From an uncultured Candidatus Rokubacteria bacterium (GTDB taxonomy: Bacteria; Methylomirabilota; Methylomirabilia; Rokubacteriales; CSP1-6): 64,000 nucleotides of DNA. Below are positions 1 through 64,000 of the stretch, piece after piece. The notes beneath the pieces were generated by a model that made no database searches, was not told the DNA's origin, and saw nothing but the letters and a program-made list of their open reading frames with translations. Where the stretch lies: assembly GCA_963758635.1 (NCBI GenBank), contig CAVWWD010000007.1, positions 1-64,000 on the forward strand. Reading direction: 5' to 3'. Numbering within the stretch: position 1 is the first letter of the stretch; the number at the start of each line of letters is the position of its first letter. Position numbers and translations under genes: made by a program.

Positions 1-34
1 CGCCGCCTGCGCCGCGCCCGCGCGCGAGCCGCGC

Positions 35-1228
35 TCAGCGGCCCCAGAGCTGGCGGGTGGCGAGGCGCGCGCCCTCGGCGAGGGCGGCGAACTTGAGCCA
101 CGCCACGCTCGGGTGCGTGTCGTTGAACCGGATCCCCGAGGCGGCGAACCCGCAGTCGGCGCCCGCGATCACGTTGTCGCGCCCGACGATGCGCGCGAAC
201 CGGACGATGCGCTCGGCGATCAGCTCCGGATGCTCGACGAGGTTCGTGGTGTGGCTGATGACGCCGGGGATCAGGACCATCCCGTCGGGCGGACGGAACG
301 TCTCGAACACGTGGTACTCGTGCTCGTGGCGCGGGTTCGCGGCCTCGAAGGAGAAGGCGCCGGCGCGGATCCCGAACAGCACGTCGACGATGTCGCGGAG
401 CTCCATGTCGTGCACGCGGGGCCCCACGTCGATGCTGTAGCAGGTGTGGAAGCGGACCCGCTCCGGGGGGATGCCGCGGAGCGACTCGTTGATCGCCTCG
501 ACGCGCCCGGCCGCCCACCGCCGGCATGCCGCCACGTCCGCGTCGGGATTCATCATGTAGTAGGTGACGAGGCGCGGGTCGTCGACCTGCAGGACGAAGC
601 CGGCGTCGACGATGGCCCGGTACTCCTCGCGGAGCGCGGCGGCGAGGGCGTGCTCGTACTCCTCGTCGCTCTTGTAGTACGCGTTCGGCAGCGTGGCGGA
701 GATGTAGGACGGGGCGATGGCCGGCATGAACACCTCTTCGTGGGGCAGCCCCGCCACCGCCGCCTTCAGCGTCTCGATGTCGCCGCGGATCGCCGCCTGT
801 CCCTTGTAGGTCACCGGGCCCGTGCAGACGTCGATCCCGTGGCGGCGGTCGCCGCCGCGGCCGCCCGCCCACTCGGCGATCTTCTCGGACCACGCGTAGT
901 AGTCGGGGAAGGCCCGGTACTCACGACTCGTCCCGCGCGCATTGCCTTCCTGGCCGGGCGGCGAGGGCCGCCGCTCGAAGCCGGTGAAGCGCTCCACGAC
1001 GTAGCCGAAGAAGCTCGCCTTGCCCTGCTCGCCGTCGGTGACGACGTCGATGCCCGCCTCCGACTGCTTCCGCACCGTCTCGGCGACCGCGGCCCGGACC
1101 AGCCGCGCGTAGGCGTCGGCGTCGTACGGCTGGCCGCGATCCTTGGCCTTGAGGAGGGGGACCAGCTCGTCGGGCCGGGCCAGGCTGCCGACGTGAGTGG
1201 TGAGGATGCGCTCCGTGCTTCGCTTCAT
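35..1228 (-). CDS. Cobalamin-independent methionine synthase II family protein (MetE C-terminal-like)
   Basis: 397 aa ORF with TTHVGSL start, DGEQGK, HTC and GADCGF Zn-ligand motifs. Confidence 0.9.
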   Translation of the reverse strand: MKRSTERILTTHVGSLARPDELVPLLKAKDRGQPYDADAYARLVRAAVAETVRKQSEAGIDVVTDGEQGKASFFGYVVERFTGFERRPSPPGQEGNARGTSREYRAFPDYYAWSEKIAEWAGGRGGDRRHGIDVCTGPVTYKGQAAIRGDIETLKAAVAGLPHEEVFMPAIAPSYISATLPNAYYKSDEEYEHALAAALREEYRAIVDAGFVLQVDDPRLVTYYMMNPDADVAACRRWAAGRVEAINESLRGIPPERVRFHTCYSIDVGPRVHDMELRDIVDVLFGIRAGAFSFEAANPRHEHEYHVFETFRPPDGMVLIPGVISHTTNLVEHPELIAERIVRFARIVGRDNVIAGADCGFAASGIRFNDTHPSVAWLKFAALAEGARLATRQLWGR

Positions 1229-1248
1229 CGGGTCTCTGGGCGCGCGCC

Positions 1249-2436
1249 TCAGACCACGCCGCGCGCCCGGAGCCCCGCGATGTCGCTCGCGCTGTAGCCC
1301 AGCTCGCCGAGGATCGCGTCGGTGTGCTCGCCCAGCGCGGGCGCGGGATGACGGAAGCGTCCGGGCGTCTCGGAGAGGTCGACGGGCGTCGGCGCGAGGG
1401 GCACCGGGCGACGGAGACCCGGGTAATCCTGGTCCTGCAGCAGGCCCGCGGCGCGGATGTGCGGATCGTCCAGCGCCTGCTGGGGCGAGTAGAGCGGGCC
1501 CGCGGGGATCTTCGCCTTCTCGAGCTCGGCCAGGACCTGCTCCGTCGTCCGCTCAGCCGTCCACTCGGAGACACGCTTGGAGATGATCTCGCCGTGATCG
1601 CCGCGCGACTCGTCGTCCTTGAAGCGCGGGTCGGTGAGCCAGCTCTCGTCGCCCAGGACCTTGACCCAGCGCGCGAACATCGGGTTGCCGATGGCGTAGG
1701 CGATGATCCAGCCGTCCCTGGTGCGGAACACGTCCGAGGGCGCCGAGGTCTGCCCGCGGTTCAGCGTGGCCACGCGGTTCGGCGCGATGACCTGCTGCTC
1801 CACGAGGGCGGGGTTGTTGAAGGCCACCGCGGTGCGGAGCAGCGCGCCCTCGACCTTCTGCCCGCGCCCCGTTTTCTGCCGGGCCATCAGGGCGGCCAGC
1901 GTGCCGAAGGCGGCCTGCGAGGCGGTGCCGCAGTCCACCCAGGCCACCGAGGCGCGGATGGGCTGGTCGGGCGTGCCCGTCATGTACGCGGAGCCGCACA
2001 TGACCTGGCCGATGCCGTCGAAGCCGTGCTTGTGGCTCCACGGCCCGCCCGCGCCGAAGGCGGTCACGGTGGTGAGGATGATGTCGGGCTTCACCGCGCG
2101 CAGGCTCTCGAGGTCGAGGGAGAGCGAGCGGAGCACCTCCGGGGGCAGGTTGGCGACGACGACGTCGGCTCCGGCCACGAGCTTCCGCACGATCTCGCGC
2201 CCCTCCGGGCTCGCGGGATCGAGTGTCATCCCGCGCTTGTTCCGGTTCATGGTCACGTACAGCGCGCCGCCGCCGTCGTCGCCCCCGATCGGCGACACCC
2301 AGCGGTCCTCGCCGCCGCCGCGGCGCTCGATCCGGATCACGTCGGCGCCGAGGTCGGCGAGGAGCGCGGCGCAGTACGGCCCCGCGATGTAGCGCCCGAA
2401 GTCCAGCACGCGAATGCCCGCCAGCACGTCTTGCAT
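1249..2436 (-). CDS. CaiB/BaiF (family III) CoA-transferase
   Basis: LAGIRVLDFGRYIAGP, LADLGADVIRIE, NRNKRG and APALGEHT motifs; start placed at ATG 2436. Confidence 0.92.
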   Translation of the reverse strand: MQDVLAGIRVLDFGRYIAGPYCAALLADLGADVIRIERRGGGEDRWVSPIGGDDGGGALYVTMNRNKRGMTLDPASPEGREIVRKLVAGADVVVANLPPEVLRSLSLDLESLRAVKPDIILTTVTAFGAGGPWSHKHGFDGIGQVMCGSAYMTGTPDQPIRASVAWVDCGTASQAAFGTLAALMARQKTGRGQKVEGALLRTAVAFNNPALVEQQVIAPNRVATLNRGQTSAPSDVFRTRDGWIIAYAIGNPMFARWVKVLGDESWLTDPRFKDDESRGDHGEIISKRVSEWTAERTTEQVLAELEKAKIPAGPLYSPQQALDDPHIRAAGLLQDQDYPGLRRPVPLAPTPVDLSETPGRFRHPAPALGEHTDAILGELGYSASDIAGLRARGVV

Positions 2437-2545
2437 GGTTGCCTCGCTCACGGATGCCTCCCGGTCCTTATGACCCTCGCAGAATACGGTAACCGCCACG
2501 GGCCCCTACAGTCCTACCGCTCGGCATTAGTCTGATGCGCGGGGC

Positions 2546-3295
2546 TTACGAGCGCGCCTTGCCCTGGGCCGCCACCGCCTGCATCGCCGCCTGGATCGCC
2601 GCGGGATCGCCGAGGTAGTAGTGCCGGAGGGGGCGCAGCGTCTTGTCCAGCTCGTAGACCAGCGGGACGCCGGTCGGAATGTTCACCTCGACGATGTCGG
2701 CGTCGGAGACGTCGTCCAGGTACTTCACGAGGGCGCGGATGCTGTTGCCGTGCGCGGCCACCAGCACCTGCTTGCCCGCGCGGATGGCCGGCCCGATGTT
2801 GCCGTGCCAGTAGGGCAGGAAGCGGGCCACCGTGTCCTTGAGGCACTCGGTCATGGGCAGCTCGGCCGCGGACAGGTCGTGGTAGCGGGGATCGTTGCCC
2901 GCGTCGCGCGCGTCACCGCGCTCGAGCGGGGGCGGGGGAATGTCGTAGCTCCGGCGCCAGATCTTCACCTGGGCCTCGCCGAACTTCGCCGCCGTTTCCG
3001 CCTTGTCCAGGCCCTGGAGGGCGCCGTAGTGGCGCTCGTTGAGGCGCCACGACCGCTCCACGGGGATCCACAGGAGGTCCATCTCCTCGAGCACGATGAA
3101 GTGCGTGCGGATGGCCCGCGTGAGCACCGAGGTGAACGAGTAGTCGAAGGTGTAGCCCTCGGCCCGCAGGAGCTGCCCGGCGGCCCGCGCCTCCTCCCGG
3201 CCCTTCTCGGACAGGTCCACGTCGGTCCAGCCCGTGAACCGGTTCTCGCGGTTCCAGTCGCTCTCCCCGTGGCGGACGAGGACGACGCGATACAT
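2546..3295 (-). CDS. gpmA: 2,3-bisphosphoglycerate-dependent phosphoglycerate mutase
   Basis: [32 protein letters not shown] and AAHGNS motifs. Confidence 0.97.
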
Positions 3296-3307
3296 GCGGA
3301 GCTCCGC

Positions 3308-4320
3308 CTAGCGCTTGCTGGCCATCAGGGCGGCGAGGTCGGCGATGCGGCAGGCGTAGCCCCACTCGTTGTCGTACCACGCGACGACCTTGACGAGCGT
3401 GCCGACCACCAGCGTGTCCATCGCGCTGAACACCGCGGAGTACGTGGTCCCGCGGAGATCGCTGGACACCAGCGCGCTCGTCGGTGACGTCGAGGATGCC
3501 CTTCATCGACCGCTGGGCGTAGTCGAGCATGGCGGCCGCGGATGTCGTCGCGGGTGGCCTCCTTGCCGAGCATCGCGGTGAAGTCGACCACCGACACGGT
3601 CGGGGTGGGCACGCGGAAGGCCATGCCGCCGAACTTGCCCTTCAGCTCGGGGATGACCAGGCCGACCGCGCGCGCCGCGCCCGTCTCCGACGGCACGATG
3701 TTCTGGGCGGCGGCGCGGGCGTCCCGCAGGTCCTTGGCGCCCACGTCCTGGAGCTTCTGGGAGTTGGTGTAGGCGTGGACGGTCGTGAGGAGGCCCCGCT
3801 CGATGCCGAAGCGGTCGTTGAGGACCTTCGCCACCGGCGCGAGCCCGTTGGTCGTGCACGACGCGTTCGACACCACGTGATGGGCGTCGGCGTCGTACTT
3901 GTCGTCGTTGACGCCGAGGACGATCGTGATGTCCTCGTTCCTGGCCGGCGCGGAGATGATCACCTTCCTCGCGCCGCCCGCCGTGATGTGGGCGCGGGCC
4001 TTCGTCGCGTCCGTGAAGAGGCCGGTGGACTCGATCACGAGGTCGACGCCGAGGTCCTTCCACTTGATCGCGCCCGGGTCGCGTTCCGCGGTGACGGTGA
4101 TGGTCTCGCCGTCGATGACGAGCTGGCTGTCCCGGGCCTCCACGGTGCCGGCATAGGCGCCGTAGGTCGAGTCGTACTTCAGCAGATGGGCGTTGGTGGC
4201 GGCGTCGAAGAGGTCGTTGACCGCCACTACGTGGAGCGCCTCGGGGTGGCGGGCCTTGATCGCCCGGTACGCCAGCCGGCCGATGCGGCCGAACCCGTTG
4301 ATGCCGATCCTCGTGGCCAT
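3308..4320 (-). CDS. gap: Type I glyceraldehyde-3-phosphate dehydrogenase (frameshifts near 3540 and 3475, likely sequencing errors)
   Basis: [27 protein letters not shown]-terminal [11 protein letters not shown] continues in another frame to TAG at 3308. Confidence 0.95.
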
Positions 4321-4509
4321 GGCGTGCCTCCTGTCGTGGGGGGTGGAATCGCGTGCTCGATTCTATCCCTTAGTCCGGATCATTCGCGAATGAACATGGA
4401 CCCTGAACAGACCGTTGGTCCGCTGAGCCCGTTCATGCATAGGTCGGCTTCGTCCGCATCATTGGCGAATGGAGGCGGATCCCGAACAGCGCGGCGGTCC
4501 GCTGCGGCA

Positions 4510-7393
4510 TCAACGGGCTTGCGCGGGCACGATCACCACGCGGAAGCGCGCCTCGGGGCGGAAGTGGCGCGCGAAGCGTCTCGCGCACCTCGTCGGCGGT
4601 GAAGCTCTCGTAGTCGGCGCGGATGCGCGCGAGGTCGTCGAGGGACAGGCCGCGGTAGTCGAGCGTGCTCAGGCGATCGGTCCAGAACGCGGGCGTCCGC
4701 ATCGCCTCGTCGAGCTGGTTGGCGACCTGCCGCTTGGCCACCGCCAGCTCCTCCGCGGTGGGGCCGGCGGCGGCGAACGCGGCGTACATCTCCTGGATGG
4801 CCCCGGCGAGCGTCTCCGCCTTGGCCGGCTCGGTGGGCGCCTGCGCGGTGAACGAGCCGAAGCCCGGATATGCCTCCCCGGGGCGCGATCGGGCGCCGAT
4901 GCTGTAGACGAGCTGCCGCTCCTCGCGGATCACCTTGTTCATCCGCGTGGAGAGCACCCGCGCGGCGAGGCCCAGGAGGCGGCTCTGCCGCACCTCCTGG
5001 ACGTCGGCGCCGAAGAACCCGTCCAGCACCTGCGCCTGGTCCGTGCGCGTGGGCACGGCGCGGCTGACCGCGATGGGTCCGGCGGGACGCCGCACCGCGC
5101 GGAGGTCGTGGAGCGTCTTGTCCGAGATGCGCGGGCGCGCGGGGAGCGATCCGAGGTAGCGCGACACGAGCTCGACGCTCCGCTCCCGCGGGATGTCGCC
5201 GACCACGGCCACCTCGATGGGGGCGCGCGCGATGAGCCGCGTGAGCCACGCCTGGACGGCGTCCCGGGAGAGCGCCGTGATCTGGGCGGTGCTCACCGGG
5301 TGCAGGCGCGCCTCGCCGGCGGGGAAGAACGCGGCGGCCAGCGCCTCGGCGAAGACCCCGCGCGGCGTCAGCGCGCGCTCGGCGACCTCGGCGAGCTTGC
5401 CCTGGCGCCACTGCTCGAAGCCCGCGCTCTCGACCAGGGGGTCGGTGAGGAGCAGATAGGCCAGCTCGAGCCCGCGCTCGAGCGCGGCGGGGTCGCCGGC
5501 CACCGAGAGCGCGACGGTGTCGGGGCCCATGTCGCCCTGCACGGCCACCTTCCGGCCTGTCATGAGCGTGCGCACCTCGGTGCTCGACAGCTTGCTCGTG
5601 GCCGGCCGGTCCCAGGCGCTCGCCGCCGCCTCGGTCACACCGCGGTTCGCGCCGCCTTCCTCGATCTCGCCCCCGGCCAGCGTGATCGTGACCGTGGCGC
5701 GGCCCTTCGGCTGCTCCACCTGGCGATGGTGGACGCGGACGCCGTTGTCGAGCCAGCCCGACCAGACGAGCGTGCCCGGGTGCGCCGCTCCGTCGACGAC
5801 GGCGGCCGCGGCCGGGGCCGCGGCGAGGAGCTTGTCCGGGCGCGCGCGGTTTGCCGGCGGGTCGGTCCGCACGTCGAGCGCGGTGCGGCTCAGGCCGACC
5901 AGCTCGCTCTCGGACGGCGCCGTCGCGCTCGACGGGAGCGTGAGCGCGAAGACGAGGCCGGCGGGATCCAGCGCCGTCGCGAAGGCGGTCGTCGTCTCGG
6001 CGGCGGAGATGCCGGGAAGGAGCCGGCGCGACAGCTCGAGCCCCTGGGCCGCCGAGAGCTTCGGCTCGCGGCGCGTCACCGCCTGGCTGATCTGCCGCAT
6101 GAGGTTCCGCGCGGGGAGGGTGGCCTCCTGCTCGGCGGCCTGCTCGGCAAAGGCCACGGAGGCGGCGCGGGCGTCCTCGAGCTCCGGCGCCGTGAAGCCG
6201 TGCTGGCGTACCCGCTGCACCTCGGCGGCGAGGTCGTTGAGCGCGGCCCGCCACCGGTCGGGCGTGGTGGTGGCCTGGGCGGTCCCCATCCGGAGCGCGC
6301 TCCCCCAGTCGGCGGCGGAGGCCGTGCCCTGGGAGAACGCCGCCTTCCCGGCGTCGAGCAGGGCGGCGAGGCGGCGTCGGAACATCCAGAAGGCGAGGTC
6401 GTCCACGAGACGCTCGCGGTAGGCCTCGACCGTGGCGACGGGCGCGCGCGGCGGGATGACGCGGGTCAGCGAGACCTCGGCCTGCGTCAGCTCGGGGTCG
6501 GTGACGACGACGGCGCGCGTGCCCAGCGTGGCCGTGACGCCGACGGGGCGCGGCTCGGGGCGAGGACGCCGCGGCATGGCGCCGAAGTGGCGCGCGATGG
6601 CCGCCACCGCGTCGGGCGGGGCGAGGTCGCCGACCATGATGACCGTCATGTTGCTGGGCACGTACCACCGCGCGTAGTAGTCGCGGAAATCCGCGGGGCG
6701 GACGGCCCGGATCGTCTCCTCCGTTCCGATGGGCAGGCGGCGACCGAGCGTGGACTCCGGGGCCAGCCGCTTGAGGACCTCGTCCCCCACGCGCTCCGAC
6801 GACCCGGCCCGCGCGCGCTTCTCCTCGAGCACGATCTGCCGCTCGGGATCGATCTTCGCGGGGTCGAGGGTGAGCCGCGCCGCGACGTCGGACAGGAACA
6901 GGAGCCCGCGGTCGAGCGTCTCCGGCTTCGTGTCGGGCAGGGCCAGCGTGTAGACGGTCTGGTCGAGGCCGGTGAAGGCGTTCTGGTCGCGCCCGAAGGC
7001 CATGCCCAGGCTCTGGAAGAACGGGATCAGCGAGCCGGGAGGGAAGTTCGCGGACCCGTTGAAGGCCATGTGCTCCAGGAAGTGGGCGAGGCCCCGGGTG
7101 TCCTCGGTCTCGTTGAGCGATCCCGAGGCCACGTGCAGCCACACCGCCACGCGCCCGGGCGGATTCGCGTGCGGCCGGATGATGTAGGCGAGCCCGTTCT
7201 CCAGGGCGCCCGTGACGAGCACGGGATCGGTGGGCAGCCGCTCGCCCTCCGCGGGCCGCGGCGCCGACGCGGCCGCGGCGCCGCCGGGGGCGGCGCAGGA
7301 GACCAGCGTGGCCGCGAGCAGGGCGATCGCGGCGTGGCGAGCGCGGATGTCGAGCCGTTCGGTTGGCACGGTTGGAATTTCCTCCCCCCGCAA
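4510..7393 (-). CDS. M16 family (pitrilysin/PqqL-like) zinc peptidase, predicted lipoprotein
   Basis: GLAHFLEHMAFNGS inverted zincin motif, NAFT, two M16 halves, LVSC lipobox; last codons frameshifted, TGA at 4510. Confidence 0.9.
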
Positions 7394-7485
7394 GATACCG
7401 GCGAATCGCGGGCGCGTATAGCGCCCCCCGGCCCACCCCTTGACGGCCGAGCCGCCGCCCGCGTAGCGTGCGGCCGGGCCACGGC

Positions 7486-9308
7486 ATGTCGCTCTTCTCG
7501 ATCCAGCTCCTGAGCGGGCTCGCCAACGCGATGTTCCTCTTCCTGGTCGCGTCGGGCCTGTCGCTGATCTTCGGGGTCACCCGCATCGTCAACTTCGCTC
7601 ACGGCTCGCTCTACATGCTCGCCGCGTACCTCACGTACACGCTGGTCGGCGTCCTGCCCCTGGGCCCGGCCGCGTTCTACGCGGGCGTGCTCCTGGCCGC
7701 CCTCGCCGTGGCCGTGCTCGGCGGGCTCGTCGAGGTGCTCCTCCTCCGTCGCGTCTACCGGGCGCCGGAGCTGTACCAGCTCCTGCTCACCTTCGCCCTC
7801 GTGCTCCTCACCGCCGACGCCGTGCGCTTCATCTGGGGCGCGGACAACAAGACGGGCCCCGCCGCGCCCGGCCTCGCCGGCTCGGTGCGCATCGCCGGCC
7901 AGCTCTTCCCCGCCTACGACCTCGCCATGATCGGCGCCGGGCCCGTGGTGGCGCTCGGGCTGTGGGCGCTCTTCCACCGCACGCGGTGGGGCGTGCTCAT
8001 CCGCGCCGCCACCCAGGACCGCGAGATGGTCGCGGCGCTCGGCGTCGACCAGTCGCGCCTGTTCACCTCGGTGTTCGTGCTCGGCTCGTTCCTCGCCGGG
8101 CTCGCGGGGGCGCTCCAGGTGCCGCGGGTCGCCGTCACCACCGTCATGGACACCACGGTGATCGTGGAGGCCTTCGTCGTGGTGGTCATCGGCGGGATGG
8201 GCTCGGTGTGGGGCGCGCTCCTCGCCGCGATCCTGATCGGCGTGCTGAACGCCTTCGGCATCCTCGTCCTGCCGCGCATCACCATCGTGCTCATGTTCGT
8301 GGTCATGGCCGTGGTGCTCGTGGTCCGGCCGTGGGGCCTCCTCGGCCGCCCGGAGATCGCGCTCCGCGCCTCGGCGCGGAGCGCCGCGCCGGCGCCGCCC
8401 CGTCCCATCGCCGCGTGGTGGGCGGCCGCCGCTCGGCATCGCGCTCCTGGCCGCGCCGCTCGTCCTGCCCACGTTCTACGTGTGGCTCCTCGTGGAGGTG
8501 CTGGCCTTCGCGCTCTTCGCCTCGAGCCTGTACCTGTTGATGGGGCTCGGCGGCATGGTCTCGTTCGGCCACGCCGCCTACTTCGGGCTGGGCGCCTACG
8601 GGGCGGCGCTGCTGATGAAGCTCGCGGGCGCGCCGATGCCGCTCGCGTTCGTGGGCGGGCCGGTGACGGCCGCGGTGGTGGGCGCGGTCTTCGGCTACTT
8701 CTGCGTCCGGCTGTCGAGCATCTACTTCGCCATGCTCACGCTCGCCTTCGCGCAGATCGTGTACGCCGTCGTCCACCAGTGGGACGAGGTGACGGGCGGC
8801 GACAACGGGGTCCTCAGCGTGTGGCCCGCCCCGTGGCTCGCGGGGCCGGTGCGCTACTACTACTGGACGCTCGCCGTCGCCGTCGTCGGCCTGGTCGCGC
8901 TCCGGCGCGTGACCGTGTCGCCGTTCGGGCTGGCCCTCCGCGCGGCCCGCGACCACCCGCGCCGGGCCGAGGCGGTGGGCGTGGACATCCGCGCGCACCA
9001 GCTCGCCGCCTTCGTCGTGGCCGCGTTCGTCGCGGGCCTGGGCGGCGCCACGTTCGTCTTCCTGAAGGGCAGCGCCTTTCCCACGCTGGTGGACGCCAGC
9101 GGCCTCGGTGCAGCCGCTGGTGATGGTGCTGCTGGGCGGCGTCGAGTCGTTCGCGGGGCCGCTCGCCGGCGCCGCCGTCTACAAGGTGCTGGACACGCTG
9201 ATCACCCGCGTGACCGACTACTGGTCGGCGGTGCTGGGCGTGGTCCTGCTCGTCCTCGTGATCGCCTTCCCCCGCGGCCTGATGGGGACCTTGGGAAGGC
9301 GGGCGTGA
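7486..9308 (+). CDS. Branched-chain amino acid ABC permease, probable LivH-LivM fusion (frameshifts near 8430 and 9100)
   Basis: GLSLIFGVTRIVNFAHG (LivH) runs without a stop into GMVSFGHAAYFGLGAY and TGGDNG (LivM). Confidence 0.8.
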
Positions 9309-9363
9309 TGTTCCCGCGCGGGGTGGAAGTGCGCGGGACAGTTGGAACTCTGGGAAGACGGGC

Positions 9364-10125
9364 GTGACGGAGACGGTGCTGGAGGTGCGCGGGCTGCGCA
9401 AGGCGTTCGGAGGAGTGCGCGCCGTCGACGGCGTGGACCTGGCGCTGCCGCGCGGGGAGATCCGCGCCCTCATCGGCCCCAACGGGGCGGGGAAGACGAC
9501 GCTGTTCAACATGCTCTCCGGGCAGCTCCGGCCCGACGCCGGCGAGGTCAGGCTCGACGGCTCGCGGCTCACCGGGCTGCCGCCTCACGTCGTGTGGCGG
9601 CGCGGGGTGAGCCGCACGTTCCAGATCACCGCCACGTTCGCCTCGCTCACCGTCCTCGAGAACGTGCAGGTCGCGCGGCTCTCCCACCGGCGGCGCACGT
9701 TCGTCATGCATCGGCCGGCCGCGGCCGAGGAGGCGGAGGCGGCGCGGCAGGGGCTCGAGCGGGTGGGGCTCGCCGAGCACGCCGACCGCACGGCCGCCGC
9801 CCTCGCCTACGGCGACCAGAAGAAGCTCGAGCTGGCGGTGGCCCTGGCGAGCGACCCGGTGGTCCTCCTGCTCGACGAGCCCACCGCGGGCATGGCGCCC
9901 GCCGAGCGGGGCGCCCTCATGGCGCTGGTGGCGCGGCTTGCCCGCGAGCGGGCGCTCACCGTGCTGTTCACGGAGCACGACATGGACGCCGTGTTCGCCG
10001 TGGCCGAGCGGATCACCGTGCTGCACCAGGGCCGCGTGATCGCCTCGGGCGCCCCCGCCGAGGTCGCGCCGCCGACGCCGCTGAGGCTGCCGAGCCGCCG
10101 TCTACGCTGGGCGTGGAGGTGCTGA
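9364..10125 (+). CDS. Branched-chain amino acid ABC ATP-binding protein (LivG-like)
   Basis: GPNGAGKTT, LLDEP, EHDM; 3' end probably frameshifted. Confidence 0.9.
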   Translation: MTETVLEVRGLRKAFGGVRAVDGVDLALPRGEIRALIGPNGAGKTTLFNMLSGQLRPDAGEVRLDGSRLTGLPPHVVWRRGVSRTFQITATFASLTVLENVQVARLSHRRRTFVMHRPAAAEEAEAARQGLERVGLAEHADRTAAALAYGDQKKLELAVALASDPVVLLLDEPTAGMAPAERGALMALVARLARERALTVLFTEHDMDAVFAVAERITVLHQGRVIASGAPAEVAPPTPLRLPSRRLRWAWRC

Positions 10126-10273
10126 TGCCGATGGCGGTAGCATCGCCGGCGCTCCGAGTCGCGGCTCCGATAGCTGTGCACCGAGACCGTCACGACGACG
10201 GCGCGTGGAGATGCGGAGCCTGCTCTGCTGCGCCGACACGTGGGCGTCACGCTACCACGAGGAGTAGACATCC

Positions 10274-11047
10274 ATGAGCGACGCCTACGACTGGGAGGCG
10301 ATCGTCAACGGGCTCAACCAGCACCTGCGCCTGCGCTCGATCCCCATCGGGATGAAGCTCTTCGAGACGGTGGAGGAGATGGAGGCGATCCCGCGGATCC
10401 GCCGCCCGCGCGTGAAGCACACCACCGACCAGATCGTGGCCCAGGCGCGCCAGCTCGGCTTCACCGTGGGCATCACCATGGACGACCTGGTGGGCGCGCA
10501 GTGCGGCGCGGTCATCGGGCTCTCCCCGCAGAACGACGAGTGGCTGTCGGGCAAGCGCATGGCCGGCGTCTGGTTCAAGACCCTCGAGGACGCCTCCGCG
10601 CACCAGCACGCGATGGACTGCGTGCCCTACGGCCGCTACCGCGCCATGGCGGTGTCGCCGCTCACCGCGGGCCGCCTCGACCCGCCCGACATCTGCCTGA
10701 TCTACGGCACGCCCGGCCAGATGATCTTCTTCATCAACGGGCTGCAGTGGACGGGATACAAGAAGATGAGCTTCACCTCGGTCGGCGAGTCCGCGTGCGC
10801 CGACTCGTGGGGCAAGGCGCTCAAGACGGGCGAGCCCGCGCTGACGATCCCGTGCTACGCGGAGCGCCGCTACGGCGGCGTGGCCGACGACGAGATGCTG
10901 ATGGCGATCCCGCCGCGCTTCCTGCCCGGCGTGATCGAGGGGCTGGCCGCGCTCTCCCGGAACGGGCTCCGCTACCCGATTCCTCCGTACGGCATCCAGA
11001 GTGACGCCGCCGCCGGCCTCTCCGTGAGCTACGCGGACAAGAAGTAG
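10274..11047 (+). CDS. DUF169 domain protein
   Basis: 257 aa, GAGGAG RBS; PIGMKL, PDICLIYGTPGQM, ESACAD and PCYAERRYG pattern. Confidence 0.75.
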   Translation: MSDAYDWEAIVNGLNQHLRLRSIPIGMKLFETVEEMEAIPRIRRPRVKHTTDQIVAQARQLGFTVGITMDDLVGAQCGAVIGLSPQNDEWLSGKRMAGVWFKTLEDASAHQHAMDCVPYGRYRAMAVSPLTAGRLDPPDICLIYGTPGQMIFFINGLQWTGYKKMSFTSVGESACADSWGKALKTGEPALTIPCYAERRYGGVADDEMLMAIPPRFLPGVIEGLAALSRNGLRYPIPPYGIQSDAAAGLSVSYADKK

Positions 11048-11052
11048 GCCGC

Positions 11053-11764
11053 CTACTCGGTGGCGAGCGTGCGGCGCCGCTCGCGGTGGTGCGCGAGGAG
11101 CTCGCGTGTTGGCGGCAGCGATCGTCGCCGCCGCCTCGGCGATTCGCGGCAGGTCCCTGGCCGCGACCACCACGTACAGCTCGTCCTCGCCCAGGTCGGT
11201 GTAGACACGATTGCCGATGCACCCGGAGCTGGTGATGAGGCCGTGGGTGAGCGCGGCGGGCAGCGCCATGCACGTCGGTCGGCCGAGCGCGGGCATCTGC
11301 GTGCTCACGCCCGCGCGGAGGGCGGCTTCCTGCAGGAGCATCAGGCGGCCCGGGCGGCCGGCGAAGATCACCACGTCCGGGGGAACGGGCGTGGCGGCGA
11401 GCGGCGCGTACACCACGGCGCCCGGCGTCCGGGGCAGGGTGGGGATCGACGGCACCTCGGCGGGCCGGATGTAGCCGATGCCCGTCATGAACCCGAGCAT
11501 CTCCGGCAGCTCCCGCGAGCGCTCCGCCGGCAGCGGCATGTTGTGGGTGTGGCTGCCGATCACGCAGCCGTGATGATCGGCGGGCACCGTGTAGAAGGCG
11601 CGGCCCGCCGCGGCGAGCCGCCAGAAGCTGCAGCCCGACGGCTCGACGCCCGCGAACTTCTCGACGCCCGCGGGCGGCGCGTCGAGGAACGCGACGGCGA
11701 CAGGCGCACGGTTGAGGCCGAGGGTCGAGACGAGGGTCTGCTCGAGTGCGCTGTAGTCCGTCAT
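11053..11764 (-). CDS. DUF169 domain protein (second, divergent; frameshift near 11105)
   Basis: PVAVAF, GCSFWR, PDVVIF, RPTC and GCIGNRVYT motifs; AGGAG RBS before ATG 11764. Confidence 0.75.
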
Positions 11765-11897
11765 CGTCGGGTGTCTCCTGGCTCCGGGGTTTGATTCGGC
11801 GGACACGGGCGGTCGCCTCGTGGAGTGTACCGCGCCGCGGGCCGCCGCGGACGCCCGCGCCTTGACGGCTCGCGAGCGCGGTGCCAGTATCCGTGCC

Positions 11898-12586
11898 GTG
11901 CTGGAGCTCCTGGACGTGCGGGCGGCCTACGGGCCGTCGCTCGCGCTCCACGGGGTCACGCTCGAGGCGCGCGCGGGCGAGGTGGTGTGCTTCCTCGGCC
12001 GGAACGGCGCGGGCAAGTCGACCACGCTCAAGGCCGTGGTCGACCTGGTCGAGGTCACCGGCGGCTCGATCCGCTTCGAGGGCCGGGACGTGACGGGCTG
12101 GCCCACCCACCGGATCAGCCGGCTCGGCGTCGGCTACGTCCCCGAGGACCGGCGCATCTTCGGCGACCTCACGGTGGCGGAGAACCTGGAGGTGGGGGCG
12201 CGGGCGGACGGCGCCGCCCCGCCGAGCGCATCTACCGCTTCTTCCCGCGCCTGCGCGGGCTGGCGCGGCGGCGCGCGGGGAGCCTGTCCGGCGGCGAGCA
12301 GCAGATGCTCACGGTGGCGCGCACGCTGATGGGCGGGCCGCGCCTGCTGCTGCTCGACGAGCCCTCGGAGGGCCTGGCCCCGGTGGTGGTCCGCGCGCTC
12401 GCCGACCAGATCGCCGCCCTCAAGGGCGAAGGCCTGACGATCCTCCTCTCCGAGCAGAACCTGCGCTTCGCCGCCCGGCTCGCCGACCGCGCCTACATCA
12501 TCGAGCGCGGCGAGATCCGCTTCGAGGGGCCGATGCGCGACCTGCTCGAGGACGAGGCGATGCGGCGCGCGTACCTGACGGTGTAG
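11898..12586 (+). CDS. Branched-chain amino acid ABC ATP-binding protein (LivF-like; frameshift near 12220)
   Basis: GRNGAGKST, VPEDRRIF, LSGGEQQML, DEPSEGLAP, EQN. Confidence 0.9.
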
Positions 12587-12639
12587 GGCGAGACGCGAAT
12601 TGCTCGCCAAGCGCGTGCTCCCGCTGGTCCTCCGTCCCT

Positions 12640-12949
12640 GACGAGGTTCGCCGAGACCACGGAGCTCGTGACGGTCGCGGCCAACCTCGAGATCGACGCG
12701 TGGGCCGATCTGCACGGGTACGCGCGGCTGGCCGGCTCGGTGAACCCGGCCCGCGAGCCGCCGCTGCCGCCGCGGATCCGCCAGCGCCACTACGTCGGGG
12801 CCGCGGATCGCCGCGTCCCCGCCGATGTGACAGCGCGCGGCCCGATTCCGCCGGAGAGCGTCGCGATCGTGGCCGGCTACGACCACGTCTGCTGCTGGCG
12901 TGAGATCTGGCCGTCGGTGCTCGCGGAGGTGGCGGCGGGCGGTCGCTGA
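12640..12949 (+). pseudogene. C-terminal remnant of an alpha/beta hydrolase
   Basis: LVTVAANL...W..LHG...L.GS.NP...HYVG..DRRVP...GYDHVCCW resembles the Asp/His half of a hydrolase; no N-terminal GxSxG part. Confidence 0.5.
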
Positions 12950-13009
12950 CGGAAGCTGGAGTAAGATCGGTCCGGCACACATGACGGGTCCGCTTCTTCT
13001 CGCACGCTC

Positions 13010-15374
13010 GTGAGCGCCCGCCCCGGGCCGGAGCTCCTGGCGCCGTCGCGCTGGGTGGGCGCCGCGGTCAAGCGCGTGGAGGACCCGCGTCTCCTCACGG
13101 GACGCGGCCGCTACCTCGACGACCTCGGTCCGGCCGGCCTGCTCCACGCCGCGTTCGTGCGGAGCCCGCACGCCCATGCGCGCGTCGTGTGCGTGGACGC
13201 GGAGGCGGCGCGCGCCGTGCCGGGCGTGGCCGCGGTGCTGGCGGGGCGTGACCTCACCGACGTGGGCGCCCTCGCTCCGCGCCTGGCCGCCGCCGGCTTC
13301 GCGCCCACCGCGTGGGCGCCGCTCGCGCCCGCCCGCGTCCGGTTCGCGGGCGAGCCGGTGGCCGTGGTGGCCGCGCGAAGCGCGTACGTGGCCGCGGACG
13401 CCGCCGAGCTCGTCGGGGTCGAGTACGAGCCGCGGCCCGCGCTGGCCGGCATCGACGCGGCGCTCGCTCCCGGCGCGCCGGCGCTCCACGAGGGCGTCGA
13501 CGGCAACGTGCTCGCGCGGCATGCGCAGCAGCGGGGCGACGTGGCCGGCGCCTTCGCGCGTGCCGCCCACGTCGTGCGGGAGACCTTCGACCACGGCCGC
13601 GTCTCGGCGTCGCCGCTCGAGGCGCGCGGCGTGTTGGCCCACTGGGAGGACGACGCCCTCACGGTCTGGGCGAGCACGCAGGTGCCGTTCGTGCTCCGTG
13701 CCGTCCTCGCGCGTCTCCTGGGCCTGCCCGAGAGCCGCGTCCGGGTGGTGGCCCCGGACACGGGCGGAGGCTTCGGCCAGAAGATGCATGTGCTACCGGA
13801 GGATCTCGCGGTGGCGGTCCTCTCCCGCGCGACCGGGCGGCCCGTGAAGTGGACGGAGACCCGACACGAGAACCTCGTGGCCGCCTCCCAGGCGCGCGAG
13901 CAGCGCGTGCAGGCGGAGCTGGCCGCGGACGCGGACGGCCGCCTGCTGGCGCTGCGCGCGCGCGTCTGCTCCGACGCGGGCGCCTATCACGTCTATCCCC
14001 TGACCGCGTCGCTCGAGCCCATCGGCACGGCCGGCATCCTCCCCGGGCCCTACCGCGTGCCCGCCTACGCGTTCGAGGCGATGGCCGTGGCCACGAACAA
14101 GCCGCCCATCGGGCGCCTATCGCGGCGTCGGGATGACCATGGGCGTCTTCGTCATGGAGCGCATGCTGGACCTCCTCGCCGAGCGCCTCGCCGTGGATCC
14201 CGTGGAGATCCGCCGCGAGAACCTCATCCGCCGCGACGAGTACCCGTACACCTCGGCGGCCGGCTTCGTCTACGACAGCGGTGACCTGCCCGGCGCCCTC
14301 GATCGGGCGCTCGCGCTGGCCGGCTATCCCGCCATGCGGGCGCGCCAGGCCGAGGCGCGCCGCCACGGCCGGCTCGTCGGCATCGGCGTGTCGTGCTACG
14401 TGGAGTCCACCGGCATCGGCGCGCGCACCTTCCGGGACCGCGGCATGGTCGAGATGCCGGGGCCCGAGGCGGCCACCGTCCGCATGGAGGCGGACGGCAG
14501 CGTGCGCTGCCTCGTCTCGTACCCGTCGCAGGGGCAGGGGCACGCCACCACGGTGGCCCAGATCGTGGCCGACCGCCTCGGCGTCGCGCCCGCCGCGGTC
14601 CGGCTCGCCCAGCCCGACACCGCGATGGCCAGCGCGGGCAGCGGCACGTTCGCGAGCCGCGGCGCGGTCGCGCAGATGGTCACGGTGGAGCGCGCGGCCG
14701 CCGCCGTGCGCGCCAAGCTCCTCGCCATCGCGGCCGGCCGGCTGGAAGCGAGCGCGGCCGATCTCATCCTGGACGACGGTCGCATCGCCGTGCGCGGCGC
14801 GCCCGACCGCGCCGTCGCGCTCGGGGAGATCGCGCGGCTCGCCCACTACCCGCCCGCCGGCGGCCTCCCCGGCGGCGCCGCGCCCGGCCTCGAGGCGACG
14901 GTGGCCCACGACCTGCCGGGGCCGACGTTCGCGGGGGCCGCGCACGTCGCGGAGGTGGAGGTGGACGCCGAGACCGGGCGCGTCGCGGTCACGGGCTACA
15001 CGGTGGTGGAGGACTGCGGGCCGCTGCTGAACCCGATGATCGTCGAGGGCCAGGTGCACGGCGCCGTCGTCCAGGGCATCGGGGAGGCGCTCTCCGAGCG
15101 GCTCGTGTACGACGAGACGGGGCAGGCGCAGAGCGGCACCTTCATGGAGTACGGCCTGCCGCAGGCCGCCGACGTTCCCGCGCTCGTGGTGGACCACGTC
15201 GAGACGCCGTCGCCCCTCACGCCCGGCGGGGTCAAGGGGGTGGGGGAGGGAGGCACGGTGGGCGCGCCCGCCGCCGTCGCGAACGCGGTGGCCGACGCCG
15301 TGCGGCCGCTCGGAATCCGCGTGGTCGCGCTGCCGATCCTGGCCGAGGGGCTGGTCGGGCGGAGCGTGCCGTGA
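13010..15374 (+). CDS. Xanthine dehydrogenase family molybdopterin-binding large subunit (CoxL/CutL-like; frameshift near 14112)
   Basis: RVEDPRLLTGRGRY, GGGFGQK, AYRGVG loop, QGQGH, GTFASR, GQVHG, KGVGEGG. Confidence 0.92.
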
Positions 15375-15440
15375 TCGAGGCGTACCGCGCCGTCTCCGCG
15401 CTCTACCAGGCGCTGATGACGGGCCTCGTCCCCGTCCTGG

Positions 15441-15740
15441 CTACGCGCCCTTCCTGATCTCGTCGATCTTGCGGTCCCGATCGTTGGCGAGGCGGTCGAG
15501 GTCGCGCCGGAGCTCCTCGCCGAGGCGCTCGGCGTCCTCGTAGCTGGCCGCCTTCGCGAGGGCGTCCCGGTGGAGGATCTCCCGCTCGGCGACGCGCGCC
15601 TTGTACAGGTTGCGGGCCTCTCCGATGCCGGCCTTCTGGGCGTCGGAGAGCGGCTGCTCCGTGGCGCCGGACTCCGCTTCCTTCTTCCGGAGGCGCTCCA
15701 TCGCGAGCTCGAACGCGGTCTTCGGGGCGTTGTCGGCCAT
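15441..15740 (-). CDS. Small charged coiled-coil hypothetical protein
   Basis: 99 aa MADNAPKTAFELAMERLRKK...; fused to the upstream gene in the ORF track only through a frameshift. Confidence 0.7.
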   Translation of the reverse strand: MADNAPKTAFELAMERLRKKEAESGATEQPLSDAQKAGIGEARNLYKARVAEREILHRDALAKAASYEDAERLGEELRRDLDRLANDRDRKIDEIRKGA

Positions 15741-15790
15741 GACCGCCACAGTGTAGCACTCGCCTCGCGCCGCGCCTGGCGGCGCGAGGG

Positions 15791-17603
15791 TCACGGGTCC
15801 GGGAGCGGGCGCGGCGCGAGGCGTTCGATGCGAAGGCGCCCGGCGTGAAAAGCGCAGGTCGACGTCGAGATCGCCGCGCTCGCCGTGCCAGCGGAGCGTG
15901 GCCTGCTCTCCGTCCTGGGCGTCGGCGCCGGCGCCGGCCACGGTCTCGCCGACGGTGAGACGGCCGAACAGGGTGTGCGCGGCGCCGAGCCGCCGCGCCG
16001 CCTCGACGGCGTCGGCGCCCGGCTCGAGCAGCGCGGCCAGCCCGTCCGGGTCGGGAGACGCGGCCAGATCGGCCAGCCGGCGCGCCGCGGCGATCAGCGC
16101 AGCGCTCGCCGGCACCACCGACGTCGCCTCGTAGTCCTGCACGCGTCCGTCCGGGCGCGGCGCCAGCTCCACGCTGAGGCGCACGCGCCCGCGCTCGCCG
16201 ATCAGCTCGGCGTGCCCGCGCGTGGCGCGCACCGCCGTGACCGGTCCGGGCGAGAGCGTCCCGTGCCGCGCGCGGAGCGCCGAGGCCTGGGCCCGCCGGC
16301 GATCCAGCGGATCGTCGAGCAGGACGTTGTCGGCGAAGAGCCGCCCGGCGCGGGCGTCGTCCCAGCCGGAGAGGAGCTCGGCCAGGGCGCGGACGGCCTC
16401 GTCGAGCGCGGCGGCCGGCGGATGCGCCGCGGGTGGGAGGGCTCCGCGCGACTCGAGCAGCTCGAGCGCGTCGCGCGTGAAGAGGCCCATCGGCGGGTAC
16501 GTCCGGTTCGCGACCGCGACGACGCCCACGCCACGATCGCGGAGCCAGCGCATGTTCGATCCGAAGCCGGGCAGACCTCCGCTGTGCGTCACCATCGTTC
16601 CCAGCTCGAGGTGCTCGCGGACCTCGAGGCCCATGCCGTAGCCGCCGGCGACCAGACGCAGCCGGCCGTCCACCTCCTCGCGCGTGATCGAGGTGGGGAT
16701 CGCGCGGCAGACCTGCTGCATCTCTCGCCGCGATGCGCGGCGGAGCGGGCCGTCGTCGGTGCCGTCCCGCGGCGGGAACGCCTCGGCGAGGAAGCCCACC
16801 CAGAGGGCGAGGTCGGCCACCGTGCTCCAGAGGCCACCCATGGGCCCGAGCGCCCCGTCGGCGAGCGGAGGCGGCTCGGCGACGATCGCGCCATCGACCA
16901 CGCGGAAGGGCCGCGCCAGCCGGGCGCCCGTCCGGGCCTGGGCGTCCCACACGGTGTCGCTCATCCCGAGCGGGCCCAGGAAGTGCCGGCTCACGTACTC
17001 CTGCAGCCGTATCCCCGCGACGGCTTCCACCACCTGCCCGAGCACGCCGTAGCCGAGGTTCGAGTACTCGAAGACGGTGCCCGGCGCGGCGGCGAACGCG
17101 GCGCCCTCGGCGAGCCAGCCGAGGAGCTCCGGTCCGCCCGCGTCGAGGTGACGATCCGCCCACGGGTCATCGGTGGCGAGCCCCGCGGACATGGTCAGGA
17201 GGTGGCGGATCGTGACCGGCGGCGAGTCGCCGCTGGGCGGCCGGAGCCCGGCCGCGGCCGGGACGTACCGGCTCGCCGCATCGTCGAGGGCGAGCTGCCC
17301 GGCGTCGCGCAGGCCCAGCACCGCGGCGGCGGTGAAGCTCTTGGTCATGGACGCGATGCGGAAGAGCGTGCGCTCGTCCGGCGGGCCGGCGCCGTCGCCC
17401 GGGTCGCCGATGCCTCCCCGCGTCACGAGGCGGCCGTCCACGATCACCCCGTACGCCATGGCGGGGATGTGATGCCGCTCCGCGGCCATGGAGGCGAGCG
17501 CGTGGAGCGCCCCTGCCGCGTCGTCGGGCGCCGTCGGGGTCGTGCCCGGGGAGAGCGGGGATGGTCTGCGCATGCGGTCTTCGTCCATGACCCTCGTCCT
17601 CAT
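15791..17603 (-). CDS. Serine hydrolase (beta-lactamase/class C-like family) with C-terminal extension
   Basis: FRIASMTK (SxxK), FEYSN (YxN), HSGGLPG; frame-corrected TGA at 15791. Confidence 0.88.
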
Positions 17604-17613
17604 CGGCGTCGGC

Positions 17614-18018
17614 TCAGGGAGTGACGAGCTGGACTCTCGGAAAATAGGACCGGTACCGCAGGGGATCCCTCGTCACCAGGACCATCTGCCGGACGGCGGC
17701 GTGGGCTCCGATGAAGAAGTCCGGAAGCGGTGACCGCCTGGCGCCACCCTTTCGCCGGTACTGGAGAAAGCACCGGCCGGCCAGAAAGCCAGCCTCCCAC
17801 GGAAGGGCCTCGCGCCGGAACAGATCCACCGGCAGGGCCGCGTCGAGATCCTCGATCCGCTCGAACCCCACCGATACCTCGGCGTAGATCACCGGGTTGA
17901 TGACGAGCGTGTGCCGCTCCGCGAGCCCCTCCAGTTGCCGAGCCGACCAGCCGTACCACCGGGGATCCTCGGTCGTCACGTCGAGGATCACGTTGCTGTC
18001 GACGAGGACGTTGGCCAC
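17614..18018 (-). CDS. vapC: Type II TA toxin, PIN/VapC family
   Basis: VLVDSNVILD, PVIYAE, PLPDFFIGAHA, LVTRD. Confidence 0.92.
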   Translation of the reverse strand: MANVLVDSNVILDVTTEDPRWYGWSARQLEGLAERHTLVINPVIYAEVSVGFERIEDLDAALPVDLFRREALPWEAGFLAGRCFLQYRRKGGARRSPLPDFFIGAHAAVRQMVLVTRDPLRYRSYFPRVQLVTP

Positions 18019-18028
18019 GAGCCCGTGA

Positions 18029-18256
18029 CTACCCCTTGCGCGTCAGGGCCATGATCTCGTCGGTCGTCAGGCCGCTGGTCGCCCGGCCCCGCATGGCCCG
18101 GATGAGGCGCGCGCCGCGCCGGGATCCTCCGCCGACCTTTCTCAGGATCACGGCATCTCCCCGCACCGCGAACTCTACCTCGGTGTCCGGGAGGATTCCG
18201 AGCTTCTGGCGGATGGCGAGTGGGATGGTCACCTGTCCCTTGCGCGTGACACGCAT
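18029..18256 (-). CDS. AbrB/MazE/SpoVT-family antitoxin
   Basis: MRVTRKGQVTIP; immediately upstream of the PIN gene. Confidence 0.92.
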   Translation of the reverse strand: MRVTRKGQVTIPLAIRQKLGILPDTEVEFAVRGDAVILRKVGGGSRRGARLIRAMRGRATSGLTTDEIMALTRKG

Positions 18257-18276
18257 TCGTCCACTCCTTCACAGCT

Positions 18277-18302
18277 GAGTCTTACCAGTAAGAGTAAGAC
18301 TC
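18277..18302. promoter_or_regulatory. Probable antitoxin operator palindrome
   Basis: Perfect GAGTCTTAC-N8-GTAAGACTC just upstream of the antitoxin RBS. Confidence 0.65.
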
Positions 18303-18505
18303 GTCGTGGTTGGAGTCAATGCGGCCGCGCCGGGTACCCGCGCGCGTCGGGTGAGAGAGGGCGGCCGCGCTGGCCGCGCGGCGGCGGCCGTCTGGCTCTA
18401 CGCGGCGTCCATCACATCGCGGTGATCGCCGCCGTGCCCCGGTTGCAACGTGACCGGCTCGTGCCCGTCGCCGCTGGCGGCCACCATCACCGCCGGATCC
18501 CCGCC

Positions 18506-19468
18506 TCAGCCGCCTCCCTTCAGGCGGGGGTCGAGGAGATCGCGGAGCGCGTCGCCCAGCATGTTGAAGCCGAACACCGCCATCGAGAGCGCCACCGCGG
18601 GCCAGACGGCCAGCCAGGGCGCCTGGTACATGTGGTCGAGGCCGGCCAGGGAGAGCATGCCGCCCCACGTGGGGTAGGGCGGCGGCACGCCCAGGCCCAG
18701 GAACGACAGGCTGGCCTCGGTCAGGATGACGGTGGAGAGCCCGGTGGTGGCCACCACGATGATCGTCGGCAGCACGTTGGGCAGGATGTGGGTGGCGGCG
18801 ATCCGCGCGTGCCCGGCGCCCGCCGCCCGCGCTCCCTCGATGTACGTGTACTCCTTGATCGACAGCGCCACGCCCCGCACGATGCGCGAGTTCTGGATGC
18901 CGAAGGCCACGCCGAGGACGAGGGTGATGTTCCACGCCCCCGGCCCCACCAGGGACATGATCGACATCAGGAGGAGGAGCCCGGGGAACGCCATCCACGC
19001 GTCGACCATCCGCTGGAGCCACAGGTCCACCCGCCCTCCGAAGTAGGCCGTGCCGATGCCGACGACGGTGGCGATGATGGAGCCGATCGTGACCGCGCCG
19101 AACCCCACGTAGAGGGAGATCCGCGCCCCGTACAGGAGCCGGGTGAGCAGGTCGCGCCCGAGCTGGTCCGTGCCCAGCCAGTGCGCGCTGCTCGCGCCCA
19201 TCAACCGCTCCCGAAGGCTCGTCTGCGCGAAGCCGTACGGCGTGATGACGTCGGCCAGCACCGCCGCCGCCAGCATCACGACGACGATGGCGCCGCCGAC
19301 GGTGCCGAGGGGCTTGCGCCGGAGCATCTGGAACCAGACGTCGAGGTACCACGCCCGCGTGGCGGGCAGCGGCGCCGCGGGCAGCGCGATGGCCACGGCC
19401 CCGTCCGACCCGCCGGCCAGCGGCGCCACCGGCCGCACGCCTCCGCCCTCGCGCTCGCCGCCGCTCAT
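18506..19468 (-). CDS. Peptide/nickel ABC permease (DppC-like)
   Basis: HWLGTDQLGRD, EAA-like loop YIEGARAAGA, HILPN, SLSFLGLG. Confidence 0.92.
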   Translation of the reverse strand: MSGGEREGGGVRPVAPLAGGSDGAVAIALPAAPLPATRAWYLDVWFQMLRRKPLGTVGGAIVVVMLAAAVLADVITPYGFAQTSLRERLMGASSAHWLGTDQLGRDLLTRLLYGARISLYVGFGAVTIGSIIATVVGIGTAYFGGRVDLWLQRMVDAWMAFPGLLLLMSIMSLVGPGAWNITLVLGVAFGIQNSRIVRGVALSIKEYTYIEGARAAGAGHARIAATHILPNVLPTIIVVATTGLSTVILTEASLSFLGLGVPPPYPTWGGMLSLAGLDHMYQAPWLAVWPAVALSMAVFGFNMLGDALRDLLDPRLKGGG

Positions 19469-19496
19469 CTCCGCCGCCTCCGCGCGCGCGTCATGG

Positions 19497-20444
19497 TCAG
19501 TGGTACCGGATGCGCGGGTCGAGGTACGCATAGGCCAGGTCGATGGCGAGGTTCAGCCCGACGACGAGCGCGGCGATGATGAGGTTCACCGACTGGACGA
19601 CGGGGTAGTCCAGCCGCGTGAGCGCCTCGAAGAAGAAGAGGCCGACGCCGGGCAGGCGGAAGATCGCCTCCATGATGACGGAGCCGCCGATGTAGAGCGG
19701 CATCTGCAGGCCGACGAGGGTGATGACGGGGATCATGGCGTTCTTGAGGGCATGCCGCAGCACGATGGCGCGCTCGCTCAGGCCTTTCGACCACGCGGTG
19801 CGGATGTAGTCCTGCCGCAGCACGTCCAGCAGCGACGACCGCATGATGCGCATGATCGGCCCCGCCCGGGTGACGCCGAAGATGAGGGCGGGCACGACCA
19901 TGATCTTGAGGTTCTGCAAGGGGTCCGCGGTCAGCGACACGTACGTCCACACCGGGGTCCACTTGAAGAGGATCGACGGCAGCACGACCACCAGGACGGC
20001 GAGGCCGAAGTACGGCACGGACAGGGCCAGGATGGAGAAGACGCGCCCGACGTAGTCGGCGGCGGAGTCCTGGCGCACCGCCGACACGATGCCCACCACG
20101 ATGCCGATCGCCACCGAGACCAGGATGGTGAGGACGGCGAGCTCCAGGGTGACGGGGAAGCGCCGCGCGAACTCGTCCCAGATCGGCTGGCGGGTCCAGT
20201 AGGAGCGGCCGAAATCGCCGCGCAGCACGATGTTGCCGATCCACTCGCCGTACTGCACGTAGACGGGCCGGTCGAGCCCCAGGTCCTTGCGGAGGGCGTC
20301 GAGGGTCGGGGCGTAGGCGTGCCCCTCGACCATGCGCGTGACGACGTCCCCCGGCATGAGCCGCATCATGGCGAACACGATGACGGTGACGAGGAAGAGC
20401 GTCGGCACTGCCAGCGCCGCCCGCCGGAGCACGTACTGTTTCAC
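19497..20444 (-). CDS. Peptide/nickel ABC permease (DppB-like)
   Basis: LGLDRP, GDFGRS, DYIRTAWSKGL, HALKNA, DYPVVQ. Confidence 0.93.
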   Translation of the reverse strand: MKQYVLRRAALAVPTLFLVTVIVFAMMRLMPGDVVTRMVEGHAYAPTLDALRKDLGLDRPVYVQYGEWIGNIVLRGDFGRSYWTRQPIWDEFARRFPVTLELAVLTILVSVAIGIVVGIVSAVRQDSAADYVGRVFSILALSVPYFGLAVLVVVLPSILFKWTPVWTYVSLTADPLQNLKIMVVPALIFGVTRAGPIMRIMRSSLLDVLRQDYIRTAWSKGLSERAIVLRHALKNAMIPVITLVGLQMPLYIGGSVIMEAIFRLPGVGLFFFEALTRLDYPVVQSVNLIIAALVVGLNLAIDLAYAYLDPRIRYH

Positions 20445-20462
20445 GCGCGGGCTCCCGACCCG

Positions 20463-22073
20463 CTACCGGTCGAGCCAGGTGAAGACGAGGCGCATGCCCA
20501 GGCCGTAGCCGTCGTGATGCTTGAAGCCCTTCACCGACGGGTGGTGGGTGATGTACTGGGGCTGGGTCGGGAGGTAGACGTAGTAGGCCTTGTCGGCGAC
20601 GTAGCGCTGGATCTCGTCGACGATCTCCTTGCGCTTCTTCGGGTCCAGCTCCTTCCGCTGCGCGACGAGGAGCTTGTTGAGCTCGGCGTCCGCCACCCGG
20701 CTGCGGTTGCCCGGCTGCTCCGGGTAGAAGTGGCCGTACAGGAAGTCGTCCACCTCCGTGAACGGGGTGACGGGGCCGATGGCCATCTTCTCGAACTTCC
20801 CGAGGTAGGTCGTGGAGATGTAGGCGCCGTACTCCTGCGGCTTGAGCTCCACCGTCAGGCCGATCTTGCTGAGGTTGTCCACGGCCAGCTCGTAGTAGCT
20901 CCGCCACGGCGGCGCGTACCCGGGCCAGTGGAAGGCCGGCGTGACGAGGCCGCTCCCGTGACCGGCGGCGGCGAGGAGGCGCTTGGCCTCGGCGGGGTCG
21001 TAGCCCGTGAGGGCCTTGGCCTTGGCGGCGTCCATCTTCGACGCCTCGAGCTTCCAGTCCTTCATGGCGCACGGCACCGGGCCCGTGTCGATGCAGCCCT
21101 CGCCGAAGATCAGCGCGTCGTTCCAGCCCTTCCGGTCGATGGCCAGCGAGACCGCGCGGCGGACCCGCACGTCGTTGAACGGCGGCTGGTCGGTGCGGAA
21201 GTAGATCATGCCCTGCCCGATCACGGGGGTCGGGGTGGTGGAGAGCTCCGGGTTGGTCTTCTGGAGGGACTTGGCCTCCTCGGGGCTGGCCCAGGCCCAC
21301 ATGTGGTTGAAGTCCACCTTGCCCGCCCGCAGCAGCGAGAGGCGGGTGGCGGCATCCGGGGTGATCTCGATGACCACGCCGTCGAGGTACGGCAGGCCCT
21401 TCATGAAGTAGTCGGGGTTCCGGTCGAAGACCAGCCGCACGCCCCGCTCGTAGGACTTCAGGACGAACGGCCCCGTCCCGATGACGCCGTCCGGATTGTT
21501 GAAGTCCTTGAACTTCTCCTCCACCTCGCGAGCGAGGATCGGGGTGAAGGTGGGGTTGGCGAGGTGGTTCAGGAAGGGCGTGTAGGGCTCTTTCAGCGTG
21601 ATGCGCACCGTGTGCTTGTCGACGGCGTCCACGGATTGCACGGGCTCGAAGCGGGCCTTGAACGCCGACTTGGCCATGAAGCGCTCGATCGAGTACTTGA
21701 CGTCGGCGGCGGTGACCTCCCGGCCGTTCACGGGCGGCCGGTTGTGGAACTTCACGCCCTTGCGGAGCGAAAACGTGTAGACGGTGCCGTCCTTCGAGGC
21801 CGTCCACTTCTCGGCGAGGTCGGGGACGATGGAGAAGTCGGCGGGGTGCTTCTGCTCGGGCCCGTTGGGGAAGCGCACGAGCTGGCTGTAGACCATGCTC
21901 ATGTGGGAGTGCGTCAGGAAGCTGATCGACAGGTGCGGGTCGAGCGTGGGCGCCTCGCGCTCCGCGATCCGGAGGACGCCGCCGCGCTTGGGCGTCTGGG
22001 CGAGGGCGGGCGGCACGGCCACCACGAGGGCGAGGACCACGGCGACGAGACCCAGGGCGAGGCGTCGGGGCAT
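20463..22073 (-). CDS. ABC substrate-binding protein, family 5
   Basis: Signal peptide, PKRGGVLR, PDLAEKW, LRKGVKFH, GTGPF, DVRVRRA. Confidence 0.92.
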   Translation of the reverse strand: MPRRLALGLVAVVLALVVAVPPALAQTPKRGGVLRIAEREAPTLDPHLSISFLTHSHMSMVYSQLVRFPNGPEQKHPADFSIVPDLAEKWTASKDGTVYTFSLRKGVKFHNRPPVNGREVTAADVKYSIERFMAKSAFKARFEPVQSVDAVDKHTVRITLKEPYTPFLNHLANPTFTPILAREVEEKFKDFNNPDGVIGTGPFVLKSYERGVRLVFDRNPDYFMKGLPYLDGVVIEITPDAATRLSLLRAGKVDFNHMWAWASPEEAKSLQKTNPELSTTPTPVIGQGMIYFRTDQPPFNDVRVRRAVSLAIDRKGWNDALIFGEGCIDTGPVPCAMKDWKLEASKMDAAKAKALTGYDPAEAKRLLAAAGHGSGLVTPAFHWPGYAPPWRSYYELAVDNLSKIGLTVELKPQEYGAYISTTYLGKFEKMAIGPVTPFTEVDDFLYGHFYPEQPGNRSRVADAELNKLLVAQRKELDPKKRKEIVDEIQRYVADKAYYVYLPTQPQYITHHPSVKGFKHHDGYGLGMRLVFTWLDR

Positions 22074-22102
22074 GGAGCGGGCTCCTTCGTGGCGGGTGCT
22101 GG

Positions 22103-23711
22103 TCACTTGTCGAGCCACGCGAACATCAGCTTCTGCCCGAGGCCGAAGCCGTCGTGCGGCTTGAAGCCCTTGAGGTGGGGCGGGTGCACGAGATAGGCGG
22201 CGATGCTCGGCAGGTACACGTAGTACGCCTTGTCGGCGACGTAGCGCTGGATCTCGTGGACGATCTCCAGGCGCCGCTTGGGATCCAGCTCGCGGCGCTG
22301 GGCCACCAGCATCTTGCTGAGCTGGGCGTCCGCCACGTTGCTCCGGTTGTTGGGCTGCTCGGGGTGGAAGGCGCCGTAGAGCCAGTCGTCCACCTCGGTG
22401 AACGGCGTGATGGGCCCGATGGCCATCTTCTCGAACTTGCCCAGGTACGTCGTCGAGATGTACTTGCCGTACTCCTCGGGCTTGAGCTCCACGGTGACGC
22501 CGACCCGCCCCAGGTTGTCGGCGAGCAGGTCGTAGTAGCTCCGCCACGTGGGGCTGTAGCCCGGCCAGTGGAAGGCCGGCGTGCTGAAGCCGCGGGGGAA
22601 TCCGGCCTCGGCCAGGAGCTTCTTCGCCTCGGCGGGGTCGTAGCCCGTGAGGTACCTGGCCTTGGCGGGCTCCATCTGGGCGGCGTCGAGCTTCCACTCC
22701 TTCATGCCGCACGGCACGGGGCCGCCGTCGGTGCACCCCTCGCCGAAGAGCAGCGCGTCGTTCCACCCCTTGCGGTCGATGGCGAGCGAAACGGCGCGAC
22801 GCACGCGGACGTCATTGAACGGCGGCTGGTCCGTCCGCATGTAGACGATCCCCTGGTTGATCACCGGGCTGCGGACCACGATCATCTCCGGGTTGGTCTT
22901 CTGGACGGACTTCGCCTCGTCGACGGCGTGCAGCCCGGTGATCGCGCTCAGGTCCACCTTCCCCGCGCGCAGTAGGGACAGCCGCGCCGAGGTGTCGGGG
23001 GTGATCTCCAGCACCACGCGGTCCAGGTAGGGCAGGCCCTTCACGAAGTAATCGGGGTTCCGCTCGAAGGTGACCTTGATGCCCTTCTCGTAGGAGCGGA
23101 GGATGAAGGGCCCCGTGCCGATCACCGAGTCCGGATGGTTGAAGTCCTTGAACTTCTCCTCGGCCTCGCGGGCCAGGATGGGCGTGTACGTCTGGTTGGC
23201 CAGGTGGTTGAGGAGCGGCGCGAAGGGCTCCTTGAGGGTGATCCGGACCGTGTACCGGTCCACCGCCTCGATCGACTGGACGGGCTCGAAGCGCGCCTTG
23301 AAGCCCGGACTTGGCCATGAACCGCTCGAGCGAGTACTTGACGTCCTCGGCGGTGACCTCGCGGCCGTTCACCGGGGGCTTGGGGTGGAACTTCACGCCC
23401 TTCCGGAGCTGGAACACCAGGGTCGTGGGGTTCTTGTACTCCCACTTCTCGGCGAGGTCCGGGACGATCGTGAAGTCTCCCGGGTGCTTCTGCTCGGGGC
23501 CGTAGGCGAACCGCACGAGCTGGCTGTAGACCATGCTGCTGTAGCCCTGGGTGAGGAAGCTCACCGACAGGTGGGGGTCGAGGTTGGGCGCCTCGCGCTC
23601 GGCCATGCGGAGGGTCCCGCCCCGCTTGGGCGTCTGGGCTCCACGCGGGCTCGGCGGCGAAGGACACGGCAGCGAGCAGCGCGAGCGATCCGAGGGCGAT
23701 CGTCGAAGCAT
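22103..23711 (-). CDS. ABC substrate-binding protein, family 5 (paralog of 20463-22073; frameshifts near 23640 and 23310)
   Basis: Same motifs split over three frames. Confidence 0.88.
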
Positions 23712-24421
23712 GGCGCCTCCTCCGCTGGAGGGCGGCTCCCGCGCCGCCCCGTAGCTCGGGGAACCGGTCGTGACGACGGGCGCAGCGTGCCCCTATCTTC
23801 ATCAAACGTCGGTCCTTGTCAAGGCGGCCGCTGTCCATGTCCCCCCGTCGAGGACAAGAACATTCGCCGGGTCGGGAAGGCGTGGGGGATGAGAGCGGAC
23901 GCATACTTCGCGACGGTACCGTCGTGACGAAGGCAGGGGCATTCCGAGGAGATCGAGGTGCCGGTCAACGACTACGTGCTGATCACACCAGGGGCGAGGC
24001 GTCTGGCCGTTGAGATAGGCGCCGGCGCTTCGGCTACGAGCGGGTCGTGGAAGCCCGCCCGGCGCCCTGATGCATCGAAGGCGGCCTGCCCACGGCGCGG
24101 GCGATGTTCGCGGACATCGGCATGCCGCGCCAGCTGGCCGCCGCCGAGGCCGAGCTGCAGCTGGCGGGCGTGTCGGCGGCGCGGGCCTGGGCCGGGGGCT
24201 CGGACGCAGGCGAGGGTATCTTCTTCGAAGGTCAGGAAGGGGCCGATCGAGTTCCGGCCCCAGCCGCCGCCGACCGATGACGAGGTCGGCGGCGGCAGGG
24301 GCGGCGCAGTGCCACACGGGTGCAGCGCCGGCTCCGGCGCCGCGGGCTCGATCCCAGGGGGGCCGACCGGATCCAGGCGTATCTGCTGGTCGACGAATCG
24401 GCTGGGGCGTTCACACCCCGC

Positions 24422-24829
24422 TCAGTCGAATCCCCACACCTTGAGCGTGGCCGTCGGTGCGCTACCAACGATCGCGTACTCGACCGTCACCGACTTGAGC
24501 CGGCCCTTGCGTCCCGGCGCATCCTTCGGAGTCGTCTGCCCTCCGGCCTTCACGACTCCGATGCCCGTGATCGTCGCGTCGGGACGATTGTCCCAGCTAA
24601 GGACGACCTTCTTGATGTCCACGTCAGCGCCATCGACACCGAGCCTCACCTGCTTGACGTCCTTCGTCCACCGACCGCCTTGGCTCTTGACCGTCACCCC
24701 TTTGTCGACCGATTTGATCGTCTGCTCGCTGAGCACGAACCACTCGTCCGCAGCGCTGGCGCTGCCCACGGCGCCCATGAGGACGACGGACGCGATTACC
24801 AGAGGAGTCACCCAGTGTCGAACTTTCAT
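24422..24829 (-). CDS. Secreted protein, DUF2541/YaaI-like
   Basis: Signal peptide ending ASA-A, W.VL start, beta-rich body ending in VWG; AGGAG RBS. Confidence 0.65.
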   Translation of the reverse strand: MKVRHWVTPLVIASVVLMGAVGSASAADEWFVLSEQTIKSVDKGVTVKSQGGRWTKDVKQVRLGVDGADVDIKKVVLSWDNRPDATITGIGVVKAGGQTTPKDAPGRKGRLKSVTVEYAIVGSAPTATLKVWGFD

Positions 24830-25267
24830 TGTTCTCCGCTCCTTCCTCATCTCCGTCAGCCGAAGATGGGTTCCCGCTTGGCGCCTGCTCCGATGCAGGC
24901 GGTGAGAGGGGCGCGATGGCATTCACGACTCATTGCCGGCCCCGGTTAGGCCAGGGATCTCTGGTGAGAGTGTCCCTACCCCTCCTTTCTCTGCCCGGTA
25001 TCGGGGACAAAGTGATTGACCGCTCCCGCAAGACTAGCGGGACGCGGTCGGCAAGGCAAGGCATTAAGACCTTCAGCCTATGCCGCAATCGACCGGCCGC
25101 ATCCGACCAAGGTCCCATTGCCCGGCACTGCGACGCCGGGGGAAGGCACTGGGGGAGGCCGTTTCGCATGGAAACGCGCCCGAGTGGGGGCAGAGTGACG
25201 TGTGCCCGGGTGTCGTCGATGGTCGCCGGCGCGACCAGCAACGGTCGAGCCAAGAGAGGTGCCGCGC

Positions 25268-25858
25268 ATGAAGCGTGCCCGAGGGTGGTTCGTGAGTACG
25301 TTGGCTGGTGGTCTGCTCGTCGTCGTTCCGGTGTACCTCGCGGTATTGCTGCTCCTCAAGGCCATGCAGTCGGTCATGGCCCTGGTGCGGCCGCTTGCGA
25401 AGCTCCTCCCGAGCTGGCTCCCCGCTGACCAACTCCTCTCGCTGCTCCTCGTGTTGAGCCTCTGCTTCCTCGTCGGCCTTGGCGTCCGCACTCCGACGGG
25501 GCAAGCGATGCGGGAGCGGATCGAGAAGTCTCTCTTCGAGAGAATCCCCGGCTACGCGCTCTTTCGGAGCTTGACCCAGCGACTGGCCGGAGAGAGTCGT
25601 GAGAACGTGTGGAAGCCGGCGCTGGCCGAGATCGAGGACGCTCTGGTGCCGGCCTTCATCATCGAGGAGCTGCCGGACGGGAGGTTCACGGTCTTCGTCC
25701 CCTCGATCCCCACGCCACTGGCTGGCGCCGTGTATGTCCTCGCCCGGGACCGAGTGCATCCCCTGGACGTCCCCTTCACGCAGGCGATCCAGACCGTCTC
25801 TCGGTGGGGATCAGGGGCCAAGGACCTGGTCGCGGCGATGAAAGAGCCCAGCCGCTGA
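25268..25858 (+). CDS. DUF502 domain membrane protein
   Basis: GGLLVVVP, RIPGY and TVFVPSIPTPLAG motifs. Confidence 0.8.
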   Translation: MKRARGWFVSTLAGGLLVVVPVYLAVLLLLKAMQSVMALVRPLAKLLPSWLPADQLLSLLLVLSLCFLVGLGVRTPTGQAMRERIEKSLFERIPGYALFRSLTQRLAGESRENVWKPALAEIEDALVPAFIIEELPDGRFTVFVPSIPTPLAGAVYVLARDRVHPLDVPFTQAIQTVSRWGSGAKDLVAAMKEPSR

Positions 25859-25969
25859 GGCCACGGGTCAAAGCGGTGTGGGACCAAGGTCCGTATGTGA
25901 CAGTCGCCGCCCATCTGGTATTTGCGATGAGGACAGTGCCCAATACCCCTTCTCAGGAGGAGGCGGACA

Positions 25970-26656
25970 ATGCTGACACGACGTGGACGATGCTCGCTCT
26001 GGCTCTTGGTGGCAGCCTGCGTGGTCGTGGGAGCGACGGGTTGTGCTTCGAGCTCCCCGAGCCAGGCAAAGGCCGTGACCGACATATACGGCATCGCGGG
26101 GCGGTGGCTCGGCACCTGTAACCTCGGCTCCGGGCTCGAGCCCTGCAACATCGACATCGGGCAGGACGGCTACTTCAACGCCCGCGCCGGGGCGGTCAAC
26201 ATCCTCGGGCGGGCAACCGTCGCGGGCGGCCGCGGCACGTTTGACGCCGGCACGGTTGCCGGTGACATGACCGTGTACGAGACCAATGCCTGCCGGCGGC
26301 AGATGGTCGTGAAGGGCTCGAAGGGGGCGGCGACCGGGGAGCTCAACCAGGATGGCGCCACGGCCAGGCGGGTGAGCAGCCTCACCGAGGTCGCCGGGAG
26401 GTGGGTCGGGACCTGCGACCTCGGCAGCGGGCCGGTATCCTGCGTCATCATCATCGGCCCGGACGGGACCTTCGGAGGCAGCGCGGGAGCGACCAACGCC
26501 ACCGGGAAGGTGGCGGTGTCCAACGGCAGGGCCGTGTTCGATCTCGGTCCGACGGGCGGCGGCGACGTCGTGCTGCACGACGGCGCGGGCTGCAAGCGCC
26601 AGATCGCCGTGGTCGGCTCCCGGGGCGTCGCCAGGGGTGTCTTGACAGCAGAGTAG
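25970..26656 (+). CDS. Lipoprotein with two tandem ~88-aa Cys-containing beta-rich repeats
   Basis: AGGAGGAGG RBS, ATGC lipobox; repeats AGRWLGTCNLGSG... and AGRWVGTCDLGSG... Confidence 0.8.
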   Translation: MLTRRGRCSLWLLVAACVVVGATGCASSSPSQAKAVTDIYGIAGRWLGTCNLGSGLEPCNIDIGQDGYFNARAGAVNILGRATVAGGRGTFDAGTVAGDMTVYETNACRRQMVVKGSKGAATGELNQDGATARRVSSLTEVAGRWVGTCDLGSGPVSCVIIIGPDGTFGGSAGATNATGKVAVSNGRAVFDLGPTGGGDVVLHDGAGCKRQIAVVGSRGVARGVLTAE

Positions 26657-26948
26657 TTGCCCCGAGTCCGGACGGGGCGCGCGCCGCGTATCCGCGGCGG
26701 CGCCCCGGACGACTATCACCTGCCCTGAGGGAGTACGTCCCACGCCGAGCCGACCCGGCAAGCGCGGGCGGCGGGCTGCATGGGCTCATCCTCGGATGCT
26801 AATGAGCTCCGGGCCTCTTGTTTCCTGACAGCTGTCGGCTAGTTGAACACCGGGTCACTTCGACCCATTTCGGCTGGGGCTTGGACAACATCCCTCTGCG
26901 CTCGCCAGTCCGCCATCCTCCTGATTTGGTCGGAACAGCGTGAAATCC

Positions 26949-27042
26949 GTCGAAAATTTTTACAATTCCGCCGCTAGGGGTATTGCCCGACGGCGGCAAC
27001 TGCCAGGAAACAAATAAGACTCGTCGTGGCTTGGAATTGGCA
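26949..27042 (+). promoter_or_regulatory. Enhancer (GTCG-N6-TTTAC) plus sigma54 -24/-12 promoter
   Basis: GTCGAAAATTTTTACA at 26949 and TGGCTTGGAATTGGCA (GG-N10-GC) at 27027-27042. Confidence 0.55.
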
Positions 27043-27159
27043 GAGCCGGAAAGACTCTTCGGGCGCCGGGTTCACCCGGTGTCGGGTGCGCGTTGGTCTG
27101 ATTCACGTGGTCTTCGATCCGAGACAAGGGTTGCTCCACAACGCAGGAGGAGGATCTCG

Positions 27160-28568
27160 ATGAGCGCATGCAGGAGTGTTTGGGCAGTCTCGCTCGCCAT
27201 GGTGGCGATGGTCGCGTCCGTCCAGCCCGCGACAGGCAGTTGAGTTCGATTGGAGCCAGAACGGCGGGTTCGTCTTCCCGGGTCCCAATGCGAACGGGAC
27301 CCTCCGAGCGGGGTCAGCTTTCGGCGGCGGGGCCACGCCGATAGCCGGCAACGGGGGACTCGAATTCTCCGGTCAGCAGCTCGGCGCGAACGATCCCGCG
27401 GGTACGTACAGCCAGATCATGTGGGGATGCGTGCCCGACGGGAACCCCGGGCCCGGGACGAACTGCGTCAATGGCGGCACGCTCGCGAACGTGCAGGTAA
27501 ACGGCGGTGCCGAGACGGCGATTCCCAACGATGACCTCACCGTCACCCCCCCTGTCTTCGGGGGTCGCAGCGCGCTCCAGGTGCGGACGTTCGACAGTGG
27601 GGCGTCGGGGGTACTGGATTCGACTGCCGGAGAGGCAGGTGCCGTCCGCCTCGCGAGGATCAACCACCTCAACCGCACGCTCGACAGTGCATCCAACACG
27701 CTGAAGGCCATCTCGACTCTAGCGAGGATGGTGGTTACCGGCGCCTCCCCAGCGGTGCCCGACAACACGGTCGCCATTACCTTCACGGAGACCCCGAACC
27801 TCGGCCCCTGTCCGTCGCCGAATCCACTCGGGTCGACGTGCGACGACATCTTCACATTTGTGGGTGATTTCCAGGACGTCCCCTTCCAGAACGTCGGCGG
27901 GCAGACCTTCTTCCTTCAGTTCAGACTGCGGCCTCCGGCGGAGTGCACCCTGGACCACCTTGACGGAACCATCGAGATCTTCAACTGCCCCGACGACCCG
28001 TCGACGCTGGACAAGAACGAAGCGCACCAGGTCGCGATCGACTTCGCCACTGGCAGGGCTTGGTCCCCGGAAGGCTTCGATAACGCGTTCGAGGTCTGGG
28101 CATTCCTGACCGAGGCGCCCATCAGCACGGGTGACGATGGCTGCACCCCGGGCTACTGGAAGCAGAGCCAGCACTTCGGGTCGTACGCGGCTCCGTTCTC
28201 GCCGACCCAGACCATGACTCAACGCGTTCGCGGGCTTCGGCGGCACCCCGAACTTCCCGAAGGTCAAGAACAAGGCGGACATCGACGAGAGCACGATCAC
28301 GCTCCAGCAGGCGCTGAGCCAGGGCGGGGGCGACACGAACGCCCTGCTGCGGCATTTCATCGCGGCCGTGCTCAACGCCGCCAACAACAACGTCAACTCC
28401 CAGTACGAGAACATCCAGGAGATCGTCACCGCGGTGAAGGCGGTCCTGGCCGGTCAGACGGCCACGCTCGGCGGTCAGCAGTACAACACCGTCGATGCGC
28501 TCAAGAATGCTCTCGCGGCGTCGAACGAGGGCGGCTGCCCGCTCGGGCGGGATCCTGGAGACATCTAG
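27160..28568 (+). CDS. Secreted/surface protein (choice-of-anchor K/THxN-like N-terminal region, C-terminal GCTPGYWKQ domain; frameshifts near 27233 and 28220)
   Basis: AGGAGGAGG RBS, signal peptide, RINHLN and FTETPN..C...C.DIF motifs, GCTPGYWKQ..H...LLRHFIAAVLN. Confidence 0.65.
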
Positions 28569-28610
28569 CAGTTAGCTGGAGCGGCTAGCTCGCGCTAGCC
28601 GGAGCAGGCA

Positions 28611-28654
28611 AACGGGGCCGTCATCCGAAAGGGTGGCGGCCCCCGTTGGCTTTT
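28611..28654 (+). terminator. Intrinsic terminator
   Basis: AACGGGGCCGTCATCC-GAAA-GGGTGGCGGCCCCCGTT followed by GGCTTTT, between convergent genes. Confidence 0.75.
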
Positions 28655-28686
28655 CCACGTGGCGGGCCCGGCGCGTGGGACGGCGG

Positions 28687-29541
28687 TCATGCAGAAGCCG
28701 TCGGGGGAAACTGGCCGGGCCGGCGCCCGGGGCCGGGGGGACCGGCGTAGGCCTGGGCGCGGAGCATCCATTCCTCGGCGACGGATCCGCTGACGGCGAG
28801 GCGCGTGTCGGCCACGTGGCGGCGGCGCGTCACGACCAGGCAGAAGTCCAGCGCGGGGCCGGTCACGCGATCCACGGCCTCGACGTCTCCCCAGCTCCAG
28901 ACGCTCCCCCCGGGGCTCACCACCTCCACCCTCACGTCCACGGTGGGCGCGGGGCGTCCCTGGTTCGTGAACGAGTAGACGCGCGTGATCACGCCCAGGT
29001 GCGCCACGTGGCGCAACCGGTCCGTGGGCTCGCGCGTCACCCCGAGGGCGTCGACCACGTCCTGACCGTGGCCCCACGTCTCCTCGAGGCGGGCGGTGGC
29101 GAAGGACCGGGCGCTCATGGACGGCCCGAACCAGGGCAGGCGCGCTCGCGCGTCGAGCCGGCGAAACGCCTCGACCATCGCCGCCCGCGACAGCCGCCAC
29201 CAGTGAAGGAGCTGTCGGCCCGACATGGCGCGGCCGATGGCGAGCTGGCGCTGCTGGCGCTCGCCCCGCGGCACCGCGGCCAGGTCGCTCGTGAAGCCGT
29301 CGGGCTCGGCGGCGGCCAGGTAGGCGGCGACGTCGGAGTAGGCGAGGTGCGCGATCTGATCGCGCACCGACCAGCCCTCGGCGGGTGTGGGCAGGCTCCA
29401 CTGCGCCTCGTCGAGACCGGCGACGATGGCGTCCAGCGCCGCGTGCTCGGCGGCGAGGTCGTCGCAGAGCTCGGCCATGTCGCCGCGGCCGTCGGCGGGC
29501 CCGCCCCGTGGCTGGGCCGTGTCGCGGTCGGTCGGACTCAT
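28687..29541 (-). CDS. TIGR03084-like MDMPI-family metal-binding protein
   Basis: TPAEGWSVRDQIAHL, PWFGPSM, ARLEETWGHGQD, VTRRRH. Confidence 0.82.
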   Translation of the reverse strand: MSPTDRDTAQPRGGPADGRGDMAELCDDLAAEHAALDAIVAGLDEAQWSLPTPAEGWSVRDQIAHLAYSDVAAYLAAAEPDGFTSDLAAVPRGERQQRQLAIGRAMSGRQLLHWWRLSRAAMVEAFRRLDARARLPWFGPSMSARSFATARLEETWGHGQDVVDALGVTREPTDRLRHVAHLGVITRVYSFTNQGRPAPTVDVRVEVVSPGGSVWSWGDVEAVDRVTGPALDFCLVVTRRRHVADTRLAVSGSVAEEWMLRAQAYAGPPGPGRRPGQFPPTASA

Positions 29542-29569
29542 CGGCGGCGGGAACGGGCCGCCCGTGCGC

Positions 29570-30580
29570 TCAGCGCGCGCGGCACGCCGCGCCTGGCGCG
29601 TAGACCTCGGGGTTCACGACGTGCAGCGGCCGCTCCCGGGTGAGCACCCGCGCCACCTCCTCGCCGCAGCGCCGCGGCACCTGGGCCACCGCGGCCGACG
29701 AGAAGTACGCGGCGTGCGGCGTGGCGAGCACGTTGTCCATGGCGAGGAGCGGGTGGTCGGCGGTCACCGGCTCCTGCTCCCACACGTCGAGCGCGGCGCC
29801 GGCCAGCCGCTTGTCGCGGAGCGCCCGGATCAGCGCCTGCTCGTCCACCACCGGTCCTCGCGCGGTGTTCACGAGGATGGCCGTGGGCTTCATGCGGCGG
29901 AAGAAGGCCTCGCCGATCAGGTGGTGGGTCTCCGCGTTGAGGAGCGTGTGCACCGAGACGTAGTCCGACCGCGCGGCGAGCTCATCCAGCGACACCCGCT
30001 CCACGCCGAGGGCGGCGAAGCGGCCGTCGTCCACGTACGGATCGTGAGCGATCACGCGGGTCTCGAACGCGGCGATCCGCCGCGCGAAGGCGCTGCCGAT
30101 GTTCCCGAGCCCGACGATGCCGACGGTCTCCCCGTGGAGCGATCCGGTGTGGGGCCCGGGCACGCCGGAGGTCCACACACCCGCGTGGATCTGGCGGTCG
30201 AGGGTGGCGATCTTCCGGTTCCACGCCAGCAGCAAGGCGAGGGCATGGTTGGCGACCTCGCGCACCCAGATGTCGGGCACGTTCACCACGATCACCCCGA
30301 GCTCGGTGGCGGCGGGCACGTCGATCACGTCGTAACCGACGCCGGTCCGCACCACCACCTTCAGTCCCTCGAGCGCGCCCATCGCGCCGCGGCTGACCGG
30401 GGTGGCGGATACGATGAGCGCGTCGGCGTCGCGCGCGCGGTCGATCAGCTCGGCCTCGTCGCCGATGAACGGCAGCGCGGTCACGCGGGCGGGAACGTGG
30501 GCGACGGCGGCCTGGGTGTCCGAGTAGTCGCGCTGGCCGCGGCCCTGGATGACATAGACCTGGGACGGTCGATCGGGCAT
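29570..30580 (-). CDS. D-isomer-specific 2-hydroxyacid dehydrogenase (CtBP-like)
   Basis: GVGYD, GLGNIG, VNTARG, LDVWEQEP, TPHAA. Confidence 0.92.
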   Translation of the reverse strand: MPDRPSQVYVIQGRGQRDYSDTQAAVAHVPARVTALPFIGDEAELIDRARDADALIVSATPVSRGAMGALEGLKVVVRTGVGYDVIDVPAATELGVIVVNVPDIWVREVANHALALLLAWNRKIATLDRQIHAGVWTSGVPGPHTGSLHGETVGIVGLGNIGSAFARRIAAFETRVIAHDPYVDDGRFAALGVERVSLDELAARSDYVSVHTLLNAETHHLIGEAFFRRMKPTAILVNTARGPVVDEQALIRALRDKRLAGAALDVWEQEPVTADHPLLAMDNVLATPHAAYFSSAAVAQVPRRCGEEVARVLTRERPLHVVNPEVYAPGAACRAR

Positions 30581-30702
30581 GGAGGCTCCGTTCGTGCTGC
30601 GAGAATGAGCGGCGTCGGAACCGAAACCGGGTCACGCCCCCGCGCAACGCAACAGCGGGGTCAGACCCTCGCGCAACACTCTCACCCAGCCGTCCCGAGC
30701 TG

Positions 30703-31128
30703 TCAACGCCGTGCGCCGTCGGCCGGCGCCGGCGTGTCGAAATCCCCGGGCTGCGGAGGCCGGAACAGCAGGTCGAAGGCGAGCCAGCAGAGCTTCGAGA
30801 TGGGGTACAGCGCGATCGGCGCCAGGATCATCGCGGCGATGCCGCCCACGTAGATGGCCGGCCACGGCGGAGCGGGGTACGTCGTGTAGATCACGGCGAG
30901 GAGGCCGACCGCGAAGATGCCTTCCGCGAACGCCATGTTGAAGACCATGGCGCCCAGGAAGTAGTCGTGCTCGCCGCGGTCGAGGCGCAGCCGGCAGCGC
31001 GGGCAGACGTCCAGGAGGTACAGCCAGCGCCGGGTGACGGGACGATGGCCGCAGTGCGGGCAGCGACCAGCGAGCGCCCGCAGGAACATCCGCGCGCCGC
31101 CCGCCCGCTTCGCCCGCTCCTCGGCCAT
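30703..31128 (-). CDS. DUF983 domain protein
   Basis: CPHCG..CPRC Zn ribbon followed by two transmembrane segments. Confidence 0.75.
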   Translation of the reverse strand: MAEERAKRAGGARMFLRALAGRCPHCGHRPVTRRWLYLLDVCPRCRLRLDRGEHDYFLGAMVFNMAFAEGIFAVGLLAVIYTTYPAPPWPAIYVGGIAAMILAPIALYPISKLCWLAFDLLFRPPQPGDFDTPAPADGARR

Positions 31129-31152
31129 GTCCGCCCTGGCCGGGCCGGCGGT

Positions 31153-32685
31153 CTACTTCCCGGCGAGCGTCATCTCCGCGACGATCAGCCGGTAGTCGGC
31201 GCGCGGCTTGAAGCTCACGCGCTTGCTGGTGCCGTAGACCACGAGCTCCTGGAACAGGTCGAGCGAGGGCTTCTCCTCGTTGCGGATCTCGATGGCCTCC
31301 GCGTAGAGCGCCTTCCGCTTCTTCGCGTCCAGCGTGTAGCGCGCCTCCTCCATGAGGTCGTGGAACCGCTGGCCGGGCTGGCTGCCGATCCAGTACTTGC
31401 CGCTGAAGCCGTTGGGATGCCAGATGCGCCACAGCGACCCGTCGGCGTCGAGGAGCGTGGACTGCGGGTTGCCCAGCAGCATGCCGTTGGGCGGCACGGC
31501 GCGGTCGTTCAGCATGCGCTGGCGGGCGCCCATCTCCATCATCTCCACCTTCCCGCGGATGCCGACCTTCGACCACATGTCGGCGATGACCTCGAGCAGG
31601 GCCTTGTCGTTGACCATGGTGCCGGTGCCCGCGTAGAGCGTCACGTCCACGCCGCTCGCCCGGCCGGCGTCGGCAAGGAGCTTCTTCGCCTTCGCGGGGT
31701 CGTACGGGTACGGCTTGACCGCCGGGTTGTGGCCGAAGTCCACGTCGGCCACGCCGCCCGAGAGCAGCTTGCCCTGGCCCGCGTAGATGTTCTTGATGAT
31801 CGCGGGCACGTCAACGGCGTACTGCAGCGCCTGGCGCACCCGCTTGTCGCTGAGCGGCGCCTGCGTCGAGTTGAACGCGAACGTCACGATCCGCGTGGCC
31901 GGCACGGTGAGGAGCCGCGTGCTCTTGCCGTCCGCGATGGCCTGCGAGCGGTCGGGCGGCACGTTGGTGATGATGTCCACGTCGCCCTTCTCCAGCGCGA
32001 CCAGGCGCGGGAAGTCGTCGGGGATGGGCTTCCACACGATGCGCTCGATCGCGGGCTTCTTGCCCTCCCAGCCCCACCACTCGCGGTTGACCTCCATGAC
32101 GAGCCGCTCGTCCTTCACCCACTCGACGAACTTGTAGGCGCCCGTTCCCACCGGCCGGCGCGCGAGCTCCTTCACGCCGTCGTCGGTGGTGAGGCGCGCG
32201 GGCAGGATCTGCGCGCCCATCTGGGCCACGCGGACCAGGAGCAGCGGGTCGGGCTTCTTCGAGGCGATCCGCACCGTGGTCGGGTTCAGGACCTGGACCG
32301 ACTCGATGGTGGTGAACCCGGCGTTCACCACCGTCTTGCCCGGGGCGAGGTTCCGGTCGAGCGTGGCCTTCACGTCGTCGGCGGTGAGCGGCGTGCCGTC
32401 GTGGAACTTCACGCCCTGGCGCAGGGTGAAGTCCCACGTGGTGTCGTTCACCTGCTTCCACGACGTGGCGAGCCCGGGCTGGAGCTTGAGCGCCCCGTCC
32501 CACCGCGTCAGCGTGTCGTAGAGGTTGATGAAGTAGTTGACGGTGAGGACCTGGGTGCTGCGCCCCGGGTCCATCGTGGTGGCCTCGGCGGGCTGGCTGA
32601 TGACGATCTGCGCCGGCGTCTGGGCCGGCGCCGGCCCGGGCAGGCCGAGGACGATGGCGAGGAGCGCGATGACGACGAGGGGCAT
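31153..32685 (-). CDS. ABC substrate-binding protein, family 5
   Basis: Signal peptide, PGLATSW, LRQGVKFHDG, GTGAY, DKRVRQA. Confidence 0.92.
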   Translation of the reverse strand: MPLVVIALLAIVLGLPGPAPAQTPAQIVISQPAEATTMDPGRSTQVLTVNYFINLYDTLTRWDGALKLQPGLATSWKQVNDTTWDFTLRQGVKFHDGTPLTADDVKATLDRNLAPGKTVVNAGFTTIESVQVLNPTTVRIASKKPDPLLLVRVAQMGAQILPARLTTDDGVKELARRPVGTGAYKFVEWVKDERLVMEVNREWWGWEGKKPAIERIVWKPIPDDFPRLVALEKGDVDIITNVPPDRSQAIADGKSTRLLTVPATRIVTFAFNSTQAPLSDKRVRQALQYAVDVPAIIKNIYAGQGKLLSGGVADVDFGHNPAVKPYPYDPAKAKKLLADAGRASGVDVTLYAGTGTMVNDKALLEVIADMWSKVGIRGKVEMMEMGARQRMLNDRAVPPNGMLLGNPQSTLLDADGSLWRIWHPNGFSGKYWIGSQPGQRFHDLMEEARYTLDAKKRKALYAEAIEIRNEEKPSLDLFQELVVYGTSKRVSFKPRADYRLIVAEMTLAGK

Positions 32686-32771
32686 GAGGTGATCTCCTTT
32701 GGCGTGCCGCTCAGGAACGTCCACGAGGCTGAGACCCGAACCCGCCTTGACCATGACCGGTCCTCCCGCCG

Positions 32772-33821
32772 CTACGGCGTGATCCCGAGCAGCCGGGCCG
32801 CCGTCTCGCCCAGCATCGCCACGCGGTCGGCGTCACTCAGCCCCGGCGTGGCGAGGATGTGATCCACCGACGTGCTGGTCCACGGGAACGGGTAGTCGGT
32901 GCCCATCACGATCTGCCCCGGGCCCGTCTCCGCCGCCAGGTGCCGGAGCGCCTCGGGCGTGAACACGATCGAGTCGTAGTAGAGCTGCCGGAGGTACTCC
33001 GTGGGCTTCTTCGCGAGCGGCCGCGTGTAGCGGGCGGGGAAGGTCGTGATCAGCGCGTCCGACCGCGCTCCGTAGGACGGCAGGTAGCCGCCGCCGTGGG
33101 CCGCGCAGATCTTGAGCCCGGGGAAGCGGTCCAGCGTGCCCTCGAAGATCAGGTGCGAGAGCGCGATCGTCGTCTCGAGGGGGTTGCCGATCACGTTGTC
33201 GAGGCCCCCGCTGCCCCGAAGGCGCTGGGCCAGGGGCGCGGCGGCGCCGTCGGCCTGCGGATGGATGAAGACCAGCACGCCGAGCTGCTCCGCCCTGGCC
33301 CAGACCGGGTGGAACTTCGGGTCGGCCAGCTCCTCGCCGTTGACGCTGCACCCCGCGGAGAGCCCCCTGAGGCCGTATCGCTTGACGCCCGCCTCGAGCT
33401 GCTCCACGGCGAGGTCGGGGTGCTGGAGCGCGGCGGTGGCGAAGGCCACGAAGCGGTCCGGCGTGGCCGCGCAGATCGCGGCCAGCGCCTCGTTCTGCGC
33501 CCGGATCAGCTCGCGCGCAACGTCCCGGTCGGCCCCGTACCAGTACGGGTTGATGCTGAGCGCCTCCACGTCGATGCCCTGCGCGTCCATCGCGCGGATG
33601 CGCTCGGACACGTCGGACATGAGGAGCGTGTCCTGCTCGACCTTCCGCCCCATCAGGGCCATCGCGGCGGGTACCGAGCAGTGCGCGTGCACGTCCACCG
33701 TCTTCACGCGCCGGCCGGCGACGACCACCTCGCGGCGGCGCGCCCCCGTCTGCGTGGGATTCCCTCGCGTCGCATCACACCCTACGAACGCCACGTCACG
33801 CGTCGACTCTGGTCCGCTCAT
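32772..33821 (-). CDS. Amidohydrolase_2 family protein (ACMSD/aromatic decarboxylase-like)
   Basis: DVHAH, FIHP, AHGGG, GTDYPF. Confidence 0.88.
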   Translation of the reverse strand: MSGPESTRDVAFVGCDATRGNPTQTGARRREVVVAGRRVKTVDVHAHCSVPAAMALMGRKVEQDTLLMSDVSERIRAMDAQGIDVEALSINPYWYGADRDVARELIRAQNEALAAICAATPDRFVAFATAALQHPDLAVEQLEAGVKRYGLRGLSAGCSVNGEELADPKFHPVWARAEQLGVLVFIHPQADGAAAPLAQRLRGSGGLDNVIGNPLETTIALSHLIFEGTLDRFPGLKICAAHGGGYLPSYGARSDALITTFPARYTRPLAKKPTEYLRQLYYDSIVFTPEALRHLAAETGPGQIVMGTDYPFPWTSTSVDHILATPGLSDADRVAMLGETAARLLGITP

Positions 33822-33829
33822 TGCGCTCC

Positions 33830-33952
33830 TCCCCCTCTCCCTTCCAGGGAGAGGGTTGGGGTGAGGATCCGTCGCACCATCTTACGGGTTGTCCGCCCTC
33901 GCGATTGTGCAACCGCCCCTCACCCCTCCCTCTCCCCAGCGGGGAGAGGGGG
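33830..33952. repeat. Inverted pair of REP-like palindromes
   Basis: CCCTCTCCC-TTCCA-GGGAGAGGGTTGGGGTGAGG and CCTCACCCCTCCCTCTCCCC-AGC-GGGGAGAGGG in opposite orientations. Confidence 0.75.
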
Positions 33953-35584
33953 AGAGGCGTAGTCGCGGGCGGCGGCCGCGGGCGAGATGCGCCGCGCGGC
34001 CACGTCCGCCGCGACCTCGGCGGGGTCGCGCTCGGCGGGCGGGCCGAAGCCGCCGCCGCCCGGCGTGTGGAGCACCACGCGCTCGTCGGAGCGGAGCCAG
34101 TGCTGCGCCTTCGAGGCGAGGACGCGCCCCTGCGCCGTCTCCACCCGGCCGGGGGCGCCGGGGCGTCCGCCGAGGAGACCCTGGCAGGGGATCCGCGCGC
34201 GCTCGAACGACGCGGTGAAGAGCCAGTCCGCGTCGGTCTCCACGCCGAACTCGATCACCATCCCGAGCCCGCCACGATGCCGCCCTGGCCCGCCGCTGTC
34301 CGGGGCGAGGGCCCGGCGGTGGATCACGAGCGGCGACGTGGTCTCCACGATCTCCGCCGGCACGCCGCGGATGGTCGACGGGAACTGCGTGGCGTTGAGG
34401 CCGTCCTTGTCCGGCCGCGCGCCCATGCCGCCCCCGGTGGCCACGAACTCCTTGAAGTGGTGGCCCGTGCGATCGCGGCCCCGCACGTCGAGCGTCCAGA
34501 GGCACGAGGACGACTCCGCGATGACCCGGTCGGGCACGGCGCGGGCCAGCGCGCCCATGACGGCGTCGGGCAGGAACAGGCCGATGAGGTGCCGGCTCGC
34601 CACCGGAGCCGGCCGCGCCGCGTTCAGCAGCGAGCCCTCGGGCGCGGTGATCGTCACGGGCCGGAACGAGCCGGCGTTGTTCGGCACGTGCGGCGCGACC
34701 ACGCACTTCACGCCGTACGTCGTGTACGCCTTCGTGTAGTTCAGCACCACGTTGATCGCGCGCCGCGACGCCGGGGACGAGCCCGCGTAGTCCACGCGGA
34801 GCGTGTCGCCCGCCACGGCCACGCGCGTCTGGATCACCACGGGCTCCTCGAAGCCGTCCAGGCAGAGCGTGTGGTCGTAGGCGCCGTCGGGGATCTCCGC
34901 GATGGCCGCCCGCATCGCCGTCTCGCTGCGGTCGAGGATGGCCGCGGACAGGTCCTCGATGTCGTCGAGTCGGAACTCCTCGAGCATCTCGACCAGCCGG
35001 TGGGCGCCCACGGCGTTGCCGCTCACCTGGGCATGCACGTCGCCGAGCACGGCCTCGGGCGCGCGCACGTTGGCGGCGAGGAGGCCCAGCACCTGCTGGG
35101 GGCGGCCCGCCGCGTACAGGCGGCAGGGCGGCATGAGGAAGCCCTCCTCGTAGCAGTCGAGGGCCTCCACCGTGATGCCGCGCCCCCCGATGTCCATCGC
35201 GTGGCACGTGCTCGCCGTGTAGCCCACCAGCGTGCCGCGGTGGAACACCGGCGTCACGACCGAGATGTCGTTCAGGTGGCCGGAGGCGAGCCAGGGATCG
35301 TTGGTGGCGAGCACGTCGCCGGGGAGGAGCGTCTCCGGCGGGATGGCGCGGATCACGTGGGCCACGACCAGCGCCATGGTGTTGATGTGGCCGGGCGTGC
35401 CCGTGATGGCCTGCGCCACCATGCGGCCCTGCCGGTCGAACACGCCGGCCGAGAGGTCGCCGGACTCGCGCACGATGTTGGTGAAGGCGGTGCGCAGGAG
35501 CGCCTGCGCTTCCTGCTCGACCACCGAGATCAGCCGGCTCCACGCCACCTCGACGAAGACTGGATCGGCCGCGCGCGACGTCAT
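33920..35584 (-). CDS. Hydantoinase B/oxoprolinase family protein
   Basis: RESGDLS, NDPW..SGHLND, H..DIGG, DSGGPGRHRGG, TPGGGGFG; ATGA overlap with upstream gene. Confidence 0.92.
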   Translation of the reverse strand: MTSRAADPVFVEVAWSRLISVVEQEAQALLRTAFTNIVRESGDLSAGVFDRQGRMVAQAITGTPGHINTMALVVAHVIRAIPPETLLPGDVLATNDPWLASGHLNDISVVTPVFHRGTLVGYTASTCHAMDIGGRGITVEALDCYEEGFLMPPCRLYAAGRPQQVLGLLAANVRAPEAVLGDVHAQVSGNAVGAHRLVEMLEEFRLDDIEDLSAAILDRSETAMRAAIAEIPDGAYDHTLCLDGFEEPVVIQTRVAVAGDTLRVDYAGSSPASRRAINVVLNYTKAYTTYGVKCVVAPHVPNNAGSFRPVTITAPEGSLLNAARPAPVASRHLIGLFLPDAVMGALARAVPDRVIAESSSCLWTLDVRGRDRTGHHFKEFVATGGGMGARPDKDGLNATQFPSTIRGVPAEIVETTSPLVIHRRALAPDSGGPGRHRGGLGMVIEFGVETDADWLFTASFERARIPCQGLLGGRPGAPGRVETAQGRVLASKAQHWLRSDERVVLHTPGGGGFGPPAERDPAEVAADVAARRISPAAAARDYASPPLPAGEREG

Positions 35585-37665
35585 GACCGTCTCCGGGTGA
35601 GCACCAGGTTGAGGCTCTGGTCCACGGCCGCCTCGAAGCCCGGCGTCACGATCACGGTGGACTCGACCTCCTCGATGACGGCGGGTCCCTCCGTCCGCCA
35701 TCCGGGCGGGAGCGTGTAGCGATCCCAGACCGGTGCTCCGTGGAACCCGCCGCCGTGGCGCGCGAGCCAGATCGGCCGCTCGCCCTTGGGCGCGGGCGGG
35801 CCGCCGCGCGGGGCGGGCGGTGTGGGCAGGGCGGGCGCGGGCGACTGCGCGCGGAGCCGCCACGTCACCGCCTCCATCGGCAGGCCGGAGGGCACGTGGC
35901 GGTACCAGGCGCGGTACACGTCCTCGAAGGCGGCGACGAGGGCGGAGAGCCACGCGGCGTCCGGCCGGCCCAGCGGCGCCGGCACCTCGACCTCGTAGCC
36001 CTGGCCGCGATACCGCATCTCCACGAAGCGCCGGACCGTGACGTCTTCCGCCGGCACGCCGGCCAGCGCGAGGGGCGCGCGCGCCTCCGCCTCGAGCGCG
36101 TCGAGGAGGACGGCGAGGGCGTCGAGGTCGGGGGCTTCCAGGCGCATGCCGTGCGAGCGCGCGACCTCGAAGGCGAGCGGCGAGGCGAGGAATCCGAAGC
36201 ACGAGCGCACGCCCGCGCCCGGCGGCACCACCACGGTGCCCACGCCGAGGCGCTCGGCCAGCGTGGCCACGTGCATCGGCGCCGCGCCGCCGAAGGCGTA
36301 CAGGTCGTAGGCCGCGGTCTCCTTGCCGCGCTCCACCGCGTGCATGAGGGCGGCGTTCGCCATGTTCTCGGTGACGATCGCGTGGATGCCCCACGCCGCC
36401 TCGGTCAGCGAGAGGCCGAGCGGCTCGGCCACGTGACGGCGGATGGCCGCCTCCGCGGCGGCGCGATCGAGCGGCATCGCCCCGCCCAGGAAGTAGGCCT
36501 CGTCGAGGTAGCCCAGCACGAGGTTCGCGTCGGTCACCGTGGGCCGCTCGCCGCCGCGCCCGTAGCACGCCGGCCCGGGCTCGGACCCCGCGCTCTCCGG
36601 CCCCACCTTCGGCAGCCGCATGCGGTCCACGTGGGCGATCGATCCGCCGCCCGCGCCGATCTCGATCATCTCCACCACCGGCACCAGGAGCGGCAGCCCG
36701 CTGCCGCGCTTGAAGCGCCACACCCGCGCCACCTCGAACTCGCGCGTGATCTGGGGCTCACCGTCGTCGATCAGGCAGATCTTGGCCGTGGTGCCGCCCA
36801 TGTCGAACGCGAGCACGCGGCGGGCGCCGGTGGCCCGCGCGTGGTGCGCGGCGGCGGCGGCGCCGCCCGCCGGGCCGGACTCCACCAGGCGGATCGGCAC
36901 CTCGCACGCCGTCTGCGTCGTGCACGTGCCGCCGCTGGACAGCATCAGGAGGAGCTGGCCGCCGAAGCCCTCGGCGCGGAGCATCTCGACGAGGGCGCGC
37001 AGGTAGGCCTCGACCACGCCCAGGACGTAGGCGTTGGCCACCGTCGTCGACGCGCGCTCGTACTCGCGGATCTCGCCGGACACGACCGAGGACAGGGACA
37101 CGCGGAGGGTGGGCGCGCGCTCGGCCAGGTGCGCGGCCACCGCGCGCTCGTGGGCGGGATTGCGGTAGGCGTGGAGCAGGCACACCGCGACCGCGTCGAC
37201 GCCGGCGGCGCGCAGGCGGGCCACGAGCGCGTCCAGCTCGGCTCCGTCCACGGCCACGCGCTCGCGGCCGTCGGCCATCATCCGCGCGGACAGGCCCAGC
37301 CGGGAGGCCGGCGGCACGAGCGGCTCGGGCTTCTCGAGGGCGAGGTCGTACGAGTCGTAGCGCGTCTCCCGGCCGATCTCGAGCGCGTCCTCGTGGCCGG
37401 CGGTGGCGATCAGCGCCGTGCGCGCGCCCTTGCGCTCGATGAGGGCGTTGGTGACGAGCGTGGTGCCGTGGATGACGAAGCGCAGGTCGCGCGCGGCGAC
37501 CCCGGCCCGCGCGAGGGCGCGGCGCGCGCCGTCCATCACGCCCGCCGCCGGCTCCTTGGGGGTGGTGAGGACCTTCTCGACGACGGTGGTCGTCCCCGCC
37601 GCGTCCATCAGGACGACGTCGGTGAACGTGCCGCCGATGTCCACGGCGAGCTGCCAGTCGCTCAT
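35581..37665 (-). CDS. Hydantoinase A/oxoprolinase family protein
   Basis: DIGGTFTD, HGTT, EYER, SGPAGG, DMGGTT, GAGGGS. Confidence 0.94.
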   Translation of the reverse strand: MSDWQLAVDIGGTFTDVVLMDAAGTTTVVEKVLTTPKEPAAGVMDGARRALARAGVAARDLRFVIHGTTLVTNALIERKGARTALIATAGHEDALEIGRETRYDSYDLALEKPEPLVPPASRLGLSARMMADGRERVAVDGAELDALVARLRAAGVDAVAVCLLHAYRNPAHERAVAAHLAERAPTLRVSLSSVVSGEIREYERASTTVANAYVLGVVEAYLRALVEMLRAEGFGGQLLLMLSSGGTCTTQTACEVPIRLVESGPAGGAAAAAHHARATGARRVLAFDMGGTTAKICLIDDGEPQITREFEVARVWRFKRGSGLPLLVPVVEMIEIGAGGGSIAHVDRMRLPKVGPESAGSEPGPACYGRGGERPTVTDANLVLGYLDEAYFLGGAMPLDRAAAEAAIRRHVAEPLGLSLTEAAWGIHAIVTENMANAALMHAVERGKETAAYDLYAFGGAAPMHVATLAERLGVGTVVVPPGAGVRSCFGFLASPLAFEVARSHGMRLEAPDLDALAVLLDALEAEARAPLALAGVPAEDVTVRRFVEMRYRGQGYEVEVPAPLGRPDAAWLSALVAAFEDVYRAWYRHVPSGLPMEAVTWRLRAQSPAPALPTPPAPRGGPPAPKGERPIWLARHGGGFHGAPVWDRYTLPPGWRTEGPAVIEEVESTVIVTPGFEAAVDQSLNLVLTRRRS

Positions 37666-37719
37666 CCCGCGAGGCTAGCCCGAGCCTCCCGCCGCGTCAA
37701 GGCGACGGCGCCGCGGTGA

Positions 37720-37738
37720 TGTACAATCCTCGTGTACA
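37720..37738. promoter_or_regulatory. Probable TA operator (two TGTACA palindromes)
   Basis: TGTACA at 37720 and 37733, just before the antitoxin RBS. Confidence 0.55.
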
Positions 37739-37752
37739 AGGAGGATCGTCCC

Positions 37753-37992
37753 ATGAAGAGAGTCAGCGTCGCCGAGGCCCGCCGGACGTTCCGGACGCTC
37801 CTGGACGAGGTGTCGTCCGGACACGAGGTGACGGTGGTGCGCCGAGGCCAGGACGTGGCGCGGCTCGTGCCGCCGAAGCCGTCCGGCCGCCGCCGGCTCC
37901 CCGCGCTCGCCTCCTTCCGTGCTTCGATCCGGGTGAAGGGCGCGCCGATCAGCCGGCTCGTCGCGCGCGCCCGCCGCGAGGCGCGGTACTGA
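37753..37992 (+). CDS. Phd/YefM-family antitoxin
   Basis: VSVAEARRTFRTLLDEV..G.EVTVVRRG..VARLVP. Confidence 0.88.
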   Translation: MKRVSVAEARRTFRTLLDEVSSGHEVTVVRRGQDVARLVPPKPSGRRRLPALASFRASIRVKGAPISRLVARARREARY

Positions 37993-38414
37993 TGTACCTC
38001 GATACCAGCGTCGTCGTCGCCTACTATTGCCCCGAGGCCTTCAGCCAGGCGACCGAGCGCGTCATCCGACGCGACCCCGAGCCGGCGATCAGCGACCTCG
38101 TCGAGGTCGAGTTCTTCTCCGCGGTGGCGCGAAAGGTCCGGGCCCGCGAGATGTCGGCGTCGGACGCCACCCGCAGCTGCGGCCAGCTCGTGGCGCATCT
38201 GCAGGCCGGCCTCTACGCGCGGGTGGCCATCCAGCGCCGACACTACGAGACGGCGCGCGACTGGCTGGCCGGCATGGCGCTGCCGCTTCGTGCGCTCGAT
38301 GCCCTTCATCTCGCCGTGGCCAGCGAGGAGAGGCTGCGTCTGGTCACGTCCGACCGCGACCTGTTCCGCTCGGCGCGAGCTCTCGAGGTTCCGGCGACTC
38401 TGGTCCAGGCCTGA
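37992..38414 (+). CDS. vapC: PIN/VapC toxin
   Basis: MYLDTSVVV, LRALDALHLA, VTSD; TGATG coupling to the antitoxin. Confidence 0.9.
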   Translation: MYLDTSVVVAYYCPEAFSQATERVIRRDPEPAISDLVEVEFFSAVARKVRAREMSASDATRSCGQLVAHLQAGLYARVAIQRRHYETARDWLAGMALPLRALDALHLAVASEERLRLVTSDRDLFRSARALEVPATLVQA

Positions 38415-38429
38415 CGGAGGCCTCGGCGG

Positions 38430-39131
38430 TCAGCGGGGCGGGGCGGCGACGAAGCGGATCGCGCCGATCAGGCCCTCGGCCACGGTGTGCGTGTCGTTGG
38501 TGTCGATCGACAGCGCCACCGCCGCCGGGCTGTCCGGCGCCTCGCCGTAGATGCGGCGGTAGTCGTCGATCACGTTCCGGCGCTCGGTGACCCACGAGCC
38601 GAGCCCGCGGCCGCCGGAGCGCACGGTCAGGAAGGACACCGTGCGCGTCTTGCGGCTCTGCTCGACGGCGCTGGCGGGCAACACGCCGTCCCAGGTGTAG
38701 CCGATGAGGCGCGAGCGGATCAGCGCCGGCGTCCGCGGCCACACGAGGAAGACGTGCGCGGTGAGGTCGGAGGTCGCCCGCTGCCGGACGTTGGCGCCGG
38801 CGGGCAGGCTCACGATCTTCCAGCTCCACTCGAGGACCGGCGTCCGCGCCAGGTCGACGGACAGATCCCGTGCGATCGTGGAGTGCTCGTCGCGGCTCCG
38901 GAGGCGGAGCGCCTTCATGCCGCCGTCCTGGACGATCGTGAAGTCGTACGCGGGCCGCCCACCGACGGTCTCGTACGTGCGCCAGCCGTCGGGCACGCCG
39001 CGGGCGCCGAGCGGCAGGCGCGCCCAGTCCTCCACGAGCACGGCATCGGCCCCGCGCGCGGGGGCGGCCGGCGCGGCGATCGCCGCGACGAGCAGCACGG
39101 CTCGTGCCCACCGGAGGAGATCGATGCCCAT
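38430..39131 (-). CDS. DUF3047 domain secreted protein
   Basis: Signal peptide, LEWSWK, IGYTW, WVTERRNV..DY, DTNDT. Confidence 0.8.
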   Translation of the reverse strand: MGIDLLRWARAVLLVAAIAAPAAPARGADAVLVEDWARLPLGARGVPDGWRTYETVGGRPAYDFTIVQDGGMKALRLRSRDEHSTIARDLSVDLARTPVLEWSWKIVSLPAGANVRQRATSDLTAHVFLVWPRTPALIRSRLIGYTWDGVLPASAVEQSRKTRTVSFLTVRSGGRGLGSWVTERRNVIDDYRRIYGEAPDSPAAVALSIDTNDTHTVAEGLIGAIRFVAAPPR

Positions 39132-39146
39132 CGGCGCGTGGGCTCA

Positions 39147-39866
39147 TTATCCGCCCAGGTAGTGCTGGCGCACGTCCGGGTCGTCGAGCAGCTCCTGCCC
39201 GGTGCCCTCGAAGCGGTTCCGTCCCAGCTCGAGGACGAAGCCGCGGTGGGACACGGAGAGCGCCTTCTTCGCGTTCTGCTCGACCATCAGGATGGTGGTG
39301 CCCTCGCGATTGATCTCGAGGATGGTGTCGAACACCGCCTCGACCATGCGCGGGTCGAGCCCGAGGGACGGCTCGTCCACGAGGAGCAGCCGGGGCCGCA
39401 GCAGCAGCGCGATCGCCATCTCGAGGATCTGCTGCTGTCCGCCCGAGAGCGTGCCCGCGGCGTCGGCGCGCTTGTCGGCCAGGAGCGGGAACCGGCGAAA
39501 CAGCGCCTCGATGTCCGCGCGCACGCCGGCGTCGCGGCGGAGGTAGGCGCCCATCTCCAGGTTCTCCTCCACGCTCATCGCCGGGAAGTTGCAACGGCCC
39601 TGCGGCACGTAGCCGATGCCCCGGCGGAGCACGTCCAGGGAGGACCGGCCGCCGATCTCCTCGCCGCCCAGCCGGATCCGGCCCGCGCGCGGCCGCACCA
39701 TGCCGAAGACGGTGCGGAGCAGGGTGGACTTGCCGGCGCCGTTGGCGCCGATGATCGACACGATGTGCCCGGCCTCCACGGATAGCGACACGCCGCGGAG
39801 GACCTCGACTTCCTCGTAGCCGGCGGTCACCTCGTCCAGGCGGAGCAGCGGCTCGTCAGCGGCCAA
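39147..39866 (-). CDS. ABC ATP-binding protein (LivF-like)
   Basis: GANGAGKST, LSGGQQQ, DEPSLGL, VEQN. Confidence 0.9.
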   Translation of the reverse strand: MAADEPLLRLDEVTAGYEEVEVLRGVSLSVEAGHIVSIIGANGAGKSTLLRTVFGMVRPRAGRIRLGGEEIGGRSSLDVLRRGIGYVPQGRCNFPAMSVEENLEMGAYLRRDAGVRADIEALFRRFPLLADKRADAAGTLSGGQQQILEMAIALLLRPRLLLVDEPSLGLDPRMVEAVFDTILEINREGTTILMVEQNAKKALSVSHRGFVLELGRNRFEGTGQELLDDPDVRQHYLGG

Positions 39867-40611
39867 AGTACGCCTCGATGACCCGGGGATCGCGCCGGAT
39901 GGCCTCGGGCGGCCCCTCGGCGAGCTTCTGCCCATGGTCGAGCACCACGACCCGTCGCGAGATGTCCATGACAACGTCCATGTTGTGCTCGACGAGGAGC
40001 ACGGTCTTGCCCTGGCGATTGAGCGCGAGGATGTGCTCCTTCATCTGGTTGATCATCGTCGGGTTGATGGCGGCGGCCGGCTCGTCGAGCAGCAGCATCT
40101 CCGGGTCGGGCATGAGCGTGGCCGCGAACGAGAGAAGCTTCCGCTGCCCGTACGAGAGGCGGCCCGCCGGCGTGTCGGCCCGCGCGCCCAGGCCCACGAG
40201 GTCCAGCAGCGTCCGCGCGCGCGCCACGGCCTCGCGCTCCAGCCCGCGGACGCGGCGGGTGCGGACGAGCCGGGCGAGCAGGCTCTCCTCCTGGTGCTGC
40301 TGGACGAACACGAGCAGGTTTTCCAGCACGCTGAGCCGCGCGAAGACGCTCACGTGCTGGAACGTGCGGCCAAGGCCGAGGCGCGCCACGCGGTGGGGTG
40401 GCGCCCCGGTCAGGTCCTGGCCGCGGAAGAGGACCCGTCCGCCGTCGGCGGGAAGATAGCCGGTCACGCAGTTGAAGATCGTCGTCTTGCCCGAGCCGTT
40501 CGGACCGATCAGGCTGACCAGCTCGCCGGCCTCGATGGTCAGGTCCACCGCGTCCACGGCGGTGACTCCCTGGAAGCGCTTGACCAGCCCGCGCACCTCG
40601 AGGAGCGGCAT
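39856..40611 (-). CDS. ABC ATP-binding protein (LivG-like)
   Basis: GPNGSGKTT, LSYGQRK, LLDEP, VEHNM. Confidence 0.9.
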   Translation of the reverse strand: MPLLEVRGLVKRFQGVTAVDAVDLTIEAGELVSLIGPNGSGKTTIFNCVTGYLPADGGRVLFRGQDLTGAPPHRVARLGLGRTFQHVSVFARLSVLENLLVFVQQHQEESLLARLVRTRRVRGLEREAVARARTLLDLVGLGARADTPAGRLSYGQRKLLSFAATLMPDPEMLLLDEPAAAINPTMINQMKEHILALNRQGKTVLLVEHNMDVVMDISRRVVVLDHGQKLAEGPPEAIRRDPRVIEAYFGR

Positions 40612-41558
40612 CAGGCGCGGGACGGGCGGCGGACGAGGCCCGCGAGGCCCTCGGGCGACCGGACGACGATCACGAGCAGCAGCGCGCCGTAGATCACCAG
40701 GCGCCACGTGGGCGCCAGGCGCAGGATCTCGGGGAGCGCGGTGAACAGCACGGCGCCCACCAGCACGCCCCGCAGGCTGCCCACCCCGCCGAGGAACACG
40801 ATCACGAGCAGGTTCACGGTGAGCGCGATCGTCATCTCCTCGGGGCAGAACACCGAGAGGTAGTGCGCGTAGAGCGCGCCCACGCCCCCGGCGATCGCGC
40901 CGCCCGTGACGAAGGCGAGCATCCGGTACCGGAGGGGATCGATGCCCGCGGCCCCGGCCAGCGGCTCGTTGTCGCGGACGGCGTGCATGGCGCGGCCGAT
41001 CCGGAACGTCGTCATGCGTCGATACAGCAGCACGACCACGGCCAGCGCGGCGAGGGCGAGCCAGTAGTAGGCGGGCAGCGTGGTGACGGCAAGCGTGCCG
41101 ACGCCGGGCATCGCGATCGCGGGCTTGGGGATGCCGGTGATGCAGAGCGGTCCCCGCGTCACCTCCACCCAGTTCGTCGCCACGATGGAGGCGACGAGCG
41201 CGAAGCCGAGCGTACCCACCGCGAACGCGTGCTCGGCGAGGCGGAAGAGCGGCACGCCGGCCAGCGCGGCGACGACGCCGGCAAGGACCACCGCGGCCGC
41301 GAGGTCGGCGAGGAACGGCCACTGCGCGCGCGTGGCGAGGATGGCCGCGGTGTAGGCGCCCACGCCGAAGAACGCGGGGTGGGCGAGGGAGAGGCTCCCC
41401 ACGTGGCCCACGACCAGGTCGTAGGACAGCGCGAGGGCGGCGAAGAGCGCGGTGAAGATGAGGACGTGCACGATGTAGCGCTCGCGCCCGGGGGCCAGCG
41501 CGGCGACCAGCCAGGGCACGCTGACGGCGAGGACGGCGAGCGCGGCGCGCGCGATCAC
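40611..41558 (-). CDS. Branched-chain ABC permease (LivM-like)
   Basis: SLAHPAFFGVGAY, AVRDNE, LGGVGS. Confidence 0.88.
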   Translation of the reverse strand: MIARAALAVLAVSVPWLVAALAPGRERYIVHVLIFTALFAALALSYDLVVGHVGSLSLAHPAFFGVGAYTAAILATRAQWPFLADLAAAVVLAGVVAALAGVPLFRLAEHAFAVGTLGFALVASIVATNWVEVTRGPLCITGIPKPAIAMPGVGTLAVTTLPAYYWLALAALAVVVLLYRRMTTFRIGRAMHAVRDNEPLAGAAGIDPLRYRMLAFVTGGAIAGGVGALYAHYLSVFCPEEMTIALTVNLLVIVFLGGVGSLRGVLVGAVLFTALPEILRLAPTWRLVIYGALLLVIVVRSPEGLAGLVRRPSRA

Positions 41559-43256
41559 GAGCGCGTCTTGCCGGGACCCCACAACGCGCGGCCGGGCCTG
41601 GCGCCGGTGTGCTCGCCGTCCCGGAGGACCTGCACGCCGTTGACGAAGACGTGCCGCATGCCGACCGCGTACCGGTGCGGGTGCTCGTAGGTGGCGCGGT
41701 CGGCGATGGTCGCGGGGTCGAACGCCACCACGTCGGCAAACATGCCCTCGGCGAGCCGCCCGCGGCCATCCAGGCCGAGGTTGGCGGCGGGCAGGGCGGA
41801 GAGCCGGCGGACGGCCTCGGGCAGCGTGACGATCTTCTCGTCGCGCACGTAGGTGCCGAGGAGGCGGGCGAAGTTCCCGTAGGCGCGGGGATGGGTCGAG
41901 GAGGCGAGGAAGACGCCCTCGGGCGCCATCGACGCGCCGTCGGACCCGAAGGACACCCACGGCAGCCGGAGGACCTTTCGCAGGCCTTCCTCGTTCATCG
42001 AGAAGAAGACGGCGCCGATCCGGGAGCGGTCCTCGAGCACGAGGTCGTAGCGTCGTGTCGACCTCGTCCTTCCCGCGCGCCCGCGCGACCTCCTCGAGGG
42101 TCTTGCCGATGAGGCCCCGCAACGCCTCGGTGCGGAAGCTGACGAAGAGCGTGCGGGACATGGGCCCGCGCGCGCGCATCTCGGCGGCGATCCGCGTCCG
42201 CGTCGCCGGGTCCCGCAGCCGGTCGTAGAGGGCGCTGGCGCCTCCGCCGTGGGCCCACGCCGGGATGGTCGCGCTCAGGCCCGTCGAGCTCGCGGTGTAG
42301 AGGTACATGTTCGCGGTGATCCGGAGGCCCTCCCGGCGCGCGCGCTCGACGGCGGCGATGGCCGCGTCGAGCTTGTCCCAGTTCTTCTGCCCCACCACCT
42401 TGAAGTGGTAGATCTCCGCGGGCAGGCCCGCCTCGCGGCTGATGCGGATCAGCTCCTCCACGCCCTCGAGCAGCTTGTCGCTCTCGCTGCGCATGTGGGA
42501 GATGTACGTGCCCTTGTAGCGGGCGGCGACCTTGCAGAGCTCGATCAGCTCCTCGGTGGTCGCGTAGGTGCCGGGCGCGTAGATCAGCGCGGTCCCGATG
42601 CCGAGCGCGCCCGCCTCCATCTCCCGGCGGACCAGCGTCGCGCATCTCGTCCATCTGGGCGGGCGTCGGCGTCACGTCGTCGAGGCCGAGGACGTGGCTG
42701 CGGATGGTGGCGGCGCCGATGAACGACGCGACGTTCGGCGACACGCCGCGCCGTCTCCAGGTGCCGCAGGTACTCGGCGAGCGTGGTCCAGGGGACCTCG
42801 TACTTGATGTCGGTCTGGCTCGCGATCATGCGGCGCCGCATGGCGTCGTTGATCGGGCCCATCGACGTGCCCTCGCCGAAGATCTCGGTCGTGACGCCCT
42901 GTCGGATGTCGCTCTGCGAGCGCCCGTCCTCGAGCAGCGTGACCGGCGCCCACGAGAGCATGTTGACGAAGCCGGGCGCCACGGCGAGGCCGTCGCGCGT
43001 CGACGACGGCGCGCGCGCCGCCCTCGATGCGGCCGACGGCGACGATGCGATCGCCGCGGATCCCCACGTCGGCCCGCCGGCCCGGACCCCCGCTGCCGTC
43101 GTACACGGTGCCGTCCTTGATCAGGACGTTGAGGAGCCCGGGGGCACGCGGGGGCGACGGCTCGATCCCGGCCGAGGGCGGATGCGCGCACGCGGCGAGG
43201 ACGAGCGCCAGCGCGGCGGCGCCCCCGCGGATCCACGCCCCCGTTCGTGGCCGCAT
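41555..43256 (-). CDS. N-acyl-D-amino-acid deacylase (D-aminoacylase) family lipoprotein (several frameshifts)
   Basis: DGSG, APGFVNMLSW, QGVTTE, SHMRSE, GSD, HPRAYG, VFVNG across frames; LAAC lipobox. Confidence 0.85.
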
Positions 43257-44128
43257 CAGATGCCGAGCCGCCGGCCGAACAGGCCCTGCGGGCGCCAGAG
43301 GAGGACCGCGATCATGATCAGGAACGCGAAGGCGTCCTTGTACGCGTAGGAGAGGTAGCTGCCGGCGAGCGCCTCGGTGAGGCCGATGAGGAAGCTGGCG
43401 GCGATCGCGCCGTTGACGTAGCCGAAGCCGCCCGCCACCACCGCGGCGAAGGCCTTCAGGGTGAGCGCGGTGCCCATGTCCGGGAAGATGTTGAAGAGCG
43501 GCGACACGAGGACGGCGGCGGCGGTGGCGAGCGCGGCGGAGACCGCGAAGGTGATCATGGCGATGCGCTGCACGTCGACGCCGACCACCGCGCAGGCCTC
43601 GCGGTTCTGCGACATCGCGCGCATGGCCCGGCCGGTGCGGGTGGTCCGGACGAAGCGCTGGAGGCCCCAGAAGATCGTGAGGCTCGCGGCCAGGACGAGG
43701 AGCCGCTGCCAGGCGAGGCGGAGGCCGCCCACGTCGAGCACGGCGGCGGAGAGCCGCGTCGGCACCTCCTTGGGCTGGGTGCCGAACACGATGATGGCGA
43801 GGTTGGTGAGCACGATCGAGGTCGCGAGCGTGGCGATGAGCTGCACGTGCCACGAGCGCGGCAGCACGACGCGGATGACGGTGCGCTGGTAGGCGATGCC
43901 GAACACCACCATGACGGCGGGGGCGAGCAGGCCGGCCACCGCGTAGGGGAGCGAGAGCTCGCGGTACGCGAACCAGAAGGCGTACGCGCCCAGCATGAAG
44001 AACTCGCCGTGGGCGAAGTTGATGAGCCGCGCGACGCCGAGCATGAGCGCGAGCCCCGCCGCCACCATCGCGTACATCGACCCCAGCGTGAGGCCGTGCA
44101 CCACCTGCTCGACGACGTCCAGGATCAT
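43256..44128 (-). CDS. Branched-chain ABC permease (LivH-like)
   Basis: GLALMLGVARLINFAHGE, GRAMRAMSQN, RPQGLFG. Confidence 0.9.
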   Translation of the reverse strand: MILDVVEQVVHGLTLGSMYAMVAAGLALMLGVARLINFAHGEFFMLGAYAFWFAYRELSLPYAVAGLLAPAVMVVFGIAYQRTVIRVVLPRSWHVQLIATLATSIVLTNLAIIVFGTQPKEVPTRLSAAVLDVGGLRLAWQRLLVLAASLTIFWGLQRFVRTTRTGRAMRAMSQNREACAVVGVDVQRIAMITFAVSAALATAAAVLVSPLFNIFPDMGTALTLKAFAAVVAGGFGYVNGAIAASFLIGLTEALAGSYLSYAYKDAFAFLIMIAVLLWRPQGLFGRRLGI

Positions 44129-44279
44129 CGGCGCGCGTGTCCGCTCTTCGACGCTCGCGGAGCCGCTGGTCGCCGGGCCCCGGGGCACACGTCGCCCCGG
44201 CACCCCCGTGGCGCGGTGAGGGCCGACAGAGAGCGGGCGGGGCGAGCGCGCCCCCCCATCCCCTGTACGCTTGAGCAGG

Positions 44280-44445
44280 TCATCGGCCATCTCGGCGAGA
44301 GTGCCACCCCCATCCGGTGCCGGCACGCATGCGAGCACCACTCAGGGACTGCGCCTCGCCCGGGATGTCGTGGTGGACGTCCCGTGGGGAGTCGCGCTTT
44401 GAGCGCCAGTACAGGGGTGATCGCATACCACGACACGGCCGAGGG
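44280..44445 (+). ncRNA. IS110 bridge RNA (target-binding and donor-binding loops)
   Basis: Two stem/internal-loop modules with guides CCCCCATCC and CTCAGGGA (target), CGTGGGGAGTC and GTACAGGGG (donor). Confidence 0.8.
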
Positions 44446-44470
44446 CGAATTGCGGGGAGAAAGGGGTGCG

Positions 44471-45706
44471 ATGCCGGACTACGAACTGTATGTCGGTGTG
44501 GATTGGGCGACGCAAACGCATCAGGTCTGCCACGTGAGCCCGACCGGACAGCGGCGGCGGGAGTACGCGGTGGCCCACTCCGGGGCTGGCCTGGCCGCGT
44601 TGGTGACGGCGTTGACCGAGGAGCACGTGGACCCGGCGCACATCGCGGTCGCCTTGGAGGTGCCCCGTGGCGCGATCGTGGACGCGCTGCTTGCCGCTGG
44701 GTGTCACGTCTACGCGGTCAATCCCAAACAGCTCGATCGCTTCCGCGATCGCCATAGCGTGGCCGGGGCCAAGGACGATCGGCGTGACGCCTTCGTCCTG
44801 GGCGATGCCGTGCGCACGGATCGGGCCGCCTTCCGGCGGGTCACGGCGGAGGATCCGCGGCTGCTCCAGTTGCGCGAGGTGTCGCGGCTGCACGCCGAGT
44901 TGGTCCAGGAGCGGCTGCAGCTCGGCAATCGCCTGCGTGAGCAGGTGCACCGCTACTTCCCCGCGCTGCTGGGCCTGTGCCCGGCGGCCGATGAACCGTG
45001 GCTGTGGAGCCTGCTCGAGACCTGGCCGACGCCCGCGCACGCGGCGCGCGCGGGCCGGCCGGCCCTGCGCCGGCTGCTGGCCCGCCATCGGATCCGCCGG
45101 CTGACGGCGGACGCCGTGCACAGCGCGTTGCAGGCGCCGCCGCTGCCGGTGGCGCCGGGGACCGTGGAAGCGGTCGTCGAGCATCTGGCGCTGCTGCTGC
45201 CCCGCCTCCGCTTGGCCCAGGCCCAGGAGCGGCACTGCGAGCAGCGGCTGGAGCAGTTGCTGGACGCGCTGACGGTGGCCGACCCCGCGCGGCCCGAGCG
45301 GCCAGAGCATCGTGACGTGACTATCCTCCGCTCCTTGCCCGGGGTCGGGAGAGTCGTCGCCGCCACGATGCTCGCCGAGGCGTGGACGCCGTTGGCGACC
45401 CGAGATTACCAGACGTTGCGCGCTCAGGCCGGCGTCGCGCCGGTCACCCGTCAGAGTGGGAAGAGTCGCGTGGTCACGCTCCGCCGAGGCTGCAACCACC
45501 GGCTGCGCAATGCGATGTTCCACTGGGCGCGCAACAGCATCCGGGACGATCCGCGCGCCCGGGCGCACTACGATCGCCTGCGTCTGCGTCATGGCCATGC
45601 GCGGGCGCTCCGCGGCGTCGCGGATCGTTTGCTCGGGGTGCTCATCGCCATGCTCACGAGCGGCACGCTCTACGATGCGACGCGCCGACAGAAAATTGCC
45701 GCTTGA
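44471..45706 (+). CDS. IS110 family transposase / bridge recombinase
   Basis: 411 aa; VGVDWA, ALE, KDDRRDA (DEDD RuvC-like), SLPGVG, RQSG catalytic Ser. Confidence 0.95.
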   Translation: MPDYELYVGVDWATQTHQVCHVSPTGQRRREYAVAHSGAGLAALVTALTEEHVDPAHIAVALEVPRGAIVDALLAAGCHVYAVNPKQLDRFRDRHSVAGAKDDRRDAFVLGDAVRTDRAAFRRVTAEDPRLLQLREVSRLHAELVQERLQLGNRLREQVHRYFPALLGLCPAADEPWLWSLLETWPTPAHAARAGRPALRRLLARHRIRRLTADAVHSALQAPPLPVAPGTVEAVVEHLALLLPRLRLAQAQERHCEQRLEQLLDALTVADPARPERPEHRDVTILRSLPGVGRVVAATMLAEAWTPLATRDYQTLRAQAGVAPVTRQSGKSRVVTLRRGCNHRLRNAMFHWARNSIRDDPRARAHYDRLRLRHGHARALRGVADRLLGVLIAMLTSGTLYDATRRQKIAA

Positions 45707-45946
45707 CAACACGTGGGGAGTCCCAGAGGGGGCTGCGCGGGGGCTGTCGACCCGTTGCGGTGCGCTCGCCCCGCCCGTCGCGCGAGGCGGTGCGCCACAA
45801 GGGGGTACCGGGACGACGTGTGCCCCGGGGCCCGGCGGCGCGTGGTCCGTGCGGGTCCGGAGCCAGTGCTGTCCGCGTTGCTGCGGGCCCCGTTCGTGTC
45901 GCTGCCTGGTCCGTATGGTCGGTGGTTGTCACCCCGTCTCGACGCG

Positions 45947-47110
45947 TCAGTTCAGCAGCGCGGGGCTGGTCGGGAGCTTCTCGAGGATGCGGAGCTTCCC
46001 GTCCTGCATCTCGAGGAGGATCATGTTGATCCACGCCTGGTGGTTGTCGTCGAACTTGATAGGCCCGAGCGGGGAGTCCTTGACGTTGACCTCCTTCAGG
46101 GCGGCGCGGATGGTGGCGCGGTCGGCCTTGCCCGTCTTCTTCAGCGCGATCTCGATGGCGGGGACCACCGCCCACTTGAGCGTGATGGCGGCGAGGCTCC
46201 CGTGGACGCGGGGCGGGATGTTGTGCTTCTCCTGCCACTTCTTGTCCCAGTCGGGATCGAGGCCGGCGACCCAGTAGGTCGCTTCCACCACGCCGTCGCC
46301 CACCTTCGGGTTGTCGCGCACCTGGTGGAGGAACTCGGCGGAGGCCAGGCTGCCGCGCGAGAACACCTTCTGGGTGAGGCCCAGCTCGCGGAACTGGCGC
46401 ATGAAGGGCGCGCCGTCGCCGGCGAGGATGACCGCCAGGATCGTCTCGGCGCCCCCGCGCTTGAGCCGGGTGAGCACGGGCCGGTAGTCGGCCTGGCCGG
46501 GGTCGAAGAACTCGGTGGAGTGCAGCTTGATCCCCGCCTTCTTGAACGCGGCGTCGTAGGCGTTGGCGGCGCCGCGGCCGAAGTCGTTGTTCATGGCCAG
46601 GATCGACGAGCTCTTCACGCCCTGCTTGGCCATGTAGCGGGCGAACGTGTAGGCCATGATCTCGTCGTCCAGCGCCACGCGGAACGTCCACTCGTTGCCG
46701 CCCTTGCCGGACAGCGCGCGGATCTGGGGATGCGAGCACGCCTCGATCACCATCGGCACGCCGATCTCCTTCACCACCGGCATGGCCCCGAGGCAGGCCC
46801 CGCTGTGGGTCTGGCCGATGATGACGTTGACCTTGTCCACGTCGGCGAGCTTCCGCACCGCGCTCACCGCCTCGCCGGGTGTGGCCTTGTTGTCGGCGAA
46901 GAAGGCCTCGATCTTCCGGCCCATGATCCCGCCCTTGGCGTTGATCTCGTCCACGGCGAGGGTGGCGCCCCACTTGACGCCCTCGCCGGTGATCGCGGCC
47001 GGCCCGCTCATGGCCGAGGCGAACCCGATCCGGATGGGGGGCGGCGTCTGAGCCTCCGCGGCGGGCGCGAGGGCGAGGAGGGCGGCGGTCAACAGCAATG
47101 CGATGCGCAT
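45947..47110 (-). CDS. Branched-chain amino acid ABC substrate-binding protein
   Basis: Signal peptide, AVDEINAKGGIMGRKIE, NDFG, GPIKFD. Confidence 0.92.
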   Translation of the reverse strand: MRIALLLTAALLALAPAAEAQTPPPIRIGFASAMSGPAAITGEGVKWGATLAVDEINAKGGIMGRKIEAFFADNKATPGEAVSAVRKLADVDKVNVIIGQTHSGACLGAMPVVKEIGVPMVIEACSHPQIRALSGKGGNEWTFRVALDDEIMAYTFARYMAKQGVKSSSILAMNNDFGRGAANAYDAAFKKAGIKLHSTEFFDPGQADYRPVLTRLKRGGAETILAVILAGDGAPFMRQFRELGLTQKVFSRGSLASAEFLHQVRDNPKVGDGVVEATYWVAGLDPDWDKKWQEKHNIPPRVHGSLAAITLKWAVVPAIEIALKKTGKADRATIRAALKEVNVKDSPLGPIKFDDNHQAWINMILLEMQDGKLRILEKLPTSPALLN

Positions 47111-47126
47111 GGCGGTCTCCTTGGGG

Positions 47127-48137
47127 TCAGGGGCGGAAGTGGGGGATGACCTCGCGCCCGAAGAGCTCGATGGCCTCCTGCATCTCGGGCACGGTGTTCG
47201 CGACGAAGAGGAGCCCCGAGCAGGTGGTGACGCCGGCCCGCTCGTACGCGCGGATCCGCTCGCAGATCTCCTCGGGGCTGCCGATCAGGTTGCGCTGCTC
47301 GAAGCCGCCCGCCTGCTGGTCGCGCAGCGTCGAGCGCTTGAGCGACTCGAGGTGCTTGTAGAGCTGCGAGGCGTGGAAGCGGCGGACCGCCTCGTCGTGG
47401 GTGCGCCCGATCGAGCACGCGAACTGGGGCGCGATGTCGATGGCGGCGCCGTCACGCCCGGCCGCGGCCGCGGCGCGGCGGACGTCGTCCACCCCCCGCG
47501 CGATCTCCTCCGGGGAGAGCACGGCGGGCATCCAGCCCTCGCCGTAGGCGCCGGCCCGCCGCCGCACCTCGGGGTGGTTGCCCCCCGCGTACATGGGCAG
47601 CGGCGACTGCCGCGGCTTGGGGAAGCACTCCACGTCCTCGAAGCGCACGTGGCGGCCGCGGTAGCTCGCGCGGCGCTCGGTGAAGAGCAGGCGGAGCGCG
47701 CGCATGCCCTCGTCCACGATGTCGCCGCGCCGGGCGTCGCGCGCGTCGGGATGGAGCGCCTCGTACTCCTCGCGGTAGGCGCCGGTGCCCACGCCCAGGA
47801 TGACGCGCCCGCCGGAGAGCTGGTCGAGCGTGGCCACCTGCTTGGCGAGCACGGGCATGGTGCGCATCGGCAGCACGATGATGCCGGTGGCGAGACGGAT
47901 GCGCTCGGTGCGCGCGGCCACGTACGTGAACGTGATCAGCGGCTCGAAGAAGTTCGGCGGGTCGGGCCACTCGCGCTGGACGTAGCGCTGGGTGGTCATG
48001 TGGTCGTTGCCCCAGACGGAGTCGAACCCGACGCGCTCGGCGAGGAGCGCGGTGGGCAGGATGTCCTCCGGGCGGGCGAAGGGCACCGGGTACATCATGC
48101 CCTCGATGCACGTGGGGATGTGGACGCCGAACCTCAT
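47127..48137 (-). CDS. LLM class (probably F420-dependent) oxidoreductase
   Basis: GFDSVWGNDH, LAKQVATLDQLSGGRVILGVGTG, FPKP.Q.P. Confidence 0.9.
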   Translation of the reverse strand: MRFGVHIPTCIEGMMYPVPFARPEDILPTALLAERVGFDSVWGNDHMTTQRYVQREWPDPPNFFEPLITFTYVAARTERIRLATGIIVLPMRTMPVLAKQVATLDQLSGGRVILGVGTGAYREEYEALHPDARDARRGDIVDEGMRALRLLFTERRASYRGRHVRFEDVECFPKPRQSPLPMYAGGNHPEVRRRAGAYGEGWMPAVLSPEEIARGVDDVRRAAAAAGRDGAAIDIAPQFACSIGRTHDEAVRRFHASQLYKHLESLKRSTLRDQQAGGFEQRNLIGSPEEICERIRAYERAGVTTCSGLLFVANTVPEMQEAIELFGREVIPHFRP

Positions 48138-49151
48138 GCGCGGGTCGTGACCTCCTTCCAGATGGGGCCGAGCGTGCGGCCGATGCGGGCCACCTGCGCC
48201 GGCGCGGGCGGGCCGGGCGGCAGCACCGCGATGGGCGTGTCGAGGCCCGCCTCGGCGAGACGCGCGAGGGCGGCGCGACACTGGGCCGGCGTCCCCGCCA
48301 CCGCGAAGGCGTCGATCAGGTCGTCGGTGACGAGATCTCCCGCCGAAGAACCGGCACGCAGGGCCTCGCGGAACGGCGCGGAGCGGGCGGCGTCGACGCC
48401 GGCGTCGGCCAGGATCGACTGGCCGTGGAGCGCGGCGAGGTAGCGCGCGATGAGCGGGCGCACGCGCTCGCGCGCGGCCGGGCCGTCGTCGTCCACCGCC
48501 ATGGGGACGTACGCGGCCGTCACGAAGCGCCCGTTCGGGCGCGTGGCGGCCGCGGTGGCGGAGCGCACCCGGCGTACGTGGGCCGGTGACGTGAGGACCG
48601 AGCCGAGAACGCCGTCGCTCACCTCGGCGGCAAGCGCGAGCGCCCGAGGGCCTTTCACGCCCAGCAGGATGGGCACGGGCGCGGGCGGCAGGCGCCTCGA
48701 GCGCCGCGCCGGCGACCGAGAAGCACTCGCCGGCGTGGGTCACCCGCTCTCCCGCGAGAAGCCGGCGCGTGATCTCCACGCCGTCCCGCAGGCCGCGCAG
48801 CGGCGTCTTGAACGGAATCGACATCTGATCGTCGATCCAGCGGCGGTTGCTCGATCCCAGCCCGAGCGCCACGCGTCCGGGCGCGAGGCCGGCGAGCGCC
48901 GCCGTCTCCATGGCCACGAGCGCGGGGTGGCGCGTGTACGGGTTCACCACGCCGAGGCCGATCGTCACGCGCGAGGTGGCGGCGGCCGCGGCGCCGGCCA
49001 CCGCGTACGCGCCCGGGTGGAAGTAGTCCTCGATGATCCAGAGGCTGCCGAGCCCCGCGTCCTCCGCGGCGCGCGCCCACGCGACGGTGCTCCCCGGCAG
49101 GCCGTGGCCGAGGAGCGCCACGCCGAGGCTACCGGTCCAGCGCCAGTCCAT
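48134..49151 (-). CDS. LLM class flavin/F420-dependent oxidoreductase (Mer-like; frameshift near 48685)
   Basis: WIIED, GVVNPYTRHPALVAME, GRVALGLG, GVKGPRAL, AGTP. Confidence 0.85.
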
Positions 49152-50406
49152 AGTGCCGGTGGAGGGTGCGGAGGACCGCGTCGAGATCGTCGCCCGCGTC
49201 GGGCACGTCGGTGAGCCAGGCGCGGCTCGCCGCCGGGTCCTTGAGGCCGCCGGACGTGATGACAGCGACGACGGTCTCCGCGGGGTCCAGGGCCTTCCGC
49301 GCGGCGAGCTGCATGACGGAGGCGATGGCGGCGGCCGACGACGGCTCCACGAACAGGCCTTCCTCGCGGGCGAGCGCACGCTGAGCTTCGAGGATGCCCT
49401 CGTCGGTCAGCGGGGTCCCGAGCCCGCCGGACTCCCGCAGGGCGGCCAGCCCCTGCCAGGTGCCGTAACGCGAGCCGATGGAAAACGCCACCGACGGCGC
49501 GGGCGCGTCGACCATCTCCGGCGCCTCGAGCCCGTGCGCCATGGCGTGGGCGAGCGGGCCGAACGGCTCGGCCGCGACCATGCGCGGCGCCTGCTTGACG
49601 AGGCCGAGCGCGACCATCTCCGTGAAGCCCTTCCAGATACCCGAGAGCCCGTCGCTGTACGCGCTCGGCACGACCACGGCGGCCGGCGCGGTCCAGCCCA
49701 GGTCCTCGGCGATCTCGTAGGCGATGGTCTTGTAGCCCTCGACGCCCCACGGGTTCGAGCCGACCGGCGGCGAGACGAAGCCGCTGGTCGGGTACCAGCC
49801 GAGGCGCTCCACGCCCTCGCGCATGAGCCGCCACCGCGCCTCGGACGTGGGGCAGGCGACCACGGCGGCGCCGTAGGCCTGCATCAGCGTCTTCATCGTG
49901 TCGGGCACGCTGGCCAGCGTGAAGATCACGCAGGGCAGGCCGGCCCGCGCCGCGTAGGCGGCGGTGGACGCGCCGTGGTTGCCGGTCGACGAGATCGTGA
50001 CGACGCGCGCGCCCGTCTCCACCGCGTGCGCCACCGCCACCGCGCAGAGCCGGTCCTTGTAGGACCACGTGGGGTTCTGGCTCTCGTCCTTGGCGTAGAG
50101 CCGGGGCAGCCCGAGGCGCCGGCCGAGACGCGGCAGCGGCACGAGGGGCGTGGCGCCCTCGCCGAGCGAGACCGGATCGCGCGGTCGCACCGGCAGCACG
50201 CTCCGGAAGCGCCAGAGGCCACGCGGCGTGGGCGGGAACAGCGCGGGCGTCGCCGGGACCAGGGGCGACAGGTCGTGCTCGACCGTGAGGTTGACGGCCA
50301 CGCCCTCGGCGCGGCATCGCGGACAGCCCTCGAAGAGGCGATCGCCCTCGAAGCGGGTCCGACAGCGGAGACAGCGGAGCCCGAGCACGCGCGTCTCCGG
50401 TGGCAT
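49129..50406 (-). CDS. Threonine synthase-like PLP-dependent enzyme (fold type II)
   Basis: N-terminal CxxC..CxxC, LGEGATP, KDESQNPTWSYKDR, SSTGNHG, EGYKT, EPSSA, GLKD. Confidence 0.88.
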   Translation of the reverse strand: MPPETRVLGLRCLRCRTRFEGDRLFEGCPRCRAEGVAVNLTVEHDLSPLVPATPALFPPTPRGLWRFRSVLPVRPRDPVSLGEGATPLVPLPRLGRRLGLPRLYAKDESQNPTWSYKDRLCAVAVAHAVETGARVVTISSTGNHGASTAAYAARAGLPCVIFTLASVPDTMKTLMQAYGAAVVACPTSEARWRLMREGVERLGWYPTSGFVSPPVGSNPWGVEGYKTIAYEIAEDLGWTAPAAVVVPSAYSDGLSGIWKGFTEMVALGLVKQAPRMVAAEPFGPLAHAMAHGLEAPEMVDAPAPSVAFSIGSRYGTWQGLAALRESGGLGTPLTDEGILEAQRALAREEGLFVEPSSAAAIASVMQLAARKALDPAETVVAVITSGGLKDPAASRAWLTDVPDAGDDLDAVLRTLHRHYGLALDR

Positions 50407-50510
50407 GACGGGCCCTAGTGTAGGAACCGCCCCACAACGTGTCAACGCGCGCGCCGAGCGAGAGCGAGGGAACCCGCCTACGCGCCTGCTATCGTGAGCG
50501 CATGCCTGCG

Positions 50511-50786
50511 ATGGATCTGGCCATCGGTGTGACGAGTCTCCGGGCGCGGTTGAGCCACTACCTGCATGCGGTCTCCGCCGGCGCCACCGTCACGATCAGC
50601 CGCCATCGTCGGCCCATCGCAAGGCTCGTTCCGATCGTGCGATCCCCGGGCCTGGACGTACTCGATCTACTGGCGAAGCGCGGAGTGCTGCAGCACGGTA
50701 CTGGTAAGCCCGGCAAGGCCCGGAGGGTGAGGCTCCGGAAGGGCAGCCGCCTCGTTTCCGGTCTCGTGATCGAGGATCGTGGCTGA
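50511..50786 (+). CDS. Phd/YefM-family antitoxin (orphan)
   Basis: IGVTSLRARLSHYL..V.AG.TV.ISRH.RPIARLVP; no toxin gene follows on this strand. Confidence 0.75.
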   Translation: MDLAIGVTSLRARLSHYLHAVSAGATVTISRHRRPIARLVPIVRSPGLDVLDLLAKRGVLQHGTGKPGKARRVRLRKGSRLVSGLVIEDRG

Positions 50787-50812
50787 TCCTCGCAGGGCCC
50801 TCTTCTGCGGCG

Positions 50813-51040
50813 TCAGCGGTTGCGGTCTTCGCGAATGAGGCGCACGCCGCGCGATTTGTGCAGCGGCTGACGCGCGCGGATCTCCGCGGCACGAGCGGCG
50901 ATCTCGGCGCGGGTTGGCCGTGTCCCCTCGGTCAGGATGCGGCGCACCTCCTCCTCCACCGAGACGCCGTGCAGCTGGGCCTGGAGTCTCAGTCGCTCTG
51001 CCACCTCGTCGTCCAGTTCGTGCACGATGATCGTCGCCAT
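50813..51040 (-). CDS. FitA-like ribbon-helix-helix antitoxin (copy downstream of toxin)
   Basis: MATIIVHELDDEVAERLRLQAQLHGVSVEEEVRRIL...IREDR. Confidence 0.85.
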   Translation of the reverse strand: MATIIVHELDDEVAERLRLQAQLHGVSVEEEVRRILTEGTRPTRAEIAARAAEIRARQPLHKSRGVRLIREDRNR

Positions 51041-51049
51041 GACCGGTAG

Positions 51050-51517
51050 CTATCCTTTCCAGATCTTGATGCCTAGGCGATCGGCCGCGCGTCGAAGCCG
51101 GTCGTCTGCGGTGGCCAGGCGCGCTGACCCCCTGATGGCGAGCATCAGGTAGAGGCAGTCATAGACTGGATGGTCGAGGTCTGCGGCAAGACGCGCCGCG
51201 GGTCGAAGTAGCGGCGTTGATGGGGTCCAGGCAATGCCGAGCGCGAGCAGGTGGGTGATGGCGCGCTCGACGTTGGACAGATCCATCTCGCCGCGTCGCT
51301 GTCGCTTCCACCACGCGTTGGTAACTTCCACGGCCATCAGGTCGGGCGCAAGCAATGGTATCTCGCTGGTCAGGAGCTCCTCTGAGTGCCACGGATCGCG
51401 CTCGTTCGCGAACCAGTGGAACGCGATCGAGGCGTCGACCACCACGGGCGCGACGGACGCGTCGTAGGTCGCGTGCCGTTCGCGAGCGTGCCGGCGTACC
51501 ACCCGGGGTGACCTCAT
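51050..51517 (-). CDS. vapC: PIN/VapC toxin
   Basis: VVVDASIA..W, APDL...EV.N, HPVYDCLYL, LATAD. Confidence 0.9.
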   Translation of the reverse strand: MRSPRVVRRHARERHATYDASVAPVVVDASIAFHWFANERDPWHSEELLTSEIPLLAPDLMAVEVTNAWWKRQRRGEMDLSNVERAITHLLALGIAWTPSTPLLRPAARLAADLDHPVYDCLYLMLAIRGSARLATADDRLRRAADRLGIKIWKG

Positions 51518-51741
51518 CGGTTTCGGTCTTCGCGGATCATGTCCACGGCGGTCGATTGCGTGAGAGGCTGCCGCGCACGGATCGCCGCTGCCTGCGCAGC
51601 AATCGCCGCGCGGGTCAACCGGGTGCCATCGGCCAGAACACGCCGCGCCTCTTCCTCCACCGAGACACCGTGCAGGCGCGCCTGAAGCCGGAGCCGCTCT
51701 GCCACCTCGTCGTCCAGATTGCGCACGATGATCGTAGCCAT
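51514..51741 (-). CDS. FitA-like ribbon-helix-helix antitoxin (copy upstream of toxin)
   Basis: MATIIVRNLDDEVAERLRLQARLHGVSVEEEARRVL...IREDR; ATGA overlap with toxin. Confidence 0.88.
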   Translation of the reverse strand: MATIIVRNLDDEVAERLRLQARLHGVSVEEEARRVLADGTRLTRAAIAAQAAAIRARQPLTQSTAVDMIREDRNR

Positions 51742-51756
51742 GGAAGATAGCATATA

Positions 51757-51775
51757 GCGCTATCGTTGATAGCGC
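51757..51775. promoter_or_regulatory. FitAB-type operator palindrome
   Basis: GCGCTATC-GTT-GATAGCGC upstream of the antitoxin. Confidence 0.65.
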
Positions 51776-51817
51776 AACACGATATCAGCCAGCCCTGATG
51801 ATGGTAAGCTGACCGGC

Positions 51818-54600
51818 ATGCCCATTCCGCTCGGCGCGCCGTTCCGTCCCGGTCTCGATCCGCTCCCCGACACGCAGCACGCGTGGGCCGTCGTGAAGGA
51901 CCAGTGGGGGCGGCCCGCGCACGCCGATCCGCGCGACGGGCTCCGGCAGATCGAGATACCGGTGCCCGAGATCGGCCCCAACGAGGCGCTCGGCTACGTG
52001 CTGCACGCCGGCCTCACGTACAACACGATCTTCGCCGCGCGCGGCGTGCCCATCTCCGTGTTCGACCTGCACGACCGCGACCTGCACGTGCCGGGCAGCG
52101 GGGCGGTGGTGCTGCTCGCCGCGATCGGGCGCGAGGTGGCGCGCGAGGGCCGGCTGCGCGTGGGCGAGCTCTACGTGCTCTACCCGGGCGTGTCGAACCT
52201 GCTCTCGCCGCGGGCCGGCGAGGATCCGATGCACGCCGACTTCAAGATCCAGGGTTACGAGACGCCCGACGGCTCCTTCTGCCAGTTCGTGCGGGGCCAG
52301 GCGCCGCAGCTCCTGGCGCACTCACGGCGGCTGACCCTCGCCGAGGGCTCGTCGTACATGCTCGACCTGGAGACGGTGTACAAGGCGCTCTACGACGTGG
52401 CGCAGCTCGAGACCGACGAGCGCGTGTTCGTGGAGGGCGCGGCGGGGGGCACCGGGATCTACGCGGTGGCGTGCGCCGCCCTCCGCGGCGCCCACGTGAC
52501 GGGCCTCGTCTCGACCGAGGAGAAGGGGCGGCTGGTCCTCTCGCGCGGCGGCCACACGTACGTCAACCGCAAGGCCGCGGACATGACGGGCGTGTTCACC
52601 CCGGTGCCGGCCGGCTCCGCTTCGCGCGCGGCGTGGAGCGCGGCGGGCGCCGCCTTCAAGGCCATGGTGCGTGAGCGGAACCAGGGGGCGCTCATGAACG
52701 TGGTGGTGTCCTCGGTCGGCCGCGACCTCTTCGGCCGCATGGTCGATCTGCTCGTGCCGGGCGGGCGCCTGGTGTTCTACGGCGCCACCACCGGCTACAC
52801 CCTGGCCTTCCTCGGCAAGCCCGGCGCCGCGCCGGCGCGGGAGATGCTGCGTCGCGCGCGTCTCAGGCCCAACGAGGGCGTGCTCGTCCACTACGGGCTC
52901 GGCGACGGGCTCGAGGACGAGGCGGGCGCCGAGGCGATCGAGGCCGCGCTGCGGGCGGGCGCGCGGGTCGTGGTGGCCGCGCGGCTGGACGCCCAGGCGA
53001 CGCACGTGCAGTCCACGCACCGCGTGCACGGCGTGGTGAGCCTCGAGACGCTCGACCGGGCCGGCGGCTTTCGCTGGCCCGAGGCCATGCCCGACTACGA
53101 CACCGATCGCGCGGGCTACCGCGAGTACCAGGACCTCACGCTCAAGCCGTTCGGCCAGGCGGTGGGCCGGCTCCTCGCCACGGCCGACAACCCCCGCGGC
53201 AACCCCGACGTGGTCGTCGAGCGGGCGGGCCGGGACACGCTCGGCGTCAGCACGTTCCTGGCGCGGCCGTTCACCGGCCGCGTGGTCTACGTCGAGGTGA
53301 CGCGCGACCGGCGCTTCTCGTTCTACGCGCCCAACGTGTGGATGCACGAGAAGCGCGTCCTGTTCCCGACGTTCTCGATCCTCGGCTCCCACCTGTCCAA
53401 CGCCCATCAGGCCGAGGAGGTCGTGCGGCTGATCGACGCGGGCGCGCTCGCCATCCATCCGCCCGTCGTGCGCGGCTGGGACGACCTCGCGGAGCAGCAT
53501 CAGCTCATGCACGAGAACCGCCACGCCGGCACCACCACCATCCGCGTGGGGGCCGGCCCCGCCCTCGACGGCGCGCGCACGCGCGCGCGAAGTCTACGAG
53601 GCGTGGGGCTCGCGCTTCGCCGACGGCCGCGACCGTCCGCCTGCGGCTGGATCCGGTGGCGCCGGGGCGGGAGGAGCGGGTCGCGCTCGTCACGATCGAC
53701 TCGCCTCCGGCCAACGCCATCGGCCTCACGGTGCTCGAAGAGCTCGAGCGGGTGGTCGAGACCCTGGAGAGCGACACGACGGTGCGCGCGGCGGTGCTCA
53801 CCGGCGGCGGCACGATGTTCGTGGCCGGCGCCGACATCCGCCAGCTGCGCGCCTTCGCGACGCCGGACGACGTCGAGGCCTTCACCAGCTCGCGTGCAGC
53901 GTCTCTTCACGCGCGTCGGTCGACTGCGGGCGCCCGTGATCGCCGCCGTGGACGGCTATGCGCTGGGCGGCGGCAACGAGCTCCAGATGGCCTGCGCGTA
54001 TCGCGTGGCAGGGGAGCGCGCGGAGCTTGGTCAGCCCGAGATCAACCTTCACGTGCTGCCCGGCTTCGGCGGCACCCAGATGCTGCCCCGGCTCGTGCTG
54101 CGCAGGAATGTGCGGTGAGCGGTCGGGCGGGCGAGACGGGCTGGTCGAGGCGCTCGCGATGCTCCTGGACGGGCGGCGTCGCACGGCATCGGCCGCGCTC
54201 GCCCTCGGGCTGGTCGACGAGGTGGCCCCGGCCGATGCCCTGTCACACGCCTTGTCAATCGCGCGCCGTGTCGCGCTGGGAGAGTTTCAGGGTACCCTGT
54301 GGTCGCCGCTGGCGGCCGGCGCGGAGATGGACACCGGGGCCGGGCGGGAGGGGTGGGAGGCGGCTCAGACTTACCCGCGCATCGGACGGATCCTGCGCCC
54401 ACCATGGCACCATCGACCGGCTGGCTCCAGCCGGGGCCACGCTGGAGGCGGTCCGGACTGGCTTGTTCGAGGGGGTCGGGGCTGGCCTCGCCCGGGAGGC
54501 TCGCCTCTTCGGCGCGATGGTGGCCTCCGCGGAGGGTAGGGAGGGGATCGACCGCTTCCTGTCCCGCCAGTCCTGGGCGCTACCCCTCCGCGAGGGCTGA
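51818..54600 (+). CDS. Pcs-like enoyl-CoA (carboxylase/)reductase fused to a C-terminal enoyl-CoA hydratase (frameshifts near 53590, 53630, 53890, 54115, 54400)
   Basis: MDR domain with [43 protein letters not shown]; then crotonase motifs [39 protein letters not shown]. Confidence 0.8.
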
Positions 54601-54608
54601 CGGTCGTC

Positions 54609-54692
54609 GTCGGGGATCTTTACGATTCCTGGCCGGGAGCCGGGCTGATCAAGGGTAAGTAGTTGAAAAAGCGTCCTGGCATGCGTCGTGCT
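54609..54692 (+). promoter_or_regulatory. Enhancer + IHF-like site + sigma54 promoter
   Basis: GTCGGGGATCTTTAC (54609), TAAGTAGTTGA (54656), TGGCATGCGTCGTGCT (54677-54692, GG-N10-GC). Confidence 0.7.
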
Positions 54693-54785
54693 CTAGTGGG
54701 AAATGCCGCTGCACGAGGCCAGTATTCGTGTGATACTCACTAGCGGTCTATATCTCCGTGGTTTCGGTCTAGGCAAGGAGCCTGT

Positions 54786-55013
54786 ATGAGCGAGAACCGG
54801 CCTGACGAAGTTCAGTCGCCTCTGGAGCACAGCGATCCGATCGAGCAGGCCCCGGAGCAGCTCCAGCGGGAGATGAATCGACGCAAGCTGCTGAAGGTGG
54901 CCCTTGCGGCGCCGCCCGTGATGTGGACTCTTCGCGCGCGGCCCGCGTCGGCCGATCACGCCCTGGGCACTCCAAGCGGAGCACTTTCGGGGAACCTGTC
55001 GAACCATCCGTAG
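54786..55013 (+). CDS. Small peptide, putative precursor/substrate of the downstream enzymes
   Basis: 75 aa, AAGGAG RBS; acidic N-terminus, NRRKLLK, AAPPVMWTL, ASA|DHALGTPSGALSGNLSNHP. Confidence 0.7.
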   Translation: MSENRPDEVQSPLEHSDPIEQAPEQLQREMNRRKLLKVALAAPPVMWTLRARPASADHALGTPSGALSGNLSNHP

Positions 55014-55049
55014 GCTCTGGAGGGCCCCGCGTCTCACGCCTCCCGCTGA

Positions 55050-55346
55050 ATGGACACCCCTCCGAGCGCCGTATGGCAGGTCTCGGAGGGGTGTCAGTTC
55101 GTCTGGCAACTGTGGGATGATGAATACGTCGTGTTCGACCACGGCTCCGGCAGCACGCACTTCCTCGATCTGATCGCAGGCGAGGCCCTTCAGACCCTCG
55201 TCCAGTCCCCTTCGGACGTTCCCGGGCTCACCTACCGTATGGCGTCACGGATGGGTATCGAGTCCGACTCCGCCCTCGAGCAACGCATCCGAGACACGCT
55301 GGACCGCTTTCGCGAGGCCGGGCTGGTCGAGCCGTCTCTGACGTGA
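55050..55346 (+). CDS. PqqD/RRE family peptide chaperone (HPr-rel-A system type)
   Basis: 98 aa; WDDEYVVFDHGSGSTHFLD...L..AGLVE winged-helix pattern. Confidence 0.85.
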   Translation: MDTPPSAVWQVSEGCQFVWQLWDDEYVVFDHGSGSTHFLDLIAGEALQTLVQSPSDVPGLTYRMASRMGIESDSALEQRIRDTLDRFREAGLVEPSLT

Positions 55347-56279
55347 CGGCCGGCGAGATCTCCGCCGCCGAGTTCACCGAGCGGCTGGCGCACCCCGGGA
55401 TCACCCTCGACACCGGGGCCTTCTCGATCCAGCTTCAGGCCTCCGCCATCGATGGGCTCGGCCAGGATCTCCACTTCCTGTACGCCGACTGCCCGATCGT
55501 CCCCGATGGCGAGATCGTGGATTTCCGTGTTGCCCTCCGGCGGCCGTCGGGCCTTCGCCGGTGGTGGCGGCCCCAGGTCCGGATCCTCTTCGACGGGGCG
55601 AGCCTGGTCGAGCCGATGCCGCTGGCCGTGGCGCTCCCGGCGCTCGAGTGGGGCCTGAACTGGGCCATCGCCGCCCATGCCCACCACCACGTGATGATCC
55701 ACGCCGCCGTGCTCGAGCGGGACGGCCGCGCGGTGGTGCTGCCCGGCACTCCGGGGGCGGGCAAGAGCACGCTCTGCGCCGGGGCTCGCCCACCGGGGCT
55801 GGCGGCTCCTCTCCGACGAGTTCGCGCTGCTGCGCCCGGCCGACGGTCTTCTCGTGCCCTGGCCCCGGCCGATCAGCCTCAAGAACGTCTCGATCGACGT
55901 CATCAGGGCGTTCGCCCCCGACGCCCGCCTGGGGCGGAGCGTCCCCGACACCTCCAAGGGCACCGTCGCGCTTCTCCGGCCGCCGCCCGAGAGCCGCCGG
56001 CGCATGCGGGAGACCGCCGAGCCGGCGTGGCTCGTGTTCCCCGGCTATCGTGCGGGTGAGCCCGCCCGGCTCACCGCGTTGCCGCGCGCGCGCGCGTTCC
56101 ACCGTCTCGCGGAGATGTCGTTCAACTACGCCATGCTCGGCGCGCCTGGGTTCGAGACGTTGCGCCGCATGGTCGGCGCCTGCGACACCTTCGAGTTCAC
56201 CTACGGAGAGCTCAAGGAAGCGGTGGAGCTCTTCGGGGCGCTGGCGCCGCCGCGCTCGACGCGTGTCGAGGGAGCCTAG
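55343..56279 (+). CDS. HprK-related kinase A (frameshift near 55787)
   Basis: LEWGLNW, IHAAVLE, Walker A GTPGAGKST, RLLSDE, PRPISLKN, TSKG, SFNY. Confidence 0.88.
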
Positions 56280-57339
56280 CGCGCCGCTGCTCTTCCAGGC
56301 GCTCGGTGACCCCGGGCGTCTGCCCCGCCTGTCCGTCCCGGAGTGGGACCGTCTCCTCCGCGAGGCTCGCCGCGCCAATGCCCTGGCGCGCATCGAGGCC
56401 CTGGTCGCGGACCGCGGCGCGAGTGACCGCATCCCCGAGCGGGCGCGCCAGGCGCTCGAAGGGGCCCGCCTCGTCGTGGATCAGCAACACCGCCTCGTGC
56501 GCTGGGAGGTGACGCGGATCCGACGCGCGCTGGATGGGCTCGACGTGCGGCTCGTGCTGCTCAAGGGCGCGGCCTACGTCCACGCCGGCCTGCCGCCCGC
56601 CCGCGGCCGCACGTTCAACGATGTGGACGTCATGGTGCCGGAGGATCGGCTGCCCCTGGTGGAGGCCCGCCTCCGCGCCGCGGGCTGGACCACGCTGACC
56701 CTGGACCCGTACGACGACCGCTACTACCGCGCGTGGTCCCACGAGCTGCCGCCGATGCACCATCCGGCGCGGGGGATCGTGGTGGACGTGCACCACAACA
56801 TCCTGCCGCCGGTGGGCCGCGTGAACGCGGACGCGCGCCCGCTCCTGGAGGCGGCCGCGACGATCGCGCCCGGCCTCGCCGTGCTGGCGCCCGCGGACAT
56901 GGTGCTTCACACCGCGGTGCACCTGTTCCAGTCCGGCGAGCTCCATTCCGCGGTGCGGGATCTCACCGACCTGGACGCGCTGCTGCGCCACTTCGGCCGC
57001 GACCCGGGCTTCCCGGACGCCGTGGTGGCTCGCGGGCGCGCGCTCGGCCTGGGCCGGCCGCTCTACTACTCGCTGCGGCTCGCGCGGCGGCTCCTGGGCA
57101 CGCCCCTTCCGGCGGGGATCGAGGAGCGGGCGGGAGCGCCGTCGGCCCCGGTGCGCGCGGTCATGGACGGTCTGGTGGCGCGGGCCCTCGTGCCGCGGCT
57201 GCACGGCGAGACTCCGCGGGGCGCGGGACTGTCGCGGTGGCTCCTCTACACCCGATACCACTGGCAGCGCATGCCGGCGTGGATGCTGGCACGGCACCTC
57301 ATGCACAAGGCCATGCCGCGCCCGCGGCCGGTCAAGTGA
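56263..57339 (+). CDS. Nucleotidyltransferase family protein (NTP_transf_5-like)
   Basis: LLKGAAY, R.FNDVDVMV, YYRAWSHELPP, VDVHH, DL.D. Confidence 0.88.
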   Translation: MSREPSAPLLFQALGDPGRLPRLSVPEWDRLLREARRANALARIEALVADRGASDRIPERARQALEGARLVVDQQHRLVRWEVTRIRRALDGLDVRLVLLKGAAYVHAGLPPARGRTFNDVDVMVPEDRLPLVEARLRAAGWTTLTLDPYDDRYYRAWSHELPPMHHPARGIVVDVHHNILPPVGRVNADARPLLEAAATIAPGLAVLAPADMVLHTAVHLFQSGELHSAVRDLTDLDALLRHFGRDPGFPDAVVARGRALGLGRPLYYSLRLARRLLGTPLPAGIEERAGAPSAPVRAVMDGLVARALVPRLHGETPRGAGLSRWLLYTRYHWQRMPAWMLARHLMHKAMPRPRPVK

Positions 57340-57345
57340 CGTCGC

Positions 57346-58596
57346 TCACGCCAGTGACGGTCGGCCCGGCTGGCGTGGCAGCAGCCACGTGAGCAGCCCC
57401 AGCAAGAGCAGGAACGGCGTCACGCGATAGACGGTGGCGATGCTGGTGAGGTCGGCCAGCCAGCCCAGCCCCGCCGCGCCGAGACCGCCGAGCCCGAACG
57501 AGAGCCCATAGAACACGCCGGCGGCGAGACCGACGCGGCCGGGCAGGAGCTCCTGCGCGTACACCAGGATGGCGGAGAACGCCGAGGCCATGATCATGGC
57601 GATGAGCACCGCGAGCACGCCCGTCCAGAACAGGTTCGCGTGGGGAAGGATGAGCGCGAAGGGGAGCGGGCCCAGGATGGAGAACCACATGACGGGAATG
57701 CGACCGACGCGGTCGCCGACGGCCCCGCCGGCAATGGTGCCCGCCACGATCCCCACGAGGAACGCGAACAGGTAGAGCTGCGCCGTCTGCACGGACAGGT
57801 GGAACTTGTCGATCAGGTAGAGGGTGAAGTATGAGCCCAGGCTGGCGCTGTACACGTTCTTGGAGAAGAGCAGCGCGATGAGGATGGCCATGGCCATGAC
57901 CACCTTGCCGCGGGGCAGGTCGCCGTCGCGCGGAGCGCGGCGTGCCGCCCGGCTCGAGGGGGCGGGGGCCGGATGGCGCGCGTACCAGCCGCCGACCTGC
58001 ACCAGGACCACGGCGGCCACGAGGGCGGCGGCGGCGAACCAGCCGATGGTCGACTGGCCGTGCGGCACCACCACGAAGGCGGCGAGCAGCGGGCCGGATG
58101 CGGAGCCGATGTTGCCGCCGGCCTGGAACAGCGACTGGGCGAGGCCGTAGCGCCCCCCCGCCGCCATGCGGGCCACGCGCGAGGCCTCGGGATGGAACAC
58201 CGCCGAACCTACGCCGAGCAGCGCCGCGGCGACGAGGATCGCGGGATACGACGAGGCGCCGGCCATGAGGAGCAGGCCCGCGAGCGTGAAGCCGACGCCC
58301 GCGGTGAGGGAATACGGCTGCGGGTGGCGGTCGGTGTAGATACCGACCACGGGCTGGAGCATGGAGGCCGTGCAGTGCACGGTGAGGCTGATCAGCCCGA
58401 TCTGCGTGAAGCTGAGGTCGTAGGACGCCTTGAGGATGGGATACAGCGCGGGCACGAGCGACTGCATCATGTCGTTCAGCAGGTGGCAGAAGCTCAGCGA
58501 CAGGATGACGGAGAAGGTCGTGACCTGGACGCCGGCGCGGGCCGCGCCGGCGCCGGTGTGGGTCGCGGAAGGGGACGCCAGCGTCCCGTTGCTCAT
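57346..58596 (-). CDS. MFS transporter, Fsr (fosmidomycin-resistance)-like
   Basis: HLLNDMMQS, LQPVVG..TDR, GSAVFHPEASRVARMA, QSLFQAGGN. Confidence 0.9.
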   Translation of the reverse strand: MSNGTLASPSATHTGAGAARAGVQVTTFSVILSLSFCHLLNDMMQSLVPALYPILKASYDLSFTQIGLISLTVHCTASMLQPVVGIYTDRHPQPYSLTAGVGFTLAGLLLMAGASSYPAILVAAALLGVGSAVFHPEASRVARMAAGGRYGLAQSLFQAGGNIGSASGPLLAAFVVVPHGQSTIGWFAAAALVAAVVLVQVGGWYARHPAPAPSSRAARRAPRDGDLPRGKVVMAMAILIALLFSKNVYSASLGSYFTLYLIDKFHLSVQTAQLYLFAFLVGIVAGTIAGGAVGDRVGRIPVMWFSILGPLPFALILPHANLFWTGVLAVLIAMIMASAFSAILVYAQELLPGRVGLAAGVFYGLSFGLGGLGAAGLGWLADLTSIATVYRVTPFLLLLGLLTWLLPRQPGRPSLA

Positions 58597-59510
58597 CGGA
58601 GGGCCTCTCGCGAGAGGTCGAGCGCGCGCTCGGCCAGGGTGACCAGCATGCGCCACGCGGCTTCGTGGTTCTTCGTGGCCTCGGCGTCGTCGGTGTAGGT
58701 GTCGAGCAGCACGTAGCGGGCGCCCAGGCCTTCCAGGTCGGCCAGGTCGCGCCGGACCTGGTCGAGCGTGCCCTCGCCGGCGATCCGCTGATCGTCGGGC
58801 ATCGGCGACTCGGTGAGCCGCAGGCGGATGCGCGGGCACAGCGCGGGAACGGGTCGGGCCTCGCGCTCGGCCATGGCGGAGAGGCGCGGCAGCCCCTCGT
58901 CGCGCAGCCAGCCGATGCGGATCCGGATGGGATGCCAGGCGTCGCCGTGGCGCACCGCGCGGCGGAGCGCGGCATCGCTCGCGCCGCCGACCCACACGGG
59001 CGGATGCGGCGATCGGAGCGGCCGCGGCCCGCCCCGTACGTCCTTGAACGCGACGAAGTGCCCGTCGTGCGAGGCCACGTCCTGCGTCCACAGGGTCTTG
59101 ATGGCGTCGAGGTAGTCGTCGGTGATGGCGCCGCGCCGCTCGAACGGCACGCCGAGCGCGGCGAACTCCTGGCGGGCCCAGCCCACGCCCACGCCGAAGA
59201 TGAAGCGCCCGCCCGACAGGCGGTCCACGTTCGCCGCCATCCGGGCGGTCTCGACCGGATGCCGGTACGGCAGCACGATGACGGTGGTGCCGATCTCCAC
59301 GCGCCTGGTGATGCCGGCCAGCCAGCCCAGCGTGGTGAACGGGTCGTAGACGGGCGCGGGGTAGCGGGCGTGCACGTCCGGCGTGACGGCCACGTGGTCC
59401 GAGATCATCAGGAAGTGGTAGCCGAGCGTCTCGGACAGCGCGGCCCAGCGGGCGAGCGCCTCAGGACTCACGCCGGGCCCGAAGTTGAGCAGGTTGACAC
59501 CGATCTTCAT
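58593..59510 (-). CDS. LLM class (probably F420-dependent) oxidoreductase
   Basis: MKIGV, SDHV, DPF, VLPYRHP, DRLSGGRFIFGVGVGW. Confidence 0.9.
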   Translation of the reverse strand: MKIGVNLLNFGPGVSPEALARWAALSETLGYHFLMISDHVAVTPDVHARYPAPVYDPFTTLGWLAGITRRVEIGTTVIVLPYRHPVETARMAANVDRLSGGRFIFGVGVGWARQEFAALGVPFERRGAITDDYLDAIKTLWTQDVASHDGHFVAFKDVRGGPRPLRSPHPPVWVGGASDAALRRAVRHGDAWHPIRIRIGWLRDEGLPRLSAMAEREARPVPALCPRIRLRLTESPMPDDQRIAGEGTLDQVRRDLADLEGLGARYVLLDTYTDDAEATKNHEAAWRMLVTLAERALDLSREALR

Positions 59511-59539
59511 CGCCCGCCCATTCTGACACGATCGCGACG

Positions 59540-59940
59540 CGCCGGGCGGACTCCGGATCTCGGGATCCCCCCGCTCGAGGCTCTCCGGCGCCTCGCCGCC
59601 TCCGAGCGCGTGTCGTCTCTGGTGGTGATGCTGGCCGCTCTCGACGTGGTGCTGCTCCGGCTGACCGGAGGGGACAACGTCATCGTCGGGTCGCTGGCCG
59701 CTGACGTCGGGGCAGGGGAAGAGGGCCGGGCCGTCGGCGTCGTCGGCGCTCCGCACCGACGCGGGGGGAGATCCGGACCTCAGGAGCTTCCTGGCGCGGG
59801 TGGCCGAGAGCGTGGCGGACGCAAGCGCCAACCGCGGCCTGCCCTTCCTGCACGTGGACGTGTGGGGGCGCGTCTGCCTCGCCGGCGCGCCGGCGGAGGA
59901 AGAGACGGGGCGCTTGCGGACGCACGTCACGCTCGCGTGA
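59540..59940 (+). pseudogene. Degenerate NRPS condensation-domain fragment
   Basis: LRRLAASERVSSLVVMLAALDVVLLRLTGGDNVIVGS, then frameshifted LRTDAGGDPDLRSFLARV...NRGLPF. Confidence 0.55.
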
Positions 59941-60010
59941 CGGCGGGAAGGGAGGCATCCGATTGCGCGCGAAGTTGCCCGCGACGGGCCGACCCCGGAG
60001 TTGAACGGCG

Positions 60011-60457
60011 TCACGACCGTTCGACGGGCTCGACGACCACCAGACCAGGCAGATGACCGGCGATCCGGTGGAACTCGTCGCTGTTCCCCGTGACGACAGC
60101 GGCCCCAATTCGCCAGGCCGTGAGAGCAATGAGCAGATCGTTCAGTGGACCCAGGCGGTCGTGGATCGCGAGACGCGTCGAGTACAGCTCCCGGAAGAGA
60201 GCGCCGGCGCGCTCGAACAGAGCGGCCGTCGGGGGCACGACGCGCTCCGCGGGAAAGGCGGCCTTGAGGCGGTCCACGGCACGTCGGCGTCGAAGGGTAT
60301 CCGCGCCGACGCGGAGCTCCATCAGGACCACGGCCGAGAGGAACCGGATTCTCGATTCGCGGCCACCCCACACCCACGCCTCGTGACGACCCGAGCGCAG
60401 GTAGTCGATGAACACGTTGGTGTCGAGAAGGATCCGCCCTGTCACGAGTAGGGCCAC
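60011..60457 (-). CDS. vapC: PIN/VapC toxin
   Basis: LLDTNVFID, SAVVLMEL, NDLLIALTA, VTGN..EF. Confidence 0.9.
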   Translation of the reverse strand: MALLVTGRILLDTNVFIDYLRSGRHEAWVWGGRESRIRFLSAVVLMELRVGADTLRRRRAVDRLKAAFPAERVVPPTAALFERAGALFRELYSTRLAIHDRLGPLNDLLIALTAWRIGAAVVTGNSDEFHRIAGHLPGLVVVEPVERS

Positions 60458-60648
60458 GGGCGATCGTCTCCGCGGAGCGCCGCCCGAAGCCCCTTGAGTC
60501 GGCGAACGATGCGCGTCTCCTGCATGAGGAGTCCCAGGGCTCGATCGATCGCGTCCTGCTCCGAGGTGACGCCGAAATATCGCTTGGCAAAGTCGATCTT
60601 CTGCTGATCGAGCTTCAAGTGCTTGTGCCGCCTCATGGGCGCACCCAT
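60442..60648 (-). CDS. Putative antitoxin
   Basis: Small basic ORF (HKHLKLDQQKID.AKR.FG..SEQDAIDRAL) overlapping the toxin start; GGAGGAG RBS. Confidence 0.75.
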   Translation of the reverse strand: MGAPMRRHKHLKLDQQKIDFAKRYFGVTSEQDAIDRALGLLMQETRIVRRLKGLRAALRGDDRPWPYS

Positions 60649-60661
60649 GGCACGTCTCCTC

Positions 60662-60686
60662 TCCATGTACACGGCGTGTACATGGA
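60662..60686. promoter_or_regulatory. TA operator palindrome
   Basis: Perfect TCCATGTACACG-G-CGTGTACATGGA upstream of the antitoxin. Confidence 0.7.
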
Positions 60687-61003
60687 CGCTAGCAACAGTC
60701 TGGCCGCCGGGTCAAGTGTCGACAGGAGGATACGTAGCCGCACGAGATCGGCCCGGGGGTTCGCATGCCCCTCGTGCCTACGTCGTGATCCGCGACAACG
60801 CCACCGGCAGCATCCCCTTCGCCGGCCGGCTGGCGGATCGGCGGAGCAGATGAACCCCTTGATGCGACCGGTCCATTGATACCGACCCTGCGCGGATACT
60901 CGTTACCCACCCGTGGACCGCCCCGCGACAGATCCACGAGTGATCCCGCGCGGCACGGCGTGGCACTGACATTGCACCCTTCGGGTGCAGCCAAGGTGTC
61001 ATC

Positions 61004-62634
61004 ATGGCCATCCCGCACGGACTCATCGGACGCACCGGGCCACGGTGGACGCCGCCCCACATCGGCCGACGCACGAGCTGGCTCCTCGCGAGCCTCGTCG
61101 CCCTGATCGCGCTGATCGTGATCGGCGCGTTCTTCGTGGACGAGCCGCTCCGCCGCTACGTGGAGCGACGGATGAACGAGAGCCTCGACGGCTACACCGT
61201 CAGCATCCGCCGGCTGAGCTTCCATCCCATCGGCGCGTCGCTGACGCTCTACGACGTTGTGTTCGTCCAGAGCGCGCATCCGGACCCGCCCGTGATATTC
61301 ATCCCGCGGCTCGACGCGAGCACGCAGTGGCGCGAGGTGATCCGGCTCAGGGCGGTCGCCAACTTCCGCCTGCAATGGCCGGAGCTGTGGTTGAACTTCA
61401 AGCAGCTGCGCGAGGAGGTCAAGAAGGACACGTCGGTGTCCGACCGCGGGTGGCAGGAGGCGTTCCAGGCGATCTTCCCGCTCAAGATCAACAAGTTCAC
61501 GATCGTCGACGGGAAGGTGACCTACATCGACGAGGGTCCGTTCGCGCCGCTCACGCTCTACAGCGTGAACATCGACGCCGACAACATCCGCAACGTGCAG
61601 TCGGCGGAGCGCACGTATCCCTCGGAGCTTCACGCCGAGGCGCTCGTGTTCGACAAGGGTAAGCTGGTGATCGACGGCAACGCGGACTTCCTGGCCGCGC
61701 CACACCCGAGCGTGAAGGCGCAGGTGAAGCTCGACGACATCGCGCTGAGCTACTTCGAGCCGGTGGCGCGGCGCTACGACGCCGTGCTCAAGGGCGGGCG
61801 CCTGTCGCTGGAGGGCGCCGTGGAGTATGCGCCGACGTTCCGCCAGGTGGATCTCGCCCTGGTCAGGATCGACAACGTGCGGCTCGACTGGGTGCACAAG
61901 CGCGCCGACAAGAGCCCGACGGCCACGGCCGGCACGATGGTCCAGAAGACCACCGAGCAGGTGGCCGACCGGCCCGACATGGTGCTCCGCCTGCGCGAGC
62001 TGCGGATCACGCGCAGCGACCTCGGAGTGATCGACCGGGGCGCGAGCCCCGAGTACCGCGTGTTCCTGACCGGCACCGACGCCAGCATCACGAACCTGGG
62101 CAACCAGCCGGCCGAGGGCCGCTCGGAGGTGAAGATCCGCGGCAAGTTCATGGGGAGCGGCGACGCGTCGTGACGGGATCGTTCCTGGCGAACCCGAAGG
62201 GCCCCGACTTCGACGTGGACATCCGGATCGAGAACACCGACATGACGAGGATGAACGACCTGCTGCGCGCGCACGGGGGCTTCAACGTCGTGTCGGGCAC
62301 CTTCAACTTCTACTCGGAGATCAAGGTCAAGGACGGGCGCATCGCCGGCTACGTGAAGCCGCTGTTCAAGGACCTGGTGGCCTACAACCCGTCCCAGGAC
62401 CGCGAGAAGGGGTTCGTGCAGAAGCTCAAGGAGCGGGTGGTCAACGTGGTCGGCAAGGTGATGAAGAACGTGCCGCGCAAGGAGGTGGCCACCAAGGTCG
62501 ACATCTCCGGGCCGCTGGAGAACCCGGAATACAGCACGCTCCAGGTGATCCTCCGCATCGTCCAGAACGCCTTCTTCAAGGCCATCCTGCCCGGATTCGA
62601 GAGCGCGCCGCGGACGGCGCCGGCGAAAACCTAG
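61004..62634 (+). CDS. DUF748/AsmA-like protein (frameshift near 62170)
   Basis: N-terminal TM then beta-rich repeats; C-terminal GYVKPLF and NAFFKAI. Confidence 0.72.
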
Positions 62635-62656
62635 GGCAGGGCGTGGACCGTGCGGG

Positions 62657-63172
62657 TCAGCGTCGGCGCGGCGGGCGGCGCCTGCCTCGGCCCTCGAGCG
62701 CCGTGACGCGGAGCTCGAGGACGTCCAGGCGCTGCCTCGTGATGGGGCTGTCCTCTTCGAGGGATCGTACCCGCCGACCGAGATCGGCCAGCGGCTCGGT
62801 TGCGATGCGGAAGTCGGCGCGAAGCGCTTCCACGAGGACCGTCATGTGCCGCCGTGTTTCCTGATCGCCGGCGGTGATGATCTCTCGCATTCTCCCCTCG
62901 GAGGCCTGAATCTCGGTGGCGAGCCGTTCGCCCATGCGCGCCTCGGAGGCCTGAATCTCGATGGCGAGCCGTTCGCCCATGCGCGCCTCGGAGGCCTGAA
63001 TCTCGATGGCGAGCCGTGTCTCCATCCGTTCCTCGGCGCCCCGGACCTCGTGAGCGATGCGCGTCTCCACGCGGGTCAGGATCCTCGATTCCGTGGCCTG
63101 AAGCTCCCCGGCGATGCGATCGACCAGCCTCTCCTCGAGGGCGACCATGGCGTGGCTCACCTCCGGATCCAT
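62657..63172 (-). CDS. Coiled-coil protein with 15-aa tandem repeats
   Basis: RLAIEIQASEARMGE repeats followed by ETRRHMTVLVEALRADFR. Confidence 0.6.
   Translation of the reverse strand: MDPEVSHAMVALEERLVDRIAGELQATESRILTRVETRIAHEVRGAEERMETRLAIEIQASEARMGERLAIEIQASEARMGERLATEIQASEGRMREIITAGDQETRRHMTVLVEALRADFRIATEPLADLGRRVRSLEEDSPITRQRLDVLELRVTALEGRGRRRPPRRR
62896..63030. repeat. 45-bp tandem repeat, about 3 copies
   Basis: CCTCGGAGGCCTGAATCTCG(G/A)TGGCGAGCCG... starting at 62896, 62941 and 62986. Confidence 0.9.
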
Positions 63173-63383
63173 GCGTCCACTTTGAGGACGGTGGCCGGCG
63201 CTGTCAACTGTGGACGTTCTGATACACCCGCCGGGGGGGGCCTCTGGGGCCGCGACGAGCGCGGCTCGGGAAGCCCGGACATGTGCACGCCGCGCTCGAT
63301 CTTCCTGGCGTTTCGGCGGCTCCTGGCGTAACGTTCCAGGCACAAGCGCGGGAACCCGGCGCGAACCCGGAGAGGAGGACGGC

Positions 63384-63818
63384 ATGCCGAAGATCAAGCA
63401 CATCGCGCTCTCGACCCAGGACGTGGACGGCACCGCGAAGTTCTACATCGACGTGTTCGGGATGAAGGAGATCGCCAAGATCGACAGCCCGGGCGCGCGC
63501 GGCTACTACCTGAGCGACGGCGACATCAACCTGGCCATCCTCAACTTCAAGAACGACGCGGTGGCCGGGGTGGAGCGCGGGAAGGGCTGGAGCGGCATCC
63601 ACCACATCGGCTTTCAGGTGGAGAGCCTGGAAGACATCACCGCGCGCCTCGCCGCCGCTGGCTCGAACCCGCGGGACGACATCAACCAGGCCCTCGGGGT
63701 CGGGCAGGGCAACCGCTACGCGAACGTCGAGATCAAGTACACCGCTCCCGACGGCGTCACGGTGGACGTGTCGGAGCACGGCTGGGTCGGCACCAGCGCC
63801 TTCAGCGCCGGGAGCTAG
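63384..63818 (+). CDS. VOC/glyoxalase family protein
   Basis: KIKHIAL, FYIDVFGM, GIHHIGFQV, PDGVTVDVS; GAGGAGG RBS. Confidence 0.88.
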   Translation: MPKIKHIALSTQDVDGTAKFYIDVFGMKEIAKIDSPGARGYYLSDGDINLAILNFKNDAVAGVERGKGWSGIHHIGFQVESLEDITARLAAAGSNPRDDINQALGVGQGNRYANVEIKYTAPDGVTVDVSEHGWVGTSAFSAGS

Positions 63819-63860
63819 GACCGATCGAGGCCGGAGCGCGCGCCGGGCGCGCTCCGGTCG

Positions 63861-64000
63861 TCACACCCGCCACCACCTGGCGATCTCTGCGTCGAGGGTC
63901 GCGCGATCCGGGTAGCGCCGCTCGACCTCCTCGACGAATCGATTCGCCTCGGCCTGCGTCGGCGCCACGTCCTCCGCGTACGCGGAGAAGTCGTAGACCG
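63861..64000 (-). CDS. 3' end of an unidentified gene entering from beyond the window
   Basis: Open frame ...VYDFSAYAEDVAPTQAEANRFVEEVERRYPDRATLDAEIARWWRV* with GC3-rich codons; hairpin at 63831-63857 between convergent stops. Confidence 0.5.
   Translation of the reverse strand, partial: VYDFSAYAEDVAPTQAEANRFVEEVERRYPDRATLDAEIARWWRV

Follow-up and report, generated by a model that had tools for sequence, protein, structure and literature searches.

Where does an IS110-group element begin when its left end lies in a run of C residues, which dinucleotide serves as its crossover core, and how do the guides of its bridge RNA read the site that it entered? These questions arise at a locus in the window, i.e., the whole 64,000-nucleotide stretch that we analysed, which opens contig C7 of a host genome of 6.2 Mb. 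Bridge recombinases are under development for programming large DNA rearrangements, and the published design rule calls for a 14-bp site in which every one of the four guides covers the core. In the accessible text of Durrant et al. (2024; PMC11208160), all four pairings contain the core, and in that of the seekRNA study (PMC11187229) the matches overlap in the target. We conclude that the locus carries an intact IS110-group element whose left end probably makes a bridge RNA aiming the recombinase at a palindromic host repeat; crossover would occur at a CC core, and the left target guide is predicted to pair exclusively with bases left of this core. Since the bridge mechanism itself is known, the finding refines rather than overturns it.

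The element and its recombinase

The element is a 1,460-bp IS110-group insertion sequence with a predicted two-loop bridge RNA in its left end. Sequence and comparison with relatives together place it at positions 44264-45721, flanked by two CC cores. Its non-coding left end (44264..44470, + strand) is 207 nt long and is followed by a recombinase gene encoding 411 aa (44471..45706, + strand) and a right end that reaches 15 nt past the stop codon, which is the layout of the IS110 group and not of IS1111. The element lies between an ABC permease gene and, on the other strand, a periplasmic binding-protein gene. At 39856-43853 of the window, pieces of ABC ATPase, permease and amidohydrolase-like genes look, by eye, split or fused across frames, which suggests indel errors in the assembly.

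The recombinase matched PF01548 and PF02371 (E 8e-33 and 3.8e-17), which places it in the IS110 family, and scored 174.6 bits against NF033542, the NCBIfam model for IS110 RNA-guided transposases (cut-off 140). Residues D11, E63, D103, D106 and S329 are intact, align with the catalytic residues of IS621 and were invariant in 12/12 aligned proteins; the sequence could be aligned to both IS621 and ISCro4. The predicted fold used here was made from an alignment (pLDDT 81.9), a single-sequence fold (pLDDT 43.6) having been set aside. Its best PDB match was IS621 (E 2e-11), relative to which it carries a helical insert of ~85 residues (~163-230). An atlas search with this insert returned only unnamed clusters and IS110 fragments. 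The nearest annotated relatives, at 44-49%, are unnamed IS110 transposases from Skermanella, Labrenzia and Sinorhizobium plasmids.

The original prediction looked to other genomic copies for a check on the element. Neither blastn nor tblastn found a second copy in its own genome, so the boundaries could not be read from paralogues. Relatives were collected from 101 related genomes (20 loci), GTDB contigs (25 loci) and metagenomes (at least 121 loci). The donor loop was held by 145 of the at least 166 loci collected, and the target loop was parseable in 92 of these 145 (53 unparsed), which gave 74 distinct guide-junction pairs.

The target is a palindromic host repeat

The element interrupts a ~207-bp imperfect palindromic repeat of the host. 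The left part lies at 44171..44261 (+ strand) and ends in the left target (its last 9 nt, 44253-44261), and the right part lies at 45724..45837 (+ strand) and begins with the right target CAGAG (its first 5 nt). BLAST placed both flanks at five further positions in the genome and nhmmer at four, and the rejoined target site folds into a single long hairpin. With CC at either end and a rejoined site of the same length as the empty repeats, the insertion appears conservative, with no further duplication.

In the host's own genome, 4/4 empty copies with the central pattern have five C after AT, not three, and the fifth copy, which has diverged, carries four. In G000, the repeat (~200 bp) occurs in empty form at C4:137854-138591, C8:138642-138823, C9:221640-221826 and C8:1044542-1044717. 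The central motif was present in 31/159 family genomes, with up to 87 matches per genome and 257 matches in all 159; among the 150 matches listed, a hand count gave 140 of the long form, 7 one base shorter, 2 of the form assumed by the original prediction and 1 longer. When the three-C form was searched for in five rich genomes it gave 4 matches, all true repeat copies, versus 190 for the long pattern. The short form that would match the guide perfectly occurred once each in G101 and G047. Repeat copies whose shortening equals the guide offset exactly are rare (G202:C37, C38 and C110; G243:C81; G101 L173; G047 L196) and may be slippage variants or excision scars.

Four DNA sequencing runs contained no circle junction of the element and no empty allele of its locus; they yielded one empty repeat, from another organism, with five C. 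Separately, a joint 44115-45947 in run X4, from a related organism, leaves the flanking ABC genes 158 letters apart, and both the element and most of the repeat seem to be missing. Viral contigs gave 0 matches to the circle-junction pattern and 0 to the donor-loop pattern.

Position of the core and of the element ends

IS110 boundaries inside homopolymer runs are not callable from a single copy, and the ends were read from the relatives. Among 32 distinct right ends, 31 place the core directly after ...GAGT; this core is CC, or CT in one natural variant (the clade member L033, in which both right guides carry AG). In 31 of the 32, the five bases past ...GAGT-CC best fitted the reverse complement of the right target guide at offset 0, i.e., the register of the right guide was constant. 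The right target guide is followed by GG and then by AC, the complement of the donor GT opposite which it stands, again in 31/32. Right donors and their guides vary together: TGTAT occurs with ATACA in L002 and L021, and TGTTC with GAACA in L214 and L216.

The original prediction had proposed a probable TC (or CC) core in place of CT. Its non-CT part stands, and the core is set as CC by comparing 145 related bridge RNAs; TC was rejected because 31/32 right ends place the core directly after GAGT. The donor thus reads GTGGGGAGT-CC-TGTAC and the target CCCCCATCC-CC-CAGAG. The left donor GTGGGGAGT is the right end of the element (45713..45721, + strand), and the right copy of the core follows at 45722..45723 (+ strand).

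On the left, 7/74 junctions have just two C ahead of TGTAC, and the element is therefore taken to start at TGTAC, the first 5 nt of its left end and the right donor. The left copy of the core is accordingly placed at 44262..44263 (+ strand). In a close relative, L009, the sequence runs directly GGGGAGT-CC-TGTAC. An independent metagenome contig covers 44105-44442 without a gap, so the number of C residues at the left junction is not an assembly error.

The bridge RNA and its guides

The predicted bridge RNA (44278..44446, + strand; ends inferred) comprises a basal stem, a target-binding loop and a donor-binding loop. All eight stem arms named by the original prediction were present, and its four guides were in place: CCCCCATCC at 44307-44315, CTCAGGGA at 44341-44348, CGTGGGGAGTC at 44383-44393, which is identical to 45712-45722, and GTACAGGGG at 44409-44417, the reverse complement of 44260-44268. 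To these features our analysis adds the palindromic host repeat as target, the matching handshake dinucleotides and a left target guide without core overlap.

In the target loop, the left target guide (44307..44315, + strand) is 9 nt long, is identical to 44253-44261 and stops before the core. The right target guide CTCAG, which matches the right target in 4/5 positions, is followed by the core guide GG and the handshake AC (44341..44349 together, + strand), the latter complementary to the donor GT at 45720-45721. In the donor loop, the left donor guide (44383..44393, + strand) comprises 9 conserved nt (44384-44392) and, after them, the first core base; its 5' C matches in this element and in just 7/27 relatives, whereas the 9 nt matched in 27/27, a count anchored on that motif. 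The right donor guide GTACA, core guide GG and handshake GG follow (44409..44417, + strand), and this handshake is complementary to the target CC at 44260-44261. In both loops the right guide consists of 5 nt, the core and two handshake bases, and the left guide matches the 9 nt that precede the core; relative to their hairpins, the two left guides have the same register. The donor pairing is longer than in IS621, as originally proposed, with 9 nt left of the core versus 7. Across the 74 pairs, the first base of the donor-loop handshake was G opposite C in 67, a pattern-biased count, and pairing at the second base was inconsistent. In the right donor guide, conservation of the third G is also biased, because it forms part of the metagenome search pattern.

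Chance was assessed on 20,000 random 199-nt windows of the same genome, scored for reaching the observed best match. This happened in 0.06% of windows for the left target guide (9/9), in none for the left donor guide (10/10), in 0.7% for the right donor guide plus core (7/7) and in 23% for the right target guide plus core (6/7), a match that is weak alone. None of the 20,000 windows reached all four matches jointly. The original reading of an intact IS110 bridge-RNA element with four readable guides was right.

Folding, which had been put forward as a check, gave a mixed outcome. The bridge RNA region was no more stable than its shuffles (z -0.63), but across 47 relatives compensatory changes occurred in 13/28 predicted pairs, all 13 in the target-loop hairpin, whose stems thus covary. 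The RNAalifold consensus of the donor loop pairs the invariant guides with each other and is uninformative there; the alignment of the donor-loop outer stem is too poor to reveal covariation. An Rfam search of the region found no match up to E 1.

The predicted register of the left target guide varies among relatives

This element departs from the IS621 geometry of a core in all four pairings, a 14-bp site and a CT core. Its left target guide ends before the core, and the span of 9+2+5 = 16 bp mirrors the donor loop. A left target guide without core overlap is the one unusual feature of the predicted pairing, and the site is likely to be one of 16 bases as opposed to the textbook 14.

Across the 74 guide-junction pairs, the offset of the left guide from the IS621 position was 0, 1 and 2 in 15, 21 and 7 pairs, respectively, and never 3 or 4; shuffled guide-junction pairings would yield 0.8, 0.9 and 0.2. 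The register of the remaining 31 pairs was not called, as runs of C blur the call. Offset 1 was also found in a complete plasmid of cultured Sinorhizobium meliloti. Given this plasmid and the gap-free independent contig, assembly error does not explain the offset.

The extra C residues belong to the target. Empty repeats had the C count of the junction in 8/10 copies in G101, 17/21 in G047, 9/10 in G102 and 4/4 in the element's own genome, and from this equality it follows that the additional bases come from the target. Identical guides were found with different spacings, and near-identical elements had unlike junction C counts (L049/L137, L100/L113 and L085/L119), one pair having identical bridge RNAs.

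On a tree of 29 proteins, i.e., the 43 called pairs minus those with too little protein, the register changed 8 times and was clustered but labile. The present element groups, with support 100/99, with two offset-2 elements (L115 and L050) and one offset-1 element. A fixed protein ruler as the source of the register was considered and rejected, given these 8 changes and the differing sister pair L085/L119. A linker one base shorter after the target-loop handshake went with offsets 1-2 in 11/11 cases, and a two-base linker with offsets 0, 1 and 2 in 15, 14 and 2; because kin are not independent, this association is only a lead.

An alternative keeps the same ends and the same five-C site and supposes a guide written in the ordinary IS621 register against the rare three-C repeat, this copy having entered by a match of the right half with the left guide unpaired. 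The left guide can indeed be divided into 7 nt plus CC, exactly the IS621 layout, and since it ends in CC this element taken alone fits the IS621 register as well. The three-C repeat exists, and half-site matches suffice for IS621, which recombines on a half match without the left guide according to the accessible part of a preprint (bioRxiv 10.64898/2026.08.31.748434). The alternative would nevertheless leave to coincidence a 9/9 match two bases over that only 0.06% of random windows attain, 28 offset cases where about 1 is expected, and three copies in one genome that are all one base off (two called, the third best there). Clade-mates also speak against it: a left guide ending in TC, as in L115, L152 and L032, cannot spell the CC core. 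We regard it as unlikely.

We consider it probable that, in a widespread clade of long-recombinase, CC-core IS110 elements, only the right guides determine the crossover, whereas the left target guide may shift by as many as 2 bases. Targets of 14, 15 and 16 bp would then be read, one guide could accept sites that differ by an inserted base, and the present element would be the fully shifted 16-bp form, in which the left guide gives the core no cover.

A predicted promoter formed on the circle and the choice of boundaries

The putative -35 hexamer TTGACA (45703..45708, + strand) overlaps the stop codon and was present in the 32 related right ends, for which this motif was the search anchor. 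The predicted -10 hexamer of the circle-formed promoter is TACGCT (44266..44271, + strand), with the consensus TAnnnT in relatives. A scan of the linear element found no promoter and no terminator; for the promoter, this is expected if it requires the circle. On the rejoined ends, the spacer between the hexamers is 17 bp with the junction placed as above, versus 19 bp with the junction originally predicted. In relatives, with their ends placed likewise, it is 17 bp in 24/30 and 16-18 bp in 30/30.

These spacers bear on the boundaries of the original prediction, in which the ends were merged at a shared TCCC. There the element inserted into a three-C repeat and starts with two extra C, the donor is GGGAGT-CC-CCTGTAC and the right donor guide is 9 nt long. 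Both target guides then overlap the core canonically with a 13/14 match, GTACAGGGG complements each of the four C, and the rarity of three-C repeats is not decisive, because the enzyme would prefer a guide-perfect rare variant. The right donor guide, however, must then shift by two instead, the 19-bp spacer falls outside the range of all 30 relatives, and the donor-loop handshake becomes TG opposite AT, with two mismatches. Sister elements that share the four G (L021) have a junction C count equal to that of their empty sites, and the two-C junctions (7/74) and L009 show CC directly before TGTAC. Merging at TCCC thus drops two C from the target, as 4/4 empty copies are two bases longer than the empty site so obtained; the corresponding circle junction assigns the element two C too many, and the site used for the 13/14 comparison probably never existed at this locus. 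These boundaries are very unlikely to be correct.

Hardly credible is the idea that the offsets are homopolymer assembly errors and the core TC: the frameshifted look of neighbouring genes in the window hints at indels, but the independent contig is gap-free over the left junction, offsets occur in many unrelated assemblies and a complete plasmid, the right donor guide offers no A to pair with T at core position 1, and 31/32 right ends fix the core after GAGT.

Proposed mechanism and comparison with known systems

With a CC core and the element starting at TGTAC, a pathway can be proposed by analogy with IS621. Excision or copy-out would produce a circle, bringing TTGACA and TACGCT 17 bp apart and switching on the RNA. 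A recombinase tetramer would open donor and target, S329 would cut the top strands after the core, the handshake pairs (AC with donor GT, GG with target CC) would favour strand exchange, and the DEDD site would resolve the junction. In this clade the right guides would set the crossover, and the left target guide would anchor 0-2 bases further out across the C run. A shifted left guide would leave the bottom-strand core unpaired, and sites of 14-16 bp could be read, 16 in the case of this element.

The following comparisons draw on the accessible text of the papers cited. Like IS621 (PMC11208160; PMC11208158), the element combines a RuvC-like DEDD domain with a serine domain in the same fold, and has a predicted left-end bridge RNA with target and donor loops, a 2-bp core, handshake dinucleotides and, as predicted here, a promoter rebuilt on the circle. 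It also shares a palindromic intergenic repeat as target and a conserved donor loop beside a variable target loop; pairing of both handshakes as seen here is described for IS621 (Hiraizumi et al., 2024; PMC11208158). It differs from IS621 in its ~20% identity, its length (411 aa with the helical insert versus ~326 aa), its CC instead of CT core, its 9-nt instead of 7-nt left donor pairing, its contiguous 5-nt right guides and its left target guide without the core. ISCro4 / IS622 (bioRxiv 10.1101/2025.05.14.653916; PDB 9t56) uses 14-nt sites around CT and a short recombinase, and the accessible text describes no variable left-guide register. ISPpu10 of Pseudomonas putida (bioRxiv 10.64898/2026.03.19.712850) resembles the element in using multicopy intergenic hairpin repeats as sites and in having a rigid right and a tolerant left interface. 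Its core, however, is CT, its core-adjacent left-guide position admits no mismatch, and its tolerance is one of substitutions, not of register. By length class and upstream non-coding region, the element resembles the long-transposase subgroup that includes IS110 (395-455 aa; Siddiquee et al., 2024; PMC11187229), for which the accessible text contains no experimentally tested member of that size, the tested ISEc21 having 358 aa.

Among the papers listed by a full-text literature search, none describes a CC core or a left guide of variable register, though figures and bioRxiv supplements may hold one. The motifs of the clade were absent from the searchable supplements of PMC11208160, where Extended Data Fig. 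10c, with six diverse bridge RNAs, may hold such a case. If the proposed reading is true, a CC-core clade would widen the range of targetable cores, and a 16-bp donor would offer longer and rarer sites. A guide that tolerates 1-2 extra bases would also create off-targets, i.e., insertions next to the core, that go unseen by mismatch-only predictions.

Variation among related elements

One subgroup (L051, L058, L093, L098, L103, L104, L151, L213 and L215) combines the right target guide GGGGG with left guides that end in runs of C, and its predicted targets are poly-C tracts; it includes plasmid copies in cultured Skermanella and Sinorhizobium fredii NGR234. At L128:144, the right end of one element is joined via six C to the left end of another, a tandem arrangement of a poly-C-targeting element. 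At L009:420 (G011), a right end is followed by CC, TGTAC and unrelated sequence, and looks like an insertion into a donor-like half site. Finally, independent reprogramming has led several related elements to the conserved centre of one and the same host repeat: L002 (G001:C370) and L021 (G102/G205), at 69-70% identity, sit in the same repeat family six bases upstream of the present element's site and carry different guides.

Follow-up and report, generated by a model that had tools for sequence, protein, structure and literature searches.

The gene considered here comes from an uncultured soil bacterium and encodes a fusion of two enzymes related to propionyl-CoA synthase (Pcs), raising the question of whether a member of the Pcs lineage is naturally a carboxylase. 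The characterised relative, Pcs, carboxylates well only after engineering, whereas the fusion carries CO2-fixing residues naturally and, judged from its sequence, may carboxylate a small acyl-CoA. The window denotes the whole stretch of 64,000 nucleotides that was analysed, and the coordinates of the features are collected in Table 1. New here are the analysis of which residue, Thr or Met, distinguishes the family and the mutual exclusion across the order of the fusion and ordinary crotonyl-CoA carboxylase/reductase (Ccr).

Reading frame and domain architecture of the fusion

The end of the gene at 53600 given by the initial annotation is not retained, as the gene runs on through five one-base insertions into a hydratase. 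The frame opened by the ATG at 51818 breaks after residue 587 with pieces of the hydratase following downstream, and the frame-corrected read-through closes with the TGA at 54598-54600 and aligns to the relative P0003 with 89% identity over 925 columns and 1 gap. Contigs from public short-read runs have one base fewer at each of the sites (53579/80, 53630/32, 53888, 54107 and 54395) and otherwise differ from the window at few letters, and since the insertions are absent from such near-identical contigs they are probably assembly errors. Contigs of one RNA run match the gene, which does not amount to evidence of transcription, and a scan for promoters and terminators at the gene found none.

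The reductase domain (residues 3-583) is colinear over 581 residues with residues 1234-1827 of Erythrobacter Pcs (6EQO), the top match among solved structures at 502 bits, whereas Ccr structures match it in two pieces with 81-158 bits, the best being 4GI2 (158 bits), in agreement with the initial assignment to the Pcs type rather than to ordinary Ccr. The window protein scores 210 bits against the ECR family model TIGR01751, below the curated cut-off of 378.55. The duplicated NADPH-binding fold, a trait of canonical Pcs reductases, is present with its two copies aligning weakly to each other (E 0.006). Matches of Atlas features were to Ccr-like clusters and are a lead only. In the hydratase domain FVAGADIRQ is a Pcs-type motif by comparison with Pcs, and the GGGNE and QPE motifs found in the corrected read-through are invariant in the family alignment A1. 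In P0003 and P0123 the reductase comes first and the hydratase second, whereas P0138 has them in the opposite, canonical Pcs order. An N-terminal acyl-CoA ligase is absent from the window gene, and the top ligase in the window's genome (G000) is an ordinary Acs (~41%).

Table 1. Features of the fusion gene in window coordinates
Feature	Position	Strand	Remarks
Whole gene, Pcs-type reductase and enoyl-CoA hydratase fusion	51818..54600	+	925 aa, read through five one-base insertions
MDR enoyl-CoA reductase/carboxylase domain, Pcs type, residues 1-583	51818..53566	+	502 bits to 6EQO 1234-1827
Asn69-Thr70	52022..52027	+	Pcs N1301-D1302; K. setae Ccr N81-T82
Ser94	52097..52099	+	K. setae Ccr S119, second-shell partner of Asn (role from accessible text of PMC6628652)
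Tyr147-Glu148	52256..52261	+	Pcs Y1379-E1380; K. setae Ccr F170-E171
D183-L-E185-T186, two family-specific acids ahead of the conserved Thr	52364..52375	+	T186 aligns to T195 of 4GI2
Second, degenerate NADPH-binding fold copy, common to Pcs	52856..53356	+	TIGR01751 positions 185-318 matched twice
Met509	53342..53344	+	Pcs T1753; K. setae Ccr M356
His525	53390..53392	+	Pcs H1769; K. setae Ccr H365
Five frame-breaking one-base insertions	near 53579, 53630, 53888, 54107, 54395	+	Each absent from contigs of 1-3 public runs
C-terminal enoyl-CoA hydratase/dehydratase domain	53635..54600	+	ECH_1 matches; FVAGADIRQ; two catalytic-type Glu (GGGNE, QPE)

Residues of the putative CO2 pocket

Two sets of proteins were used for comparison. 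A near-length search gave 348 matches with the best 120 listed, leaving 119 relatives of 74-98% identity after removal of the window's own protein, and 112 of these are 900-980 amino acids long. The second set comprises the 103 closest listed canonical Pcs, with P0140 (a frameshifted family member) dropped and P0137 counted with the fusion family.

The translation of 51818-53593 contains LTYNTIF (N69, T70), Y147-E148 and NVWMHEKR...GSHLSN (M509, H525) as first read, and the 6EQO alignment sets Thr70 and Met509 against Asp1302 and Thr1753, the Pcs gatekeeper positions to which the initial annotation had assigned them. The equivalences to K. setae Ccr (6OWE) likewise hold; they were reached via P0383, a Ccr aligning to 6OWE without gaps and to the window protein at the motif columns, while the position of the Met was taken from the alignments to 4GI2 and AntE. 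The sequence of 6OWE reads VNYNTVW, giving Thr82 at the site of position 70. In the accessible text of PMC6628652 the CO2 pocket of K. setae Ccr is composed of N81, F170, E171 and H365, matching the Asn, Phe-Glu and His that had been proposed, with N81 hydrogen-bonded to T82 and S119. The same text reports that F170Y retains 100% carboxylation and E171A 97%, and that T82D has a kcat of 0.17 compared with 103 per second and still gives 94% carboxylation, so that Thr versus Asp is no clean on/off switch.

The N, S, Y, E, M and H of the pocket positions are found in 119 of the 119 listed relatives. Position 70 is Thr in 116 and Gly in 3 of them and never Asp; Gly, the residue of the 4GI2 Ccr, occurs there in 2 of the 32 genome loci covering the site. 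Where the window protein has Thr, an Asp follows the active-site Asn in 103 of 103 closest listed canonical Pcs, and the Met site of these is split between Met (53) and Thr (50). It is the Thr, not the Met, that sets the family apart, and Met was rejected as a family marker. The earlier view that native Thr and Met are both special stands for the Thr only, and its account of Pcs as having Asp and then Thr or Val at the two sites is right for the Asp and fails for the half of Pcs with Met. The Ser94 equivalent is present in all listed relatives and in 103 of 103 listed canonical Pcs, and the four first-shell CO2-pocket residues are also present in nearly all of the latter. Met356 of Ccr has a shielding role. 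The substitutions D1302S and T1753M reportedly turned Erythrobacter Pcs into a carboxylase.

Asp183 and Glu185 are invariant in the 119 listed relatives, and the listed Pcs instead have Asn (100/103) and Gly (103/103); situated beside the nicotinamide Thr, these acids are candidate proton donors that could favour protonation. Pro123, present in 119/119 listed relatives where Pcs has Ser or Ala, may widen the pocket, by analogy with Ccr engineering, and Ile144 and Leu526 are identical to Pcs. By every residue test run the window protein behaves, at the level of sequence, as an ECR, yet it falls outside TIGR01751 and does not qualify as a canonical Pcs either.

Ancestry of the family and its distribution against ordinary Ccr

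The fusion is one of a conserved family found mostly in Rokubacteria (29 of 33 full genome loci carry Rokubacteria or Methylomirabilota in their titles), a branch of the Pcs lineage that is permuted and in most members lacks the ligase. A search for longer proteins gave 442 matches with the best 120 listed, the first 16 being family members of 64-78% identity, and in 13 of these 16 top-listed proteins a ligase stands at the N-terminus, giving the order ligase-reductase-hydratase. The ligase signature DPGWITGQSY is shared by the long family members and 95 of 96 full-length canonical Pcs and is absent from the Acs of G000. Three-domain forms are named also from Myxococcales and Tectomicrobia, and a Pcs-type ligase is present in 2 of the 35 fusion genomes of the order, with 33 lacking it. 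A literature search, with subscription papers and the supplements of Pcs papers outside its scope, found no paper on the fusion family, and the accessible parts of PMC5663086 and PMC11599936 contain nothing on it.

In a FastTree phylogeny of 72 chosen rows (254 columns from residues 40-299), with an unrelated MDR as the root, the family (support 0.998) together with other non-Asp fusions is sister to canonical Pcs, placing it outside the Asp-bearing clade. The Pcs-type clade (0.998) is nested among Ccr-like proteins and adjoins duplicated-fold forms, one of which (P0281) passes the Ccr cut-off with 385 bits. Because the family lies outside the Asp-bearing Pcs, within a Pcs-type clade so nested, the Asp after the active-site Asn looks derived, which suggests a Pcs innovation; deep supports are moderate and several branches long, so the tree suggests rather than proves that the Asp arose in Pcs.

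Among 145 genomes of the order with a completeness of at least 80%, the fusion is found in 35 and ordinary Ccr in 63, with both in a single genome (G055) whose Ccr is partial and located on a 1.6-kb contig. All carriers fall within 127 genomes of one family, 30 of which have neither gene. Two of the Ccr genomes (G006 and G117) are flagged unpublished, and without them the Ccr count is 61 and the overlap is the same. A representative Ccr of the order passes TIGR01751 at 544 bits, and the Ccr of Rokubacteria, whose nearest relative is AntE, carries Gln where K. setae Ccr has Glu171. For the exclusion, a Fisher p of 6.5e-12 ignores kinship among genomes and overstates it, as kin are not independent. 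When 30 of 44 chosen genomes (one or two per genus) are placed on a quick RpoB tree, the fusion and Ccr states are interleaved, requiring 8 changes for the fusion and 7 for Ccr, and a single deep split as the source of the exclusion is unsupported given the number of changes that the fusion label needs. Four to five independent pairs on well-supported branches are nearly always concordant, with a median p of 0.125.

An LLM oxidoreductase gene lies directly upstream of Ccr in 18 of 20 Ccr loci and was found in 19 of the 23 fusion genomes searched, 18 of which have a small MDR gene after the LLM gene, either adjoining it or past a hydratase, with no Ccr between, the nineteenth locus being incomplete. 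G000 has the same order at its Ccr locus, the LLM gene leading to the small MDR (C7:323061-324086) with no Ccr. This small MDR occurs in 33/35 fusion genomes, 24/63 Ccr genomes (G006 and G117 among the 24) and 15/30 genomes with neither, and being commoner in fusion than in Ccr genomes it may share in the replacement of Ccr or be the real substitute. The exclusion indicates that fusion and Ccr share a niche, not which chemistry takes place there.

Metabolic context, candidate functions and known systems

The window's genome is 87% complete and no other Ccr was found in it. A PccB-like gene adjoins an Mcm-type mutase and three biotin carboxylases are present, so that propionyl-CoA could be carboxylated anyway; the second of the two mutases is of the Icm type and adjoins an acyl-CoA dehydrogenase and a branched-chain aminotransferase. 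A malate synthase domain is present in G000, and for isocitrate lyase there are weak partial matches only, none being found. Retrieval of 30 mutase loci from 12 other genomes, 27 of which were aligned, gave Mcm, Icm and Hcm types as assigned by specificity residues. The Mcm type is present in G000 and in both the fusion and Ccr groups, the Hcm type also in both groups, and the Icm type (Phe/Gln) in G000 and 11 of the 12 other genomes. A motif pattern for ethylmalonyl-CoA mutase (Ecm), run with no positive control, was found in 0/145 genomes, as was AcuI/YhdH with three control genomes positive. A fourth mutase (Tyr/Arg) was rejected as a hidden Ecm because it tracks neither gene (23/35 fusion, 36/63 Ccr and 19/30 neither genomes, G117 and G118 among the positives); it also occurs in 15/16 genomes of a family that has neither fusion nor Ccr. 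As methylmalonyl-CoA has a sink and ethylmalonyl-CoA has no evident one, the substrate tips toward C3.

No source of 3-hydroxypropionyl-CoA was identified. A tandem-SDR query for malonyl-CoA reductase found 0/145, a weak test since the query is only distantly similar (87 bits) to 8HJW, which we take to be Mcr (malonyl-CoA reductase), and inspection of 79 SDR matches in G000 found no two-SDR protein. With no malonyl-CoA reductase of the bacterial tandem-SDR type found, an autotrophic 3-hydroxypropionate or HOPAC-like cycle is unsupported. The 33 fusion loci show no pathway operon, their commonest neighbour being a fused indolepyruvate:ferredoxin oxidoreductase (19/33 loci; on another contig in G000), and two three-domain loci have no neighbours in common.

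From the domains, residues, tree position and distribution described above we infer chemistry and substrate, and we lean somewhat toward the fusion being a dehydratase/reductive carboxylase descended from the Pcs lineage. The C-terminal domain would dehydrate a 3-hydroxyacyl-CoA to the enoyl-CoA, to which the N-terminal domain would transfer hydride from NADPH, CO2 being added to the enolate, with Asn69 positioned by Thr70 and Ser94, a water held between Glu148 and His525, and Tyr147 keeping solvent out. Within the carboxylase reading the likeliest conversion would be of 3-hydroxypropionyl-CoA via acrylyl-CoA to methylmalonyl-CoA, with about two thirds of the weight, and that of 3-hydroxybutyryl-CoA to ethylmalonyl-CoA would take the other third. 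Methylmalonyl-CoA so formed would feed methylmalonyl-CoA mutase without the ATP cost of Pcc, and the role is best explained as that of an assimilating or detoxifying enzyme of a heterotroph rather than as autotrophic.

Carboxylation is favoured by the presence of all four CO2-pocket and both second-shell residues of the accessible text of PMC6628652, by the branching of the family outside the Asp-bearing Pcs clade and by the near mutual exclusion with Ccr; the first proposal of a natural carboxylase gains from these and is weakened by the Met in half of listed Pcs and by the carboxylation kept in T82D. Counting against it, the first-shell residues and, in half of cases, the Met also occur in ordinary Pcs, whose characterised member is mainly a reductase, D183/E185 could deliver a proton, and the presumed displaced Ccr has Gln in place of Glu171. 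The C3 substrate is favoured by the Pcs-signature ligase of the 13/16 top-listed long members, the Mcm-type mutases and the lack of any Ecm motif or AcuI match in the 145 genomes, and a C3 carboxylase is disfavoured by the 33/35 fusion genomes without a Pcs-type ligase and by no source of 3-hydroxypropionyl-CoA being identified. A more specific proposal, put forward tentatively, is that the family is a carboxylating Pcs occurring in nature. Dedicated to dehydrating 3-hydroxypropionyl-CoA and carboxylating acrylyl-CoA, it would make methylmalonyl-CoA free of ATP and alternate with Ccr across Rokubacteria, its three-domain form taking free 3-hydroxypropionate to methylmalonyl-CoA in one chain.

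The Pcs signatures of the reductase, the dehydratase and, where present, the ligase speak for a ligase-less, permuted Pcs that dehydrates 3-hydroxypropionyl-CoA and reduces acrylyl-CoA to propionyl-CoA for Pcc, with carboxylation as a side activity. PccB beside Mcm in G000 and the candidate proton donors D183/E185 fit this, an acrylyl-CoA remover is wanted in an order where no AcuI was found, and removal by the reductase or by Ccr would also yield mutual exclusion. We nevertheless consider it rather unlikely, as the Pcs Asp is missing in all listed relatives, the site being only Thr or Gly, both Ccr residues, and the full Ccr pocket is invariant.

Assimilation through butyryl-CoA and isobutyryl-CoA mutase is a route from Streptomyces work, and a crotonase fused to a crotonyl-CoA reductase could supply it, so that neither isocitrate lyase nor ethylmalonyl-CoA mutase would be needed to assimilate acetyl-CoA or 3-hydroxybutyryl-CoA. 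The wide occurrence of Icm-type mutases, with the Hcm type in both groups, the lack in G000 of any but weak partial isocitrate lyase matches, the alternation with a Ccr-family enzyme and the ligase loss, which suggests that the substrate arrives as a CoA ester, are all consistent with it, but the full CO2 pocket leads one to expect carboxylation of crotonyl-CoA, and the domains stem from the C3-specific Pcs lineage, making it improbable. Very improbable are another, larger enoyl-CoA of some catabolic route and a decaying pseudogene in the window's genome: the possible pocket-widening effect of Pro123 and the proximity of Rokubacterial Ccr to AntE point to the former and are countered by I144 and L526, and the five frameshifts that point to the latter are all missing in near-identical contigs, the relatives being intact.

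The fusion that we lean toward calling a carboxylase has its nearest known counterpart in Pcs of Erythrobacter sp. NAP1 (6EQO), with which it shares the duplicated-fold reductase, the N/Y/E/H pocket plus Ser and the FVAGADIRQ dehydratase, the listed Pcs homologues being 46-51% identical to the window reductase domain. The Pcs-type ligase of the NAP1 enzyme recurs in three-domain relatives and is absent from the window gene and from G000. The order ligase-dehydratase-reductase of 6EQO becomes (ligase)-reductase-dehydratase in the family, which differs further in the Thr for Asp1302, the invariant Met, the new D183/E185 and its separate clade. Compared with Ccr (K. setae 6OWE, 4GI2; TIGR01751) the fusion agrees in Asn-Thr, Ser, aromatic-Glu, Met and His at the aligned sites but differs in its 583-residue duplicated-fold domain, the fused dehydratase, a Gly for the Asp of GSD and a score (210 bits) under the 378.55 cut-off, and no ethylmalonyl-CoA pathway context was found for it. 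If the carboxylase reading is true, ordinary Pcs would appear to be a carboxylase that lost its activity and soil Rokubacteria would hold an overlooked heterotrophic route of CO2 incorporation; whether the Pcs lineage started as a carboxylase becomes testable.

The reaction proposed here, acrylyl-CoA with CO2 and NADPH giving methylmalonyl-CoA, is that of the engineered Pcs of the HOPAC cycle on the same scaffold. The accessible text of PMC10266731 upholds the engineered carboxylase of the initial annotation, describing a Pcs reductase domain brought to 97% carboxylation at lowered overall activity where wild-type Pcs gives propionyl-CoA, and reports carboxylation of acrylyl-CoA by M. extorquens Ccr at 40% of the rate with crotonyl-CoA; the accessible parts of the reviews PMC10176493, PMC8252502 and PMC7918591 give the engineered enzyme and the wild-type product without residues. 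The fusion differs in being natural and, with no malonyl-CoA reductase found, offers no evidence for such a cycle in the host. The HOPAC authors state in PMC10266731 that a faster carboxylating Pcs would make Pcc unnecessary and spare one ATP. If the proposed chemistry holds, the fusion would be the part wanted for this synthetic cycle, and a natural family with Ccr residues, more than 100 intact sequences and three-domain members provides ready candidates for a carboxylating Pcs.

Genes neighboring the fusion gene

The region immediately upstream of the gene fusing the Pcs-type reductase to a dehydratase is a toxin-antitoxin cluster (50439-51741), in which a PIN-domain gene is flanked by two similar antitoxin genes of the FitA-like ribbon-helix-helix type. 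The genes within 54787-57339 include the short frame and the PqqD-like gene listed in the table and two more, which we take to encode an HprK-related kinase and a nucleotidyltransferase. Together these genes may make up a peptide-modification cluster.

Other genes of the window
Feature	Position	Strand	Remark
IS110-family transposase	44477-45706		
Phd/YefM-like gene	50439-50786	+	toxin-antitoxin cluster
FitA-like antitoxin gene, second	start 51040	-	flanks PIN-domain gene
PIN-domain gene	51050-51517	-	between the FitA-like genes
FitA-like antitoxin gene, first	start 51741	-	flanks PIN-domain gene
Short frame with twin-arginine-like stretch	from 54787		
PqqD-like gene	55050-55346		match under Pfam cut-off

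Pocket variants and B12 mutases

The Ccr genes of Rokubacteria (L080-L099) carry Gln at the site of Glu-171 of the K. setae Ccr CO2 pocket, with Asp in one, and are placed after an F420-type LLM oxidoreductase, often accompanied by an acyl-CoA ligase and a CoA-transferase. Among 103 canonical Pcs proteins, which are the closest of the matches listed, six (P0164, P0179, and four more) have the pocket Glu replaced by Asn, and the same six have Met at the site of Met509. A fourth split B12 mutase of the Tyr/Arg type (L130-L136 and L138), present in 93 of the 145 genomes of the order, lies in a cluster with genes whose sequences, judged by eye, resemble those of thiolase, 3-hydroxyacyl-CoA dehydrogenase, MaoC, molybdo-hydroxylase, and CoA-transferase. 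Genome G124 has 19 methylmalonyl-CoA mutase family matches compared with 3-6 in the other 11 genomes.

Other fusion proteins

Pcs-type reductase domains lacking the canonical Asp occur inside the giant proteins P0245 (6910 amino acids), P0249, P0324, and P0321, one of them from a Chlamydiota MAG, with hydratase, ligase, and reductase domains joined in other orders in P0249 and P0324. The large fusions P0299 (source name Omnitrophota), P0355, P0374, and P0281 combine a duplicated-fold Ccr-like domain with MaoC, CitE-like lyase, 3-hydroxyacyl-CoA dehydrogenase, and glyoxalase-like domains and look like ethylmalonyl-CoA pathway polyproteins. Distinct from the Rokubacterial fusion, P0336 (2552 amino acids), P0357, and P0393, with Deltaproteobacteria MAGs as source names, fuse a Thr-type Ccr-like reductase to a hydratase and tandem SDR domains. 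The top matches of the SDR half, weak only, are 8HJW/8HI4, presumably malonyl-CoA reductase, and this fusion is a candidate natural module resembling the synthetic HOPAC cycle.

Follow-up and report, generated by a model that had tools for sequence, protein, structure and literature searches.

A conserved twin-arginine leader peptide as the likely substrate of the HPr-rel-A kinase, recognition element and nucleotidyltransferase cassette

Introduction

Phosphorylated lasso peptides and linear polyphosphorylated peptides (LPP) are the closest described relatives of the system studied here. The lasso clusters (pseudomycoidin PsmK/PsmN, paeninodin PadeK, and Bsf BsfK/BsfB1/BsfN; PMC6993621, PMC8498205, PMC10368454) have their tailoring pair in common with our locus, and in the accessible text of these reports BsfK is a peptide kinase stimulated by a RiPP recognition element (RRE; PMC10368454) and PsmN is required for the hexose on phosphoserine (PMC6993621). 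LPP (Popov et al. 2026; PMC13381572) are described, in the part of that report available, as restricted to Bacillota; there the kinase LppK phosphorylates a serine near the leader, and deletion of lppN brought no change in the LPP host, which leaves the capping step doubtful for this analogue too.

The HPr-rel-A system is defined by two family models (TIGR04352 and TIGR04353), accompanied by PF14907, and has no model for an upstream precursor. The literature searched, mostly without subscription journals, yielded no paper on this cassette, and the accessible portions of PMC7470986 and PMC10036551 do not mention it. Here we describe a locus whose RRE and kinase are members of the system, with the nucleotidyltransferase following, and whose first gene encodes a 75-aa peptide that is likely the missing substrate of the trio.

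Results

Four adjacent genes form the cassette in the window, by which we mean the whole 64,000-nucleotide stretch analysed, from an uncultured Candidatus Rokubacteria bacterium. A sequence-only reading of this DNA had proposed a four-gene operon. All of its open reading frames were found where it placed them, and the motifs that it quoted for the peptide are present in the peptide's sequence. The features are as follows.

54677..54691, + strand: sigma-54-like -24/-12 element TGGC-N8-TGC, putative promoter 5′ of the precursor (sequence pattern)
54786..55013, + strand: precursor peptide of 75 aa, unannotated, short type (ORF call; no Pfam or NCBIfam model matches)
54879..54953, + strand: conserved leader, residues 32-56, predicted to act as Tat signal and as docking site for the RRE (alignment of relatives)
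54954..55010, + strand: predicted 19-aa mature core with invariant S64, S68, and S72 (short-type comparison)
54987-54989, + strand: S68 codon, predicted phosphorylation site (aligns with the family-wide motif serine)
55050..55346, + strand: PqqD-like RRE, TIGR04353 (profile match)
55343..56279, + strand: HprK-related kinase A, TIGR04352, with a one-base frameshift near 55781 (profile match in two halves)
56263..57339, + strand: PF14907 nucleotidyltransferase, 358 aa, GTG start at 56263 overlapping the kinase stop (profile match)

The RRE stop overlaps the kinase GTG just as the kinase stop overlaps that of the nucleotidyltransferase, which is how genes of an operon are arranged. A single copy of the cassette is present in the window's genome, and the flanking genes (a Zn-dehydrogenase-like fusion, an MFS transporter, a luciferase-like oxidoreductase, and PIN genes) are unrelated to it. 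Neither a sigma-70 promoter nor an intrinsic terminator was found at the cassette. The sigma-54-like pattern, which was picked after the window's own site had been seen, occurs 5′ of 11/73 precursors including the window's (1 on the reverse strand, 0.87 in shuffles), and the genome encodes rpoN and an orthologue of the regulator PrsR. A strong hairpin (z -2.9) at the RRE gene's start was considered as a feature of the system and rejected, z being -2 or lower in 5/76 loci vs. 6/76 control windows. Contigs from RNA run X11 overlap parts of all four genes, an overlap that is uninformative on transcription or its level.

The kinase gene is probably intact in the organism. One extra base near 55781, unmentioned in the sequence-only reading, splits it into halves that match TIGR04352 model positions 2-127 and 128-279 with 163 and 197 bits. 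Because of this frameshift each half alone falls below the 200-bit cut-off, and together they cover model positions 2-279. The intact homologue in G006, a genome of the same GTDB family whose kinase locus is L001 (Candidatus Binatia), scores 367 bits. The frameshift is likely an assembly error, since the extra base is absent from bridging contigs of two of the four sequencing runs (X2, DNA; X11, RNA), the 79 related kinases for which both halves could be found all lie in one frame, and rpoN is likewise in pieces in this assembly; contigs of the other two runs stop at the site and say nothing about the base. On the same grounds we consider it unlikely that the kinase is a pseudogene.

A leader-bearing ORF accompanies the trio across genomes, as the sequence-only reading had predicted when it proposed a conserved peptide upstream of homologous operons. 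In our genome sample (the best 80 of 342 kinase loci, 70 of which supplied the leader HMM), such an ORF lies directly 5′ of the RRE gene at 78/80 loci, 76 of them recognized by the HMM and two (L079 and the truncated L025) by eye, with two spurious low-score second HMM hits dropped. At L071 the region is cut by a contig end, and in the L067 genome a precursor copy with the leader and an SCWxS motif lies displaced from the cassette. A held-out set of 80 metagenome loci plus L082 gave an RRE in 68/81 and enough upstream DNA in 42; the upstream leader ORF is present in 33/42 of these evaluable loci (28 by HMM and 5 by eye). Among the nine evaluable loci without an upstream precursor, three carry the leader ORF 3′ of the nucleotidyltransferase instead, and six have none within the ~3 kb examined.

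The leader is tied to the kinase also when whole genomes are searched. In a search of 41 related genomes, scores of E < 1e-6 for the leader profile are confined to G000, G006, and G028, each time beside the kinase, and these are the three genomes with a full TIGR04352 kinase; one weak match (3.6e-4) lies elsewhere. As the leader is strong only beside the kinase, it is not a generic Tat signal. Five further genomes hold one strong leader copy each (5/5). In all, the profile retrieves at least 2026 clusters at 50% identity (E ≤ 0.001), a family that has no family model. The cassette is real, widespread, and uncharacterized.

Precursors combine a conserved leader with hypervariable bodies. The alignment of 77 precursors shows no variation at R32, R33, or P44 and almost none at T48 and L49, which bears out the conserved RR...P...TL...AxA leader that had been read from the window alone. 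The consensus of 76 precursors, from which L033 was left out for want of a Pro-Thr-Leu match, is RR-x-L-[LVI]-[KR]-G-A...A-P-x-[VI]-[LM]-T-L-x-S-G-A-x-A-A. The window leader has the twin arginines, a 12-residue uncharged stretch with Pro44, Thr48-Leu49, and a predicted Ala-Ser-Ala signal-peptidase site. Precursor bodies, 14-203 aa long, group by sequence into 32 families, and an ESM Atlas search with a long precursor returned hypothetical proteins only. A short peptide is not the typical family form: most members are cysteine-paired proteins of 100-270 aa.

Most bodies carry a common motif built on serine, [ST]-x-x-[CGAST]-[mostly hydrophobic]-x-S. It lies in the last 25 aa of 52/76 precursors, the set on which it was defined and for which a shuffle control is biased by that choice. 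In a blind test on 133 leader-retrieved proteins (149 taken, with the repeat protein P0012 left out, and 16 near the training set removed), the motif occurs in the last 25 aa of 109, vs. 11.4 in shuffles (maximum 22); 24/133 lack it as written, several of them being fragments or near-variants. The C-terminal rule found the motif in 0/33 distinct held-out bodies, which turned out to carry it after the leader (first 30 aa of 23/33; shuffles 2.6, maximum 8). The consensus of this after-leader clade, C-[TS]-P-S-G-[FW]-x-S-G-N-L-S-x-H, matches the window core T62-H74 almost residue for residue, and S68 is the last serine of the motif, common to all precursor types. Thus the window gene, judged by these alignments, is leader plus tag with no passenger; elsewhere in the family this tag is carried by folded passenger proteins rich in disulfides. 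The 14 short precursors compared all keep S64, S68, and S72, and their spacer from cleavage site to serine varies. Conservation of SGNLS, predicted earlier, therefore holds for the serines but not for the asparagine, N70 being T in 5/7 close homologues.

These precursor types follow kinase lineages. A tree of 110 kinases contains 39 with the precursor motif after the leader (support 0.92), 61 with a mostly C-terminal motif (0.97), and 10 with short peptides that lack cysteine; these 10 form two groups, and the window's kinase half belongs to one of them (0.61). Since kin share precursor-type labels, the tree shows lineages, not coevolution. We likewise rejected leader-enzyme distance correlation as a sign of coevolution: across 74 loci the leader-RRE correlation is weak (Spearman 0.27; leader-kinase 0.48), and kin share signal.

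All three proteins behind the precursor retain the marks of their families. The RRE scores 65.3 bits against TIGR04353 (cut-off 35), a model named HPr-rel-A system PqqD family peptide chaperone, and 22.5 bits against PF05402, just below the 23.4 cut-off. A PF05402 search of the window's genome missed even this RRE and therefore says nothing on other RREs. Against PDB sequences, the RRE family profile matches only the lasso RRE TfuB1 (6JX3, E 1.8e-4), and searches with the kinase and nucleotidyltransferase sequence profiles found no chain. In the kinase alignment (60 of 79 sequences) H119, G137-x-G139-K140, and S156-D157-E158 are invariant. The spacing of H119, K140, and D157 equals that of the BsfK catalytic residues H148, K169, and D186 given in the accessible text of PMC10368454, with Glu replacing the second catalytic Asp. 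The predicted structure of the intact L001 kinase (pLDDT 94.5) has a PEPCK/HprK-type fold and matches PEP carboxykinase and HPr kinase structures.

The nucleotidyltransferase (PF14907, E 1e-51) keeps the D-x-D metal motif; D120-x-D122, H160-E161, and D175-x-H177 are invariant in an alignment of the window with 60 of 72 sequences. Its model (pLDDT 91.9) superposes on MenT1 with Z 13.5 (rmsd 2.7 over 174 residues), on TM1012 with Z 10.9, and on ANT(2'') with Z 10.8 (rmsd 3.6 over 163). As far as sequences and predicted structures go, gene linkage, one leader per cassette, conservation of leader and serine, catalytic residues, and folds are established.

Leader features point to export through the Tat pathway. 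RR-x-hydrophobic-hydrophobic fits 74/76 precursors, including the window peptide (N-R-R-K-L-L-K at residues 31-37), 73/76 have an AxA-like site, and the hydrophobic stretch has a median Kyte-Doolittle value of 1.86. An even number of cysteines is found in 127/133 leader-retrieved proteins, and the window's genome encodes TatC (E 7.5e-63). A TatFind-type rule asks for an uncharged run of 13 or more residues; the run is 12 in the window peptide and at least 13 in 50/77 precursors, and the twin-arginine pattern of the same type fits 70/77. Support for the Tat signal suggested by the sequence-only reading is indirect: the twin-arginine motif is present, but curated Tat models miss the window peptide and match other precursors weakly (PF10518, 5/77; TIGR01409, 3/77). 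Tat translocates folded, pre-modified cargo, which suits modification in the cytoplasm before export.

That reading had also remarked on a missing protease and exporter, and the comparison agrees. The 25 recurrent neighbor families scanned include neither a signal peptidase nor a dedicated cyclase, peptidase, or exporter that the loci share, and neither a dedicated SpI-like peptidase nor an MsbA-like exporter flanks the window's operon. An ABC exporter family lies near only 6/80 loci (of the best 80 of 342). The lasso cyclase is absent from the operon, as had been claimed; the lasso B2 peptidase PF13471 was also not found in the window's 87%-complete genome, and Asn-synthase-like genes of that genome lie on other contigs. 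The PEP-CTERM amidotransferase family TIGR03108 occurs near 6/80 loci of the same sample.

Some cassette genomes have further PEP-CTERM functions. The PEP-CTERM regulator PrsR is encoded in 32/40 hand-picked genomes, all of them cassette genomes; in the window's genome it lies beside an exosortase on another contig. PEP-CTERM glycosyltransferases flank 9/80 loci (of the best 80 of 342). We rejected an obligatory link to exosortase, as G006 and G028 (81% and 89% complete) carry the cassette and no exosortase was found in them.

Discussion

We propose that the RRE grips the leader of the 75-aa peptide, the kinase marks Ser68, the nucleotidyltransferase caps the mark, and Tat and signal peptidase release a 19-mer, and we put the probability of this whole mechanism at roughly 0.55. 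The peptide is likely the substrate because leader and serine motif recur beside the trio in most related genomes. This is the firmest part of the proposal, and the capping chemistry is the weakest. By analogy with the characterized lasso and LPP enzymes, the RRE would bind the Pro-x-x-x-Thr-Leu segment of the leader and the kinase would phosphorylate Ser68. The nucleotidyltransferase may then cap the Ser68 phosphate, a sugar being the likeliest cap, and export by Tat, followed by signal peptidase I cleavage after Ala56, may yield a modified 19-residue peptide, for which a role in the cell envelope or a biofilm is plausible. Counting against this mechanism, the leader has no counterpart to the aromatic residue of the [YW]xxP RRE motif, the kinase has Glu for its second catalytic Asp, Tat models respond to few precursors, and some held-out loci and retrieved proteins lack the upstream precursor or the serine motif. 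Those predictions of the sequence-only reading that comparison could address all came out as expected, and its interpretation is, at this level of evidence, partly supported. A close lasso-free analogue of its candidate new RiPP or modification system has already been characterized in LPP, according to the accessible part of PMC13381572.

With the same substrate and export, the nucleotidyltransferase could instead transfer an NMP to the phosphoserine or to a nearby serine; the product would then be a peptide bearing a nucleotide, or else an activated intermediate. The best fold matches of its model, MenT1 and ANT(2''), do transfer NMP rather than sugar, which counts against a sugar cap, and the three invariant serines of the short type would leave room for two chemistries. 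However, a common fold does not demonstrate function, and PsmN, the only relative with a reported outcome in the accessible literature, was also modeled on ANT(2'') and gave +162/+324 Da (PMC6993621); NMP transfer therefore seems to us possible but somewhat unlikely. The likeness to MenT1 and MenT3, whose PDB titles mention phosphorylation and a partner kinase, could also suggest a toxin-antitoxin pair: the kinase would switch off the nucleotidyltransferase by phosphorylation, and peptide and RRE would be bystanders. Such a pair leaves the one-to-one precursor and RRE unexplained, and at 14/79 loci the nucleotidyltransferase lies on the opposite strand, still linked, while the precursor stays 5′ of the RRE, so that we regard it as highly improbable.

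Other readings alter the part played by the leader or by the kinase. Ordinary Tat signals are less strictly spaced than these leaders, in which RR-to-Thr is fixed at 16 residues in 66/76 precursors and the proline is invariant, tighter than export alone needs. Together with the weak or absent Tat model scores and the lack of cysteines in the short type, this would suit a leader that is an RRE or enzyme docking site merely resembling a Tat signal, its product being cytoplasmic or exported by another route. We judge that quite unlikely, given that the invariant RR with its hydrophobic residues, the hydrophobic stretch, the AxA-like site, and the paired cysteines favor export, and that the cassette travels without a dedicated exporter or peptidase. 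Kinase and nucleotidyltransferase pairs often activate small donors, and the kinase model, along most of its length, is best matched by PEP carboxykinases; the two enzymes might accordingly work one after the other on a sugar or polyol, first phosphorylating it and next activating it with a nucleotide, the group then being passed to the precursor serine or to a polysaccharide. In its accessible text the PsmN paper allows that PsmN makes the substrate for another enzyme (PMC6993621). But HprK itself has a PEPCK-type nucleotide-binding fold, HprK structures are also among the kinase matches, and the RRE-adjacent HprK-type kinases BsfK, PsmK, and LppK phosphorylate their peptides directly in the reports as available (PMC10368454, PMC6993621, PMC13381572), leaving small-molecule activation improbable in our view.

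Phosphorylation, capping, and Tat release of the 75-aa peptide remain our preferred reading, and they can be set within a more speculative one, which taken whole we consider doubtful. The cassette might be a new protein-tagging and sorting system in which the RRE also acts as a proofreading chaperone for Tat, holding the signal peptide until phosphorylation and activation of the portable serine tag are complete. Following export, the phospho-linkage might anchor the hypervariable passengers to exopolysaccharide or prime its synthesis. The peptide-only type would then be a tag stripped of its passenger, with the modified tag itself as the product.

A widespread orphan enzyme trio gains a concrete candidate substrate and site. 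New here are the blind motif test, the three precursor types with one serine register, and the peptide-only member. If the proposal is true, the logic of RiPP-type RREs is joined to the general Tat/signal-peptidase pathway and applied to folded secreted proteins, a combination not described in the papers found. The 19-residue core is the simplest member and a simple test substrate, so mass spectrometry can address the kinase site and PF14907 chemistry directly. With its three small proteins, a portable tag this short could also become a tool for phosphorylating secreted proteins at a specific site.

Among known systems, the phosphorylated lasso clusters share with the window, as known from its sequence and from the accessible text of the lasso reports, the HprK-type layout of His, Walker A, and acidic pair, RRE-assisted phosphorylation (predicted in the window), and an adjacent nucleotidyltransferase. 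Unlike them, the window cassette has no cyclase, B2 peptidase, or macrolactam-forming core, and Glu stands in place of the second catalytic Asp. LPP, as described in the available part of PMC13381572, are alike in having a precursor with conserved leader and variable body, a separate RRE, a kinase that resembles HprK, an uncharacterized NTP transferase, and no cyclase. They are also alike in a frequent link to polysaccharide loci and, as predicted for our cassette, in signal-peptidase-type processing and phosphorylation of a leader-near serine. In contrast, LPP have a YxxPxVLxHQxIxFETxxS leader and the window family a twin-arginine one: when our leaders were compared with the LPP pattern, Pro-x-[VI]-[LM] was common, A, V, G, or L stood three residues before the proline, and HQ and FET were absent. 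LPP further possess the SpI peptidase LppS and an MsbA-like exporter, whereas the window cassette comes without dedicated ones. Window-type hosts are, by record titles, mostly Proteobacteria together with Binatia and Rokubacteria, with Thioalkalivibrio and Plasticicumulans among the cultured ones, and the available main text of PMC13381572 mentions neither Tat nor Proteobacteria; the window-type serine motif, moreover, can lie at either end of a folded protein. Judged by its genes against that text, the cassette resembles LPP in its working but departs from them in leader, peptidase, and exporter.

Genes Surrounding the Cassette

The cassette lies close to genes of several other kinds, listed here by window coordinates together with a repeat inside the cassette and a cluster on another contig of the same genome (G000, contig C5).

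50813-51040 and 51514-51753: antitoxin-like ORF pair, near-duplicates of each other
51050-51517: PIN-domain gene (PF01850)
51818-54600: PF00107 Zn-dehydrogenase-like gene and, by eye, enoyl-CoA hydratase-like region
55052-55094: perfect 14-bp inverted repeat, start of RRE coding sequence (z -2.9)
60011-60457: PIN-domain gene (PF01850)
62657-63433 (-): coiled-coil-like ORF with tandem RLAxEIQASExRM repeat
G000:C5:8232-25655: three closely spaced asparagine-synthase-like genes

The dehydrogenase-like and hydratase-like parts apparently form one fusion gene, interrupted by several frameshifts in this assembly. The PIN-domain genes sit among series of small antitoxin-like genes (50481-51753 and 60011-60672). 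Conservation of the inverted repeat was checked in relatives and none was found. The asparagine-synthase-like trio is probably a polysaccharide locus.

Diversity of Precursors and Leader-Bearing ORFs

Distant HprK-related kinases (loci L084-L089; genomes G030, G032, G034, G036, G037, and G040) score 55-75 bits against TIGR04352, with at most eight matches per genome. The leader is absent from these loci, which are possibly parts of other RRE or peptide systems.

One precursor has a body made up of a GGKGGK repeat followed by the serine motif (L064:4805-5224). The shortest precursor observed has ~8 residues beyond the predicted cleavage site and the C-terminus GGIGSGSH (L082:781-1047). Additional or displaced leader-bearing ORFs occur 3′ of the nucleotidyltransferase at L129, L131, L138, L147, L150, L159, L166, and L170; L111 has two, both upstream. 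The presence of these ORFs, L111 included, with their C-T-P-S-G-x-x-S-G motif suggests that a single enzyme set can serve several passengers.
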